A stretch of 64,000 nucleotides of DNA from Ministeria vibrans ATCC 50519 (lineage: Eukaryota; Protista; Filasterea): NCBI GenBank assembly GCA_943704425.1, contig CALSCP010001494.1:123296-187295 (forward strand), read 5' to 3'. The notes under the pieces were generated by a model. It was not told the origin of the DNA. It did no database searches and worked only from the letters and a program-made list of their open reading frames with translations. Shown piece by piece: positions 1-64,000 of this stretch (position 1 is its first letter; every line of letters starts with the position of its first letter). Both the position numbers and the translations under genes were made by a program.

Positions 1-756
1 ATCGACCAGATTCCCCCGCGCCACCATCACCTACACAATCGTACAACATCAGTCACAAATACTCTGTTACACAGTGTCTTTTATTTGATGCGTGTGTGGT
101 CTTTACCAGTGCGTCAATGTGAAGATCCCAACAGACGTGACCCTTCTCAATGCAGAGTGCCTGCAAAAGGATGCTCGTCGTGAGCAGGTGAAGAGTCACA
201 GACGAAAAAGCCTTACCTCCAGATCGACTGCACCCTCTGCATCCATCGACATCTGTAGCGTATGTGCCAATTCGCCACTCAATTCGTCGCCGCCCTTCCC
301 TTCAAATTCTGGTGAGGCACTCGCAGAACTACGCACAGTCGCATGTCAAACGTGAAAACTCGCCTCTTGCCTTCCTATTACCACTCCACATGAACAATGA
401 CGCGGCCCAGATGAGGTGCGTCGCGACTAGGCTCGCCAATCTCTCCCTTGACGCCGACAATCACGTCTGTTTCCGCCTACAGTCGTCAAAAACAGGGTTG
501 ACACAAAAAAAGAAAAAGGAGCGCTCTCTGTGGGTGTACCAGTCTGAGACGCGCACTTCCGTTTGTATTCGACACCACACCAGTCTCCACACGGAAAGGA
601 CGAAACTGCGTCCTGTTGCGACCGTCGGCGCGCATGTTGGCAGCCAGGCCGGCGACTACAGGAGCGAGGCAGCGTGCGTGATCAATGCGCTGCCTCTGCG
701 CCCCGTTCCCTACCTGTATACGACTTCTCAAACTCCGATATTAACTGTGTTGACAT
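1..756 (-). CDS. EXOSC7: Exosome complex component RRP42 (5' part; runs off the left edge)
   Basis: Manual splicing gives MSTQLISEFEKSYT|VAGLAANMRADGRNRTQFRPFRVETGVVSNTNGSARLRL|AETDVIVGVKGEIG...VHVE|CSASASPEFEGKGGDELSGELA...|ALCIEKGHVCWDLHIDAL|VMVARGNLVD. These are RNase PH-fold RRP42 motifs, and the introns are GT-AG. Confidence 0.93.
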
Positions 757-995
757 GGCCGCTACAATTTACACTGGATTAGGACCTCTTGCACTACAAC
801 AAAAAAAAACTTGTGAACTTTGGTCTTTCATAAAGATTTTGGATTAATCATTTTTTTTTCAATCTTGTGGTGTTCCGCTTCTGTTCCGCGGCACTTCTCT
901 CACCGACAACGAATCGGCCAGAAGGCCCCCCCCCCCCCCCCCCCCCCCCCTCGATTTCCACCATCTACTGACTCCGCGCAGCCCACGCCGCAGCC

Positions 996-3900
996 ATGGA
1001 CGCACACGGGCGTCGCGCGCCACTCTGCTTTACGACTTTGCTGATAGCACTCGTCACACTCACGAGCAAACAAGGTATTTCGGCTCGTGCCCTCCAATTT
1101 GCCCCGCCATCTCTATCTTGACACTTCTACATTGTACATGCCACGCTGCCCAGTGAGAAACGGCTCATTTTTTGCCTTCTTCCACTTTTTTCGTTTCGCT
1201 AGTTTTTATTGTGTTGACGTCTACAAACGTAATAAACTCACTCACGCGTTCCTCCTTTCTCTCTGTAGCTCTGTCGCACCCTGTCGTTCTCAGTACAGCT
1301 ACTGCTGAGAGTCTCGCAGAGAGCATGTTCGCTTTCCCGCTTTCCCTGCCTCCCCACACGGGTAATAGCGATTTGCAACTGGTGGTATTTTTCGCCGTTT
1401 CTGCCGTCAATGAGACGACAGCGTTGCCGGCCATTGACGAAGTCAGCTTTGGCGCATACACGCTGCAATCGGTCGAGTCCAGCTCCTTCGGCGGCGCGGG
1501 TCTCGTCGTGTTTGGCACAGAGTACGGCGAAGATGTCCATCTGGCGGGCGGAACAAACGTCACCGTCGGTCTGTCGTCTGCGACCGGCAATGTCGCTGCC
1601 TTCGCGCTCATCATGTCCGTGCCCACAGAGCAGTTCAGGGAAGCTGTTGTGAGCCAGGGCGTGTTCAACGACTCCGCCATTCTCCAAGTAAGTTCTCCAG
1701 ACCACAACACTCGCGCGATGCTCGCTGTCTCCTTCCTCAGCATCAAGGCAGCCTCTGCAACGCAGGTAAGATCCATTACAGCCCCGGTGCACACTCAACA
1801 CAAACTTATATTGACTGTGCTTTTTTTTTTGTGTGTGTGTGTACACTGTGTGTGTGTGTGTTACAGCTGACTCCAATCAACTCTGCGATTCTGAGTAACA
1901 CGTCAGCCTTAAACACGTTTGGCGCTCTATCCAGCACGATGGTGCTGGCGAACAGTTCCATCGAAGTCGGCTACTCGTGGAACACAACCGAGCCCAACAC
2001 ACCCGCCCTCATGTACACCATCTTCTTTTCCAACGTATCCGTGTGCGACTCAGGACCGTGCGCAAACGGCGGCGTCTGCTACGACGCAGATTCCGAGGTG
2101 ACCTGCCTATGTCCGTCCGAGACCACCGGCGAATACTGCGACGAGTATATTGATCGGTGCGAGTCGAGTCCCTGTACCAACGATGGCACATGCCACAACT
2201 TACAGACTGGCGGCTACAGCTGTGAGTGCGACTACGCCTACTTCATGGGCGACCATTGCGAAATTACCCTCGACGACTGCACCGTCAACCCCTGTGAGAA
2301 CGGCGCATCGTGCACGCCACTCGGCGGTCTCGGCGACGGCCTCATCTGCGACTGCTTATTAGGATTCTCTGGCTTCTACTGCTCCATTGGCTTTTCCTTC
2401 TGCTTGCTCCACACCTGCGTCAACGGCGGCAGCTGCAACCTCCTGTCCGGTTTGTGCGAGTGCCCCGTCGGTTACACCGGCTTTGGGTGCCTTCAACTTG
2501 ACTACCCTACGCTGTGTGCAAACTGTCCGCCTACCAGTACCTGCATTGCGTACACTCCCGACGACGTAAGTTGCGTCTGTCCCTTCCGCTACTACGGCGA
2601 TGACTGTCTCAACACAACTGCCTGCTTCGACGACCCCTGCTCTGGAGAAGCCTACTGCGTTGACGTCGACAAGGAGTTGCAAACCTTTGAGTGTAGCTGC
2701 CCCTACCCTCACTACAGCGAGCTCTGTGAGAACACAACAGCGTGCTACGACGAACCCTGCCTCAACATGGGCACATGTGTAGACCTCGACATACACATGC
2801 GTCTGTACGAGTGTACGTGTCCCTTAGACTTTGAGGGCGCACACTGCGAGAACACCAAATCACTTGATGCCATTGCAACGGAACTCGTGGCGAACGCCAC
2901 GCTCGAGAACGATGGGGTTGTCGTAGTCAATGCCATTGCTAATGCGACGTTCACGGCTGAGTCCTTCGCGCCCTACGTCGCCCTTGTCGCTAACGTCACG
3001 CTGGGCGCAGACACTACTCTCTCGCCCGAGCTTGCCAATGGCGTCATCGATGTGCTCAACGTCATCTTCGACACAGGCGCGACCGACGACAACAGTAGTA
3101 GTGTCATTGACATGCACTCAATGATCAACTCGTCGGCCATCGACAACCTCGTCAACATCTTCTCCTCACTCTTGAGTTCGAGCACATCCGTCCAAACAGC
3201 GCTCAAGAGCTCGTCGACCAAGAAGAGCCCCGCCGTGGCTCTCGAGCGCATGTCCGAACGTCTGCTCGGCTCCAACATGTCTGAGTGCAGTCGGACCATG
3301 GAACTTGTCGACCCCAACAATGTCGTGCGCCTCACGGGTCGCCTTGTGAGCACCAGCTCGCTCGCGAACAACCGCTCGTGGGTCGCGGGCGCCACGTCGT
3401 TTGCAGTCAGTCCCGAGATTGCTTCGGCATCTTCCTTTGTCAGCACAAACTGCACGCGACTCATTATCAATGTCATGCGTGGCGCTGCCTTCTTTGCAGG
3501 CACCGACGGCAACGACGCAAACATTGTCTCGTCCATCATGACCGCGACCTTTTCAGACCTCTCGCTGCCCAATCCACTGCCGAGCAACGCCACCGTCAAC
3601 CTCACACTGCCCCTCGACGCGTCCGCCCAGAGTGCATCACTTGCGCAGCTGCGCTGTGTCGCTTGGAACTTTACCTCACGTGTGTGGTCCGAGGACGGTT
3701 GTGTGCTTGTGTCACGTGACGGCAGTGACGTTACCTGCCGCTGCAATCACATGACCAATTTTGCTATTCTATTTGACGTGAATGGTGACGCAGCGCAGTC
3801 AACGGCAATCAATGTGGTCACCTACTTTGCGTCCGCCATCTACATTGGCGGCTGTGCCTCCGTAGTATTTGTATATTGCGTGCTCCATCGTCTTGTCACG

Positions 3901-5484
3901 CGCCCCCTTGCCCTCGTGGTCATATGCTGTGCCGCGTCGCTCCTCTCCGCTCTCCTCTACCTTGTCAACTACATCGCAAGCGACTCTATCTCCTCATCCG
4001 GCTGCTACGCTCTCGGCCTTGTCTATCACTATGTATTATTGGCACAACTCACGGCTCTTGGCTGCATCGGCCTTGCTTTCGATATTCTGCTTTTCCACGC
4101 CCGCTTGTTGACCTCGCGTGACATGAGACGCATTGTGCTTGCTGTATTGTTGCTCCCCCTTGTCATTATTGGCGTCTACCTAGCGATTCTGGCGAGTCTT
4201 CCGTCCACCTCGATCTCCAGTGCGTACACTAATCGAAATGGCGGCTTGTGCTTTCTGCCGAGCACCGACCGCCTGTGGGCGCTGGTGGGCGCGCCGCTGC
4301 TTGTAATGATTACGCTGAACGCAGTGCTTTACTGTCGAATAGTACACTCGCTGCACACGTCCCAGACGAGACTGAGCGAGTCGGCACGCGAGAGCCGCTT
4401 GAACGCGAGTCTGTCGCTCTTCGTGCTTCTGGGCCTCACCTGGGTATTTGGCGTGCTCTCCATTGGTGTGTCACATGTCTCAATGCAGTACGCCCACTAC
4501 TTGATGATGGCAGCGACGGGTGTTTTCATGGCGGTCGCCTACGCCTTCTCACCGACCATGCGCAAAGGATTGCGCGATCTCTGGCGCAGTGCCCACAGTT
4601 CGTCGTCGAGCAACGCCAACAAGCGTCATCGCCGCGACGCGCAACCCGTGCCCCTCAACAGTCCTGTGCTTGCACGCAAATCCAGTCTGGCCCGGCGCAC
4701 CATGGCCGTGCTGACCAATGGACGCGTGCGCGTAGCCGATGTACACGCGCGGATGCCAGGCAATCCCCTGGGATTGGCCTCAGCATCAACCGCGTCCACG
4801 CTCAGCACCGACCCCAGCTTGTTGACCATGGCTATGTCACCAGGTGCTGGCTCACGGGGCACCCAACTGCATCAGTTGCCACTGCTGATTGACCATGTGT
4901 ATGACCCCACCGAGAAACGCTACGTACCTGTTTCGAGTCCATTGTCGACTCCTATTGCGGTGCAGCGTAGTGCGCATCGACGCAAGAAGGAAGTACCCGC
5001 AGCAGCAGTAGCAATGACGGTGGGAAATGTGCCAGTCCTGACGATTGAGGCGGACGCCAACACACAATGGGTGTGCAACGACGACGAGCCGTCGCAGCAT
5101 CTGGGACCATTGGCAGAGCAAAGTCGTCACGAAGAGGCACAGCAACAGAAAGCAAAGCGTGCGCTGTCGCCCAAGACACACAGCTCCTCTGCGCATGACT
5201 GGACCAAAGCGCGCTACCAGTCGAGCATTTACTCGATTGCCTCGGTTGAAACGACCGTGTCGCTTGCAGGCGACCGCGGCTCCTACAACCCGCACAAGCA
5301 AGCAGTCGATGGTGTAGCGGGCGCACCGCAACACTGGACGTGCGAAGTGGCGGGGGCGGACGCAGACGACGACGATGACGGGTTCGACATGGACGACGAC
5401 ACGGACAAGGCTCATGATGCCATCACCATGACTGTGCTCAACCCTCGGCGCCTCTCCTTCACTGAGGACGAGCCTATCAGCTAA
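996..5484 (+). CDS. Adhesion GPCR #1: signal peptide, unknown ~220-aa N-terminal domain, 7 EGF, GAIN/GPS, 7TM, S/T-rich tail
   Basis: Exons 996-1074, 1269-1765 and 1867-5484 splice in frame. GPS is CVAWNFTSRVWSEDGC...CRCNHM|TNFAILF, followed by seven hydrophobic segments. Confidence 0.93.
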
Positions 5485-5693
5485 AAGCTGTGAGCAGAGG
5501 AAACGGCGATAAACCACCTCGCGTATGTATTGCATATCCTGTACAATTTCAAATCATTGAAACAAACGTCATTGATTTGATTAATAATATTTTTGACACA
5601 ACAGAAAGAAAGGGGGTAGTGGAAAGGATACCCAAAAAAAATTGGTGTATTGTGTGAAAAAACTGTAAAAAAAAACCCCCCCCTCCAGGCAGG

Positions 5694-8822
<3,129 letters not shown>

Positions 8823-9077
8823 TGTTTGATGAAATTGCGCCGCTGAGTGATCTGACTTGATTCCGGCTGAAAGAGTGAGGCAGGTTCTGCGTCAAAGCGG
8901 TAGCAAAGAGTAGGCAAAACAACGAGAAAAAAATATAGGGAGTATGAGTGAGAGTCCTATTGTGGTGATGACTGAGAGAGAGAGACGAATGAGTAATGAC
9001 GATCATAGTTCTAAAACACTCAGCAGAATTATTTGACTTGACGCTGCACTCACTACAGAGTAGCGTCTTTCTCTGCC

Positions 9078-9811
9078 ATGTTACTGTTTTGCCCACGATG
9101 CGGCAACATGCTGGTCACGTCGACGGTGACCTCTCGCACTATGGAGGACAGAGGAAACTGCTTCAAGTGCCCCACCTGTCCCTTTGCCTATCGGTCAGAG
9201 ACACAGACCCAGACACAGACACACACAGAGAGAGACAGACAGACAGAGAGACACACACACACACACATACAGAGAGAGAGAGAGAGAGAAAGACACAGAG
9301 AGTCAAATTTCTCATTTCGCTCTTGCTCTCGTTCTGTCCTATAGGATTCGAAAAAAGGTTGCTGAGAAGAAGTTTACGACACTCAAGAGTGTTGACGATG
9401 TTCTCGGCGGCGAAGGCGCCTGGAAGAACGTCGAGACGACCAACGGTAGAGCAACGAAAAGATTGATTCAGACTTAACTTTTTCTCTCACTCTATCACTT
9501 TGTCTCTCTATCACTTTGTCTCTCTATCACTTTGTCTCTCTATCACTTTTGTTTTTCTCTCTCTATCACTTTGTTTCTTTCTCCTCTCTCTCTCTCTCAA
9601 ACTCTCTCTCTCTCTCTCTCTCTCTCCCTCTCTCTCTCCCTCTCTCTCTCCCTCTCTCTCTCCCTCTCTCTCTTTCTCTCTTGTCGCAGTCACTTGTCCA
9701 CAGTGCTCGCACGACAGTGCCTACTTTATGCAGATGCAGACACGCAGTGCGGACGAGCCCATGACCATTTTCTACCGGTGTTGCGAGTGTCGCTACCAGT
9801 GGCGTGACTGA
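9078..9811 (+). CDS. POLR3K: RNA polymerase III subunit RPC10/C11
   Basis: Exons 9078-9193, 9345-9445 and 9690-9811 give MLLFCPRCGNML...CPTCPF...VDDVLGGEGAW...CPQC...QMQTRSADEPMTIFYRC. Confidence 0.97.
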
Positions 9812-9897
9812 TTAGTGGAAGTGTGTTGGATGAAAAATCAATGTACAACATGTGTGTAGTTTATATACAGAAGAAGTAAGGAGGAAGTGCTCGTCGC

Positions 9898-11500
9898 TCA
9901 GTCGTAGCCCTGGTTTTTGGGATTGAGGGGGGAACGAGACTGGTACGAGAGGGAGAGATAGCCGACGTGGGTAGCGCCGGTGGAGCGTCCGAGGAGGGGT
10001 GAGGAGGGTGAGGAGGCGAGCGGGTCATCGCCGGCACCAGTGTCCGTGTAGTAGAGGTAGTCAACGCCCGACTGGTTGATGGCGCTGCTGCCGCTGCTAA
10101 TGTTGTTGTTGTTGCGAGGGGAAAATGGAGGTGGGGAGGGGGCGGAGGGGCGGGCGGAGGCGGCGGGGGAGTTTTGCTGCTGGCGTTTGGCGGCAATGGA
10201 CGAGCGGGGCAGGATGTCGTCCTCCCATGTGAAATGGGCCGACTGGACGAGAGCCGACTGGCGCGCCCGATACCAGCGTGGGATGAAGATGACGGCGAGC
10301 AGAATGGCGCCAACGCCCGCAATGACGGACGGGACGACATACGCCACAAGAAGCAAGTTCTGATGTGCAGGCGACGCCTCTTTAATGGCAATGAAGCGCG
10401 TTGTGTGCGCGGTATTAAGTGGATTCTGTGCAGTCAGGTTCACCACAAAGGACCCTATCAGACGACAAGGTAAGAAAAAGAGTCATTTTTCTTTGTTCGT
10501 CCCATTTTTTTTCTCTCTTCCATCACTTTGATTCACACACCAACTCCCTATCTTCTCAAACTCTTTCAAACTCAAACTCACTCACACAAAAGGAACAAGT
10601 ACGTACCAGTCGAGTTGTACGTGTGAGTGAAGAGACCCGAGGAGTTGCTCGACTCGCTCGCGCCATCGCCAAACTCAATGGTGTAGACGCGCGGAAAAGA
10701 CCCAGTGCACGAGATGGAGAACACGACAACGGCCCCTGGCTTGGCCGTGGCCGGGCCAATGCTCGCGACATTCCCAATGGGATCTGCCGCAAAACATGGA
10801 AGAGAAAACGAATGTTGAGTGCGTATCATGCGTGTGTGGGTGTGTGTGGAGTGTGTGTACCGAGAACTGTGTAATTGAGGGCCACTTTGGCGTAGCTAAT
10901 GTTGTTTGCGACAACAACTTGAATGGGATAGATGCCTGCGTACGGGTACTGGTACTGGGCAACGTTGGTTTGTGTCAGGCGAGTGTCGTTGGCGTGCTCG
11001 GACGGGTCGCCGAAGATCCAGGCGTACGCAATGAACGAGCCGTTTACACAGCCGTGGCACGATGCAATTAGCGTGCTGGGTGATGCTGAGCTGCCGTAGG
11101 GGGTTTCTCCTCGCAGCGACATGGCCGAAAGAGAGTCTGTGTGCGAGAGAAGGGCAGTGAGTCGCGAGTTCACATGCACCGCCGTACCTTCAACCCACGC
11201 GAGGGTGTAGCCCGTGCCAACCTCCTTCAGGCCACTTCTCACGGTGACGGTGACATTGAAGATGCCTTGGTTCGCATACGTATACGACTGCGGTGCAAAA
11301 GTGGGAAATTTCCAACAGGAGTCAAAAAAACGTTTTTTTTTTTTCTCGTGTCGTCTTCGTTTTCGCTCTTCTGCTCGTTTGTACACCACCGCTCTTTCGT
11401 TGCCGTACCTGCTTCGACGACGCCGTCTGCGTCTGGTCTACAACGACTTTTGAACCATCGCCAAAGTGCCAGCGAAACGTGTACGACTCCTACGGGGAGT

Positions 11501-11539
<39 letters not shown>

Positions 11540-11733
11540 GAAAGATCATAAGATCAAAACGCAACTGACTGCTGGTTTACCGCTGGCGAGTCGGTCTGAA
11601 GGGTTGCAACCACTGTCGTGGCTGAGCCCAGCTGGGTCACGGCCGTGCCGAGGATCGACACGTTGACCACACTGACACTGTGGACGAGACTCAGGCACAC
11701 TGCGAAAACCACGACAAGACGCACGGGGCGCAT
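9898..11733 (-). CDS. Single-pass membrane protein with 3 PKD domains (TMEM130/PMEL-like architecture)
   Basis: Signal peptide; PKD motifs WHFGDG..SYTY..G.FNVTVTV, WIFGD..YQY..G.YPIQV and IEFGDG..HTY..G; TM helix LLLVAYVVPSVIAGVGAILLAVIFI; Tyr-containing tail. Confidence 0.82.
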
Positions 11734-11989
11734 GGGCAAGGCGGGCGGATGGGGCTGAAAGGAGCACGAGACAATTGGCAGGCGCCAGCAGAAGATGAAG
11801 TGTCAAGTAAGTGAGTGAGTGATGAACTAAAGTCTAAATGTCATGAAATTTAATTTAATCATCTATAAAATTAACATTTTATACGATCTGCGTCACGTTG
11901 AAGCTGGTGGAGTGTGTGTTTCGGCGTTCAAATTCCCGCTTTGTAAATTGTGCGGGATCAAGGCTTTGCTAAGAAAAGAAAAAAAGAGT

Positions 11990-12122
11990 ATGCTGCGGAT
12001 ACGCACTGGAGCTGTAGTTACCTGTGTCTGCGGCGTTGCTGTGGTCGCCCTGCTTGGTCTGGCGTACTGGGATGCTCTCCCGGGCGGCAGTGGGATGGTT
12101 GACGATGCGCAGGGTACGGTGC

Positions 12123-12169
<47 letters not shown>

Positions 12170-14237
12170 TGAAACGAACGCGTTGTACTATTTCGTAGGT
12201 CGCGTGCGCGAGAACGATCCTTTAGAGCAAGCTCGTCGTGAGCTGAAGGGCATGCAGATTGCATTAGACATTGCGCTGAAGGAAAAGCGCGAAATGGAAC
12301 AGACTGGTAAGAAATCGGAGAAGAGACACTGCTGCTGATGCTGCTGCTTTTTGCCCCCGCCAGTCGACCATATGCGCAAGCAGGAGGCTCAACGACGCAC
12401 CGCAGCTGAGGCGGAGGCAGTGCTGGCTGCGACAGTGTCAGAGAAGGCGTCGGACGCCATTGGGGACATTGATTGTCTGTCGCGCACCTCAACCCAACCA
12501 CGCTTTCTCGTTGTGTGGCGCGCGGCTGTCTTTGAGGATTCGTGGATCTTCCACATGTTCAAGGGCGTCTGTTTTGACCTCATGCATGACCAACTGCCCA
12601 CAACCTTCCACAAACATGTCATTCTCGTGGCAAACAAACGCGACGACGTAAGCGTGCGCTGTTGTCTTATTGGGAGTGTGTGTCTGTGTTCTCATTTGCG
12701 TGTGTATCGGTTTTAGGTGAGTTCCTGGTTAGATCACGTTGCGAGCCACAACTGGACATACAATGAGATTGACGAAGAGACGCAAACGTACAAATCCACA
12801 ATGGATTTCTTTCACTTGAGCGGTATAAACGGAAGTGCAAAACAAGGGAGACGAAGCGAGTGAATTTTCTCTGTTAGATGAGCTGTTTAATGTGGTGTTC
12901 TTTGGAAAGTTCTACGCAAAAGGATTGTTTCGGAGCATTTTCCGGAACTACTGGAGCGACCATAAGTACGGACCACCGTACACCAACGCAGAGCACGTCA
13001 AGTGGCTGCCCCTCGGTACGCATGATGAGCATGTGTGTGTGAGTTCTCGTGATGTGTCTGTGTGTGTTTGCGACAACGCTAATCATTGCTCGAACCTCAT
13101 TGTTCCTAATGTGACAAGTGGACACTGACAAGTCTTACCTTAGGATGGACTCCTGGCTACGGGCCCATCTCCTCTTCTCTCATCACACCTGCTTCCACTC
13201 GCCGTTACAACATCACCTTTCTTGGCCAAGAAATCGTTTCTGAGGTACACAAACACACATTTATATAAGCACCCGCATAATATTCACCCCCCCCCCAATT
13301 CCCGTTCAAGTTGAATATATGAATGTATTATTATTATGTTTTTATTATTGATGTAATTAATTAAATGTTATTGTTTCTTTTTTGTTTTGTCCGTAAAGGA
13401 ACGTAAAAAGTATCTTCCTAAATGGAAAGAAGACGCTCGATTGGATTTTCACTCGGAAATCAGCAAAGGATTTATGAAAGTACGGGGAAAAACGAAGGAG
13501 AGGAGAGAACTTCTATACTGATTTGATTGTGCGTGTGGTTTGTAAAGGGACTGAATGTGCCAGACTATCGGGCGTTTATGCTGAACTCAATCATTGTACC
13601 GAATCTGAAGGGAGTCAATGACGATTGCTATCGGTAGACACATAGAGAGAGAGAACAAAGTATTGACAGAGACAGAGAAACAAAGTGATAGAGACGGAGA
13701 GACACAGTGTGTGTGTGTGTGTGTGTGTGCCTTTGTGGTGTGTATGTGTGTTATTGGGTTGCTCCTTTGCCATCTCTCTCTATCTCTTGGTGTCTTACGT
13801 GCGGGATTGTATGTAGTCTGTGGGAGGCACTTGAGGCTGGATGCATTCCAGTAGTGAAGCGCAGTGAGAAATTCCACTGGATTGGTGTGTCGCGCCAAGG
13901 TCAGAGCAGCGACGAGACAGCGCCCTTTCCGCTTGTCGACTCATTCGATGAGGTACGCACCACACAACACAGCCCCATTCATCAAGGCTCATTCATACTA
14001 TACTCATAAACTTTGACAAGTGCAAACCCAATGCCCAAGAGTTACCCTTCCTCATCTCTCCCAATTCTCCCCCTCTCTGGCTCTGTGTAGTTTGAGGACG
14101 TTGCGCTGTCGCTTTTGTCGGACCCAGTGCGCCTCGATGCCGTCCAGGCTTCCTCGTACGCCTGGTGGTCCCATTTCAAGCGCTCTGAGCAACGCGCGCT
14201 TAGAACCATTCTCCTCAGCAAAATCAGGAGAGGATAA
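11990..14237 (+). CDS. Type II membrane glycosyltransferase, exostosin/GT47-like (RXYLT1/TMEM5-like C-terminus)
   Basis: N-terminal TM anchor and coiled stem, then FRNYW..WLPLGW and DYRAFMLNSIIVPNLKGVNDDCYR|LWEALEAGCIPVV. About 10 exons. Confidence 0.72.
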
Positions 14238-14309
14238 CATTATTATTAGAAATGAACGTTTATGTACAATTTCATAAAGATGAATAAACACAAGAAGAAA
14301 AAAACACAG

Positions 14310-14977
14310 ATCACTCTTTGTCTTTGTTTTTGCGAGTAATGAGTGGACGGAGAAGACCGTGTTGGCGCTTGTGATGAAGCACTACAAAGGGTCCCTGAGT
14401 AAACGAGAAAGAGAGAGAGAGAGAGGAGGGAGAAAGAAATGAAGAGAAAGATGAGTGGCGCGAAGGCTACAAGGAGCGTGGTTTGTCGTGTGTTGATATT
14501 ACTGTGACAATGAAGTGGAAGTGAGAAGCAAGCTGGGCTTGAATGTGGGTAAAAAAGACGTCAGCGGAAGCACGGAGGACAGCGGGGTCGGAAAGCGGAG
14601 CATCGGGGGTCTTGCTCTTGCGGTCGCCCTTGGAGTGGTTGCTCTTTGTGTGCGCTGTCGTCGTTGTGGCGGGGGCTGCTTTGGTGCCGCGCGCGAGCAC
14701 CTCGAGGCCTACCTGCGTGTATGCGTCTGGATGAAGAACACAATCAACGGTGAGACAGCGAGCGCCTTTTGCGTCTGTGTCGTCGCGCACGGGGCTCCAT
14801 GCGCAGGTAGGTGGGTCAAGGTCCGCTGAGGGGGTCATGAGCAGGGACTGTGCCGGAGTTGTCGGCATGTCTTGGCAGTGTGTTATGTTGACAAAGAGCT
14901 TCTGAGGCGCCGAAGGCTCGGACGCGTGTCCATGTTCCATGATAGAAATCATTCTATGGCGAACATTAACACAGATG

Positions 14978-15010
<33 letters not shown>

Positions 15011-15620
15011 ATTCGCTTACACTTTGACACACACTCCAGCCTTTGGTGTCAGAAACAGATCCACTTCGGCGCCTCGTTCTCGCTCAACGCGACGCACATA
15101 CTCTTGATACTCTTTGGTTTGACTTGCATCTTGCGACTGCAACGAGAGAAACGAAGTTGTGTGTGAGAGACAAAGTGTGAACGGAATGCATTTGTCGATG
15201 TGTCGCCAAGAAGAGCGACAGAGACAAAAGAACGCGGTTCCGTGGCACGAGAGTCGCGGGAAGAGATGAGGTTCAGACGGAGTACACGCGTGACGGGGAG
15301 CGCAGTGCGACGAGAGGGTGGTGAGGGGGACGGTCACCGTAACAACGGTCACCGTAACAACGGTCACCGTAACAACAACGCAGACAAACGCGAAGCACAG
15401 GAGAGATCAAAAGACGTATGTCTACCTGCTTGGCGTATTCCTGCAGCAATTCGCAGAAGTCGGTGTTTGACATGGCCTCGGTGAGGCGCTGCACCTCAGA
15501 CTGGGTTAACGCCTCGCGAAGAATGTCGGCACTGGGCTCGTTTGGTCGACCACCGCCGTGGTGCTCGGCGATCGAGAGGAGCCACTGTTCGTCGGGATGA
15601 ATAGAGGATGACCCAGCCAT
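14310..15620 (-). CDS. DNAAF2: PIH1-domain dynein assembly factor, kintoun/PF13-like, short form (3' end uncertain)
   Basis: LTEAMSNTDFCELLQEYAKQ|SQD..KEYQEYVRRVERERGAEVDLFLTPKAGVCVK, KLFVNI and RDDTDAKGARCLTVDCVLHPD match the kintoun N-terminus and PIH1 domain. Confidence 0.75.
15331..15376. promoter_or_regulatory. Three tandem 15-bp units (CGGTCACCGTAACAA), each containing an X-box/RFX-like 14-mer, in kintoun intron 1
   Basis: The exact tandem repeat is visible. GTCACCGTAACAAC differs by one base from the consensus GTNRCC-NN-RGYAAC. Regulatory function is inferred. Confidence 0.4.
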
Positions 15621-15926
15621 CGGAGTGCGGGACAGGAAACGAAGTGACTAAATACTGAATATTTATTGTAACAATAAATATACGTGGTAGCTTTGAGAAG
15701 AGTCCACCAATCACACGAGGGAGCGGAGAAAGGTTGACCGATGGAAGAGACAAGTGATGCACAAGCGAGTGATGCGATACATATCAATATGGGACCGACG
15801 GCTCAACCTCATACGCATTGCTCAACTAAAGGTGTAAAGATGACCTATATCAACGGCGTGTACTGAATCAATGAAATAACGATGCGCATTACAGAAGAAA
15901 ATAAAAATAAACACCAAAAAAAAGTG

Positions 15927-17086
15927 TCAATGAGAGACGGGTGAAGAAGACGAGCCCATTTGAGTACGGGCAAACTCGATGCGAAGACCACCGGAGGGAG
16001 AGTGATGAAGGGGAGGGGTGGAGGAGGATGGGACTGAAGAGAGGTCAAGGGTGGAGTTGGAGGGGGACGGGAGGTGGTGGCCCTGAAGACGAGCAAGGGC
16101 CGCCTGGGCCTGCGGAATGTCTGTGAATTCGGCAAAGCAAAGAGGTTGTCCAGCCTTCTTGTACATGCGCAGACGACGGTACCCTGAGCAACTGTAGAGA
16201 GGGGGAAAGAAAAGAAAGATCGACAAGTGTTACAAAGACGGTAAGGAACATAACGCGGGGAAAAACAAGAAGGCATGAGAATGCAAATGGGCACAAACCT
16301 GCTAAAGAGCGCTTTCAGGTGTGTATCCGAGACGTCGGAGGGGAGGTTGGCAACAAAGAGGGTGGAACAAGGGCGAGAGGAGGAGGAAGAGGTGGAGGAG
16401 GATGTGGCATCAGCTGGCTCAACCACGACGGGTGTGTCAATGTTCGCAATCGCAGTTGGAGTGGCAGCTGCGGGAGGCGTGAAAGAAGAAGGAGTAGCGG
16501 TAGAAGTGGCGAATGGTTGGGAAATGACCGTGTCTGAATTGGGAAGTTGCTTTTGTGGCTGTGGTTGTGGCTGTGGTTGTGACTGTGGCGATGAAGAAGA
16601 GAGGAAAGAGGGTGTAAGGATGTGTGTGGGTTGTTGTTGGTATTGCTGCGATGACTGTGCCGGCTGTAGGCCAAAGTGCGGCGCAGAGAAAGCACCGTTG
16701 AAGGAAGAATCGCCAAAAAGAGCAAATGAGTGGCTCTTGCGCGTAGGAGGTGGAGAGCTGGCGTTTCGTTGGGCGGCGGGAGCAGAGAAACGATGGCCAG
16801 CATCCTGACGGTGGTGATTGGTGTGCGACTCGGGAGGACCGGACTGCGGCGCATGTTGGGCGAGCGATGAGTCGGAGGCCCAGTGGTTGGGAGAGGTGGA
16901 TGTCGGGGGAGGGGTTACGGTGGTGTTGGTGGGCGAAGTGATGACGTGGGGAGCGTAGAGCGAGGAGGTAGCACCATGGCTGAGATCGGAGACGTGAACG
17001 TTGAGGGAGTGGTGCTGTTGTTGCTGTGTGGCGGGAGGTTGCACATGGTAGGGTGGGAGCTGGTGTTGTTGTTGTTGTTGTTGCTG

Positions 17087-17132
<46 letters not shown>

Positions 17133-17150
17133 GCTGGTGGTGGCGGCTGG

Positions 17151-17223
<73 letters not shown>

Positions 17224-18672
17224 GGTGGTGGTGTTGTTGTTGTTGTTGTTGGTGCTGTTGTTGGTGTTGTTGCTGCTGCTGTTGTTGGTGCTGTTGGTGT
17301 TGTGGTGAAGCAGGAGGCGGGTGCTGCTGTTGAGGTTCAGGATGTGCTTGAAGTTGTGGTTGCAAGTGGTGCTGGTACTGAAGGTGAGTGGGTTGCTGTT
17401 GTGGTTGTGTCGGGGGATAAACCGGTGGCTGCTGTTGCTGCGACTGTTGTTGTAGTTGATGTGATGGATGTGGCTGCTCAACGTGAGTAGCCATGGGCGC
17501 TGTTTGAGGGTGCTTCGCTGATGGCAACGCTGCGGTAGAGGGTGGGCCGGTAGCGAGCGAAAGCGCCTCCACATCAGTCAGAAGTGTCGAGGGAAAGAGC
17601 GCGAGGGAGACGGGAAGCGAGCCGGAACGATGGGGTGCTGCTGTCTCGTTGAAAGGTTGTGCGAGGGATCCTGTTGAGGCATTGACGCGCAATTTACGGG
17701 AATCTTCGCCAGGTCGTTTCGTCTTGGTGTTGGCACGCGCAAACTCGAGACGTAAGAAAAAGGGTACTTCAGGATCAAAGCGAATACCCTAAACGCAACC
17801 AGACGCACAAAGCACAAAAAAAAAAACAAAACTTAGCTAAACGAAGATGTCCTGGAACCACGCGAGTCGCCTTAACGGTACCTGGAGGTCTTGTTTCGCT
17901 ATTTCAGCCGCATGACGATCTCGGAACGTCGCAAAAGCAACCGGCTACGACAAGTGAAGAGTGTCAAAATCACAATGATAATCATAAACAAACGTTCGTT
18001 TTTAAAAAAAAAAAAAAAAAACCTCCGCACAAGTAAGTGGGAGAATCAAAACGAAGAATCGGGGAGATGAGTGGCTGGATGGAGGTCGATGGAAGCGCCA
18101 GGAGTGCAGAGGGCGCTGAGCGACGGCGTTGTCGGAATGTTGGTATTTTGCGACAGAAAGGGCCTTCGGGCGAAGCGCAGGCAGGAGGGCCAGACCCAGC
18201 GCCCAAAGGCGAGAGAGAGGGGGGAGGGGGGTTCAAATGGAGCTTGGTTCAGTTTTGGCGCGAGAGGTGGACGGGAAAACGAGCAGAGTGGACGGAAGGG
18301 AAAATGCGAGGCGGTGACGGAACGTGTTAGAACGAGGCTGTTTGGACAGAAGGGAGCAAATGGCAACCAAACGCGCTGGAAGAGATAACTCGGTGTCGTG
18401 CAAGGCGAGTAGGACGCGTCGCCGAGGCGCAAGTGTCGCGCGGACGACATACCAGTTTCGATGTGACGCGAAGAAGGCAATCCTCGTAGCCCGGGTACGT
18501 CCGAAAGAGCAGGTACAGTTCACGAGGCTTCACGTCCGCCGGCAGGCCCGAAACAAAGAGGGTGCGGACCTAGGGGAACGCAGAAAACACCGCAAGAGTA
18601 TTATTATCTGCCTCTCGCGCTCTCCGCCCTTCAACGCGCCCTGTCACTCACCTCGTCCATGTCGTCATCCAT
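15927..18672 (-). CDS. Two-RRM RNA-binding protein of the RBPMS/MEC-8/couch potato family, with a polyQ/H linker
   Basis: RRM1 is [24 protein letters not shown]...PVAFATF...[25 protein letters not shown]2 is [10 protein letters not shown]...LCFAEF...[12 protein letters not shown]. Confidence 0.92.
17060..17330 (-). repeat. Coding CAA/CAG/CAC trinucleotide tracts (polyQ/polyH)
   Basis: (TTG)n, (CTG)n and (GTG)n runs on the + strand, inside the large exon. Confidence 0.95.
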
Positions 18673-20319
18673 GATGGGTGGTCCCTACAATGTAGCAGCA
18701 CCTGAGAAACAATTCGACCGGCGAGACTGTTTTTTATTGACTTTTTATAATAATTTCGAAAACCAACGTTGAGAACAACCAAGCAAGAAGTCGCAGAACG
18801 ATCAGAAATTCAAAAAGTAAAAAAATTGAAAAATCTTTCTCTTCTACGATGGGCGGAACGGACTTTCCCTGGCCTATGGCGAAGCATCGAAGAGTTGCCA
18901 CTGCTCTGGGTGCTCTTACTTGGTTTTGGATTATGTGGCGAATGAAACAAGATGGCAAAACCAAACTGGTACGCCAAAACGAATGGTGGTGTGTGCCATG
19001 CTGCATGTAATGGCACTACATGGTTGTGGTGTGCTGCCCTTGCTGTGTTGCTCTTTGCGCTCCATTCTTCTTTTTTTTTTTTGACTCTTGTCCCTTTTGC
19101 TCTCTTAGGGCTTTGCACATCCTTGGGATGGGCACAAACTCCATGTATCCGAAGACTACAAGGGTCCTGAGGTGGTTCTAGGCGGAACGGAGGTGCCGTA
19201 TGTCCCGAGAATGCGCGACTAGAGCGCTCGAAAATTTGTACAAAAGAAAAACGAAAACCTCTCCTCCGTCACACTCTTGGGACGAGCTCACAAGGCAACA
19301 GTGCACGTACAATGCACTTGCAGAGACTGATCAGTGCGATGTGTCAATGGCGAACAGATCGACATGAATATTGCGTCGTTGTGTGTGCACTGTGCAGTGC
19401 CACACAAACGACTGACAAGAGATTGCCGCCAATCCCAAGGCCTCTCTGTGTTTCTGGTGGCCNNNNNNNNNNGGGGGGGGGGGGTGGGGGAGGGGGCAAT
19501 GTAGAGGCCGTAGCGGCGCCCAGCGATGAAGTGAGTCATGGCGCACAGCATGCACGTCCGATGTGTTGTCATGATGGTGCTGGTGGAGAAGGGAGAGGGT
19601 GGGAGGGGGGAATCGCTAGTTGTGCTCTTGTCTCACGTAGCAGAGATGCCCGCCTCCGCCTCGCCGTTCAAAGTTAAGCAAGTGAACGCCTCTTGAGCGA
19701 CCCCATGATGCGTATTGCCCCGTTTGTGCGCCTTTGAGTGCACTTCCTGGACGGCCCATCCAGAGCGTATTTGTTCGGTTCTGTCCCAAGACGTACTTCT
19801 GTAGCATGAGCAATTACTCATTATTTTCTTCAAGTACTATTTCACTGCCGACGCATGCACTAGGCCACAGTTTGAACTCCAGATGTTTGCATGACAACTT
19901 TTGATTAATAAAAATAACCTTGTTGAAAGGGAGAATGGTTTGCGTTTTGTTTATATGTTGAGTGGGAAGGCAAGGATGCTGACGGTTTCCGTCCTTCACG
20001 CGTTGAGGGGCGGCGGGTCTGTAGGGTAATTGGCGAGTGCTTTCACTGCATACTCGTGAAAGACATAAAGATCAAGACGCAGCCCTCTGGCATGACACCA
20101 CCGTCGCAGATGTCAGTCGTCGGAATAGGAATCATTTTCGCACCGCTACACGCCTGAGCCCACGCAGTACCCACATCCTCATGCAAGATGCACGTTGCGC
20201 CTACTGGCTACTGCTGTACGTTGCAGCACCTAAACAATGACAGGGGGGTTGCTGGGCAACACTTCAATGTCATGTGCGGCGCAGCTGCTACGTCGTGGGT
20301 TCGCCCCACGAGACCAAGG

Positions 20320-21030
20320 TGCGGTACAGTCGCTTTGCAACGAGCACCACATACTTGACACCGCAATTAATCCACATCGCCCCTTTGCGCTGCAGTGACG
20401 CGTACGACTGCAACACGCCCACCTCGACTTACACAAGAGGTACTGTAGTTCTACTGTAGCACACCTGTCCAAAAACTCAAACATCGAGCGCTTTGGTTTG
20501 GCAGCGCACCCCATAGCTGAGTACGCCGCGCTAAGCCTCGTTGCGTGGGAGTAGCGATGTAGAAGCCGAAGTCTGCCTCACGCTCTCCACCGTCGCCAGC
20601 AAGTTGGTCAATCAGCGCACCGAGAACGATGAACTGATTGGCTGCATCGATATCGGCACGGCCACGACATAGACGCACGTCGACGGGAAAAGGAACTTTC
20701 CTGTGTCTCCAGTGGATACTCGTCGAAGGTGACGAGGTCGTTAGAGGGAATGAAGCTCTTGTGCCTGATTGAGTTGAGGTTGTGGTACAGCGCGATGAGT
20801 GCGCCGACCACCAGCGCAATGTTGCTATGGTGCATACGTTGCGGTTGGCGTTGTGCGCCCGCTCGACCTTGTCCGCCGCCTCGTCAAGGGTGACGAGCCG
20901 CCATCCTGCTTGCTGTAGTGTGTCGTCCAATTTGCAAATCACAACAGTGTATGGGGGAATGGTGAGTTCTAGAGTGGTTCCCTCAATAGTAATGGCACGT
21001 CAAATCTGCAAATCGATCCCGAAACGAGGG
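20320..21030 (-). pseudogene. Decayed PD-(D/E)xK (Uma2/Crinkler-REase-like) endonuclease gene
   Basis: Fragments across frames read HSNIALVVGALI, EREADFGF and LV*VEVGVLQSYASLQRKGAMWINCGVKYVVLV. Frameshifts and an in-frame stop are present. Confidence 0.45.
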
Positions 21031-22745
21031 TAATCTGCGTCGCGACACGAAGAAACAAAAGACAAATCAGAGCAGCTGTGAGGACAATTGCAATTTTCCG
21101 TGTTGGTATGTATACCATGGGCTGTGGAAACTTGAGGCACTTCGCCACCAATTGCAGCGGACGTCATTAATGTCTCTGAAGTGGTTTTGTGTGTCTGAAA
21201 AAAAAAAGCAAAACAAAAAAGACGCTATTTCGACGGGCAAAGCGACACACAAAAGCTCAACTAACCTTGAGGGGACGTATGCTGCTCTGACTTGTACGCG
21301 TGATTGGACACGGTCGTGATGTAGTACTTGGGGTCGGCGCACTGGTGCTCTTCAGCAGAACTGTGTGCTGGAACTGTCTCATATCAAAGACGAAAAAAAA
21401 GAGAGAGTTAATACTACGTTAATCCACAAGTTCATTAGAAGACATTGAAGCACACCGTCGTCGCAAGAAGGTGGTGGCTGTACACAAGATATGGGCACTG
21501 TGCATGTGCTTACGGGCGATGGGCATTGTTCTACGGAAGAGCTGCTGTCGACCAATTGCGAGAGTGTTTATCAGCTTTTTCGAGACTCGACGGACTCTTC
21601 TTGTATCACCACAGTATAGTGAATGCTCCTTCAATGCCTTTTCAAATTTTGGTCTCTCATCGAATGGACATCGGATACAATGGTAAATTTTATCTCCAGT
21701 GATTTCGTCCCCAAAGAAAGACCACGCTTTTGCAGGAGTCTCTCTCCCCTACCGTTTCCTCCTAAACTCAACGGCGTTATATATAATGAGTTATTTGAGA
21801 CTCTATGAGTATTGATAAATAATTGAGTGGCTCAATGTTCATGGTGTAGTGAGGGTGTAGCGGCGCTGTGTTGTTAATTCAAGAATTGGAATTGGAATAA
21901 TTAATTTTAAAAATTTAAAAATTAGGTTTATTCGTTCAATCAAACTCCAACCCCACCGCACCTTTTTGCCCTACGAACTCCCTTCGTAACCCAGTTCCTC
22001 TTTGTAAGCCGAATCGAAATTGCTTTTTTGCTCAATGCTCTTGCCGGCTTTTTTCGTTCTCCCCGGACGGATTCAACGCCGCATTGCGCATCGGTTGCCG
22101 CCAAACCGGCCCGCCCTACCCATCAGACAACACGCCCTACCCCTTCTCCACGCACAACCTACACTGCGTCTTTTTTTTTTCTTTTTCTTCGTCGCTTTTT
22201 GTTCGTCTTCGCAACGCTCATTGCGTACCCTCACGCCCTGCCGTCTCCATCATCCCCGCCGCTCCTTCCATTCGTGCTTGCAGGGCATGTCGGTGCACGC
22301 ATGAGCACTCGCTGTGTGTCTTCGGCTTTTTTTTTCTCTCTTTTTCGTTCTCGTCGTTTCGCCATTTCCCTCACGTCTACGCCCTCTGTGCTTGAGCGCC
22401 ACGCCAACTTGCAGTTGCCATTGCACATGTTCACGTGGAAGTATCAGTGTGTGCGCGATGTCCGGCATATTATGTCATGATGAGTTTTTATGTTTTTTTT
22501 AAAAAAAAAAAAAAAAAAAAGAGTCGCTCTCGTGTCTCCTGTACCTTGCTCTGCTCAAGGCGCACTTCTCCCTACTGATTGAGACGTGTGGCTACCCATT
22601 GGTGCACCGATGTTCAAGTGGGAACGTTTTTTTCCCGTCTCATTCTTATTACATAACTTGTTTAACACTTATTATTATTATTATTGTTATTATAATAATA
22701 AATTTTTTATTATTTTCTCACTGTCGTCTCTTCTCGTCCAGCATC

Positions 22746-23501
22746 ATGGCCGCCACTGAAGCCCCTTCCGAAACCATCGCCTTTGTTGGAAACCTTCCGT
22801 TCTCGACGACGGAGGAGACGCTCCACGAGCTCTTCAGCGAGTCGGGCGATGTCTCCACTGCCAAGATTGTGAAGCAGGGCTCTCGGTCGCGTGGCTACGG
22901 CTTCGTTGAGTTCGCCAACGCGGACGCTCTCAACGCTGCCGTTGCCAAGTTCAACGAGCATGTTCTGGAGGACCGCTCCATCTCGGTGCAGCCTGCCAAG
23001 TCGCGCCCGCAGCTCGAGGGAGATGGTGTTGCTGCGCCCCGTCGCAAGCGCACTCGCAACCGAAAGAGTGCTGGTGCCGCCGCCGCCGCCGCCGCTGCCG
23101 AGGGCGGTGAGGCCGGTCCTTCCGAGGGTGCTGCCCCGCGTGCGTCGCGCTCGCGTCGCCGCAAGCCGACCAAGGACGCCAGCGGCGAGCCGCGTCCCCC
23201 GCGCGTCGTCGTGGCGCCCGAAGACCGCGTTGACTCCAAGACGCAGGTCTTTGTCGCCAACCTGCCCTTCTCCGTCACCGACGAGGGTCTTAAGACAGAG
23301 GTGTTTGCAGGCTTTTCGATCAAGGCGGCCAAGGTGGTCGTGAAGCGCACGGGCCGCAGCAAGGGCTTTGGCTTTGTCGACTTCAACTCGGAGGAGGAGC
23401 AGAAGCGTGCCATTGAGTCGTGCAACGGCAAGGTGGTCGACGAGCGCGAGATCCGTGTCACCGTCGCCCAGGAGCACCAGGCTATCACCCCCGCCGAGTA
23501 G
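22746..23501 (+). CDS. Two-RRM nucleic-acid-binding protein with an Arg-rich linker (Tcg1/Sbp1-like architecture), intronless CDS
   Basis: AFVGNLPF...RSRGYGFVEF and VFVANLPF...RSKGFGFVDF. Strong C/G-ending codon bias. Confidence 0.88.
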   Translation: MAATEAPSETIAFVGNLPFSTTEETLHELFSESGDVSTAKIVKQGSRSRGYGFVEFANADALNAAVAKFNEHVLEDRSISVQPAKSRPQLEGDGVAAPRRKRTRNRKSAGAAAAAAAAEGGEAGPSEGAAPRASRSRRRKPTKDASGEPRPPRVVVAPEDRVDSKTQVFVANLPFSVTDEGLKTEVFAGFSIKAAKVVVKRTGRSKGFGFVDFNSEEEQKRAIESCNGKVVDEREIRVTVAQEHQAITPAE

Positions 23502-23642
23502 GCTGGCGGTGTCTCCTGTACAGAGCTGTTCCTTTTTTCTTTGCAATGTATTTGTGCAACACCCTTTTTTTTTCTTTTTTTTTTCTACAGACCGCACTAC
23601 GTCGTTTTTTTTTATTCATCATTAATAATAATTATTGTTTAT

Positions 23643-25062
23643 TTACTTCTTTGACTTTGCAGCGGCAATCTGTTCGTTGAGGGCGGGCAAGAGCTGTCCG
23701 TTGCGCGCGAGTGCCTCGAGAAAGCGAATGATAAAGGGAATGTAGTTGTGTTTGCGCCGCTCATTCTCAATGTGGTACTGAGAGAACTTTTCTTGCTCGG
23801 CTGAAATGCGCACACGCAGACTGTCGACGCGCTCTGTTGCCGCAGCAACATCGCCATCGGGTGTCGCTTGTGCCCGTGCCAGTGCTGCCTCTGCCTCTAC
23901 CAACTCCGCCTCGGCCCGCGCCCGGATGCTGTCCACCACTGCCATGAGCGCAAAGTGGATCTCGCCCGACGCATATCGCTCCATTCGTTGCTGCACCGCC
24001 GGCCGTGCCTTCTCCAGCCAGTCGTCACCCCCGTACTCACCTACACCATATAATTAATATTCGACACACCTTTTGTGTCTCGTACCAAGGTCAATGGGCC
24101 CATCCAGCAGCCCGTCCAGCTCGTAAACGTGTCCTTTGAAGGGCAGGTACGCCACAAAATGGTATACGTCGTCGTCCTTGGTCGCACGCCTCGTCGACTG
24201 CTCCAGTGTATAGTCTTCCTGTCGTGCAAAGCTGTTGTGCACTCGTCGCATCACCTCACTGTTACTGATACACATTCCTTTCATCTACATACATATTGGT
24301 GAGTTGCATTCATCGTCGCGTCTCTGAGTTCCCGACTGCTTTTTGTGTACATAACTGCAAGTCAGTTACGTACCTCAGCTGGAAATTCGGCTGTAAACTC
24401 TTTGAATCGACTCAATTCGTCGCCCAATTCCAGGTTCTCGGCGTTGAGCAAAATGTTCAAAATGGCCTGTGTGCCACAGGCGTTTTGAATCGTCTACGGC
24501 GCAAATCAGACATTGCAATCATTCAGTGTGAGTGAACTTTTAACTTTGACTTGAGTCAAACCTGCTTGGCAAAAAACAGCCCTGGTGGTGGCTCCACTGT
24601 GCTGGCGGACGAAGACTTGGTTGCTTCGGTCCACTTGAAGAGGAAGATGAGGCCGTGGACAGGTCTGAAAATGGCAGAGAGCAACAGACAGAGAACACGG
24701 AGGTGAGTGAGTCATGAACAATCAAGTCGAAGCGGAGCAGCGTAAGCATGCGCGACGGAGCGGGGAAGCGGACGAGGGGATGGGCGATGACTATCTGTCG
24801 CGCGCGAGCGAGCTCGTCGAGTGGCNNNNNNNNNNGGGGGGGGGCACGCCGTTGTATAGCGCTCTCGTGCGCCGTGTGGTCGGACACGCGTAAGCGCAGT
24901 GGACGTGCGAGCGAGAGCAGAGCCGTACCGGACAGCTTGGAAGCTCCCTTCGTCCATCGAGTAGATTTCCTCCACCTGCGCATTTTTGACGCCAATGTTG
25001 TTGATCAGCTCAGTGAACACACCCGGATCCGACTCGATGGTGCACCAGCCAGAAGAAGACAT
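23643..25062 (-). CDS. UCHL5: Ubiquitin C-terminal hydrolase UCH37
   Basis: [28 protein letters not shown]|[33 protein letters not shown] and [13 protein letters not shown]. Confidence 0.97.
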
Positions 25063-25134
25063 AATGGACGGATGAAAAATATGATTATTATTCGAATAAT
25101 CAATAAATTCAGTAATTTACTTTCTTTTTACGCC

Positions 25135-25772
25135 ATGAGTGCTATGGAAGACGATGAGTACATGGGCGAGGTAAGTCGAGCTATCCCTCAAAACCAGATT
25201 GCTCCTTCAGCCTCTTGATATTCTTCCTCTTGTCATTGTCTCACTGGTTGTGTATAGCGCGAACCTCTTTCGCCAGCTGAATCACTGCCCACAGCGATGC
25301 TGGTACGAATGCGTTCTCAGGCTACAGTCGAGAGAGCACCACACACATACATACACACACACACACATACAAATAATATTTTATCGTTGGTTGAGCTGTT
25401 CGTTTTTCGCTTCGTCTCTTTTCACAGACGGATTCCGTCGATGCAGCGCCCCTGCAGCAGCCAGCCGCCGACAAGCTGCTTGTTGAAGACCACTCTCTGG
25501 TACGGCGTCATCTGTGCGACGTGCCTGGCTCCACAGCACACACACACACACACTAACTGTTTCGCTTTCCCTTCATCTGCGCAAAGGATCTCGAAATGTA
25601 CATTGCGAACTACCAGGGACCCACAAAGGTTGCTCGCCTTCAGCACATCGCCTCAGTCTGTCCATCTCTGGCAGTAAGTGTTCAATCCCATTATTGTGTC
25701 ATTTTGTGTGTGTGTGTCTGTGTTGCATTAGTACTCTTCCTGTCACTTTGTACTTTGTTTCTTTCTTCTCTC

Positions 25773-25861
<89 letters not shown>

Positions 25862-26871
25862 CACACACACTTTCTTTCTCCCTCCTTTCTATCACTTTGT
25901 TTCTTTCTCCCTCCTTTCTATCACTTTGTTCTTTCTCTCTCCTTTCTCTCTCTATCACTGTGCCTTATCCATTTTGAACATTTTTTTACTTCTTCTTGTC
26001 CCTTTGTTTCTTTCTTACCTCTCTTCTTTGTCCTCTCTCTCTCTCTCTCGCTTGTAGGTTGATGCCTTGCGAATGGCCGCACGTGATCTGAAGAATACAG
26101 TCAACACCGCTCAGTATGTGCGTATCATTGAATTGCTCTATGCAACCCTGTAAGTTGAACATGTTGTTGCGTTTTCTTCACGTTTACTCAATGCACTTTC
26201 TTGTTTGCAGTGCCAACGCTAATGTAACTCCTGCCGCCGAAGACCAGTTAGATCATGCCTGGGTCGAATCTGTCAACAGAAAGGTGCATCTATGCAGCTT
26301 TTGTCTTTGTTCATCTTTTGTCCACATTGTGTAGGCGAATGCAACACTGGTACGACTCAACGACGAACTCAAATCGTACCGCAACACATCGATCAAGGAG
26401 AGCATTCGCTTGGGTTCCACCGAGATTGGCAACTTCCAGTATGCACGTGGGGACTATGGCGAGGCAGGCAAGTCGTACATGCGCACTCGCGACAACTGCA
26501 CCACTCCCATCCACATTGCCGAGCTCTGCCTCAACGTCATGCGTGTCGGCATCCAACAGCGTGCCTGGCAGCAGGTTATGAGCTACGTCAAGAGGGCTGA
26601 GACAACTCCGGGCGTGCCTACTTCCTCTCCCGAACTCGCGTACCTCCTGAAGGTACAAAGACGAAAAAAGAACGAAAAAATGTTCGATCGCGACTCATTA
26701 ACTCTCCTCTCTTGCATGTGCAGTGTTGTGCTGGTCTTGCGTCGCTCTCCTGCAGTTCGTATCGTCAAGCAGCCGTTGCATTCCTCGAGGCCAAAATTGA
26801 TCCTTCCATTTCTTCTCCTTCCGAGTTCTTCTCCTTCCAGGTTCGCTTCTTTTTCTTTCATATGCACACAC

Positions 26872-26908
<37 letters not shown>

Positions 26909-28495
26909 GAAAGAAACAAAGTGATAGAGAGAGAGGAAGAAAGAAACAAAGTGATAGAGAGAGAGAGGAAGAAAGAAACAAAGTGATAGAGAGAGAGGAA
27001 GAAAGAAACAATGTGATAGAGAGAGAGAGAGAGAGAAAGGAGGGAGAAAGAAACAAAGCGATAGAGGGAGTTGGAAGAAATGAGATAGAGAGAAACAAAG
27101 TGATAGAGCGAGAGAGAAAAAGAGAGAGGGAGTAAGACACACACACCACTCATTTATACACTTCTTAACGTTTTTGTGCGGGTTTCTTTTCTTGTCATGT
27201 AGGACATTGCAGTTTACAGTGTCCTCTGTGCCCTTTCCACCTTCACACGACCCGAAATCAAGCGCCGCCTCATTGAGAATCCTTCCTTCAAAGGATTCCT
27301 AGAATACTCTCCAGAGGTAACTTATTTGTTTTTGCTATTGTCCTTTTTTTTAAAAGGGGTTCTTTCTCACCGCTCAATGGCACACTCACTCTATCTATCG
27401 CCTTTCAATCAATATGAAACAACCCACTCGCAATATATTTGTCAATGAGAGCGAAAGAGAGTCCATATGAGCGAAGATTAAAAACAAATCAAAATATATA
27501 TTTCCGTTTGTTCCACTGCAATCAACTCAGCTGAGATAAATTCCTTCCCTTTGAATACATTATCTCAGTCCCCACAACAGTGGAAACAAGAAGACAACAA
27601 CAACAAAAAAATACCATCTCCTGTTTTCTAATAATAATTGATAATCTTTTGTGCTATTATTTTGTCTATTAGAGCCGCGAGATCCTGATGGGCTTCTACT
27701 CGTCACAGTACTCGTCAATGTTTCGTGCAATCAGCAAAGTTCGCGTAAGAACATACAAAGAAGGGATTTCTATTTTGTAATAATTTCTTCTTGTCATAGT
27801 CCAATTGGCTTTTGGATGTGTATCTTGCGTCTCACGTTGAAACGGTTCGTACTGATAATTTATGTCAAGAAGTATAATACTAATAATAATTCGTATATTA
27901 ATATTGCTTTGGAACGCGACAGCTTTTGGGCTCGATCCGCACGAAAGCTATTGTGCAATACACATCTCCCTTTGTTACGATTGACATGAGTCGCATGGCG
28001 GACTCGTTTGCTTGTGATGTCAGTGCTCTCGAACAAGGTAAACAGCGTGAAAATAAGTCATAACAACAACGGATGAACAACCCTTTATGTCGTATATATG
28101 CGTGTGTAGAACTTACTGCGCTGATTATGAGTGGGAATATTTCTGCGCGCATCGACTCACACAAGAAAGTGCTGATTGCGCGTGAAGTGAACGATCGCGG
28201 CGCAACGTATTCCAAGGCACTCGCAGCCGGCGAAGCCTATCAGGTATGCAACGTACATAAATAATATCATTGTGGTTTTGATCGCAATGGTTAGCGGGAG
28301 GTGCGGGCCATTCTGCTGCGCATCTCGATGATTCAAGAGGACAAGACGGTGCGCGCCAAGGGACGGGATGTGTCTGACTTTGATGAGTTGACCAGTCGTG
28401 AGACGATGATGCGTGTACGTGGACGAGCCCACCCGCGACGTACTGGCGATAGAAGTGGTCTTTTCGGGGAACGCTTGGCGAATTCCGATATGTGA
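25135..28495 (+). CDS. GPS1: COP9 signalosome subunit 1 (CSN1)
   Basis: DLEMYIANYQG..KVARLQHIA..CP, ELKSYRNTSIKESIR, YMRTRDNCT, LDVYLASHV, IR.KAIVQY.SPF and ISARIDSHKKVL (PCI domain). More than 12 exons. Confidence 0.95.
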
Positions 28496-28614
28496 TGAGA
28501 CCAAAAAAAACAACAAAAAAGTGAAAGTAATACACATTTAAACTAATTGATAGTAGTGCGCGGTTGAAAGGAAACCAACCCCATTCGTATTGTACAACGT
28601 CGAAAAGGCTCAAC

Positions 28615-29469
28615 TCAAACGGTGTGCTTTTGGACAGTACATCGCCAGGTGGCAATGTCAGGAAGATGGTCAAGGACTGGACAGTGTGGTCGTGGATGTG
28701 AAACGTAGTTGTCGCGATGCTCAGTCGAGCGTGCCAGTGACGCATGAGGCCCAAAAGCCTTGACGTGTGGGCGTACCACAACTTGTGTGTCGGGTCTTGA
28801 CTGGACGTAGGGACGGTACTCGTGGGTGTACATCGAGTCGCCATGTAGTGGTGGGAGTGGGCTGCGCTCATCGAGCACACGGCGTCGCCGTGTTTCCAAA
28901 GGCTGCACTCCAAAATCTTGCTGTGTGGTGGACACACCGTAAAAGGGTCTCCCGCTAAAATCACCAGTAGACAGAGGGCGTGCGCGGGCAGGTGTCGCTC
29001 CGTGATATGGCACATAATCGGCGCGATGCGTTGTCAGGCGGGCGCACCCTGGAAGCTCACCACGTAGCTCCGCTGGACGTAGCCGTTCGACAGGGCAAAC
29101 GCGAGGTACATACTCTGACAAGTACTCGGTCGACGTTTCGGACGGGCCAGCGCGGAAGGGAGGCTGGGTCATGAGTTGGAAAGGAGTGCAAACAACAACA
29201 AGCCGTTGTCATGGACACACAAAATTTCATTTCCTGCGTACCTGCTTATGACGAGGCCCACGCGACGTCACGCGATGTGCTGGATAGTCAGTGACATAAG
29301 TACTACTTCGGCAAACCTCGGGAACGCGCTCTGGGTGAAGTGAGCAGCGGTGCCGACCGCAAGTGCAAATAGCACACATGCAAATTGCGGTGGCGCTCCG
29401 GGTATGAGGTCTATCAAATCTAGAGCCGCGTGTACGTATATTCCGTCTACTATAATCATCAGACGACAT
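28615..29469 (-). CDS. SAXO/FAM154-like axonemal microtubule-stabilising protein
   Basis: N-terminal CMCAICTCGRHRC and repeated Mn-type motifs (STYVTDY, TTHRADY, STTQQDF, SMYTHEY, TEHRDNY). One intron at about 29175-29240. Confidence 0.8.
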
Positions 29470-30499
29470 GATCAGAACAACGCAACGAACAAGTAAACTG
29501 AAGCAAAAAAATTAAATACAGCTATAGAGATGTATAATTTATACGAAACATTTTTGCATAATCAATCAGGGGGGGGACCGTCGATGAACCGTCGATATTC
29601 TCGCCAAAGAGGTGTTCACGACGCAACCACGCCTCGTCTTCTTTCCACGCACAACTCATGCTCTGGCTCGCTCGCTCACTTCCCTTCTGGACAGACAGTC
29701 TGAGTGAGTGAGCGAGTGAACATACTCTATCACCTTAATTCACCTGTATGTTGGTGACGCCTCTCCAAAGAGTTTGAAGCGGCCATTTCAGATGGCACTA
29801 TAGGTACGAGGAAAAATCGGGTCAGGAGAGACACAAGCGAAAAACTTTTATGTGTGACAAAACAAAAATGTATAACAATTATTTTCTTCATTAGTGCGCA
29901 CCGGACCCTCTGCTCTGCGTATCTGAAATTTAATTCTGATTATTTTGGAATTATTTTGTTTTAATCTTTTCTCTAAATTTCTAAGGTGAGTTACTACTTC
30001 CACCACCACGGGGCACGTGGTGCAGAGGTTGTGTACGCGTGTGTTCGGATGCGAAATGGGGCGTTTTGTGCGGGGGGGGGGAGATTATTTTGAAGTTATT
30101 TTCCGTTTTTTCTCCGTTTTTTCGAGTTTTTTTTTGCAGAGACACGTGTCCGCAAATTTATTGCGAGCATGCCTACCTCGTGCCATTGTGCGGAAGTGAT
30201 GTATATGTGGCGTGTGATGCCGCTGGTGCAAACGGCGCGGTGGCAGGCCTCGAGGATTTTATGTGGCGGTCCGCTATGTTTTTTTCATGTTTTATTTAAA
30301 CAACAAAAAAAATCGCGATTCGCCCTTTCCCCGTGTCAAAATTCGGTAGCGATATCGCCAAAATTGACACCACAGCGACCAAATGCCGGTCACCTCTTAT
30401 TAGTAGTCAAAAAGGAAACGGTGACGACCGTAACTCAAATTTTCCACTGAATTTTTTATCAACCTCTATTATTTTTTTTCTTCTTCTATTATCAATAAT

Positions 30500-30736
30500 T
30501 CATTTCATTAATAAATGGGTTATTCTTCTTCTTCTTCTAGTATTTTATTTATTAATAATTAATAATAATAAATGGGTTGTATTCTATCTATACTAATAAT
30601 TACGTGGTGACTGTATCATTAATAAATGGGTTGTATTCTTCTTCTAATGTATCATTAATAAATGGGGTGTATTCTTCTTCTAATTAATAATAATAAGAAG
30701 AAGAAGAAGAATACAACCCATTTATTAATGATACAG
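30500..30736. mobile_element. Cluster of five tail-only fragments of the LINE found at 31772-34836 (four +, one -), forming an inverted repeat
   Basis: Repeated (GTGGTGACTGTATCATT)AATAAATGGGTTGTATTCTTCTTC and its reverse complement, matching the LINE 3' end. Confidence 0.85.
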
Positions 30737-30830
30737 TTAATAAGTAATAGACGAAGAAGAAGACAATAAAATATTATTATTATTGATGATGTTTTTCGTT
30801 TTTTTAATCAAAGCGACGACGCTGACGACG

Positions 30831-31448
30831 ATGACGTTCTGCTTCCAAATATACAACGGCATTTTTCTTTTGGTTGGCGGCTTCACCTTGCTCGTCATCT
30901 CCGGGATCATTGCCAGCGACTCTACCATCCGCGGATTCACGCCGTGTTACACCTACGAGCAGCTGGCTGCTGTTGCCGCCATAGGAATTATTATGTCACT
31001 GACTCTCATAGCGAATGGCATTGCCAATCTTGTGATGGTATGCACGGCCCGCTCAATTGGCTCCAAGTGCTTTCAGATCTACAACGGCATTATGACCATC
31101 ATTGGCGGACTTGCTTGGCTCGTGTTGGGCTGTATCGAAGGATACGGAGCAAATTGGTATTTTAGGTGCTACGAGCCTGAGGAGTTGGCAGTGGCGGCGG
31201 CATTTGGCATCATCTTTGCCCTTGTTTTCCTCGCGGATGGCATTGCTAATCTTGTCATTGTGTGCAAACACCGCCAGAGTGACGCCCATGGCCAGTCGAA
31301 TTCAATTCAGCTGTCGGAATCAACCAGCAAGTCCCACGATTCTTCAAGTTTCTCCACCACAACCAGAGCAGACCACCCTCTTCCCTCCGCCCCGTACGCA
31401 AAAGAGCTGCCTCCCGCGTACTCCCCAGCCGGGGGCTCCCATGCTTGA
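30831..31448 (+). CDS. Intronless 4-TM MARVEL-like protein built from a duplicated 2-TM unit, with a PSAP/PPxY tail
   Basis: The unit CFQIYNGI..GG..CY..E.LA..AA.GII..A.GIANLV.VC occurs twice. The tail reads LPSAPYAKELPPAYSP. Confidence 0.75.
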   Translation: MTFCFQIYNGIFLLVGGFTLLVISGIIASDSTIRGFTPCYTYEQLAAVAAIGIIMSLTLIANGIANLVMVCTARSIGSKCFQIYNGIMTIIGGLAWLVLGCIEGYGANWYFRCYEPEELAVAAAFGIIFALVFLADGIANLVIVCKHRQSDAHGQSNSIQLSESTSKSHDSSSFSTTTRADHPLPSAPYAKELPPAYSPAGGSHA

Positions 31449-31547
31449 CACTATCAGTGAAATATGCAGCTCTTTTAGTTCTACAATTAAAATCAAGTCT
31501 GAAAAAAGCAGAAAAAAAGAAGGCCTTTCCTTCGGGCAAATCCACCA

Positions 31548-31569
31548 CTAACCCTAACCCTAACCCTAA
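31548..31569 (-). repeat. Short interstitial telomere-type repeat, (TTAGGG)~3.5
   Basis: CTAACCCTAACCCTAACCCTAA on the + strand. Confidence 0.7.
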
Positions 31570-31771
31570 TTTTTTTTAATCGCGTATTGCACCCTTTTTT
31601 GTTCACTCGCAGACTGCACCCTCTCCTATTTTCGACTCACACACTGCACCCTTCTCTCATTACTCTTATTACATATTTATTTCATATTCTGCCCCTGCCT
31701 GACACGGATTCCCCTAGCAAATTTTATTTGTATTATGACGTAATTATACGTATATACAAGCAAGACGTAAT

Positions 31772-31805
<34 letters not shown>

Positions 31806-33495
31806 TAATAATAATTAGAAGAAGAATACAACCCATTTATTAATGATACAGTCACACAGCCAGACCGCCTTGCAAACTCAACCGAAACTCTAGAGGTAAC
31901 ATGGGAGAACAGTGGCAGGTCAGAGTGCTGTGTCGTCGCTATCCAGTGAGGCAATCGCAATGGTACGCCATACCCAGTGGGGGCTTAGGGCTCTGACACC
32001 ATGAAGGTGTCTGTCAGCAAGGAGTGTAAAAGTCGACGTCGTGGTTGAAGCAATCGGATCGGTGGTCGGCGGCGGCAAGTCCAGGTGGCTGCGGGGCACT
32101 CCCGTGGTACACAGGCGGGGTGGGTCGGCTGCAGAGCGGCTGGCGTGCTTGTTGTCGTGACTGTGTGTTAGATTTTGATTATAAAGATATGAATGGGTAG
32201 GGGGAAAAAAGCGGGGGTTCGGGAGGGTCAATCACTGGGTGGCGTTGACGGCGGCGATGAAGCATCTGTACATTTCCCCCAGGGGATGAAATGCTTTACA
32301 GTGCGTGTCGTTGGTCGCGCGCAGTGCCTCGGCAAGGGTCTTGCCGACCAGTGAGTCGTGTCGGTGTCGGTACACCGCTGGGTGAGCACAGTGGAGCAGG
32401 AAGTGTTCTGGACTCTCCAGCGGTGGTTGTCGCAGTTGCAGTTGTTGTTGTTGTTGTTGTTGTTGTTGCTGTGGCTGTGGGATGGCTGCGCACGCCCGAC
32501 ACCTGAACGTATCGGCCGTCGCACCAGCCGGAATGTTGAAGCGAGCAAAGGCTGGGCCCCTCATGCCACGACGGATGCAGGTGGTGCCCGTGATGAGTGT
32601 GTTGCAGCGCAGCAGCAGTAGCACCTGTCCAGACCTCTTCGGCATCTTGCTCAGGTACTTGGACGCGCTCAGTGGGTTGTACATTCTGTCCTTGAGAGGC
32701 GACGCACTCGTGGGCCCAGAGAGGTTTGGTGTTCCCTGGAGACGTGCGTGCCACTCCTTCGTTGACAGTCTTTCCGCAGTCTTCACAAGCTCGCCGTCTT
32801 TGACTCGATCGTACCGCAGCACTCGTCTTGCTGGTGCTCCCGCCGGCATCGGATGGAGCGTCTCGAGCGCGTTGAGGATCGACAGCGCGTGGAAGCGCTT
32901 CATCGTTCTCGGGGCCGCGGCCGCCCTCTCGGGGGTGTTTTCTAGTAGCGCTACGAACACCTGGGATGCCAGAGGCACCACTGCGAGAGTCGTGCCCCTC
33001 GCCAGGTGCTGAAGCAGGCCCGCTTGCAGTGCCCGCGCCCGGTTGGCGACGGGCTCGATGCCGAGCTCGCCCTCTAGTCCCACCAGTGGTGCAAATTGCG
33101 GCGCTCTCGCCAGTCTTCTGAGATCCTCGCTCTGCAGCAGGTTCAGCTCGTCATATTTCCCTGACGGTAGCACAATTGTTGCCTGGCCAAAGTCCATCGC
33201 ACTCCTCACTGCCTGGACGTACACGTTTTGTAGAGCACCCACCCGTAGGTCTCGCACGAACACGCGCTGCCACACGGCGCGTGCCTTGCCGTACCTCTCC
33301 TTGATGCCCTCCGAGACTGACTGGGCCAGCCTGAGTCTGCGTGTGGGGCGCACGCCTGGCGCGACCGCCGGAGCCGAAAATGAGCCGTTTATCCACAGGC
33401 CCCAGGTACTTGAAGCCTTTCTGATCGTCCACCTTCCTGAGCGCCACACCATCGAACTGCACCGGTGTCCACATCAGGTCGATTGGGTTCCTGAC
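31772..33495 (-). mobile_element. Non-LTR retrotransposon (LINE) copy A, 5'-truncated
   Basis: RT C-terminal motif VDDQKGFKYLG is followed by a +1 frameshift. C-terminal zinc knuckle CRAC...ESPEHFLLHC, stop at 32232, ~420-nt 3' UTR, AATAAA and a (TTC)n(ATT)n tail. Confidence 0.88.
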
Positions 33496-34763
33496 AATAA
33501 TAATTAGAAGAAGAAGAATACAACCCATTTATTATTGATACAGTCACCACGCGAAGACACAGCCAGACCGCCTTGCAAACTCGACCGAAACTCTAGAGGT
33601 AACATGGGAGAACAGTGGCAGGTCATAGTGCTGTGTCGACGCTATCCAGTGAGGCAATCGCAATGGTACGCCATACCCCCAGAGGAGGCTTAGGGCTCTG
33701 ACACCATGAAGGTGTCTGTCGGCAAGGAGTGTAAAGTCGAAGTCGTGGTTGAGGCAATCGGATCGGTGGTCGGCGGCGGCAAGTCCAGGTGGCTGCGGGG
33801 CGCTCCCGTGGTACACAGGCGGGGCGGGTCGGCTGTAGGGCGGCTGGTGTGCTTGTTGTCGTGACTGTGTGTTAGATTATGAGGATAGAGATATGGATGG
33901 GTAGGGGGGAAAAAACGAGGGGTTCGGAAGGGCGAGTCAATGGGTGGCGTTGACGGCGACGATGAAGCATTTGTACATCTCCCCCAGGGGATGAAGTGCT
34001 TCATAGTGCGTGTCGTTGGTCGCGCGCAATGCCTCGGCAAGGGTCTTGCCGACCAGTGAGTCGTGTCGGTGTCGGTACACCGCTGGGTGAGCACAGTGGA
34101 GCAGGAAGTGTTCTGGGCTCTCCAGCGGTGGTTGTTGCAGTTGTTGTTGTTGTTGTTGTTGTGGCTGTGGGATGGCTGCGCACGCCCGACACCGGAACGT
34201 GTCGACCGACGCGCCGGCGGGGATGTTGAAGCGCGCAAAAGCTGGGCCCGCCATGCCCCGGCTGATGCAGGTGGTGCCCGTGATAAGTGCGTTGCAGCGC
34301 AGCAGTAGCAGCACTTGCCCCGATCTCTTCGGCATCTTGCTCAGGTACTTGGATGTGCTCAGTGGGTTGTACCTCCTGTCTTTGAGTGGCGACGCGCTCG
34401 TAGGTCCGCTGAGGCTGGGCGTGTCTTGGAGACGCGCTCGCCACTCGTTTGTGGACAGACTCTCCGCTGTCTTCACGAGCTCGCCGTCCTTGACACGGTC
34501 GTAGCACAGGACCCGTCTAGCTGGCGCCCCCGCCGGCATTGGGTGCAGCGTCTCGAGCGTGTTGAGGATCGACAGCGCGTGAAAGCGCTTTTTCGCTCTC
34601 GGAGCCGCCGCTGCTCTTTCCGGGGTGTTCGCCAGCAGTGCCTCGAACACCTGAGATGCCAGGGGCACCACCGCAAGGGTCGTGCCTCTCGCCAAGTGTT
34701 GAAGCAGGCCCGCTTGCAGCGCTCTCGCCCGGCCGGCGACCGGCTCAATGCCAAGCTCACCTC
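33496..34763 (-). mobile_element. LINE copy B, more strongly 5'-truncated, head-to-tail with copy A
   Basis: Same protein C-terminus (stop at 33937) and 3' UTR as copy A, with many synonymous differences. Confidence 0.88.
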
Positions 34764-34836
34764 AATAATAATTAGAAGAAGAAGAAGAATACAACCCATT
34801 TATTAATGATACAGTCACCACGCGAAGACATAGCCA
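34764..34836 (-). mobile_element. LINE copy C, last ~70 nt only
   Basis: Near-identical to the 3' end of copy B (33496-33565). Confidence 0.85.
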
Positions 34837-35387
34837 TATTATTATAGTATTATTTCTATCTATGTACACCCCCGCAACTGCCCCACTTTTCTGCCTGTCC
34901 CTGGGAGCCGTTATTTCATAACCCCTACGCCAGGAGCCTTTTGACAGTGAGATTTCAGATCAGAGATTTCGTGGTCCCCAGGCCCCACGAGTCTCAAGCA
35001 AGAAGGATCCTTAACTAATATCAGGACTCGGATTATTCAGTTCAGGGGTGAAGGCGTAAACCAGTGCGAACTAGATTTTCCGCTTAGTAATCCATTTATA
35101 AAAAATCTGTTTATGTGTAGCAATCTGTTGCAAATTAGAAGCAAACTATCAACATATAATACTCAGCAGAATGCCAGATAGAATATCTTCCATAAGATAT
35201 TATCTCGTCCAAAAACCTTTATGTGGAGCAAGAGGAGAATATTAAACGAATGATTATGCAATTATTTTTTTTTCGAAAAAAGCAAGCACCAGACTACACA
35301 CGATCAACGTTGATCTTTTTTTTTAGTCCCTCCTCCCTCCCTCCCAAGTCCTAATTCACTTTCAATGGTTGGCAGTTTACAGGGAAT

Positions 35388-36197
35388 TTAGTCGATGGGG
35401 TTGGTGACGATGGACTGGCCGTCGCGGTGGTGATGGAGCGTCCCCTCCATGTTAAAGTAGTAGCGCATCTTGACAGTGGCATCCTTTATCGCCACATAGT
35501 CTTCGGCTGCATATGCCTCGGAAGTCTCCCTGATGCTTTCGTTGAGACGCTCTGTGTTTGCCTCCCTGAGCTTGTTTAGTGTCGCCTCGTCGACACCCGG
35601 CTGTGACATGGCTTCCATCGTTTCTATGATGTACAGAAGCACCGTTGGGTCGCTTGCCTGCTCTAGCTCGGCCACCGGGAAGTTTGCCTCGCTCAAAATG
35701 TACAAGCTACGTCGCAGCGGATGGGCTAGCGTCTCGTATGCCCTATTCACTTCGGCACTCCAGGCTGCAAGTGCGTCGGCACGACGCTTCTCGTCGTCAG
35801 CGGCTGCCGCGTCGCCCGTCGCCGATGGCCCGCTCGCGGCGTCATCACTGCTGCCATCTGTGCTTGGAAGGGAGATGTTTCGAAGGATACTGCTGCTGAG
35901 AACACGGTCGGGGTGCAGGTGAAACTGCAGGCGACGAAAGCGCTGTTTAAGATCGTCCGTGTCTACGTCGAAACGCGCGCGGGCGTCCTCGTAAAAGTAC
36001 GAGTAGTAGCTGGGACGAGGTGGGTCGGTGGGCAAGCGCCAGGCAGTCTGGTCGGCGTTGACAAAGAGGGTAAGTGGCCACTCAAGTGCATTGCGGGTGG
36101 TCGATGACGATGACAGAAGTGCCCGCGGCATCAGCCATCTCAACGCCAGTGGTTGTCGGCACACCAACGCGGTGGTTCGTCGAAGCAACAGCGACAT
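35388..36197 (-). CDS. HSCB: Mitochondrial Fe-S cluster co-chaperone HscB/Jac1
   Basis: Arg-rich presequence, J-domain FDVD..DLKQRFRRLQFHLHPD, SAEVNRAYETL.HPLRR..Y.L and C-terminal KMRYY. Confidence 0.92.
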   Translation of the reverse strand: MSLLLRRTTALVCRQPLALRWLMPRALLSSSSTTRNALEWPLTLFVNADQTAWRLPTDPPRPSYYSYFYEDARARFDVDTDDLKQRFRRLQFHLHPDRVLSSSILRNISLPSTDGSSDDAASGPSATGDAAAADDEKRRADALAAWSAEVNRAYETLAHPLRRSLYILSEANFPVAELEQASDPTVLLYIIETMEAMSQPGVDEATLNKLREANTERLNESIRETSEAYAAEDYVAIKDATVKMRYYFNMEGTLHHHRDGQSIVTNPID

Positions 36198-36314
36198 GAG
36201 TGAGACTTGAGAGTTGATAGGAGAGATAAAAAAAAAATGAAAAGTAGTCAAAAAAGTAGTTCTCATAATCTCATTTCTCACTCAACAGTCAAACTAATAA
36301 CTATTAGTAATTTT

Positions 36315-39300
36315 ATGTTGCGCGACTGGCGTCAGTGGCGTGTCGTGCGACACACGCTGTCCGCAGCAACGCGGAGAATGTCCACCAAGTCAGTCGTGAA
36401 GGACAAGGAGAAGAGGTCGAAGACAAGCGAACTCCCTTGGCGATTTTCCGATCCCATCTCCGAGTCCGACTTGCCCCCGAACCGGTCGGGCATCTTGACG
36501 CAATGGCGCAATCTTAAAATGCAGATTCCCGCCCAGTTTGTGCTTCTTCTTCAAGTCGGCAGCTTTTACGAGATCATTCACAACGATGCCATCCGTGTCG
36601 CCAACGCTGTCGAACCCCCTCTGCACGTTGCCAGCCGCACCTACAGCGCCGGAAAGACACCACTCAAGACGGTTCGACTGCTTTTTTTTGTGTGTGTTTA
36701 CGCTTTGTTGTCATGTTTGTGTCGCCAACGCGACACTGAACACCCTCAGCGCACCAAAGTGTCCGTCGACCGCCACACGGCGTTGAGTCGTAGACATATC
36801 ATCACATGTGCTCCCCCCCCCGCATCGTTAACCCTTTAATGCTCCCGATGCCATTTATTTTACATCCGTGTCATTTGACTCATTACATTTTTCAGGCTGG
36901 ATTTCCCGACTTTGCACTTGAGACATGGCTCCCGCGCATCACCCGGGCGGGCTTCATGGTTGCACTGGCGGACCAGGTGCAGGTGGAGGTGACGTCCCCG
37001 CGGGGCGCCAAGTCGGTCGAGATGCGTCGCGACCACATCACACGGTACATCACGCCGGGCACCATGTTGGTCGAGGAGGCGCTCGAGGCCGGCGAACCCA
37101 ACTACCTCATGTCCATTTATATGGAGCCGCAGCAGAAGGGAGGCGCGAACAACGACAGTCGAGCCATTGGGGCCATTGCCTATGCCGATCTGAGTACGGG
37201 TCATTTTGAGTCGGTCGAAATCACCAGTGTAGGTGAGCTTGAGCGCGAGCTCGTTCGCCTTGCACCCGCCGAGGTGCTCCTCTCCCTTGCCGACCACACA
37301 CTCTTGCGTACCACTGACGGCATCAAATACGAGCGTATCTTCCATCGTCTGCAGACGAGCACCTTTGTCAGCGTTGTCCACGACCACCTCTTTGCGCCGA
37401 CCTTTGCTAAGCCACTTGCGACCGAACGTGCTTCCCACGCCGTTCGAGCCTACGCCAAGTGTCTTCTGGGCAAGGCTATGCCACGCCTTGGGACACCACA
37501 TGGGCGTCGCATCTCGCAGTACCTCCAGATTGGCTCGGAGACAAGCGCCGCTCTCGAACTCGTTAATCCCATCTCGCAAAACCGTGTGCGTGCCATCAAC
37601 GAAACGCGCACTAGCGCCATGGTGGCGACTCTCTCGGCAAACTCCAATGACTCGGCGCCCACCAACACCACCACCACCACCACAATGCCGTCGTCGTCGT
37701 CATCATCATCCTTGGTCGACCCGTCGTCCGAGTCAAGGAGTCTCAAGCGTACACTTTATTCGACACTGAATCATACACACACGGCTCTTGGTCGACGATT
37801 GCTTCGCTCACGTGTCAACGCACCCTCTACCAACCTGCTGGTGATTCGTGAGCGTCTTGATCGCACCGAGGCAGCGACCGTACTGCTGCGACCCGCCCAG
37901 CACATGTATTTGCAGCAGCTGAGAACCCTCCTCAAACAGTGCGGCGACATTGAGCGTGCTCAGACACTGATACGCAGCGCACGTTCGGCCGACCGCATCG
38001 ATCGGGCACCCAAGGGCCTGCGGACCATTGGCGAGACGATTGGCCTTGTGCAGCGTGCTTTTATTGTACTTCGTGCGTGTCTCAATGACCTTGTCACCCG
38101 CGACGACGAGAGCCAAAGCCCTCTTCATACCTTTGACAATAGTCAGTTCACGGCCGCTTTCGACGCCTGTCTCACAACCATCGATCCGCGTCTCATTGCG
38201 CACACACGTCGGTTGCGCGAGTCATCGCATCTTTTGTACGACGGCGAGCCTTTTCGCATTTTGCGCATGAGAAATCGCGTTGTGGCACCCGTGAGTAACA
38301 ACAACAACAGCGACGATACCAACGACGACGACGACGGCGACGACGACGACGGTGAGGAAGTGTTTGACGATGCTGTTGATGATGGTAGTGACAATGCGGT
38401 GATGGAGAAGAGGGGACGGAAGGAGCGGGAACAGAGGGCGGACGGCGACGACGAGAGCAGCCTTTACTTTGGCAAGGACGATTCTATTTTGGAGGAAGGG
38501 CAGACTCAGTATGAACAGGTTCAAGAGCAGCGCTCGCGCATGGATCAGCTGCAGCGCGTGTATCAACACAAGTTGGAGACGTACGTGAAGGAGCATGATC
38601 AGTCGGTGTCGGCAACGCTGCTGCGTAATGTGCAGGTGGTGCGCAAGGTGTGTCGCGACAAGGACAAGACGGTGTTTCACGCGCTGAGCATTCCCAAGCA
38701 ACTTGAAGCGGTGTGTCAGAATGCGCTGGGCGGCGAAGACGGTTTTGGCAAGGAGCCACGAAAAGTCATGGGTGGTGGTGGTGCGACGCGACTGTTGTAT
38801 CAAACAAGACAGTTGATGGACTTGTCGCAAGAGGTGACTGATGGCTACAGCCAGTACAACGAGGTGCGTCAAAAGGCCCTGTACGACATGACGACCCGCA
38901 CCTTGGCACTTAGCAACGAGATCAACCGCGTTGCTGTGACTCTTGCTGAGCTGGACTTTACGCTGGCCATGGCCACAGTGGCGTCACAGCCGGGCTACGT
39001 ACGGCCCCAAGTCGATCAGTCGGGTGTGATTGACATTGTGCAGGGACGTCACCCGGTCGTTGAAGCAAATCAGTTGGTGCGCGCCAATGGCATTCCCTTT
39101 GTGCCCAACGACTGTCGACTTTGTGCCCGTACAAGCAACAACAGCCACAACGGCAGTAGTAGTAGCAGCTGCAGCATGTTGGATTACGGACTGGATGAGC
39201 TGTTGCAAGAAGAGGAGGAGAAGAGAGAAGAGAAGGAGGAGGATGCAGGTCGGGCGCGTGTCATGATTGTGACGGGTCCCAACATGGGGGGCAAGTCGAC

Positions 39301-40000
39301 ATTTCTACGACAAAGTGGCCTCATTGTGATTATGGCGCAGCTCGGGTCGTTTGTGCCGGCAGAACGGGCGCGCATTGGCATTGTGGATGGGCTGTATGCG
39401 CGTGTGGGAGCCTCGGACAACATTGCGGGTAACGAGAGCACGTTTATGGTGGAGATGTCAGAGACAGCTCGCATACTGCAGAGCGCCACGCCGCGCTCTT
39501 TGGTGATCATTGATGAGTTGGGGCGGGGCACGGCGCACGACGAAGGTCATGCCATTGCGTGTGCCGTCACCGAGTCGCTTGCTGAGCGCGGCTGTCGCAC
39601 CATCATAGCGAGTCACGATCGTGTCTTTGCCCATCGCTTCAAGCAACATCTTACGGAAACCGTGGCGCTGCGCCAGGCCTCGGTTGCCGTGTGTCCCGAC
39701 TCACACTCGGTGATTTTCACGCACGAACTTGTCGAGGGGATCGCACAGCAGTCGTACGGCGTTGACGTGGCTGCCATGGCCGGGGTCCATCCTGACGTGG
39801 TCCGCCGAGCGCGTCACATTCTTGAACAGCTACAGCGTGTCGAGGAGCGCTCTTCTGACAGTGAGTGTAAGGCTGACGCTAGTGTACCTGCTACGCACCT
39901 GAAGGTCCTTGATACGTTGAGACAAATTGACGTGGATGCCGTGTCGCCTCGCGAGGCGCACCGATTGCTCTCCGAGTTTGTGCACTCATGTAATGAATAA
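36315..40000 (+). CDS. MSH1: Mitochondrion-targeted MutS homolog (MSH1/bacterial MutS1 type)
   Basis: Exons 36315-36671 and 36896-40000. Presequence, QVGSFYE mismatch-binding motif, AGFP, ITPGT, GRHPVVE, TGPNMGGKSTFLRQ, STFMVEM, DELGRGT and SYGVDVA..AG. Confidence 0.88.
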
Positions 40001-40007
40001 TGAATAA

Positions 40008-40040
<33 letters not shown>

Positions 40041-40327
40041 TATTATTATTATTATTATAACTATTTATTTTTACGAAAATTAATAGAGAATCTAGAGCTG
40101 TACTCAATGTCAACACAAGACGGTATATACAAAACAAAGAGCAGCACAATACTTCCGCCGTACACTTCTAGTTTTGTTTAGCAGTGTAGTTTTGATTACG
40201 AAGAGTACTTCACTGTATTAATTACGAGAAGTATATTGAACTCTACTTTTCAATTATTTTTCTTGTATTCTTACAATTGAGTTGTATTGAGGCTGCATCT
40301 AGCTGCCCTTGAGTCCTTGCTGTTTTG

Positions 40328-42327
40328 ATGCGTCTTTTACGACTGAGCAGCCTTCTTGGGCTTGTGGTCATTGCTCTCGTTTTCAGTGTTGACGCCAAGA
40401 AAGCACGTAAAATAGACTTCCAACGGATGCGCGCTAGGGACGGTCGTCTTGTCGCGTATGCAGACAACCTAATTCCGTCTGGGATGCTTGTAAAACTGAC
40501 TCAAATTTTTCACGGAGTACGAAAGCCAAAAAACACACACTGTGACGTTTCCTTGTTTGTCTCATTTTCACTCCTTCCCTTTGTCTGTTCAGGGGCAGTT
40601 CCCCCTGCGATACACCTTCTTTGATGAGTATGTGGAGGGCCGTTCGCCAACGGCTGCCGATGTAAGGGCGAACCGTCCCAATGCGGGATGTTATGTTTCG
40701 CGAGTTCGCACTGACACTCATTGTGTGTTGTAGCTCAAGAATGACTTTCGCTTTGCGATGACACTGCCGGCGGAGGAGTTTGAGACGACTCGGATGTGGA
40801 AGGGTCTCAAGAGGATGGCGTTGGAGGGACTGGAGATGCCGGCGACGTCGGAACTGCATCTGGCCGAAGTGAGTGTTCATGTACTGCGCCGCATGGATCG
40901 CACGGTGGCGTACAACAGTTCGAAGGCGGGTCTGGGAGACGTGAATATCTGTCTGTTCTTGTCGCCCGACTGGAAGAAGAACCACTACGGCGATGCGCTG
41001 TTCTACGACGACGACCGCAGTGTGGTGGGTGCTGTACATCCAGTCTTTGGACGCACCGTCTTCTTTGACGCGTCCCTCGCACACTTACCCCACCCACCGT
41101 CCATGGTGCGTGAGAAATTGCAGATTATGTACATGTTTCGTGCGGTGGGTGACGAGGCACGGGCGCTTGAGACACGCCAGCACATCAACGAGCACCTTGC
41201 GACGGTAGCAGAGGAGCAGAGGGCATTTACGACCTTTGCGGGACTCCCACCGATTTCCGAGACGCCCGTTTTGAAGGTGGATGCGCTTCCGTGGGGCCAC
41301 GCGACGAACCGACGGGGTCAGCATGTGTACTATGTTGACGGGGCGTTTAGCAAGACGGAGGTGGATCTGTTGCGGCGCTACTTTGTGCGGCACTCGCAAT
41401 GGAACGTCAACGACCGAGTGTCCGACTCGGACGTTGAAGCCGACGGCGTCAATGTCGTTTCCCTCTACGACATTGATTCCTTTGTTTCCACTGTCGTCTG
41501 GGGCAAAATGAAGCAGGCAAGCACTAGCGCAAGAGTTGAAGCAAAAGAGAGAGCGAGAGACAGAGAGATAGTCGTCTGATTGTGTGTGTGTGTTTGCGTG
41601 TGTGTAGTTAATTGACCATGTGACCCCTGCCAGTCGCAAGACATGGTATCCGTATGACGTTGCAACAAACCTGATTCAGTCGGTTGACGACACTCGCATC
41701 CACGAAGACGGAAACCAGGACGAAGACGAATGGACCCTTCTCATGTCAGTACACAATTCACTTATTCACTTACTCACTCAATTGTTTCTAAACGACCCAC
41801 AGGTATCTCAACCCCGGATGGACTTCCAATGACCTTGGTCAGACAGCCTTCTACGAGTGGCCCCGTCGCTGCAAGGCCAAGGTCAATGTCGCCCTTGAGT
41901 GCAAGGGCCAGGAGGACTACGAGCTCTTCTGCCAGGTCTGCTCTCCCTGTGTTTCTTCACCCTTTTTGTCTCTCTGTGTGCGTATGTGATCGGAATCACT
42001 TTGTTTCCTTCTCTCTCACTTCTCTCTGTGTATCTCTCTCTCTGGAGTGTCTCTGGTCTGTCTTGTGTGTGTTTGTCTGTCCGTCTGTCGCTTACTCTCT
42101 CTTTTGTGTTTATTTTGGTGCAGGTGACACCCAAGTTTGGTCGTCTTGCGCTGTTTCAAGGGCGCATCCCGCATGCGGCTCGTCCGCCGTCAGTGGGCCG
42201 CGCTGGTCCCCGTTACTCGTTTGCCGTCAAGCTCAGTGTCAACAAGGAGGTGGCAAAGGAGAAGGGGCCCGAAGGGAGTCCACAGCGTGGGATGCCCGAG
42301 GACGATGAAGAAGAGGAAAGCTATTGA
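40328..42327 (+). CDS. Secreted/ER protein with two tandem 2OG-Fe(II) oxygenase domains
   Basis: Signal peptide. Domain 1 is LFLSPDW..YGDALFY..VHPVFGRTVFFDASLAH. Domain 2 is IHED..YLNPGW..VTPKFGRLALFQGRIPHAARPP..RYSFAVK. Confidence 0.8.
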
Positions 42328-42513
42328 AGAAGTAGAAGAAGACATTTGAGGAAAACTATAAACTATTGAGCAAACAAACGTATTAATTTTTGATCTTTAT
42401 TCAGATTTCAGACTGAATTCTGATTTCTGAAAAGTGAAATGAGTTGTGAGACAACTAAGCATTAACAATTTTTCTTTCTTTTTTGAGAGTTCTGTTCAAT
42501 ATTTGGACGCACG

Positions 42514-44869
42514 ATGCCTACAATGCTAATATTACCGTTGGAGCTGGCGCCCACAGCCAAAACGGACGACAAAGCGTTTAGTATTGTTCCGCCCTCTGTG
42601 CGCGCCGGTACGTGGCCCCCTCGCACGCGCCCTGCGGTTGACCCTCCTCATTGTGTTGTGTTTGGCCACCACCAGCGGCGCTGCGGTTTGTGCGGGGCAT
42701 GAAGCGCCACAGCTTTGAGGATCCCATTGGGGCGTTGGTCGCCGGCAAGTCGACGCGCGTCTACCCGCCCGGCGCCGACGTGAACAAGATCGAGACGGCC
42801 ATTGGCAAGCTGTATGCCCTGCTGCTGCGGGTGCGCTTGCTGGTCGTTTACACGCTTGTATATGTGTCTGTAGGTATCAGAGTGGCGAAACGCAAATGAC
42901 CATTTTGGAGCAGGGCGAGCGAGTCATCACTACACTGCACGACCTCAAGACACACGACGCCAAAGCCACAGTGCCCTCCCCGCTTCACCTTATTATTGCT
43001 TCTTTCCAACAATGCTGTACGGAAACAGTGAGATAGATAGAGATAGAGAGATAGATAGAGAGATGGAGAGTTTGAGAGTTTGAGAGTTTGAGAGAGTTTG
43101 AGAGAAAGTTTGAGTTTGAGAGAGAGTTTGAGTTTGAGAGAGAGTTTGAGTTTGAGAGAGAGTTTGAGAGAGAGTTTGAGAGAGAGAGAGAGTTTGAGAG
43201 AGTTTGAGATGGAGAGTTTGAGAGAGAGAGAGAGAGGAGAAACAAAGTGATAGAGAGAGAAAAACAAAGTGATAGAGAGACAAAGTGATAGAGAGACAAA
43301 GTGATAGAGAAACAAAGTGATAGAGAGACAAAGTGATAGAGAGACAAAAGTGATAGACGCTCTTTTGTTTAGCGACTTCGGTGCTTCACACTCTTATCCG
43401 TCAATATAACGGAACGATGACCATTTCGTACATTGACATTCGTGCGTTGCGCAACCAACAAGTACAGCAGCGCTCAGCGAAACGCAAACGCGAACCAGAC
43501 GACGCAGACGACTACGACGGCTCAAGCAAGGCACCCTCAGCGCGCACACAACCCACCACCTCCACCACCTCCACAACTGCAAGCAACATGGAGAGCGACG
43601 ACTTTGACCCCCGCCGCAACAAGGACGCTGCACAGCGTGCCGTTGACAGCGGCGTAGCCAGTGGCGCTGTTGTGCGCTACACTGCCCAGTCCGAAGACGA
43701 CATCACCCGTCTCTTTGCATTTCTCTTTGAACGAAACTGTATGAACACATAGCGCATGCACACACTGAGCGATACTAACCGACTCACTTGCTTTTTTTTG
43801 TTTCCAGACCGGGTGTTTCACGGTTCTGTCTCGTGCGGGCACCTTCACTCCCCGTTCCGCATCTACCCGTGTCCGTCTTCACAGCTACTCGCTGCTCTTC
43901 ACCTCATTACTCCGGCCACAGCACTCCCCTCTCCCGCCCCGTCTGCCCCTCTCAACATCACTCTCCCTTCTTCTCTCTCCATTGTCGGTTTCTTCCGTGA
44001 CTCTCATCCCGCTTTGCGTTTCCCCCCTCAGCTCTTTTCAACTCACCTCCATCCAAAAGTACGACACCGCTCCCTCTCACCCTCCATTGCTGTATATATA
44101 TATTTATATATATTCACACTCACACATCCTGATAGGGCACGTCGGGCGAACCGTGTCTCGTGCGTCTTCTTGCTGGGTCCCTACTAGCTCCCTTCTACGC
44201 CGACGCCGTCCGCCGCGTTGCCCTCGCCCGTCTTGACTCCAACTGGTACGCACTGCTCTACCCAGACTCAGTCAATGCTCGAGAAGGTATATATATATGT
44301 ACATACAGATAGAGAGAAAGAGAGCGTGAGAAGTCAAATTGATGACCCAATCTGTGCAGCGCTGCTCATGCGTGTTCTACCGCACGGCCCTGCACCCCTC
44401 CCTGGCCTCCCTGCTCTCTCCCTTCTCTGCTCTGTGCCTCTCTCCGACCCACGTGTCGCTGCCGATGACCTTTGTGGTGCCCGCCTAGCTGCAGAACATC
44501 GCTCTTCTCAATCCTTTTTCGCCCCTGCTGAGCACATCAAAGCCATTTCGAACCCTGAAAAGGTGTTGAGGGTAAGATGCTCCTTTCTCTGTCTCTGTCT
44601 GTGCCTGTCTGATCAAAGTGCCTCTTTTTGTTTAGACACTCTACACAAACACTATGACGAATGCTAGCACGTCGGCGACGTCGACGGCCGCTGACAAGCT
44701 CCAATCAGAAGCAATGCGCTTCAATCGTCTCAGTCGCCGACTGGGCATGTCTCAGGCCCGTCTGGCCCTTGCGGACGATCTTGCCCGCTTAGCGGCCTCT
44801 TCTACCCCACCAGACCCCAATATTGCACCCAAAGTGATCCTGGCGGCCGTTGAGGCGCTCAGACTGTAA
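42514..44869 (+). CDS. INTS14: Divergent Integrator subunit 14 (VWA9)-like protein
   Basis: The MPT start, FHGSVSCGHLHSPFRIYP.P, LSIVGF, LFSTHL and C-terminal EAMRFNRLSRRLG..LADDL resemble the INTS14 motif order. Some exon boundaries are uncertain. Confidence 0.68.
43025..43356. repeat. Intronic compound minisatellite, (GAGAGTTT)n plus (ACAAAGTGATAGAGAG)n
   Basis: Direct tandem repeats; the same motif recurs in many introns of this window. Confidence 0.9.
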
Positions 44870-45495
44870 AATTAATCAAAATACTTTCGTGTTGGAATTT
44901 GCTAGTTTGGAATTTGTCAAATCGAAAACAATTTACGAATTAATGCAAAATTACAAAATACAAATTACTCGTTTTGTTTGACCTACTAGTGTAAGTCCAT
45001 GTCAGTCCACGAAGTCCCCATCGTTGTGTGTTGCGGTGCACGTCAAAGCAATTAGAATTATAACAATTTGAACTCAAACGACCGCTTCGCCCTATTCCTG
45101 TCGTCGACACACTCTCGCGTGCTCAACGTCTTTTTCTCCCGTATGCCCTAACGACGGCAGTGAAATTGATAACGAACACACAGTGAAAAAGAAAGAAAAA
45201 GAAAAAAAAAATGAAATTATGCTGACGACCTCTCGTTCGCCCTCATCCGCCATGCGCACACGCATTGGTTTGCTCCTACACTCTTTATCGTTTTGTACAC
45301 CATGCGGTACATGACGCCGCCACTCGTTTAATGGGCGTGTTCGTGAGTTTTTATGCGGTTGCTATGAAGCGAGATATTACTATTATTATTATGACAGACA
45401 TCTTGTCCACTCCTCATCGTTCGTTGCGCGGCGTTTCCCCTCCCCTTTTCACTCTCACTCTCACACACACTCTCTCTTACTCTCTCTAGAGCATC

Positions 45496-46018
<523 letters not shown>

Positions 46019-46061
46019 ACGATTAAAAAGAAAAGTCTCTGTACAAGTGAAAGTGGATTCC

Positions 46062-47072
46062 TTATGAAGATTGAGCCCACTGCCAAGGCTGCGAACACGT
46101 CGGACACGTGTGTGCCTTTTCAAAGAAGCGTGTACCGCAGTGCTCATGGACACGCGCGGGACAGTCGGGCGAGGGACAGCGAAAGGCGCGCACGACGAGA
46201 GTATGACACAACGCACACTCGTCAATGCCGTCGGTCGAGCGCACCAGGTCACTCAGTTCGAGTACTGTACGCACACCCACGCACAGCTCGTCGCTATCGT
46301 CCAGTTGCACCAGCCAGCCATCGGCAATCCATTTTGCACACAGCTCTTCGCATCGCTCGAGGCCACCGGTGACCGTTCGCTGCGAATCGAGATGCGACCG
46401 AAATTTTACCGCCTCCATTCGCGACAACGAACCCTCGTCGCTGCGCAGGATCTCTTCAATCTGTTTGGAGACAAATCCTCACCATCAGACACAGACACAT
46501 ACACAAGACACATACACAGACACAGTGACACAAGACACAGCCACAGACATAGTGACACAGACACACAAACACATCGTACAATTTTCTTGAAGAATAAAAC
46601 TTCAACGGGACTCAAGGAGGTTGCCAATTTAGCTCGTTCGTCATTGTGGGTGTTGGTCTGCGTCAAACAAAAGTCCAAGCAAGCGCGCCAGTGAGTGAAA
46701 CGGTTTCAATAAGTCGCGCGCATCTTACAAAAACCCAAAACACATCGCCCGTGGCATTCTCGGCGCGCCCACTCTTGATGCCAAACCCAAACGGCTCGAG
46801 GTGGCGGTTGATGTGTGCAACAAAGGACTCAAGATCTCGAAAGAGCTCTACAGAAAGATAAAGGTTAAAGCTCCACCAAAGATCGACCAGAATACCATTC
46901 CTATGGAATCCATCCTTTAGCCTCTCATAGAGACTGTGCATATCTTGGTCAGCCACAATCCTGAAGAGACAAAAAGGAAGAAGGGAGGGAGTTGATTCTG
47001 TTGAGCGTTAGTTGTGCTAACTTACCTTCGTGACATGACTGCCTGTACCAGCAACCGATGCGCGTTCTCCAT
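46062..47072 (-). CDS. NSMCE1: SMC5/6 complex subunit NSE1
   Basis: HRLLVQAVMSR, IN.HL.PFG..I, KLAT.LS..E..FFKK, W..DGWL, VGVR.VLEL and a C-terminal RING-like CALC..C..C..H..C..CPTC..PW. Confidence 0.92.
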
Positions 47073-47332
47073 CTCTGATGAGTCTGATCTCTGATCTTAA
47101 TGATCAATAGTGAAAGTTGTGTGAAGTTGCTACTTGCTTATACAGAGATCAATAAAATATTCGAAAATTGGATCTTCATAATAAAAAATATAATTCTTAG
47201 CCCTATTCTCCACCTCACACTTCCCGCAGGCCTTCCCAGCTCTCAGGTTCAGTGGCGCACGTGTCACCTGGAGAATCCCTGGAACTGTGTTCTCCTTCAT
47301 TTATTTATTTCCACACACACGTCTTGCTCGCC

Positions 47333-50300
47333 ATGGCGTGTAGCCTCTTACAACTCACTCGACTGCTGACCTTGAACGCACCTCGTTTGAGCGTGCTCGT
47401 ATTAGTCGTCTGTCTCTGTCTCGGTATGTTAGTTCAGTCCCCACTGAAAACTCTGTGACGTCAAAAACGTTTCCCAATGCACAAAGTGCCATTCGGACTC
47501 AATGGCCCTCGCCGTGTATCACCCCCGACTCACACTCGGTGTCTTAATGCCTCTGTGAAACCTCTCAGGCCCAACCGCGCTCGTTTTGCGGTGTAGTTTG
47601 TGTGTGCTGACGTCACTCTATGGCGTACTGACCTTTATTCGTTTTTTTTATTTTATTTCGACAGGCCCTTCGCCGTGCCAGGCTGAGGACAACGCCCCCA
47701 TCGAATGTTTCAATGGCGGAACGGCGGTTGCGTCGTCGTGTGGACCAAACCAAAACAGGATTTTGGGCACAGACAGTGGAGAGTACAATTCGCACATTGA
47801 AGTTGACGCGTCAACTGGGCGCTACATACACATTGGCGACTCTGCAGGCGACTGGCCCGCCTCATCTATCCCCGACCCAAGTTCTCGCGGTGTTGTAATC
47901 AACGTTTACAGCCAGGTATTAACTTCGAATCATCTTATTGTTCAATTTGTGTCATATTCGATCGTCTCCTCTCTTTTGTAGGCCACAAACGCTCTCTTAC
48001 TCACCGAAGTGTATGACAGTCACCTTTCGGACGTAGTCTACGACACTTTCATCTCGCCAAGCACGAGCCCTACTACATATTCTTCGATGCTCTACATTGG
48101 CGGCCGCACTGCAGGCGACTTTGGCGGACCTAACGCTGGTAGGAAACTGCCTGTGCGCCTCTTCCTGTTCTCATTTCAAATTGTTGTTTTTTTTTTCTTA
48201 CTGGTTTGTAGGAGGCGACGATGCTTTTGTGATGTCTGTAAACATTCTCACGGGTGCGAAGGAGTTCGTTGCTCAAGAGGGCAGCGTTGCGGACGAAAGT
48301 GTGCGTGCTGTTGTTCATGACGCTGTCTCGGGTCTGACCTTTGCCTTTGGCTTCACCCTTGGTACGTCTGAGCGCACATATGCTACGTTTGCTTCCGTCT
48401 CACTCACTATATCTTTTTCTTGGTATTGTGTAGGGAATATGTTTCGCACATCTTTGGGTGGCGAAGACATGTTCATGTATTCTGTGAATGCGGCCGGTAC
48501 ACGTGTTCACTCACTACAGTGGGGCACGGTCGAGGACGACGAAGGTCTGGCTCTGGCCATCGACAGTCCTCGCAACCGACTGTACGCACTAGGACGCACG
48601 CGCGGCCCTATTTACGGCACCACCTTTGGCAGCAAGGACATGCTTCTCATGCGCTTCGAGGCGTCTACCATGCTTCTCCTGGAAGCTGTTCGTCTTGGCG
48701 GTCCAGGCTCCGAAAATGGGTAAGAAATGAAAAAAAAAAAACAAAAAACAAAAAAACAAAGGCAAAAGCAAAAGATGTAATTTATAATAACAATAATAAT
48801 TATTATTATGTAAATATGCTTATGTTTGATCAGGCAAACGATGGAACTTGATTCGTCAAACGAAGCCATCTTCATCGGAGGCTACACGAGCGACGACCTG
48901 TACGGAGGGATTAACAAAGGCATTGACGATGCCTTTGTTATGCGCGTCCGCATCCACGACCTCGCTGTCGTCTGGTGCAGTCTCATGGGCTCTGCCGGGT
49001 GCGTTCATGCCTTGCATAGTGTTGGAGTTATGTTTTGTCTTTTTTTCTAAACGATTTTTCTTTTGTAGTGACGAGAGTACCGAAGGGATTGCAATGGATT
49101 TTGGGTTGGGTCTTCTCTTTGCGACGGGTTGGACAGAACTTGATCTGTTTGACCCGACCCGCACCACAATGCACCCGCGTGACCACTTCCGTGCAACGCT
49201 TGACATCCACACGGGCGAGCTTGTCGATTCGTACCAGTGGGCGACCCTTCTCGACGCCGACGATCCCGATGTCGCTTGTGACGACCAGTCTCACACTGTG
49301 TACTACACCGGTGAGAATGAAAGGAGACGAAAGAATTCACTGTGTGCTGATTGACCGGGGGGGGGGGTTTCTCTTTGTCATTGCTCATTAGGTTACACGG
49401 ACAATGACCTTGCCGGGACAGGCGCTTCGCTTGGCGGTCATGACTTTGTGATCCGTTCGACTTGTCTTGCGCCCCTTGGCTACTGTAACTGTCCACCGGG
49501 CTATTATGGTCTTACCTGTGCCTCGAGTGCCTGCAACGAAACAACGACCCCCTGTCAGAATGGAGGCACATGTGTCCCCTCCTCAAACCCCACCAACGGC
49601 AACACCACCTGTCTGTGCCCATCTGGCTATACAGGTCCCACCTGTTCGCAGGTGTTGCTGCCGTGCGAGTCGAGTCCGTGCCAAAACGGCGGCTCCTGTT
49701 TGGAGGGTTTTATTTTGGGGGGTACTTCAACTCTCTACTACGCGTGTGTTTGTATGGCGGGCTTTACAGGCGCCGAATGCCAGAACAACATCGACGAGTG
49801 TGCGTCGAGCCCCTGCCTCAATGGTGCGACGTGTGTTGATGGTGTCAATGGCTACTCGTGTACTTGTCCTGCGGGCTGGGAGGGCAATACCTGTGTTACC
49901 AATACGGACGAGTGTGCGTCGAATCCGTGCCCTACTGCCGCGACCTGTATTGACATCGTCAATGGATATTCCTGTGTGTGCCAAGGACCATTTTCTGACG
50001 TCCTCTGCGACCCCGAATTGGACGAGTGCATATCAAACCCGTGCCAGAACGGTGCGTCATGTGTCGATGAACTCTACAGCTATTCGTGTACTTGTGCCGT
50101 TGGCTGGCAGGGAACTCTATGCGAGACGAATATCAACGAGTGCGCGTCGACTCCGTGCCAAAACAATGGCGTGTGCGTGGACGAAGTCAATGGGTACACA
50201 TGCGATTGTGTCGCAGGCTGGGAGGGCGCCCAGTGCCAGACCGATACCAACGAGTGCGCGTCGAATCCGTGCCAGAACGGCGGCGGATGTCTCAATGGTC

Positions 50301-53300
50301 CGGGCATATTCTTATGTGAATGCCCAAGTGGGTGGAATGGACCGATGTGCGAGATCAACGTTGACGAGTGCGCATCGAATCCATGTATCAACGCAGCTAC
50401 GTGTGTCGACGGCGTCAATGGTTTCACATGCGTGTGTGTCGCGGGTTTCCACGGACCTGTGTGCCAGTTCCACACCAACGAGTGCGCGTCGACTCCGTGC
50501 CAGAACAATGGTGTGTGCGTGGACGAAGTCAATGGGTACGCATGCAGTTGTGTTGCGGGCTACGAGGGTACGCATTGTCAGACCAACATCGACGAGTGCG
50601 CGTCGACTCCGTGCCAGAACAATGGTGTGTGCGTGGACGAAGTCAATGGGTACACATGCAGTTGTGTTGCGGGCTACGAGGGTACGCATTGTCAGACCAA
50701 CATCGACGAGTGCGCGTCGACTCCGTGCCAGAACAATGGTGTGTGCGTGGACGAAGTCAATGGGTACACATGCAGTTGTGTTGCGGGCTACGAGGGTACG
50801 TATTGTCAGACCAACATCGACGAGTGCGCGTCGAATCCGTGTCAGAACGGCGGCGCCTGCGTTGACTACGTCAACTCATACACGTGCCGCTGCATCACTG
50901 GCTACCACGGCGCTCAGTGCCAGACCGATACGAACGAGTGCGCTTCGAATCCATGTATCAACGCAGCTACGTGTGTCGACGGCGTCAATGGTTTCACATG
51001 CGTGTGTGTCGCGGGTTTCCACGGACCTGTGTGCCAGTTCCACACCAACGAGTGTGCGTCGACTCCGTGCCAGAACAATGGTGTGTGCATGGACGAAGTC
51101 AATGGGTACACATGCAGTTGTGTTGCGGGCTACGAGGGTGCGCATTGTCAGACCAACATCGACGAGTGCGCGTCGAATCCGTGTCAGAACGACGGCGCCT
51201 GCGTTGATAACGTCAACTCATACACGTGCAACTGTGTCACTGGCTACCACGGCGCTCAGTGCCAGACCGATACCAACGAGTGCGCGTCGAATCCGTGCCA
51301 GAACAATGGCGTGTGTGTCGACATTGCGAATGGGTACACATGCACTTGTGTCGCGGGCTGGGAGGGCGCCCAGTGCCAGACCGATACGAACGAGTGCGCA
51401 TCGAATCCATGTATCAACGCAGCTACGTGTGTCGACGGCGTCAATGGTTTCACATGCGTGTGTGTCGCGGGTTTCCACGGACCTGTGTGCCAGTTCCACA
51501 CCAACGAGTGTGCGTCGACTCCGTGCCAGAACAATGGTGTGTGCGTGGACGAAGTCAATGGGTACGCATGCAGTTGTGTTGCGGGCTACGAGGGTGCACA
51601 TTGTCAGACCAACATCGACGAGTGCGCGTCGACNNNNNNNNGTGCCAGAACAATGGTGTGTGCGTGGACGAAGTCAATGGGTACGCATGCAGTTGTGTTG
51701 CGGGCTACGAGGGTACACATTGTCAGACCAACATCGACGAGTGCGCGTCGAATCCGTGTCAGAACGACGGCGCCTGCGTTGATAACGTCAACTCATACAC
51801 GTGCAACTGTGTCACTGGCTACCACGGCGCTCAGTGCCAGACCGATACCAACGAGTGCGCGTCGAATCCGTGCCAGAACAATGGCGTGTGTGTCGACATT
51901 GCGAATGGGTACACATGCACTTGTGTCGCGGGCTGGGAGGGCGCCCAGTGCCAGACCGATACGAACGAGTGCGCATCGAATCCATGTATCAACGCAGCTA
52001 CGTGTGTCGACGGTGTCAATGGGTATACCTGCTTATGTGCCGTGGGGTTCCAAGGAGTCGTGTGCCAGGTCAACACCGACGAGTGCGCCTCTGCCCCTTG
52101 CCAAAACAACGGTGTGTGTGTCGATGGTATTGACGGCTTTGTCTGCGACTGTCTGACGGGCTTCCAGGGCACTCTCTGCCAGGTTAATACCGACGATTGC
52201 CCGTCGAATCGTTGCGAAAATGGCGCCACTTGTGTCGACGGCGTCGATGACTACACGTGCGCATGTGTTGCGGGATTTGAAGGCGATCTTTGCGCAACCA
52301 ACACCAACGAGTGTGCCTCTAACCCGTGCCAAAACACCGGTGTGTGCGTTGACACAGTCAATGGTTACCAGTGTGCTTGTGTCACTGGCTACACGGGTGC
52401 ATTGTGTCAGGTTGACATTGATGAGTGCGCGAGCAATCCGTGCCAGCACAGCGGGAAATGCGTCAATCGTATTGGCGGCTTTTCGTGTGAGTGTGCGTAC
52501 CATCACACGGGCGCGACGTGCGAAGAGATCAACAAGGATGTCGCCTCCGTGCTGGGCGTCTCATCAACTACCAACTCCACGAATCTCGTTTCGACGCTCG
52601 CCAATGTTACTGTGTCTTCTGAAAATATCGGTGCGTTTGCCGGAGTGGCTAAAAACCTGACGGAGGGCACGAGTGTCGAAGCTCTCTCCACGAGCGACAT
52701 CTCTTCTGTGGTCAAGTTCCTCAACAAGACGCTTGGCGTGAGTCTCGCTTCCGTTAACGACGTCATCCTCACCGACCTGGTTGACGTGACCAGCAATCTG
52801 TTGCGCAGTCCGACCCTCGCACCGGGCAGCAGCGCTTCCACTTCTTCCGAAGCTGTGACCTTTCTCGAACAGTTTTCGGCCAATGCGCTGGGCACGCCCG
52901 TGTTGTGTGCAAGCGAAGCGGCCGTTACTCGCGTCTTGCGCTCGTCCGACGGCCAAATCGAAGCGTCAGCGATGTCACGAACGGGAGCGCAACTGAGCAA
53001 CGGTGCTTCCTTTGAGCGCACCACCGACCGCGTATCGCGCTTCTCTGTCTCCGAACAGGTTGCCGAGCACGTTAGTGCGACGGTGGGAGCTACAACGTGC
53101 ACGCGCGTTGTACTCAATGCCATTGCTACCGCATCGTTCTTCCAAGCGAATACAGAGACGGAGGCGAGCGAGCTTGTCTCGAGCAATGTGTTCACCGTGA
53201 CCTTTGTCGACCTGTTGTTGCCCAGTCCACTGCCCAACGGTGGTAATGTGACGCTTACCATGCAGACGAGTGTGGATACGTTGGAGGCGGACGATTCACA

Positions 53301-55023
53301 GCTGCGCTGTGCTGCCTGGGACTTTTCCACACGTCAGTGGTCCAGCGACGGCTGTGTGCTTGTCTCACGCGACGGTGTTAACGTCGTGTGCTCGTGCACC
53401 CACCTGACCAACTTTGCAGTGCTGTTCGACGTCAATGGCAATGCGCACGACAGCAGTGCACTCACCGTGCTTTCGTACGTGGGTGTGGCACTGGCGATGA
53501 TTGGCAGTGCCACCGTGATACTCGTGTACCTGCTGTTGCGCAAGCTGTGTACCCGTCCCGTCATACTTGTGCTCGTGTGCGCCGCCGCTATTTTTGTCAC
53601 CGAGCTGATGTTCCTCGTCAACTCGCTGGCGTCCAAGTCGGCCTCCGTCACCGGCTGCTTTACACTGGGACTGCTCACGCACTACGCTCTCATGGCGCAA
53701 TTTACAGCGCTGCTCTGCATTGGACTTGGCTTTCACCGACTCCTCCACGATGCGCAGCCGCTGAGTCGTCAGATCCTCCACAGCATGGTAGCCGCCGTGT
53801 TCATTGCGCCCCTCTGCATTGTTGTGCTCTACATGGTGGTGCTGGCGGCTTTGCCCGACGCTAGTGTGTCGAGTGCGTACACAGACGTGTACGGCGATGG
53901 TCGCATCTGCTTTGTCTCCGGCACAGCGCGCCTTGCCTCCGCTGTCTTTGGTCCTGTTGCCGCGGTGCTTGCCATCAACGTGATACTGTGCACTCGCATT
54001 ATTTTGTCGTTGCACGCCAAACAAAAGCAGCTGCCTCATAGTGCACGCGAGTCGCGCGTATCCGTTGCGCTGTCGCTGTCGATTCTGCTGGGCGCTAATT
54101 GGTTGTTTGCCATTGCGGTGGTGGCGCACTCGTCGGTGGTATGGCAGTACCTGTTTGTACTGGCGAATGGTGCGCTAGGCGTGTTCCTCTTTGTCAAGTA
54201 CGCCCTGGCGCACAAGGTGCGCAAGGGCATGGGCGAGTTGGTGTCGTCATGGCGCCATCGTCGCTCGACCACTATCACGGCTCTTCCCACGAACAGCAAG
54301 GGCCGATCCAACACTTCGTTGTTGTCACGCTGGAAGAAGTCGGGCAAGAAGAGTGTCGATGATGTGTCAAGCAGCAGTCGGAGTGGATCTTTGGCGTCGT
54401 CGTCGCGGGGTGGCGGTCGTCGCGGTTCGTGCGAACTCATTCTAGTGCAGGGAAGCGATAGGTCGCTGACATTGGGGCGTCTTGGACACCCACGCCTTGG
54501 CTCGAGCGAGCATGTGTCGCGTCGGACGGGTATGGAGCACGCGACGTGGGGCAGTGACTCGGAACTGGACAGCGTCTCTTTGGAGAGCATGCCGATGACG
54601 AGCCCACGCACACGTACTGGGCGCACCTCTACAACCAACCTCACCGCAACGCTCCTTGAGAATGTGTGCTTTTCGCCTGCGAGCACACCCCGTGGTGGAC
54701 GCCGCGGCACCGGCACGATCGATCCGTACACACCGGGCTCGGGATCTGAGGCGTTTAGTGCGAGTGCTCTTGAGACGAGTCAGGTGTGGGTGACCGATTC
54801 GAGCCTTGGCGACGCAGTGTCCTTTAGCGAGGCGCAACTGGGCGCCATGACGTCGCCACGCAATGGCGGTCGCACGCTGGGCCGTATGGGTCGTGGACGC
54901 AAGGCACTCGAGGATGAGATGTACGAGGTACCGTCTATCATGAAAGAGTTGGACGCCAGCTTTGCAGACCACCTGCAACACGACGTCATTGTGGGCGAAG
55001 ACATGCCTTCCATTCGCGTGTAA
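47333..55023 (+). CDS. Adhesion GPCR #2: signal peptide, split EGF containing a 7-bladed SBBP-type beta-propeller, 26 further EGF, GAIN/GPS, 7TM
   Basis: Exons 47333-47423, 47665-47915, 47982-48138, 48212-48361, 48434-48719, 48834-48998, 49069-49310 and 49392-55023 splice in phase. The only frame break is at the N gap 51634-51641. GPS is CSCTHL|TNFAVLF. Confidence 0.92.
50130..52075 (+). repeat. Coding tandem array of near-identical 114-bp cbEGF units with higher-order structure
   Basis: Recurring unit types: STPCQNNGVCVDEVNG (A), SNPCINAATC (B), GACVD.VNSY (C) and VDIANGY (D). Confidence 0.95.
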
Positions 55024-55196
55024 AACTATGTATTTTTAATTTTGTTTAATTCTATTAAAACAATAATAAAAATAGTAATAATTATATTAATAATTTATAA
55101 TAATAATCATAATAATGATAATAAAATTAAAACAAAATCAGGAGGTCTGTATTCTCAACGGCTGGGCATAATAAAAACAAAGTCGATAGTCGATGC

Positions 55197-56220
55197 TTAT
55201 TGTGGTCTTTCGACAAACTTGGCAAACACAATAACACCGGCGAGGGAGAAGACAAACGCAACCCAGCCAAAGGCGTAGGCGGTGGATAGAGTGAAGTTGG
55301 GATAGGTTCCTGCGTAGCTGACAGTGAACGTTACGAGGGCCGTCAAGAGAAAGAGAGATGAGAGGACATGGCAGACGACTGACACTTTTATGGTATCTAA
55401 GGATAAAAAGACGTTGGTGCGCTGAGTTAGGGTGTTTATTAATATGTGCGTATGGAGTATGTCAGTGAGTTTGTCTGTGTCAGTGTGCGAGTGAGTGCGA
55501 GTGTGTCTGTGCCAGTGTGTGTGTGAGTGCGAATGTGTCTGTGTCAGTGTGTGTGTGTGAGTGCGAGTGTGTCCGTGTCAGTGTGTGTGTGAGTGCGAGT
55601 GTGTCTGTGTCAGTGTGTGTGTGTGAGTGCGAATGTGTCTGTGTCAGTGTGTGTGTGTGAGTGCGAGTGTGTCCGTGTCAGTGTGTGTGTGAGTGCGAGT
55701 GTGTCCGTGTCAGTGTGTGTGTGAGTGCGAGTGTGTCCGTGTCAGTGTGCGTGTGATTGCGAATGTGTCTGTGCCAGTGTGTGTGTGTGTGAGTGCGTGT
55801 GTGTGTGTGTGTGTATGTGTGTGTGTGAGTGCGTGAGTGCTTCGCGTGTGTTTTGTGTGCATAGAGACAGTCTGTCTGAACAGCATACCTTTTCCATTGC
55901 GATAAGCCAAAAACGAAGCAACGACAGTGGCAAAGGACGGAAACATAGTGAGGCACATGAATGCTTGAACAGCCTTGAACCAGGGGGGCAGTGCGGACAG
56001 CGTCAGGCTGCTGCACCCTTGCGTTGCGGAGACGGCGCACTACAGACCGAGTTCGCTTAATATTAATAAGTTATGGTGATCATCGGACACTGACCTGTCG
56101 CCACAAACCAATGTGGGTGTTGCCGTTTTCAATCCACGAGGCCATGCCAAGCGAGATAACAACGGCGGTGAACGTGAGAACGGCGTAGAGCCATGAACCG
56201 ACTGGTCGGAACTTCGGCAT
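55197..56220 (-). CDS. PMP22/EMP/claudin-superfamily 4-TM protein
   Basis: Three coding exons give ..ASW..HIGLWRQ|CAVSATQGC..WFKAVQAFMCL..|..AYAFGWVAF, matching the W-GLW-C-C signature. Confidence 0.88.
55460..55838. repeat. Intronic ~30-bp GT-rich minisatellite
   Basis: Repeated GAGTGCGA(G/A)TGTGTC(T/C)GTGTCAGTGTGTGT units. Confidence 0.9.
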
Positions 56221-57351
56221 AATCCTGAGTTGAGAGAAAGAGAGAGAGAGAGAAAGGTTGAAGAACCAGTCGAGGGGGTAGGTCAGTTGGGTGTGAATAA
56301 GAATTAAGATGGCCCTACGAGGTGAGGAAAAGTAAATGAGAGAGAAGTCAGTCGTCCGTCAGATGTGAGGGACAAGTGTGAATGCGACTAATAATATTAT
56401 AATTATTTATAATAGTGACTAAAACACACGAAATAAACGAAGAGTATTACAACGCTTCCGCCATAGCTACGAGCCCCTTAAAATAAAAGTATGGAGTACC
56501 CCTGCTGACTTACTGCGACCCGCATACGATTTACAACGGGTGTTTTCACAAATAATTAGGCAGAACAATTGGAAATTCGGAACTCAAAATCAAATCAAAT
56601 CAAAAATCAAAAAATCTTTGACCTCTTGTCCCATCCTCCTCGTCCCCGCTCGTGTTCGCACACCGCTTATTACTCTCTTTCTTGTCCTCTGGTCCGGACA
56701 CTGTCGTGCGAGAACTTGTTTGTTTTTTTCCAATTGTGTGCGTGAGGTAAATAGTCTCTTACTATACAGACGTCACAACTCTCCATACGCCCTTCCGTGC
56801 TCTTCCCATGCCAAAATATTCCCCACATACCACTTATTTTATTGCCTCACGACCTTCTGTGCAAGCGCCAGCGTGATTTTCTCAACTCCGAGTGTGTTTG
56901 GTTCGGAACGGGCAAAAAAGAAAGCAAATTGGTGTTTCACTAACCGGCCGCCATTTCCGCGTGATTTCACCTGCCGCTCCACACACCACTTTTATCTTGT
57001 GCATGGGCACCACAGGAGAGAAAGAGACGCGTCGTATTGGCGTTCGTTCGTTCTGGCTGGTTTTCGTCTGTGTGACGTATGCAACGCGGATGTTTGTTGT
57101 CTGGCTGGAAATCCACGCTTGTGTCGCTGTCTCGCTCTCTTCCCTGCTACTCAAACACATCAAAGATGCCATTGGTTGCGTTGCGTTCTCTTTTTGTTCT
57201 CTTCACACCAATTTCTTAAAAAGTTGGAACTTTTCCTTTAATTCTTTTTCTCTGTACATTTTTTCTCCTCACAAACTCACCGACACAACACACAATTCAA
57301 CTTCACTCACCTCGCTCTCTCTATTGTCCTTCTCTCACCACAACAGAACTC

Positions 57352-60300
57352 ATGGTTCGCGCACTTCCACTCGTCCTTGTGTGTCTTTGCTCGTGGGTCA
57401 CACTCGTCAGGGGCTGCGGAGGTAACGTCGACTGCCAAAACGGCGGCACCTGTGATGTGGGTGCCTGTCAGTGCACTCTGGGCTTCAGCGGAAGCCTTTG
57501 CGAGACTCCCATCAGCATTGTGTGTGATTCGTCACCTTGCCAGAACGGTGGTGCATGCTCTGACTCGGCGGGTGCCTGGATGTGCTCCTGTGTCAACGAC
57601 TACTACGGGGACCGCTGTGAAATCCCTCCCCCCTGCCTTTCAAATCCCTGCGATAATGCAGGTCTCTGCACCAATGGCGTGTCCGGTTCGTACACCTGTG
57701 AGTGTCAAAATGGCTATCACGGTGCCACTTGCTCGTTGGCGCCTCCCTGTGACTCGGACCCTTGTCAAAACGGCGGCGTATGCTCACAGACTCAGGGCAC
57801 CTACACTTGCTCCTGTCCTCCATCCTACGGTGGCGACAACTGTGAGACACTTCCAGACTGTAGTTCGTCGCCTTGCGAGTCGGGCGGCACCTGCAGCAAC
57901 CAGGGTATGCCGGGCGATGGCTACTCATGCACCTGCGCTCCCGACTACTTTGGCGACTCGTGCGAGTACCACGACGCCTGCCTGTCCAACCCATGCGAGA
58001 ATGGCGGCAGCTGTTCCATCGATACGTTCAACTACGTGACGTGCAGTTGTATCAACGACTTCTACGGTGACATGTGCGAGAACAGCCCCGTGTGCGAGCC
58101 AAACCCTTGCAGCAACAATGGCAGCTGCTCGATTGACGCGGATCCGAGTATGTACCAATGCTCCTGTGACTACCCTTACTATGGCTGGTCGTGCGACGAC
58201 GTCTACCCCTGCTTCGACAATCCCTGCAACAACGGCGGTCAGTGTACCGACGACACAGGCAACACAGGCATGTTTTATTGCTCGTGTGTTGGCGACTACT
58301 ACGGCGACACCTGCGACGAGGTTCTCCCTTGCTCCACCTCCCCCTGTCAAAACGGCGGCGACTGCACCGACGATACCAGCTCGGGTACCTACATGTGCTC
58401 CTGTTATGATCCCTACTACGGCGACACGTGCGGCAGCATTCTTCCCTGTTCCTCATCGCCGTGCGCCAACGGCGGCGATTGCTCCGACGACACCAGCACC
58501 GATATGTACTATTGCAGTTGCCAGGGCAATTGGTCCGGCGACAACTGTGACCAGCCGCCCGTCTGCGATTCCAGCCCGTGCATGTTTGGTAGCACTTGCA
58601 ACGACTTTATGGACTCGTACAGCTGCGATTGCATCGGCGACCTGTATGGTGACAACTGTGAATATCACATTAACTGTGACTCCAACCCATGCCTCAACAA
58701 CGGCGCCTGCAACCCCACCAGCGCCACGGGCGAGTACGTGTGTACATGCGTACCCGGCTACACCGGCGTTGCATGTGAAATTGATATTAACGAGTGCCTT
58801 TCGAACCCGTGTCAGTTTGGCACGTGTGCCGACCAGGTGAACAAATTCTCATGCACCTGCGACCCTGGCTACACGGGCGTGACGTGCGCCGTTGATCTTG
58901 ACGAGTGCGCTTCGTCGCCCTGTCTTCACGGTGGCGTCTGCTCACACTCACTTGACGCGTACACGTGCCTGTGCGTGCAGGGCACCGAGGGCACCAATTG
59001 CGAGACGAATGTGGACGAGTGCGCTTCTAATCCTTGTCCACCTGCCGCTCTCCAGTGCCTTGACCAGGTTGGCGGGTACCTTTGTCCGTGTCCCGCCGGC
59101 AAGACGGGCAGCGACTGTCTGGCGGACATTGACGAGTGCGCCTCAAGCCCCTGCGCTCAGAACCAAGGCGCATGTGTCAATGGCGACAACAGCTTTTTGT
59201 GCAACTGCTACAGCGGTTTCAGTGGCATCCATTGCGAGATTAACCAGGACGAGTGTGAGTCGAGTCCCTGCTCCGGCAACGCCAATTGTGTCGATGGCAT
59301 GGGCGGCTACAATTGCGTGTGTCTCGCCGGCTTTACCGGCAGTAACTGCGAGACCGACATTGACGAGTGTGCCTCGAGCCCGTGCGCTTTGGGGCACGGC
59401 GAATGCGACGAAGGCATCGACAGTTTTGCCTGTGTGTGCTACACTGGCTTTAGTGGCTCCTTTTGTGAGATTGACGAAGATGAGTGTCTCTCGTCGCCCT
59501 GCTCCGCTAGTGGCAACCAAATTTGCGTCGATGGCCAGGGCGGCTACACGTGCGAGTGCACAGCGGGCTACACGGGCAGCGCATGTGACGTTGATATTAA
59601 CGACTGCAACTCGACTCCCTGTGCCAACGACGGCACCTGCACGGCGGATCCCGTCTCGGGCTACACTTGCGCATGTCCGTCTGGCTTTACGGGCACCGCT
59701 TGTGAAGTTGTGGTGGACGACTGCGAGTCGTTTCCATGCCAGAACGGTGGTACATGTGTCTCAAGTGTCTCTGGAGGCTACACCTGCTTGTGTCCCACGG
59801 GCTTTGACGAAGACTTGTGCGGCGATACGGACGAGTGCGCTAACAACGCCGAAATCTGTGCCAACAATGGCACGTGCACCAACACACCCGGAAGCTACGT
59901 GTGTGGATGTCCCTCCGGCTTCACCGGTGTCGCGTGTGACGAACCCATTGACGAGTGTCTCTCGCAACCCTGTCTCAATGAGGGCGTGTGCGTCGACGCT
60001 GCCGATGGCTTCACCTGTGCCTGCCAAGAGGGATTCGTCGGCACCGTGTGCGAAACCAACTTTGACGAATGCGCTCTCGCGGAGTGTCCGCAGGGCCACC
60101 GCTGTGTCGATGGCGATGCTTCGTTTGAGTGCGTTCCTTGCCCCGCCGGTCTGCAGGGTTCTACTTGTTCTGACGACATTGACGAATGTGCCTCTCGAGT
60201 CTGCCAGAATGGCGGTACGTGCATCAACGGAAATGCGACGTACACATGCATCTGTTCCCCCGACTGGACTGGCGCAACCTGCGCGTCCAATATCGACGTG

Positions 60301-63300
60301 TGCGCCGAGACTCCTCTGTTGTGCCACAATGGCGCTACGTGTACCGACTTGACGAATGGGTATAAATGTACGTGCGCGCCCGGCTACACTGGCGACCAAT
60401 GCGACGTGAACATTGACGACTGCACCTCCGGCTGGTGCAGCAACGGTGGTACTTGTGTCGACGGTGTCGACTCGGTAGTCTGCCTGTGTCCCACGACTCA
60501 CGATGGCGAGCGATGTCTCGATCTTACGACTGATTTTTGCTCCTCGAGCCCGTGTGCGGCCACGGCCACGTGTGTCGTCGTCAACACCACAGATGGCACT
60601 GGCATGTGTGTGTGTGCGTCGGGGTTTACGGGTGTCGCGTGCGAAGTGAACATTGACGAGTGCGAGTCGTTCCCTTGCCACAACATGGGCACTTGTGTGG
60701 ACGGAGTGGGCAAGTTTGCGTGCATGTGTGCCGAGGGCTACACCGGCAGCCACTGCAAGACGCTCGTGAATGCTTGTATCTCGAACCCCTGTCAGAATGG
60801 CGGCCTGTGCTCCAGCACATACAATTCGCTGGTAGGCGCTCGCTACACCTGCACCTGTTCCTCGTCGTTTGCCGGTCCCGACTGCGCCCAGTCGAATCCG
60901 TGCGTGTCCAACCCGTGCCTCAATGGCGGTACATGTACCTCGGCGTCCACCATGGCCGGCACCTACCTGTGTCTCTGTCCTGCTGGCTTCCTGGGCGACC
61001 GCTGCGTCGAGGTGGCTACGACGGTCATCGCAACGATTACCGCGACATTGGCAAATTCAGCGAGCCTGCTGAACACCACGGAGGCCACACAAGTGTCTAC
61101 ACAGGTGCTGGTTGCCGCAGAGAACGCTCAGGCGCTTGAGACCGAACAATTGTCGGTGGTGTTCAACTCGATCGACAACATCACGGCGACATCCGACTCG
61201 ACCGACAACCAGACGGCAAAGTTCTCACAGAACAGCGAGTCACAAATACTCATTGCCGAAGCCCTTGGTGAACTGATCAAGCCGTCGCTGAAGACGGCGA
61301 CCCTTGCCGTCATCAAGTCGAGTTCCAATGTGGAGCAGACGAAAACGTCCAAGCGTGCCTTTGGCAAGCTCCTGGAGAATGTTGCGCGTCGCCTGCTGCC
61401 CGAAGAGGCGTCAACCGCCACTGGTGGTGGTGGTGGTGGTGGTGGTGGTGATGGTGATAGCTGTGCAGAGACGTTGCAGTCGATCAAGTCCACGAACGGG
61501 CTGTTTGAGGCGAAGGCCCTCGTGACGACGGCAAGCGAAATTTCCAGTGGCAACGGGAAGTTTACAAGTGACTTGACGGGCGCGACGTTTCAGCTGCCGC
61601 AGGGTCTCGGGGCCCACCTAAATACGTGTGTGTTTATGCATTTTATGGTGAGTGACTCGACGACGATGTTTGATGACGAGACTCTCTCGACGACGACATC
61701 AGTGATAACGCCCGTTGTTGCCGGCGGGCTCAATGTCGATGAGTACACTCTTCCGGCGGGCGTTGGCGACGTGACGGTGATTATGCCGATTTCGCCGGCA
61801 CTCACCAACGAAGCGGACCTCGCCTTTGTGCAGTGTGTCTTCTGGAACCACACGTTGCTCACGTGGGACACCAATGGCTGCAGTGTGGTGGACGCGACGC
61901 TCGACAGTGTCACCTGTGCCTGTTCGCACACGACCAACTTTGCAGTACTTTTGGACCATTCGCGTTCGAGCACCGCCGACAAGGCACTTTCCGTCTTTTC
62001 GTACGTCTCGAGCGGCATTGTGATTCTCACCATGTCCCTTGTGGTCATCATTTTCCTCATGCTGCCTCGTCGTCTCGTCACATCCCCCGTGCGCTTTCTT
62101 GTGCTCCTGGCCGCAACTATTCTCGCATCGCAGATTGTGTTTGTGGTCAATGCGCGCTTGGCGAGCAGCATGCCTTCGAGCGCTTGCTACGCCACGGGGC
62201 TTCTGCTGCACTATTTCTTGCTTGCCGAGGTGATCGTGCTGCTGGCTCACGGCTGGTTTGTCCATCGCATGCTTATTCAACTGGACACTGTTGACAAGCT
62301 CTTTGTGTGGCGCTGGCTTTTTGCCGTGCTTTTAACGCCCGCCGTCATCATTGGCATCTATGTCGGCGCCATGAGCGGCTCGGGCACTGCCGCCTATGGC
62401 GATGTGTACGGCGACGGGCGCATCTGCTTTCTCATGTCGGGTGCAGGATTGCTTGGGGCGTTTGTGGTGCCACTGGCGATTGTACTTGCGCTCAACGTCA
62501 TTGTGATGATTCTCATGGTACGTCTGTTTACTCAAGTATCCAATAAGGGCTCTAACTCGACGGCACGTCCCCAACGTCGCTCGTCCATGCTGGTGTACGC
62601 GTCGCTTGCGTCGCTGCTGGGTATGTCCTGGCTCTTTGCCATTCTTCTTGTGATCCATCATGGCGCCGCCCTCGAGTGGCTCTTTGTCATCTTCAACACG
62701 GCTCAGGCGGTCGTGCTCTTTGTGACCTTTACCTTCTCAAAGAAGACGCGCGAGGGTCTTTCGTCGGGCTCGGTTGCCAATTTGCTGCGACGCGCCACCA
62801 CTAGCAACACGTCGTCGTCGGGCAAAACGTCGCGTGGGGGTCTGGCTCATCACGATGCAGTACGTCTTGGCGCGAAACGCAGCCGCTTTGCACGTCGCAA
62901 GGGTAGCAGCAATGCCACGCTGCTTGCGACATCGTCACCTTTGGCGTCACCTTCGCCACAACCGGTGCGGATGCATGGTCGCGTGCGCATGTCGATCACA
63001 GGCGCGGACTCATCCGAGATGATCTCGCTTTCGTCGCGCCCGTCACCGCTCTCACCGTCGCGTGGCAGTCAAACGATGCTGGCGCAGGCCGACGATTCGT
63101 ACATGTTTGAGTCGGACATGGTGATGAAGTCGCCCGCGACGCTCCCCGTGCGACAGACACGCATCAGTGACAAGGTGACGTGCGATGAGGCACGTAACTC
63201 GCTGGCCAGTGCCTGGGTCAGCTCTGGCGACACTGAAATGGGTAACTCGAGCGATGCTTCTATTGCCTCGCCGGCGGCGCTGCTGATGCCCCGTCGCTCG

Positions 63301-63879
63301 ACGGTGTCGATGCATTCGCTAAACTCGCCCACGCTGATCCGCCTGGCGCACGTGGGTAGTGCCGACGACTTTAGCAGTGTTAGCAGTGGCAGTACGGCGG
63401 GAGGGTATGCCATGGACGAGAGCTTTGAAGCCGCTTCGCTTCCCATGATGTCGCCGGACGAGCGCCGTTGCAAGATGCTGGCGTCTCAGGTGAAGCAGCA
63501 GCGCAATCGTCGCGGCGGTGGAGGCGGTCGGCGTCGCAGCAGCAGTCTTGGCAAGGTGCTTACGCTTGAGGACGGTGCGGCACAGGGTGAGTCGCAGACA
63601 GTCGCGCAGGTGTGGCTCAAAGAGGCTGACGGCGACAGCATGCTGGAGGATGACGGTCTGTTCCACGCAGACCCCCTTGAGATATTCATGCCCGAATACA
63701 ATGACGCGCGACAGCGTTCCAAACGGGCGCAACGGCGCGAAATTGACAATGCGAAGTATGGGTTTGCAACGGGCGACGTGACGGAGAGCATGATTGATGA
63801 TTTGAAGGAGCATCCCGAGCTCTATGGGTTTGATGCGGACGAGACTGTCATAGACATGGACCTTAGCTACCAGCACTAA
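57352..63879 (+). CDS. Adhesion GPCR #3: signal peptide, 31 EGF, GAIN/GPS, 7TM, long S-rich tail; single coding exon, 2175 aa
   Basis: Uninterrupted ORF. GPS is CVFWNHTLLTWDTNGC..CACSHT|TNFAVLL, followed by seven hydrophobic segments. Confidence 0.95.
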   Translation: MVRALPLVLVCLCSWVTLVRGCGGNVDCQNGGTCDVGACQCTLGFSGSLCETPISIVCDSSPCQNGGACSDSAGAWMCSCVNDYYGDRCEIPPPCLSNPCDNAGLCTNGVSGSYTCECQNGYHGATCSLAPPCDSDPCQNGGVCSQTQGTYTCSCPPSYGGDNCETLPDCSSSPCESGGTCSNQGMPGDGYSCTCAPDYFGDSCEYHDACLSNPCENGGSCSIDTFNYVTCSCINDFYGDMCENSPVCEPNPCSNNGSCSIDADPSMYQCSCDYPYYGWSCDDVYPCFDNPCNNGGQCTDDTGNTGMFYCSCVGDYYGDTCDEVLPCSTSPCQNGGDCTDDTSSGTYMCSCYDPYYGDTCGSILPCSSSPCANGGDCSDDTSTDMYYCSCQGNWSGDNCDQPPVCDSSPCMFGSTCNDFMDSYSCDCIGDLYGDNCEYHINCDSNPCLNNGACNPTSATGEYVCTCVPGYTGVACEIDINECLSNPCQFGTCADQVNKFSCTCDPGYTGVTCAVDLDECASSPCLHGGVCSHSLDAYTCLCVQGTEGTNCETNVDECASNPCPPAALQCLDQVGGYLCPCPAGKTGSDCLADIDECASSPCAQNQGACVNGDNSFLCNCYSGFSGIHCEINQDECESSPCSGNANCVDGMGGYNCVCLAGFTGSNCETDIDECASSPCALGHGECDEGIDSFACVCYTGFSGSFCEIDEDECLSSPCSASGNQICVDGQGGYTCECTAGYTGSACDVDINDCNSTPCANDGTCTADPVSGYTCACPSGFTGTACEVVVDDCESFPCQNGGTCVSSVSGGYTCLCPTGFDEDLCGDTDECANNAEICANNGTCTNTPGSYVCGCPSGFTGVACDEPIDECLSQPCLNEGVCVDAADGFTCACQEGFVGTVCETNFDECALAECPQGHRCVDGDASFECVPCPAGLQGSTCSDDIDECASRVCQNGGTCINGNATYTCICSPDWTGATCASNIDVCAETPLLCHNGATCTDLTNGYKCTCAPGYTGDQCDVNIDDCTSGWCSNGGTCVDGVDSVVCLCPTTHDGERCLDLTTDFCSSSPCAATATCVVVNTTDGTGMCVCASGFTGVACEVNIDECESFPCHNMGTCVDGVGKFACMCAEGYTGSHCKTLVNACISNPCQNGGLCSSTYNSLVGARYTCTCSSSFAGPDCAQSNPCVSNPCLNGGTCTSASTMAGTYLCLCPAGFLGDRCVEVATTVIATITATLANSASLLNTTEATQVSTQVLVAAENAQALETEQLSVVFNSIDNITATSDSTDNQTAKFSQNSESQILIAEALGELIKPSLKTATLAVIKSSSNVEQTKTSKRAFGKLLENVARRLLPEEASTATGGGGGGGGGDGDSCAETLQSIKSTNGLFEAKALVTTASEISSGNGKFTSDLTGATFQLPQGLGAHLNTCVFMHFMVSDSTTMFDDETLSTTTSVITPVVAGGLNVDEYTLPAGVGDVTVIMPISPALTNEADLAFVQCVFWNHTLLTWDTNGCSVVDATLDSVTCACSHTTNFAVLLDHSRSSTADKALSVFSYVSSGIVILTMSLVVIIFLMLPRRLVTSPVRFLVLLAATILASQIVFVVNARLASSMPSSACYATGLLLHYFLLAEVIVLLAHGWFVHRMLIQLDTVDKLFVWRWLFAVLLTPAVIIGIYVGAMSGSGTAAYGDVYGDGRICFLMSGAGLLGAFVVPLAIVLALNVIVMILMVRLFTQVSNKGSNSTARPQRRSSMLVYASLASLLGMSWLFAILLVIHHGAALEWLFVIFNTAQAVVLFVTFTFSKKTREGLSSGSVANLLRRATTSNTSSSGKTSRGGLAHHDAVRLGAKRSRFARRKGSSNATLLATSSPLASPSPQPVRMHGRVRMSITGADSSEMISLSSRPSPLSPSRGSQTMLAQADDSYMFESDMVMKSPATLPVRQTRISDKVTCDEARNSLASAWVSSGDTEMGNSSDASIASPAALLMPRRSTVSMHSLNSPTLIRLAHVGSADDFSSVSSGSTAGGYAMDESFEAASLPMMSPDERRCKMLASQVKQQRNRRGGGGGRRRSSSLGKVLTLEDGAAQGESQTVAQVWLKEADGDSMLEDDGLFHADPLEIFMPEYNDARQRSKRAQRREIDNAKYGFATGDVTESMIDDLKEHPELYGFDADETVIDMDLSYQH

Positions 63880-63907
63880 TCATACTTATATATATATACA
63901 AAGAGAA

Positions 63908-63910
<3 letters not shown>

Positions 63911-64000
<90 letters not shown>
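63911..64000. repeat. (AG)n microsatellite
   Basis: Pure AG run extending to the window end. Confidence 0.98.

Follow-up and report, generated by a model that had tools for sequence, protein, structure and literature searches.

A propeller-headed adhesion GPCR gene in the unicellular holozoan Ministeria vibrans and its family of SBBP-type propeller and EGF modules

The window analyzed here, a 64,000-nucleotide stretch of contig CALSCP010001494.1 of Ministeria vibrans ATCC 50519, carries on its + strand a gene of eight exons (47333-55020, in window positions) which join into a single open frame without a stop, all introns being of the GT-AG type. In order, the frame encodes a signal peptide, a short cysteine-bearing piece (N piece), seven repeats of ~55 amino acids, a four-cysteine EGF remnant (C piece), ~26 EGF repeats, a GPS motif, and a seven-transmembrane (7TM) core. 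The features are as follows.

47200..47332, + strand: 5' untranslated region; RNA contigs start at 47184-47226, and the stretch upstream is without ATG
47333..47423, + strand: exon 1, start codon and signal peptide (30 amino acids plus 1 base); RNA joint from 47423 to 47665
47665..47915, + strand: exon 2, the Cys-rich N piece followed by the greater part of blade 1; from the spliced frame
47982..48138, + strand: exon 3, remainder of blade 1 and the greater part of blade 2; from the spliced frame and RNA joints
48212..48361, + strand: exon 4, remainder of blade 2 (with the G-D-D-A-F-V motif) and first part of blade 3; from frame and RNA
48434..48719, + strand: exon 5, end of blade 3, whole blade 4, and start of blade 5; from frame, RNA, and CylK/SBBP homology
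48834..48998, + strand: exon 6, blade 5 (with Cys360); from the frame; one X3 RNA record joins 48718 directly to 48833
49069..49310, + strand: exon 7, blade 6 and the first part of blade 7 (with Cys437); from frame and RNA
49392-55020, + strand: exon 8, from the spliced frame; its start (49392..49459) supplies the final strands of blade 7, which is short
49460..49519, + strand: C piece, the four-Cys EGF remnant; EGF_2 match, with the same remnant in 18/18 family modules
49520..52521, + strand: stalk of ~26 EGF repeats, mostly of the calcium-binding type, with an 8-N assembly gap inside at 51634-51641
52522..53424, + strand: GAIN region with terminal GPS motif; predicted cleavage between 53406 and 53407
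53458..54186, + strand: 7TM core of secretin/adhesion type (7tm_2, 65 bits, E 7e-18)
54187..55020, + strand: cytoplasmic tail and stop codon, in open frame

The RNA contigs, compared with this model up to position 50000, agree with it at every junction. Two of them, of 2267 nt (run X1) and 2258 nt (run X3), extend from 47200/47226 through all junctions and past 50000, so that the seven introns are crossed exactly as modeled within single RNA contigs in two runs; two of the seven junctions are also present in X6, a labeled polyA RNA-seq run. The joint from 49310 to 49392 ties the propeller to the EGF exon, and the first-pass annotation was right to assign the propeller exons and the EGF-GAIN-7TM exon to one gene and one transcript with seven introns. 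From 50000 to the 7TM core, continuity is that of the open frame, interrupted by the 8-N gap; this gap shifts the frame, and the EGF count and the total length (at least ~2320 amino acids) are therefore minimum figures. The genome was assembled from culture metagenomic data and lies in 2860 contigs, which leaves room for an artefact in which the propeller exons, as a separate gene or as bacterial contamination, were merged with the GPCR only by splicing on paper. We consider this explanation exceedingly improbable and rejected it because the signal-peptide exon, the complete set of propeller exons, and the EGF exon occur together in single RNA contigs; the spliceosomal GT-AG borders of all seven introns and the same layout in paralogues also speak against it. 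No copy of the spliced protein was found among public protein sets by word-index and full-library search, this genome's proteome being apparently absent from them; one apparent positional match to the spliced protein (P0243) was discarded as a bacterial protein.

In the last exon, Pfam finds 18+8 EGF stretches, a GPS (48.4 bits versus a cut-off of 22.5) with the motif C-x-C-x-H-L-T-x-F-A-V-L directly before the first transmembrane segment, and a 7tm_2 match (65.2 bits versus a cut-off of 20.6) that identifies a secretin/adhesion-type 7TM core. These matches substantiate the proposed stalk of ~26 EGF repeats on a GPS-7TM unit. The GAIN model reaches 14.1 bits, below its cut-off of 26.5, in a gene where ~260 amino acids separate the last EGF from the GPS. 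The nearest named relatives of the 7TM core are metazoan adhesion GPCRs (ADGRG6-like, ADGRD1) at 26 to 30% identity. Metazoan adhesion GPCRs likewise set a propeller or an EGF array upon a GAIN-7TM unit with GPS and 7tm_2: propeller heads are known as the olfactomedin domain of latrophilins and the EAR domain of ADGRV1, and EGF stalks occur in ADGRE and CELSR receptors. The receptor described here differs from them in that its propeller is of the SBBP type rather than olfactomedin or EAR, and it is orthologous to no metazoan subfamily. A propeller also alternates with EGF modules along the extracellular chain in the YWTD propeller-EGF units of the LDL-receptor family, but those propellers have six blades of an unrelated repeat family and lie between complete EGFs.

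The seven repeats begin at residues 65, 125, 190, 247, 305, 364, and 425, at the motifs from which the first-pass annotation had read seven blades; blade 7 is short (46 amino acids), and an extra strand precedes blade 1. This part of the gene is split by six introns, and homology searches were run exon by exon, the joined frame serving for the frame check and residue numbering. Exon 5 alone matches the PDB entry of CylK, a solved seven-bladed propeller of cyanobacterial origin, at E 7e-10 over six stretches. In the library search, the same exon matches 7933 proteins at E<=1e-3, 42 of them also passing E<=1e-30, and reaches SBBP proteins down to E 3e-76; the top matches that were checked bear 4 to 10 Pfam SBBP repeats each (127 to 302 bits), and E values against proteins with 4 to 10 such repeats range from 1e-33 to 1e-59. 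The repeats lie well outside chance, and together with the exon 5 matches they uphold the reading of seven SBBP/CylK-type blades. The Pfam SBBP model itself (PF06739), against which the first-pass annotation had proposed an HMMER/HHpred run, matched no single exon at E<=1, and a six-frame scan of the genome with this model did not list the locus, whereas paralogues on contigs C2020, C642, and C2253 pass. Single exons of this gene are thus too diverged for the Pfam model, and it is homology to SBBP proteins, rather than the curated model, that places the gene in the family.

Moreover, a 216-amino-acid exon of the closest paralogue matches CylK at E 4e-15, and AlphaFold predicts a paralogous module to be an all-beta propeller (mean pLDDT 62) whose best structural matches are CylK entries (E 1e-9, TM 0.50 to 0.55), LRP2 and LRP6 chains being also among its matches; the model was built on a 14-row alignment, and with distant C-part rows MAFFT misplaced N-part fragments. 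We infer that the seven repeats, the last one short, would close as a seven-bladed ring of the SBBP/CylK type. Bacterial and archaeal propellers of this type share the ~55-residue repeat, the G-x-x-D-A-F-V and G-T-x-x-D motifs, and the number of seven, but the one described here is encoded by a eukaryote, has six introns running through its coding sequence, and is joined to EGF, GAIN, and 7TM domains. CylK is a cytoplasmic alkylating enzyme, whereas nothing in the Ministeria propeller points to catalysis.

At least nine further loci of the genome bear the propeller, always with EGF modules, and these propellers differ in intron positions and are 20 to 39% identical. A close paralogue on contig C1606 has the same layout, and paralogues with propeller, EGF, GPS, and 7tm_2, including sibling adhesion GPCRs, are present. 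The siblings on contigs C1606, C2020, C642, and C352 likewise combine a propeller, a four-Cys C piece after the last blade, and a GPS-7TM end, and their first modules have the same C-x-N-G/D-G N piece as this gene. They differ from it in sequence, identity being only 20 to 39%, and in composition: one propeller on a very long calcium-binding EGF stalk here, several tandem propeller-EGF modules with few EGFs in C2020, C642, and C352. The genes form a lineage-specific family in which propeller and EGF modules were shuffled and multiplied, and the earlier picture of a singular graft does not survive the recurrence of the same propeller and C-side remnant at these other loci.

Altogether, with gene structure, transcription, domain identities, and family membership observed as described, we conclude with a probability of about 0.8 that this locus of a unicellular marine holozoan is an intact adhesion GPCR gene that is expressed, encodes a propeller head, and belongs to a lineage-specific propeller/EGF family. 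A published catalogue of filasterean and choanoflagellate receptors (eLife 2025, PMC12716839) covered 76 adhesion GPCRs of filastereans, with the proteome of Ministeria vibrans among its sources, and names EGF and the propeller-type PQQ and RLD among their ectodomains; neither SBBP nor propeller occurs as a word in its main text. SBBP was not found together with an adhesion GPCR in our literature search. The claim that no such architecture had been described is to be set against these catalogued propeller-type ectodomains (PQQ, RLD) and the propeller heads known from metazoan adhesion GPCRs.

The origin of the propeller can be read as horizontal transfer from bacteria, either recent and into this gene or old, i.e., by entry into an ancestor of the lineage long ago, followed by gain of introns and later dispersal among EGF proteins. 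Transfer in either form has, in our estimate, slightly less than an even chance. It is favored by the following: (i) nearly all of the best 150 library matches resemble bacterial lipoproteins or surface proteins, those checked being SBBP; (ii) SBBP rings are present in bacterial and archaeal control genomes; and (iii) the best single-blade scores of exon 5 reach 40 to 46 bits against bacterial proteins and 21 to 28 bits against the paralogues in this genome. These scores are nevertheless an uncertain guide to ancestry, since the library matches were chosen with exon 5, bacterial blades lie near the family consensus, and the other exons score alike against paralogues and bacteria. The propeller also occurs in other eukaryotes, e.g., Mantamonas plastica, and in further eukaryote-like proteins, which weakens the case for transfer, and a genuine bacterial contig encodes a lipoprotein with both EGF and SBBP, so that transfer could have run either way. 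The recent form was rejected: the propeller is present at the nine or more other loci, in sibling receptors with the same layout, and the diverged sequences and intron positions of these loci, as well as the six introns within the propeller region of this gene, speak against it. Any transfer hence predates the expansion of the family, and the propeller may plausibly be of old bacterial origin.

A further question is whether the propeller is nested within one EGF-like module, of which the N piece (residues 31 to 64; Cys35, Cys45, and Cys56; motif C-x-N-G-G-T) would be the first part and the C piece the rest. The C piece (residues 471 to 490) follows blade 7 directly with C-x6-C-x-C-x8-C (Cys472, 479, 481, and 490), which bears out the earlier claim that EGF sequence resumes after the propeller, here with the last four EGF cysteines (C3 to C6). 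It matches positions 13 to 32 of the 32 of Pfam EGF_2 (E 3e-4, 21.4 bits versus a cut-off of 22.1) and gives weak laminin-EGF matches; those of the paralogues cover positions 14 to 32 of EGF_2 and 11 to 32 of laminin-EGF. In 18/18 family modules the last blade is followed by this C3-C6 part, C1-C2 being absent in 18/18. That the alignment is confined to the final two thirds of the EGF models favors nesting, as does the Cys piece that precedes every propeller bearing the C piece, with four cysteines of tenascin-type spacing in internal modules and the two-Cys C-x-N-G/D-G form in first modules, whereas the C945 propeller, which lies between complete EGFs, has neither piece. In addition, the sequence that follows Cys45 agrees with the gene's own EGF profile from C2 to C3, Ala standing where C3 would be, and the N and C pieces would come to lie side by side, given that blade 7 is short and an additional strand precedes blade 1. 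EGF-type disulfides could then cross the neck (e.g., Cys45-Cys479 and Cys56-Cys472, with Cys481-Cys490 local), and in the sibling cassette the propeller would be preceded by C1-x3-C2-x5-C3 with one additional Cys and followed by another additional Cys with C4-x-C5-x8-C6, these two added cysteines stapling the propeller neck.

The N piece itself argues in the other direction. It has no Pfam match, as is also true of the short N flanks of the paralogues, and its 3 bits against the gene's own EGF profile are equaled by 15/200 shuffles; the internal N flanks of paralogues score no better than shuffles against the local EGF profile either. Cys45, Asn47, Gly49, Val52, and Cys56 are invariant between this gene and three paralogues sharing the N piece, but Cys35, the putative C1, is absent from all three. 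The mature N-terminal region has an odd number of cysteines (nine), the paralogue pieces each have an even number and could thus be self-contained, and both flanks of the paralogous-module model fall below pLDDT 50. We regard nesting as possible, at somewhat less than even odds. The fuller proposal, that an SBBP propeller of ultimately bacterial origin occupies the loop between C3 and C4 of an EGF-like module with a disulfide-closed neck, as a reusable cassette found singly at the tip of this receptor and in up to seven copies in its siblings, is tentative and, on balance, rather doubtful. The laminin L4 domain, which interrupts an EGF module of the laminin type, would provide a precedent for a globular domain nested in an EGF-like module; the inserted fold here is different and the nesting putative.

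For the propeller-headed adhesion GPCR, we propose a working model in which the signal peptide would be followed by a short disulfide-bearing cap and then by a propeller that probably closes as a ring of seven SBBP/CylK-type blades, the strand ahead of blade 1 probably completing the short blade 7 (velcro closure) and bringing the propeller ends together. The four-Cys EGF remnant, the ~26 mostly calcium-binding EGFs, the predicted GAIN domain with its intact H-L-T cleavage motif, and the secretin-type 7TM core would come next, and the mode of action is likely that of other adhesion GPCRs. The tip propeller on its stiff EGF stalk would bind a partner outside the cell, perhaps a surface glycan or protein belonging to prey bacteria or to the substrate; binding or pull may be relayed to the GAIN domain, and exposure of the tethered peptide past the cleavage site would switch on the 7TM core.

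Adhesion GPCRs are central to ideas on the pre-animal origin of cell-surface sensing, and our study places at the head of such a receptor, in a close unicellular relative of animals, a propeller otherwise typical of bacterial surface proteins. A whole receptor family built from the SBBP propeller and EGF modules widens the known set of adhesion GPCR ectodomains and offers a concrete case for domain recruitment, possibly across kingdoms. If real, the propeller-in-EGF cassette would add a new case in which a domain is inserted into an EGF-like module and would be, for adhesion GPCRs, a new kind of nested ectodomain. The propeller head may, moreover, constitute a tractable target for expression and for screening against bacterial or substrate ligands.

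By its domain content, the gene at 47333-55020 (+ strand) is an adhesion GPCR. The three forward frames and the splice signals mark the surrounding region as eukaryotic and intron-rich and place the gene in eight exons, all of its introns being GT-AG and its spliced frame free of stops.

Exons of the adhesion GPCR gene, placed by frame and splice signals
47333-47423, + strand, exon 1
47665-47915, + strand, exon 2
47982-48138, + strand, exon 3
48212-48361, + strand, exon 4
48434-48719, + strand, exon 5 (94 aa)
48834-48998, + strand, exon 6
49069-49310, + strand, exon 7
49392-55020, + strand, exon 8 (single open frame, ~5.6 kb)

The sole break of the exon 8 frame is an 8-N assembly gap (51634-51641) in a near-identical EGF array, which causes a frameshift; the array was probably collapsed there during assembly, and the EGF count and protein length are thus minimum figures. 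The span singled out by the first-pass annotation (47665-49520) opens with exon 2 and closes where the first Cys-rich piece of exon 8 ends. Just 3' of the stop codon, a long GT/GC-rich microsatellite (55469-55900) translates to Cys-Val repeats in several frames.

Searching sequencing runs with a 2.5-kb query (~66% exonic) returned marine runs containing 60 to 73% of its words and dated 2011 (RNA), 2022 (DNA), and 2025 (RNA), and contigs from four of them were compared with 45800-50000. Two runs, X1 and X3, each yielded a single contig (2267 nt and 2258 nt, respectively) whose 5' end lies in the 5' UTR (47200/47226) and which omits exactly the seven modelled introns and extends in the EGF exon beyond 50000. 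The fifth joint is absent from the joint table owing to a simple repeat in that intron, and the X3 contig runs directly from 48718 to 48833. Subsets of the joints were found in X5, from a different study, and in X6, labelled as polyA RNA-seq of a marine metagenome. Thus, the seven introns proposed in the first pass are all crossed as modelled by single RNA contigs, and since the same contigs join the propeller exons to the EGF exon in one transcript, the reading of two separate genes is refuted. RNA continuity was followed up to 50000, from where the link to the 7TM is the open frame. Another X1 contig of low depth (record 3, depth 3.6; 47396-47674) follows the genomic sequence through intron 1 and represents either unspliced pre-mRNA or DNA carry-over. 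On the opposite strand, a neighbouring gene (45909-47025, minus) has four short CT..AC (i.e., GT-AG) introns and a contig word-depth ~10 times that of the GPCR gene in the same RNA runs.

Behind the propeller, Pfam recovers the proposed EGF stalk and receptor part in exon 8, with 18+8 EGF stretches (calcium-binding in many cases), a GPS (48 bits), and 7tm_2 (65 bits); the GAIN match is weak (14 bits, under cut-off). The intact cleavage motif reads C-x-C-x-H-L-T-x-F-A-V-L, and among named proteins the GAIN-7TM part comes closest to metazoan adhesion GPCRs (26 to 30% identity).

Residues 65-470 of the spliced protein form seven repeats of 46 to 65 aa, in which all the motifs listed in the first pass are present. 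Their proposed identity as SBBP blades holds by homology, although Pfam SBBP (PF06739) itself matches no single exon at E<=1 and the locus is absent from a six-frame PF06739 scan of the whole genome. Exon 5 by itself aligns with the beta-propeller of CylK, a cyanobacterial enzyme (7fh6, 7ron), at E 7e-10, in six stretches along that propeller, and a 216-aa exon of the closest paralogue does so at E 4e-15. Against 1.84 billion representatives, exon 5 retrieved 7933 proteins at E<=1e-3, 42 of them reaching E<=1e-30; the top matches checked by Pfam all carry SBBP (8/8), six of them with 4 to 10 repeats (116 to 302 bits). By this homology, the blades are diverged members of the SBBP/CylK superfamily. 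Repeat 7 is short (46 aa) and a strand patterned like the last strand of a blade stands ahead of blade 1, the usual sign of closure, suggesting that the ring would be closed by this N-terminal strand, with the two ends of the propeller adjoining.

The same propeller was found, by exon 5 and PF06739 searches, at at least nine other loci of the genome (29.7 Mb, 2860 contigs; the 2022 genome paper on Ministeria vibrans assembled that species from culture metagenomes), and in company with EGF, so that the single graft imagined earlier has to be abandoned. The closest paralogue (contig C1606, up to 39% identity) has the same layout, i.e., a Cys-rich N piece before blade 1, propeller exons, a 4-Cys C piece after the last blade, EGFs, GPS, and 7tm_2, with introns at other positions and one exon holding four blades. 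Contigs C2020, C642, and C352 encode giant adhesion GPCRs in which propeller-EGF modules stand in tandem, and C31 and C1374 carry EGF arrays followed by a propeller. On C945 (~268900-279300; L028:2934-9998 and L029:1-5349), a single open frame of 3472 aa encodes a receptor-L domain, two EGFs, a seven-blade SBBP-like propeller with an inserted stretch of low complexity (poly-Thr, Gly-Ser), and ~25 EGFs, its end meeting an assembly gap. Module B of C642, the sole paralogous module whole in one open frame, was modelled with both flanks from a 14-row alignment (mean pLDDT 62, pTM 0.65). The model has an all-beta core of ~28 strands, with pLDDT <50 in both flanks; its best structural matches are five CylK entries (E ~1e-9, TM 0.50-0.55), and LRP2/LRP6 and WD40 propellers come next.

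A nested arrangement, in which an EGF-like module would carry the propeller in its C3-C4 loop and an additional disulfide would close the neck, is tentative, and we would give it somewhat less than even odds. The C piece, spaced C-x6-C-x-C-x8-C, matches Pfam EGF_2 (E 3e-4, 0.7 bits below cut-off) only over positions 13-32 of 32, the part spanning C3 to C6; the same 4-Cys remnant follows the last propeller strand in 18/18 family modules, and in two paralogue modules its Pfam match is likewise partial, one to EGF_2 (14-32) and one to laminin-EGF (11-32). A Cys piece also precedes each of these propellers: internal modules have four cysteines in tenascin-type spacing (C-x3-C-x5-C-x5-C), and the first modules of four genes, the GPCR gene included, share a 2-Cys piece, C-x-N-G/D-G-x2-V-x3-C (invariant Cys45, Asn47, Gly49, Val52, and Cys56), found directly after the signal peptide in three sibling receptors (L021:3537-3791, L022:3286-3540, and L026:3899-4132). 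The C945 propeller, standing between complete EGFs, has neither piece. This pattern fits the nested arrangement; in the GPCR gene, moreover, the residues after Cys45 align with the part of its own EGF profile that runs from C2 to C3, Ala standing in place of C3. However, the N piece has no Pfam match, its local EGF profile score of 3 bits is equalled by 15/200 shuffles, and internal N flanks do no better than shuffles. Moreover, the paralogues lack an equivalent of Cys35, taken in the first pass as the first cysteine of the EGF, and the mature N-terminal region holds an odd number of cysteines (nine). The paralogues' pieces hold even numbers each, and therefore each piece could be self-contained.

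The best 150 library matches of exon 5 nearly all resemble bacterial lipoproteins or surface proteins, and a bacterial origin of the propeller domain is plausible. Single blades of exon 5 score 40-46 bits against bacterial-type matches, a set picked with exon 5 itself, versus 21-28 bits against the genome's own paralogues; with the other exons, bacterial-type matches and paralogues score alike. Any bacterial origin must be old relative to the expansion of the family. Four bacterial lipoprotein-like proteins (P0151, P0213, P0196, and P0181) have canonical calcium-binding-type EGF domains directly before a seven-blade SBBP propeller. The gene for P0151 (L034:6001-7563) lies in a plainly bacterial contig beside DNA polymerase III delta, a sigma-54 activator, and DsbA, and the EGF+SBBP combination is thus not restricted to eukaryotes. 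One further EGF+SBBP protein looks eukaryotic by sequence features, and a 1560-aa protein of the distant marine protist Mantamonas plastica (P0142, EukProt) has SBBP repeats together with ephrin-receptor-like ones and NCD3G, a Cys-rich domain of class C GPCRs. Any transfer of the EGF-propeller pair may have run in either direction.

Propeller heads as such are already known in adhesion GPCRs (olfactomedin, EAR); the SBBP type was not found together with "adhesion GPCR" in the literature searched. No copy of the spliced protein was found in public protein sets by id searches and a full-library search. A 2025 GPCR catalogue covering relatives of animals took in the Ministeria proteome and, for filasterean adhesion GPCRs, lists EGF, PQQ, and RLD ectodomains, the words SBBP and propeller being absent from its main text (PMC12716839). 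Altogether, the gene encodes an adhesion GPCR whose head, a propeller of SBBP/CylK type, is carried by a long EGF stalk, and it belongs to a lineage-specific family, in a genome where this propeller is a much-used module with EGF beside it at every locus read.
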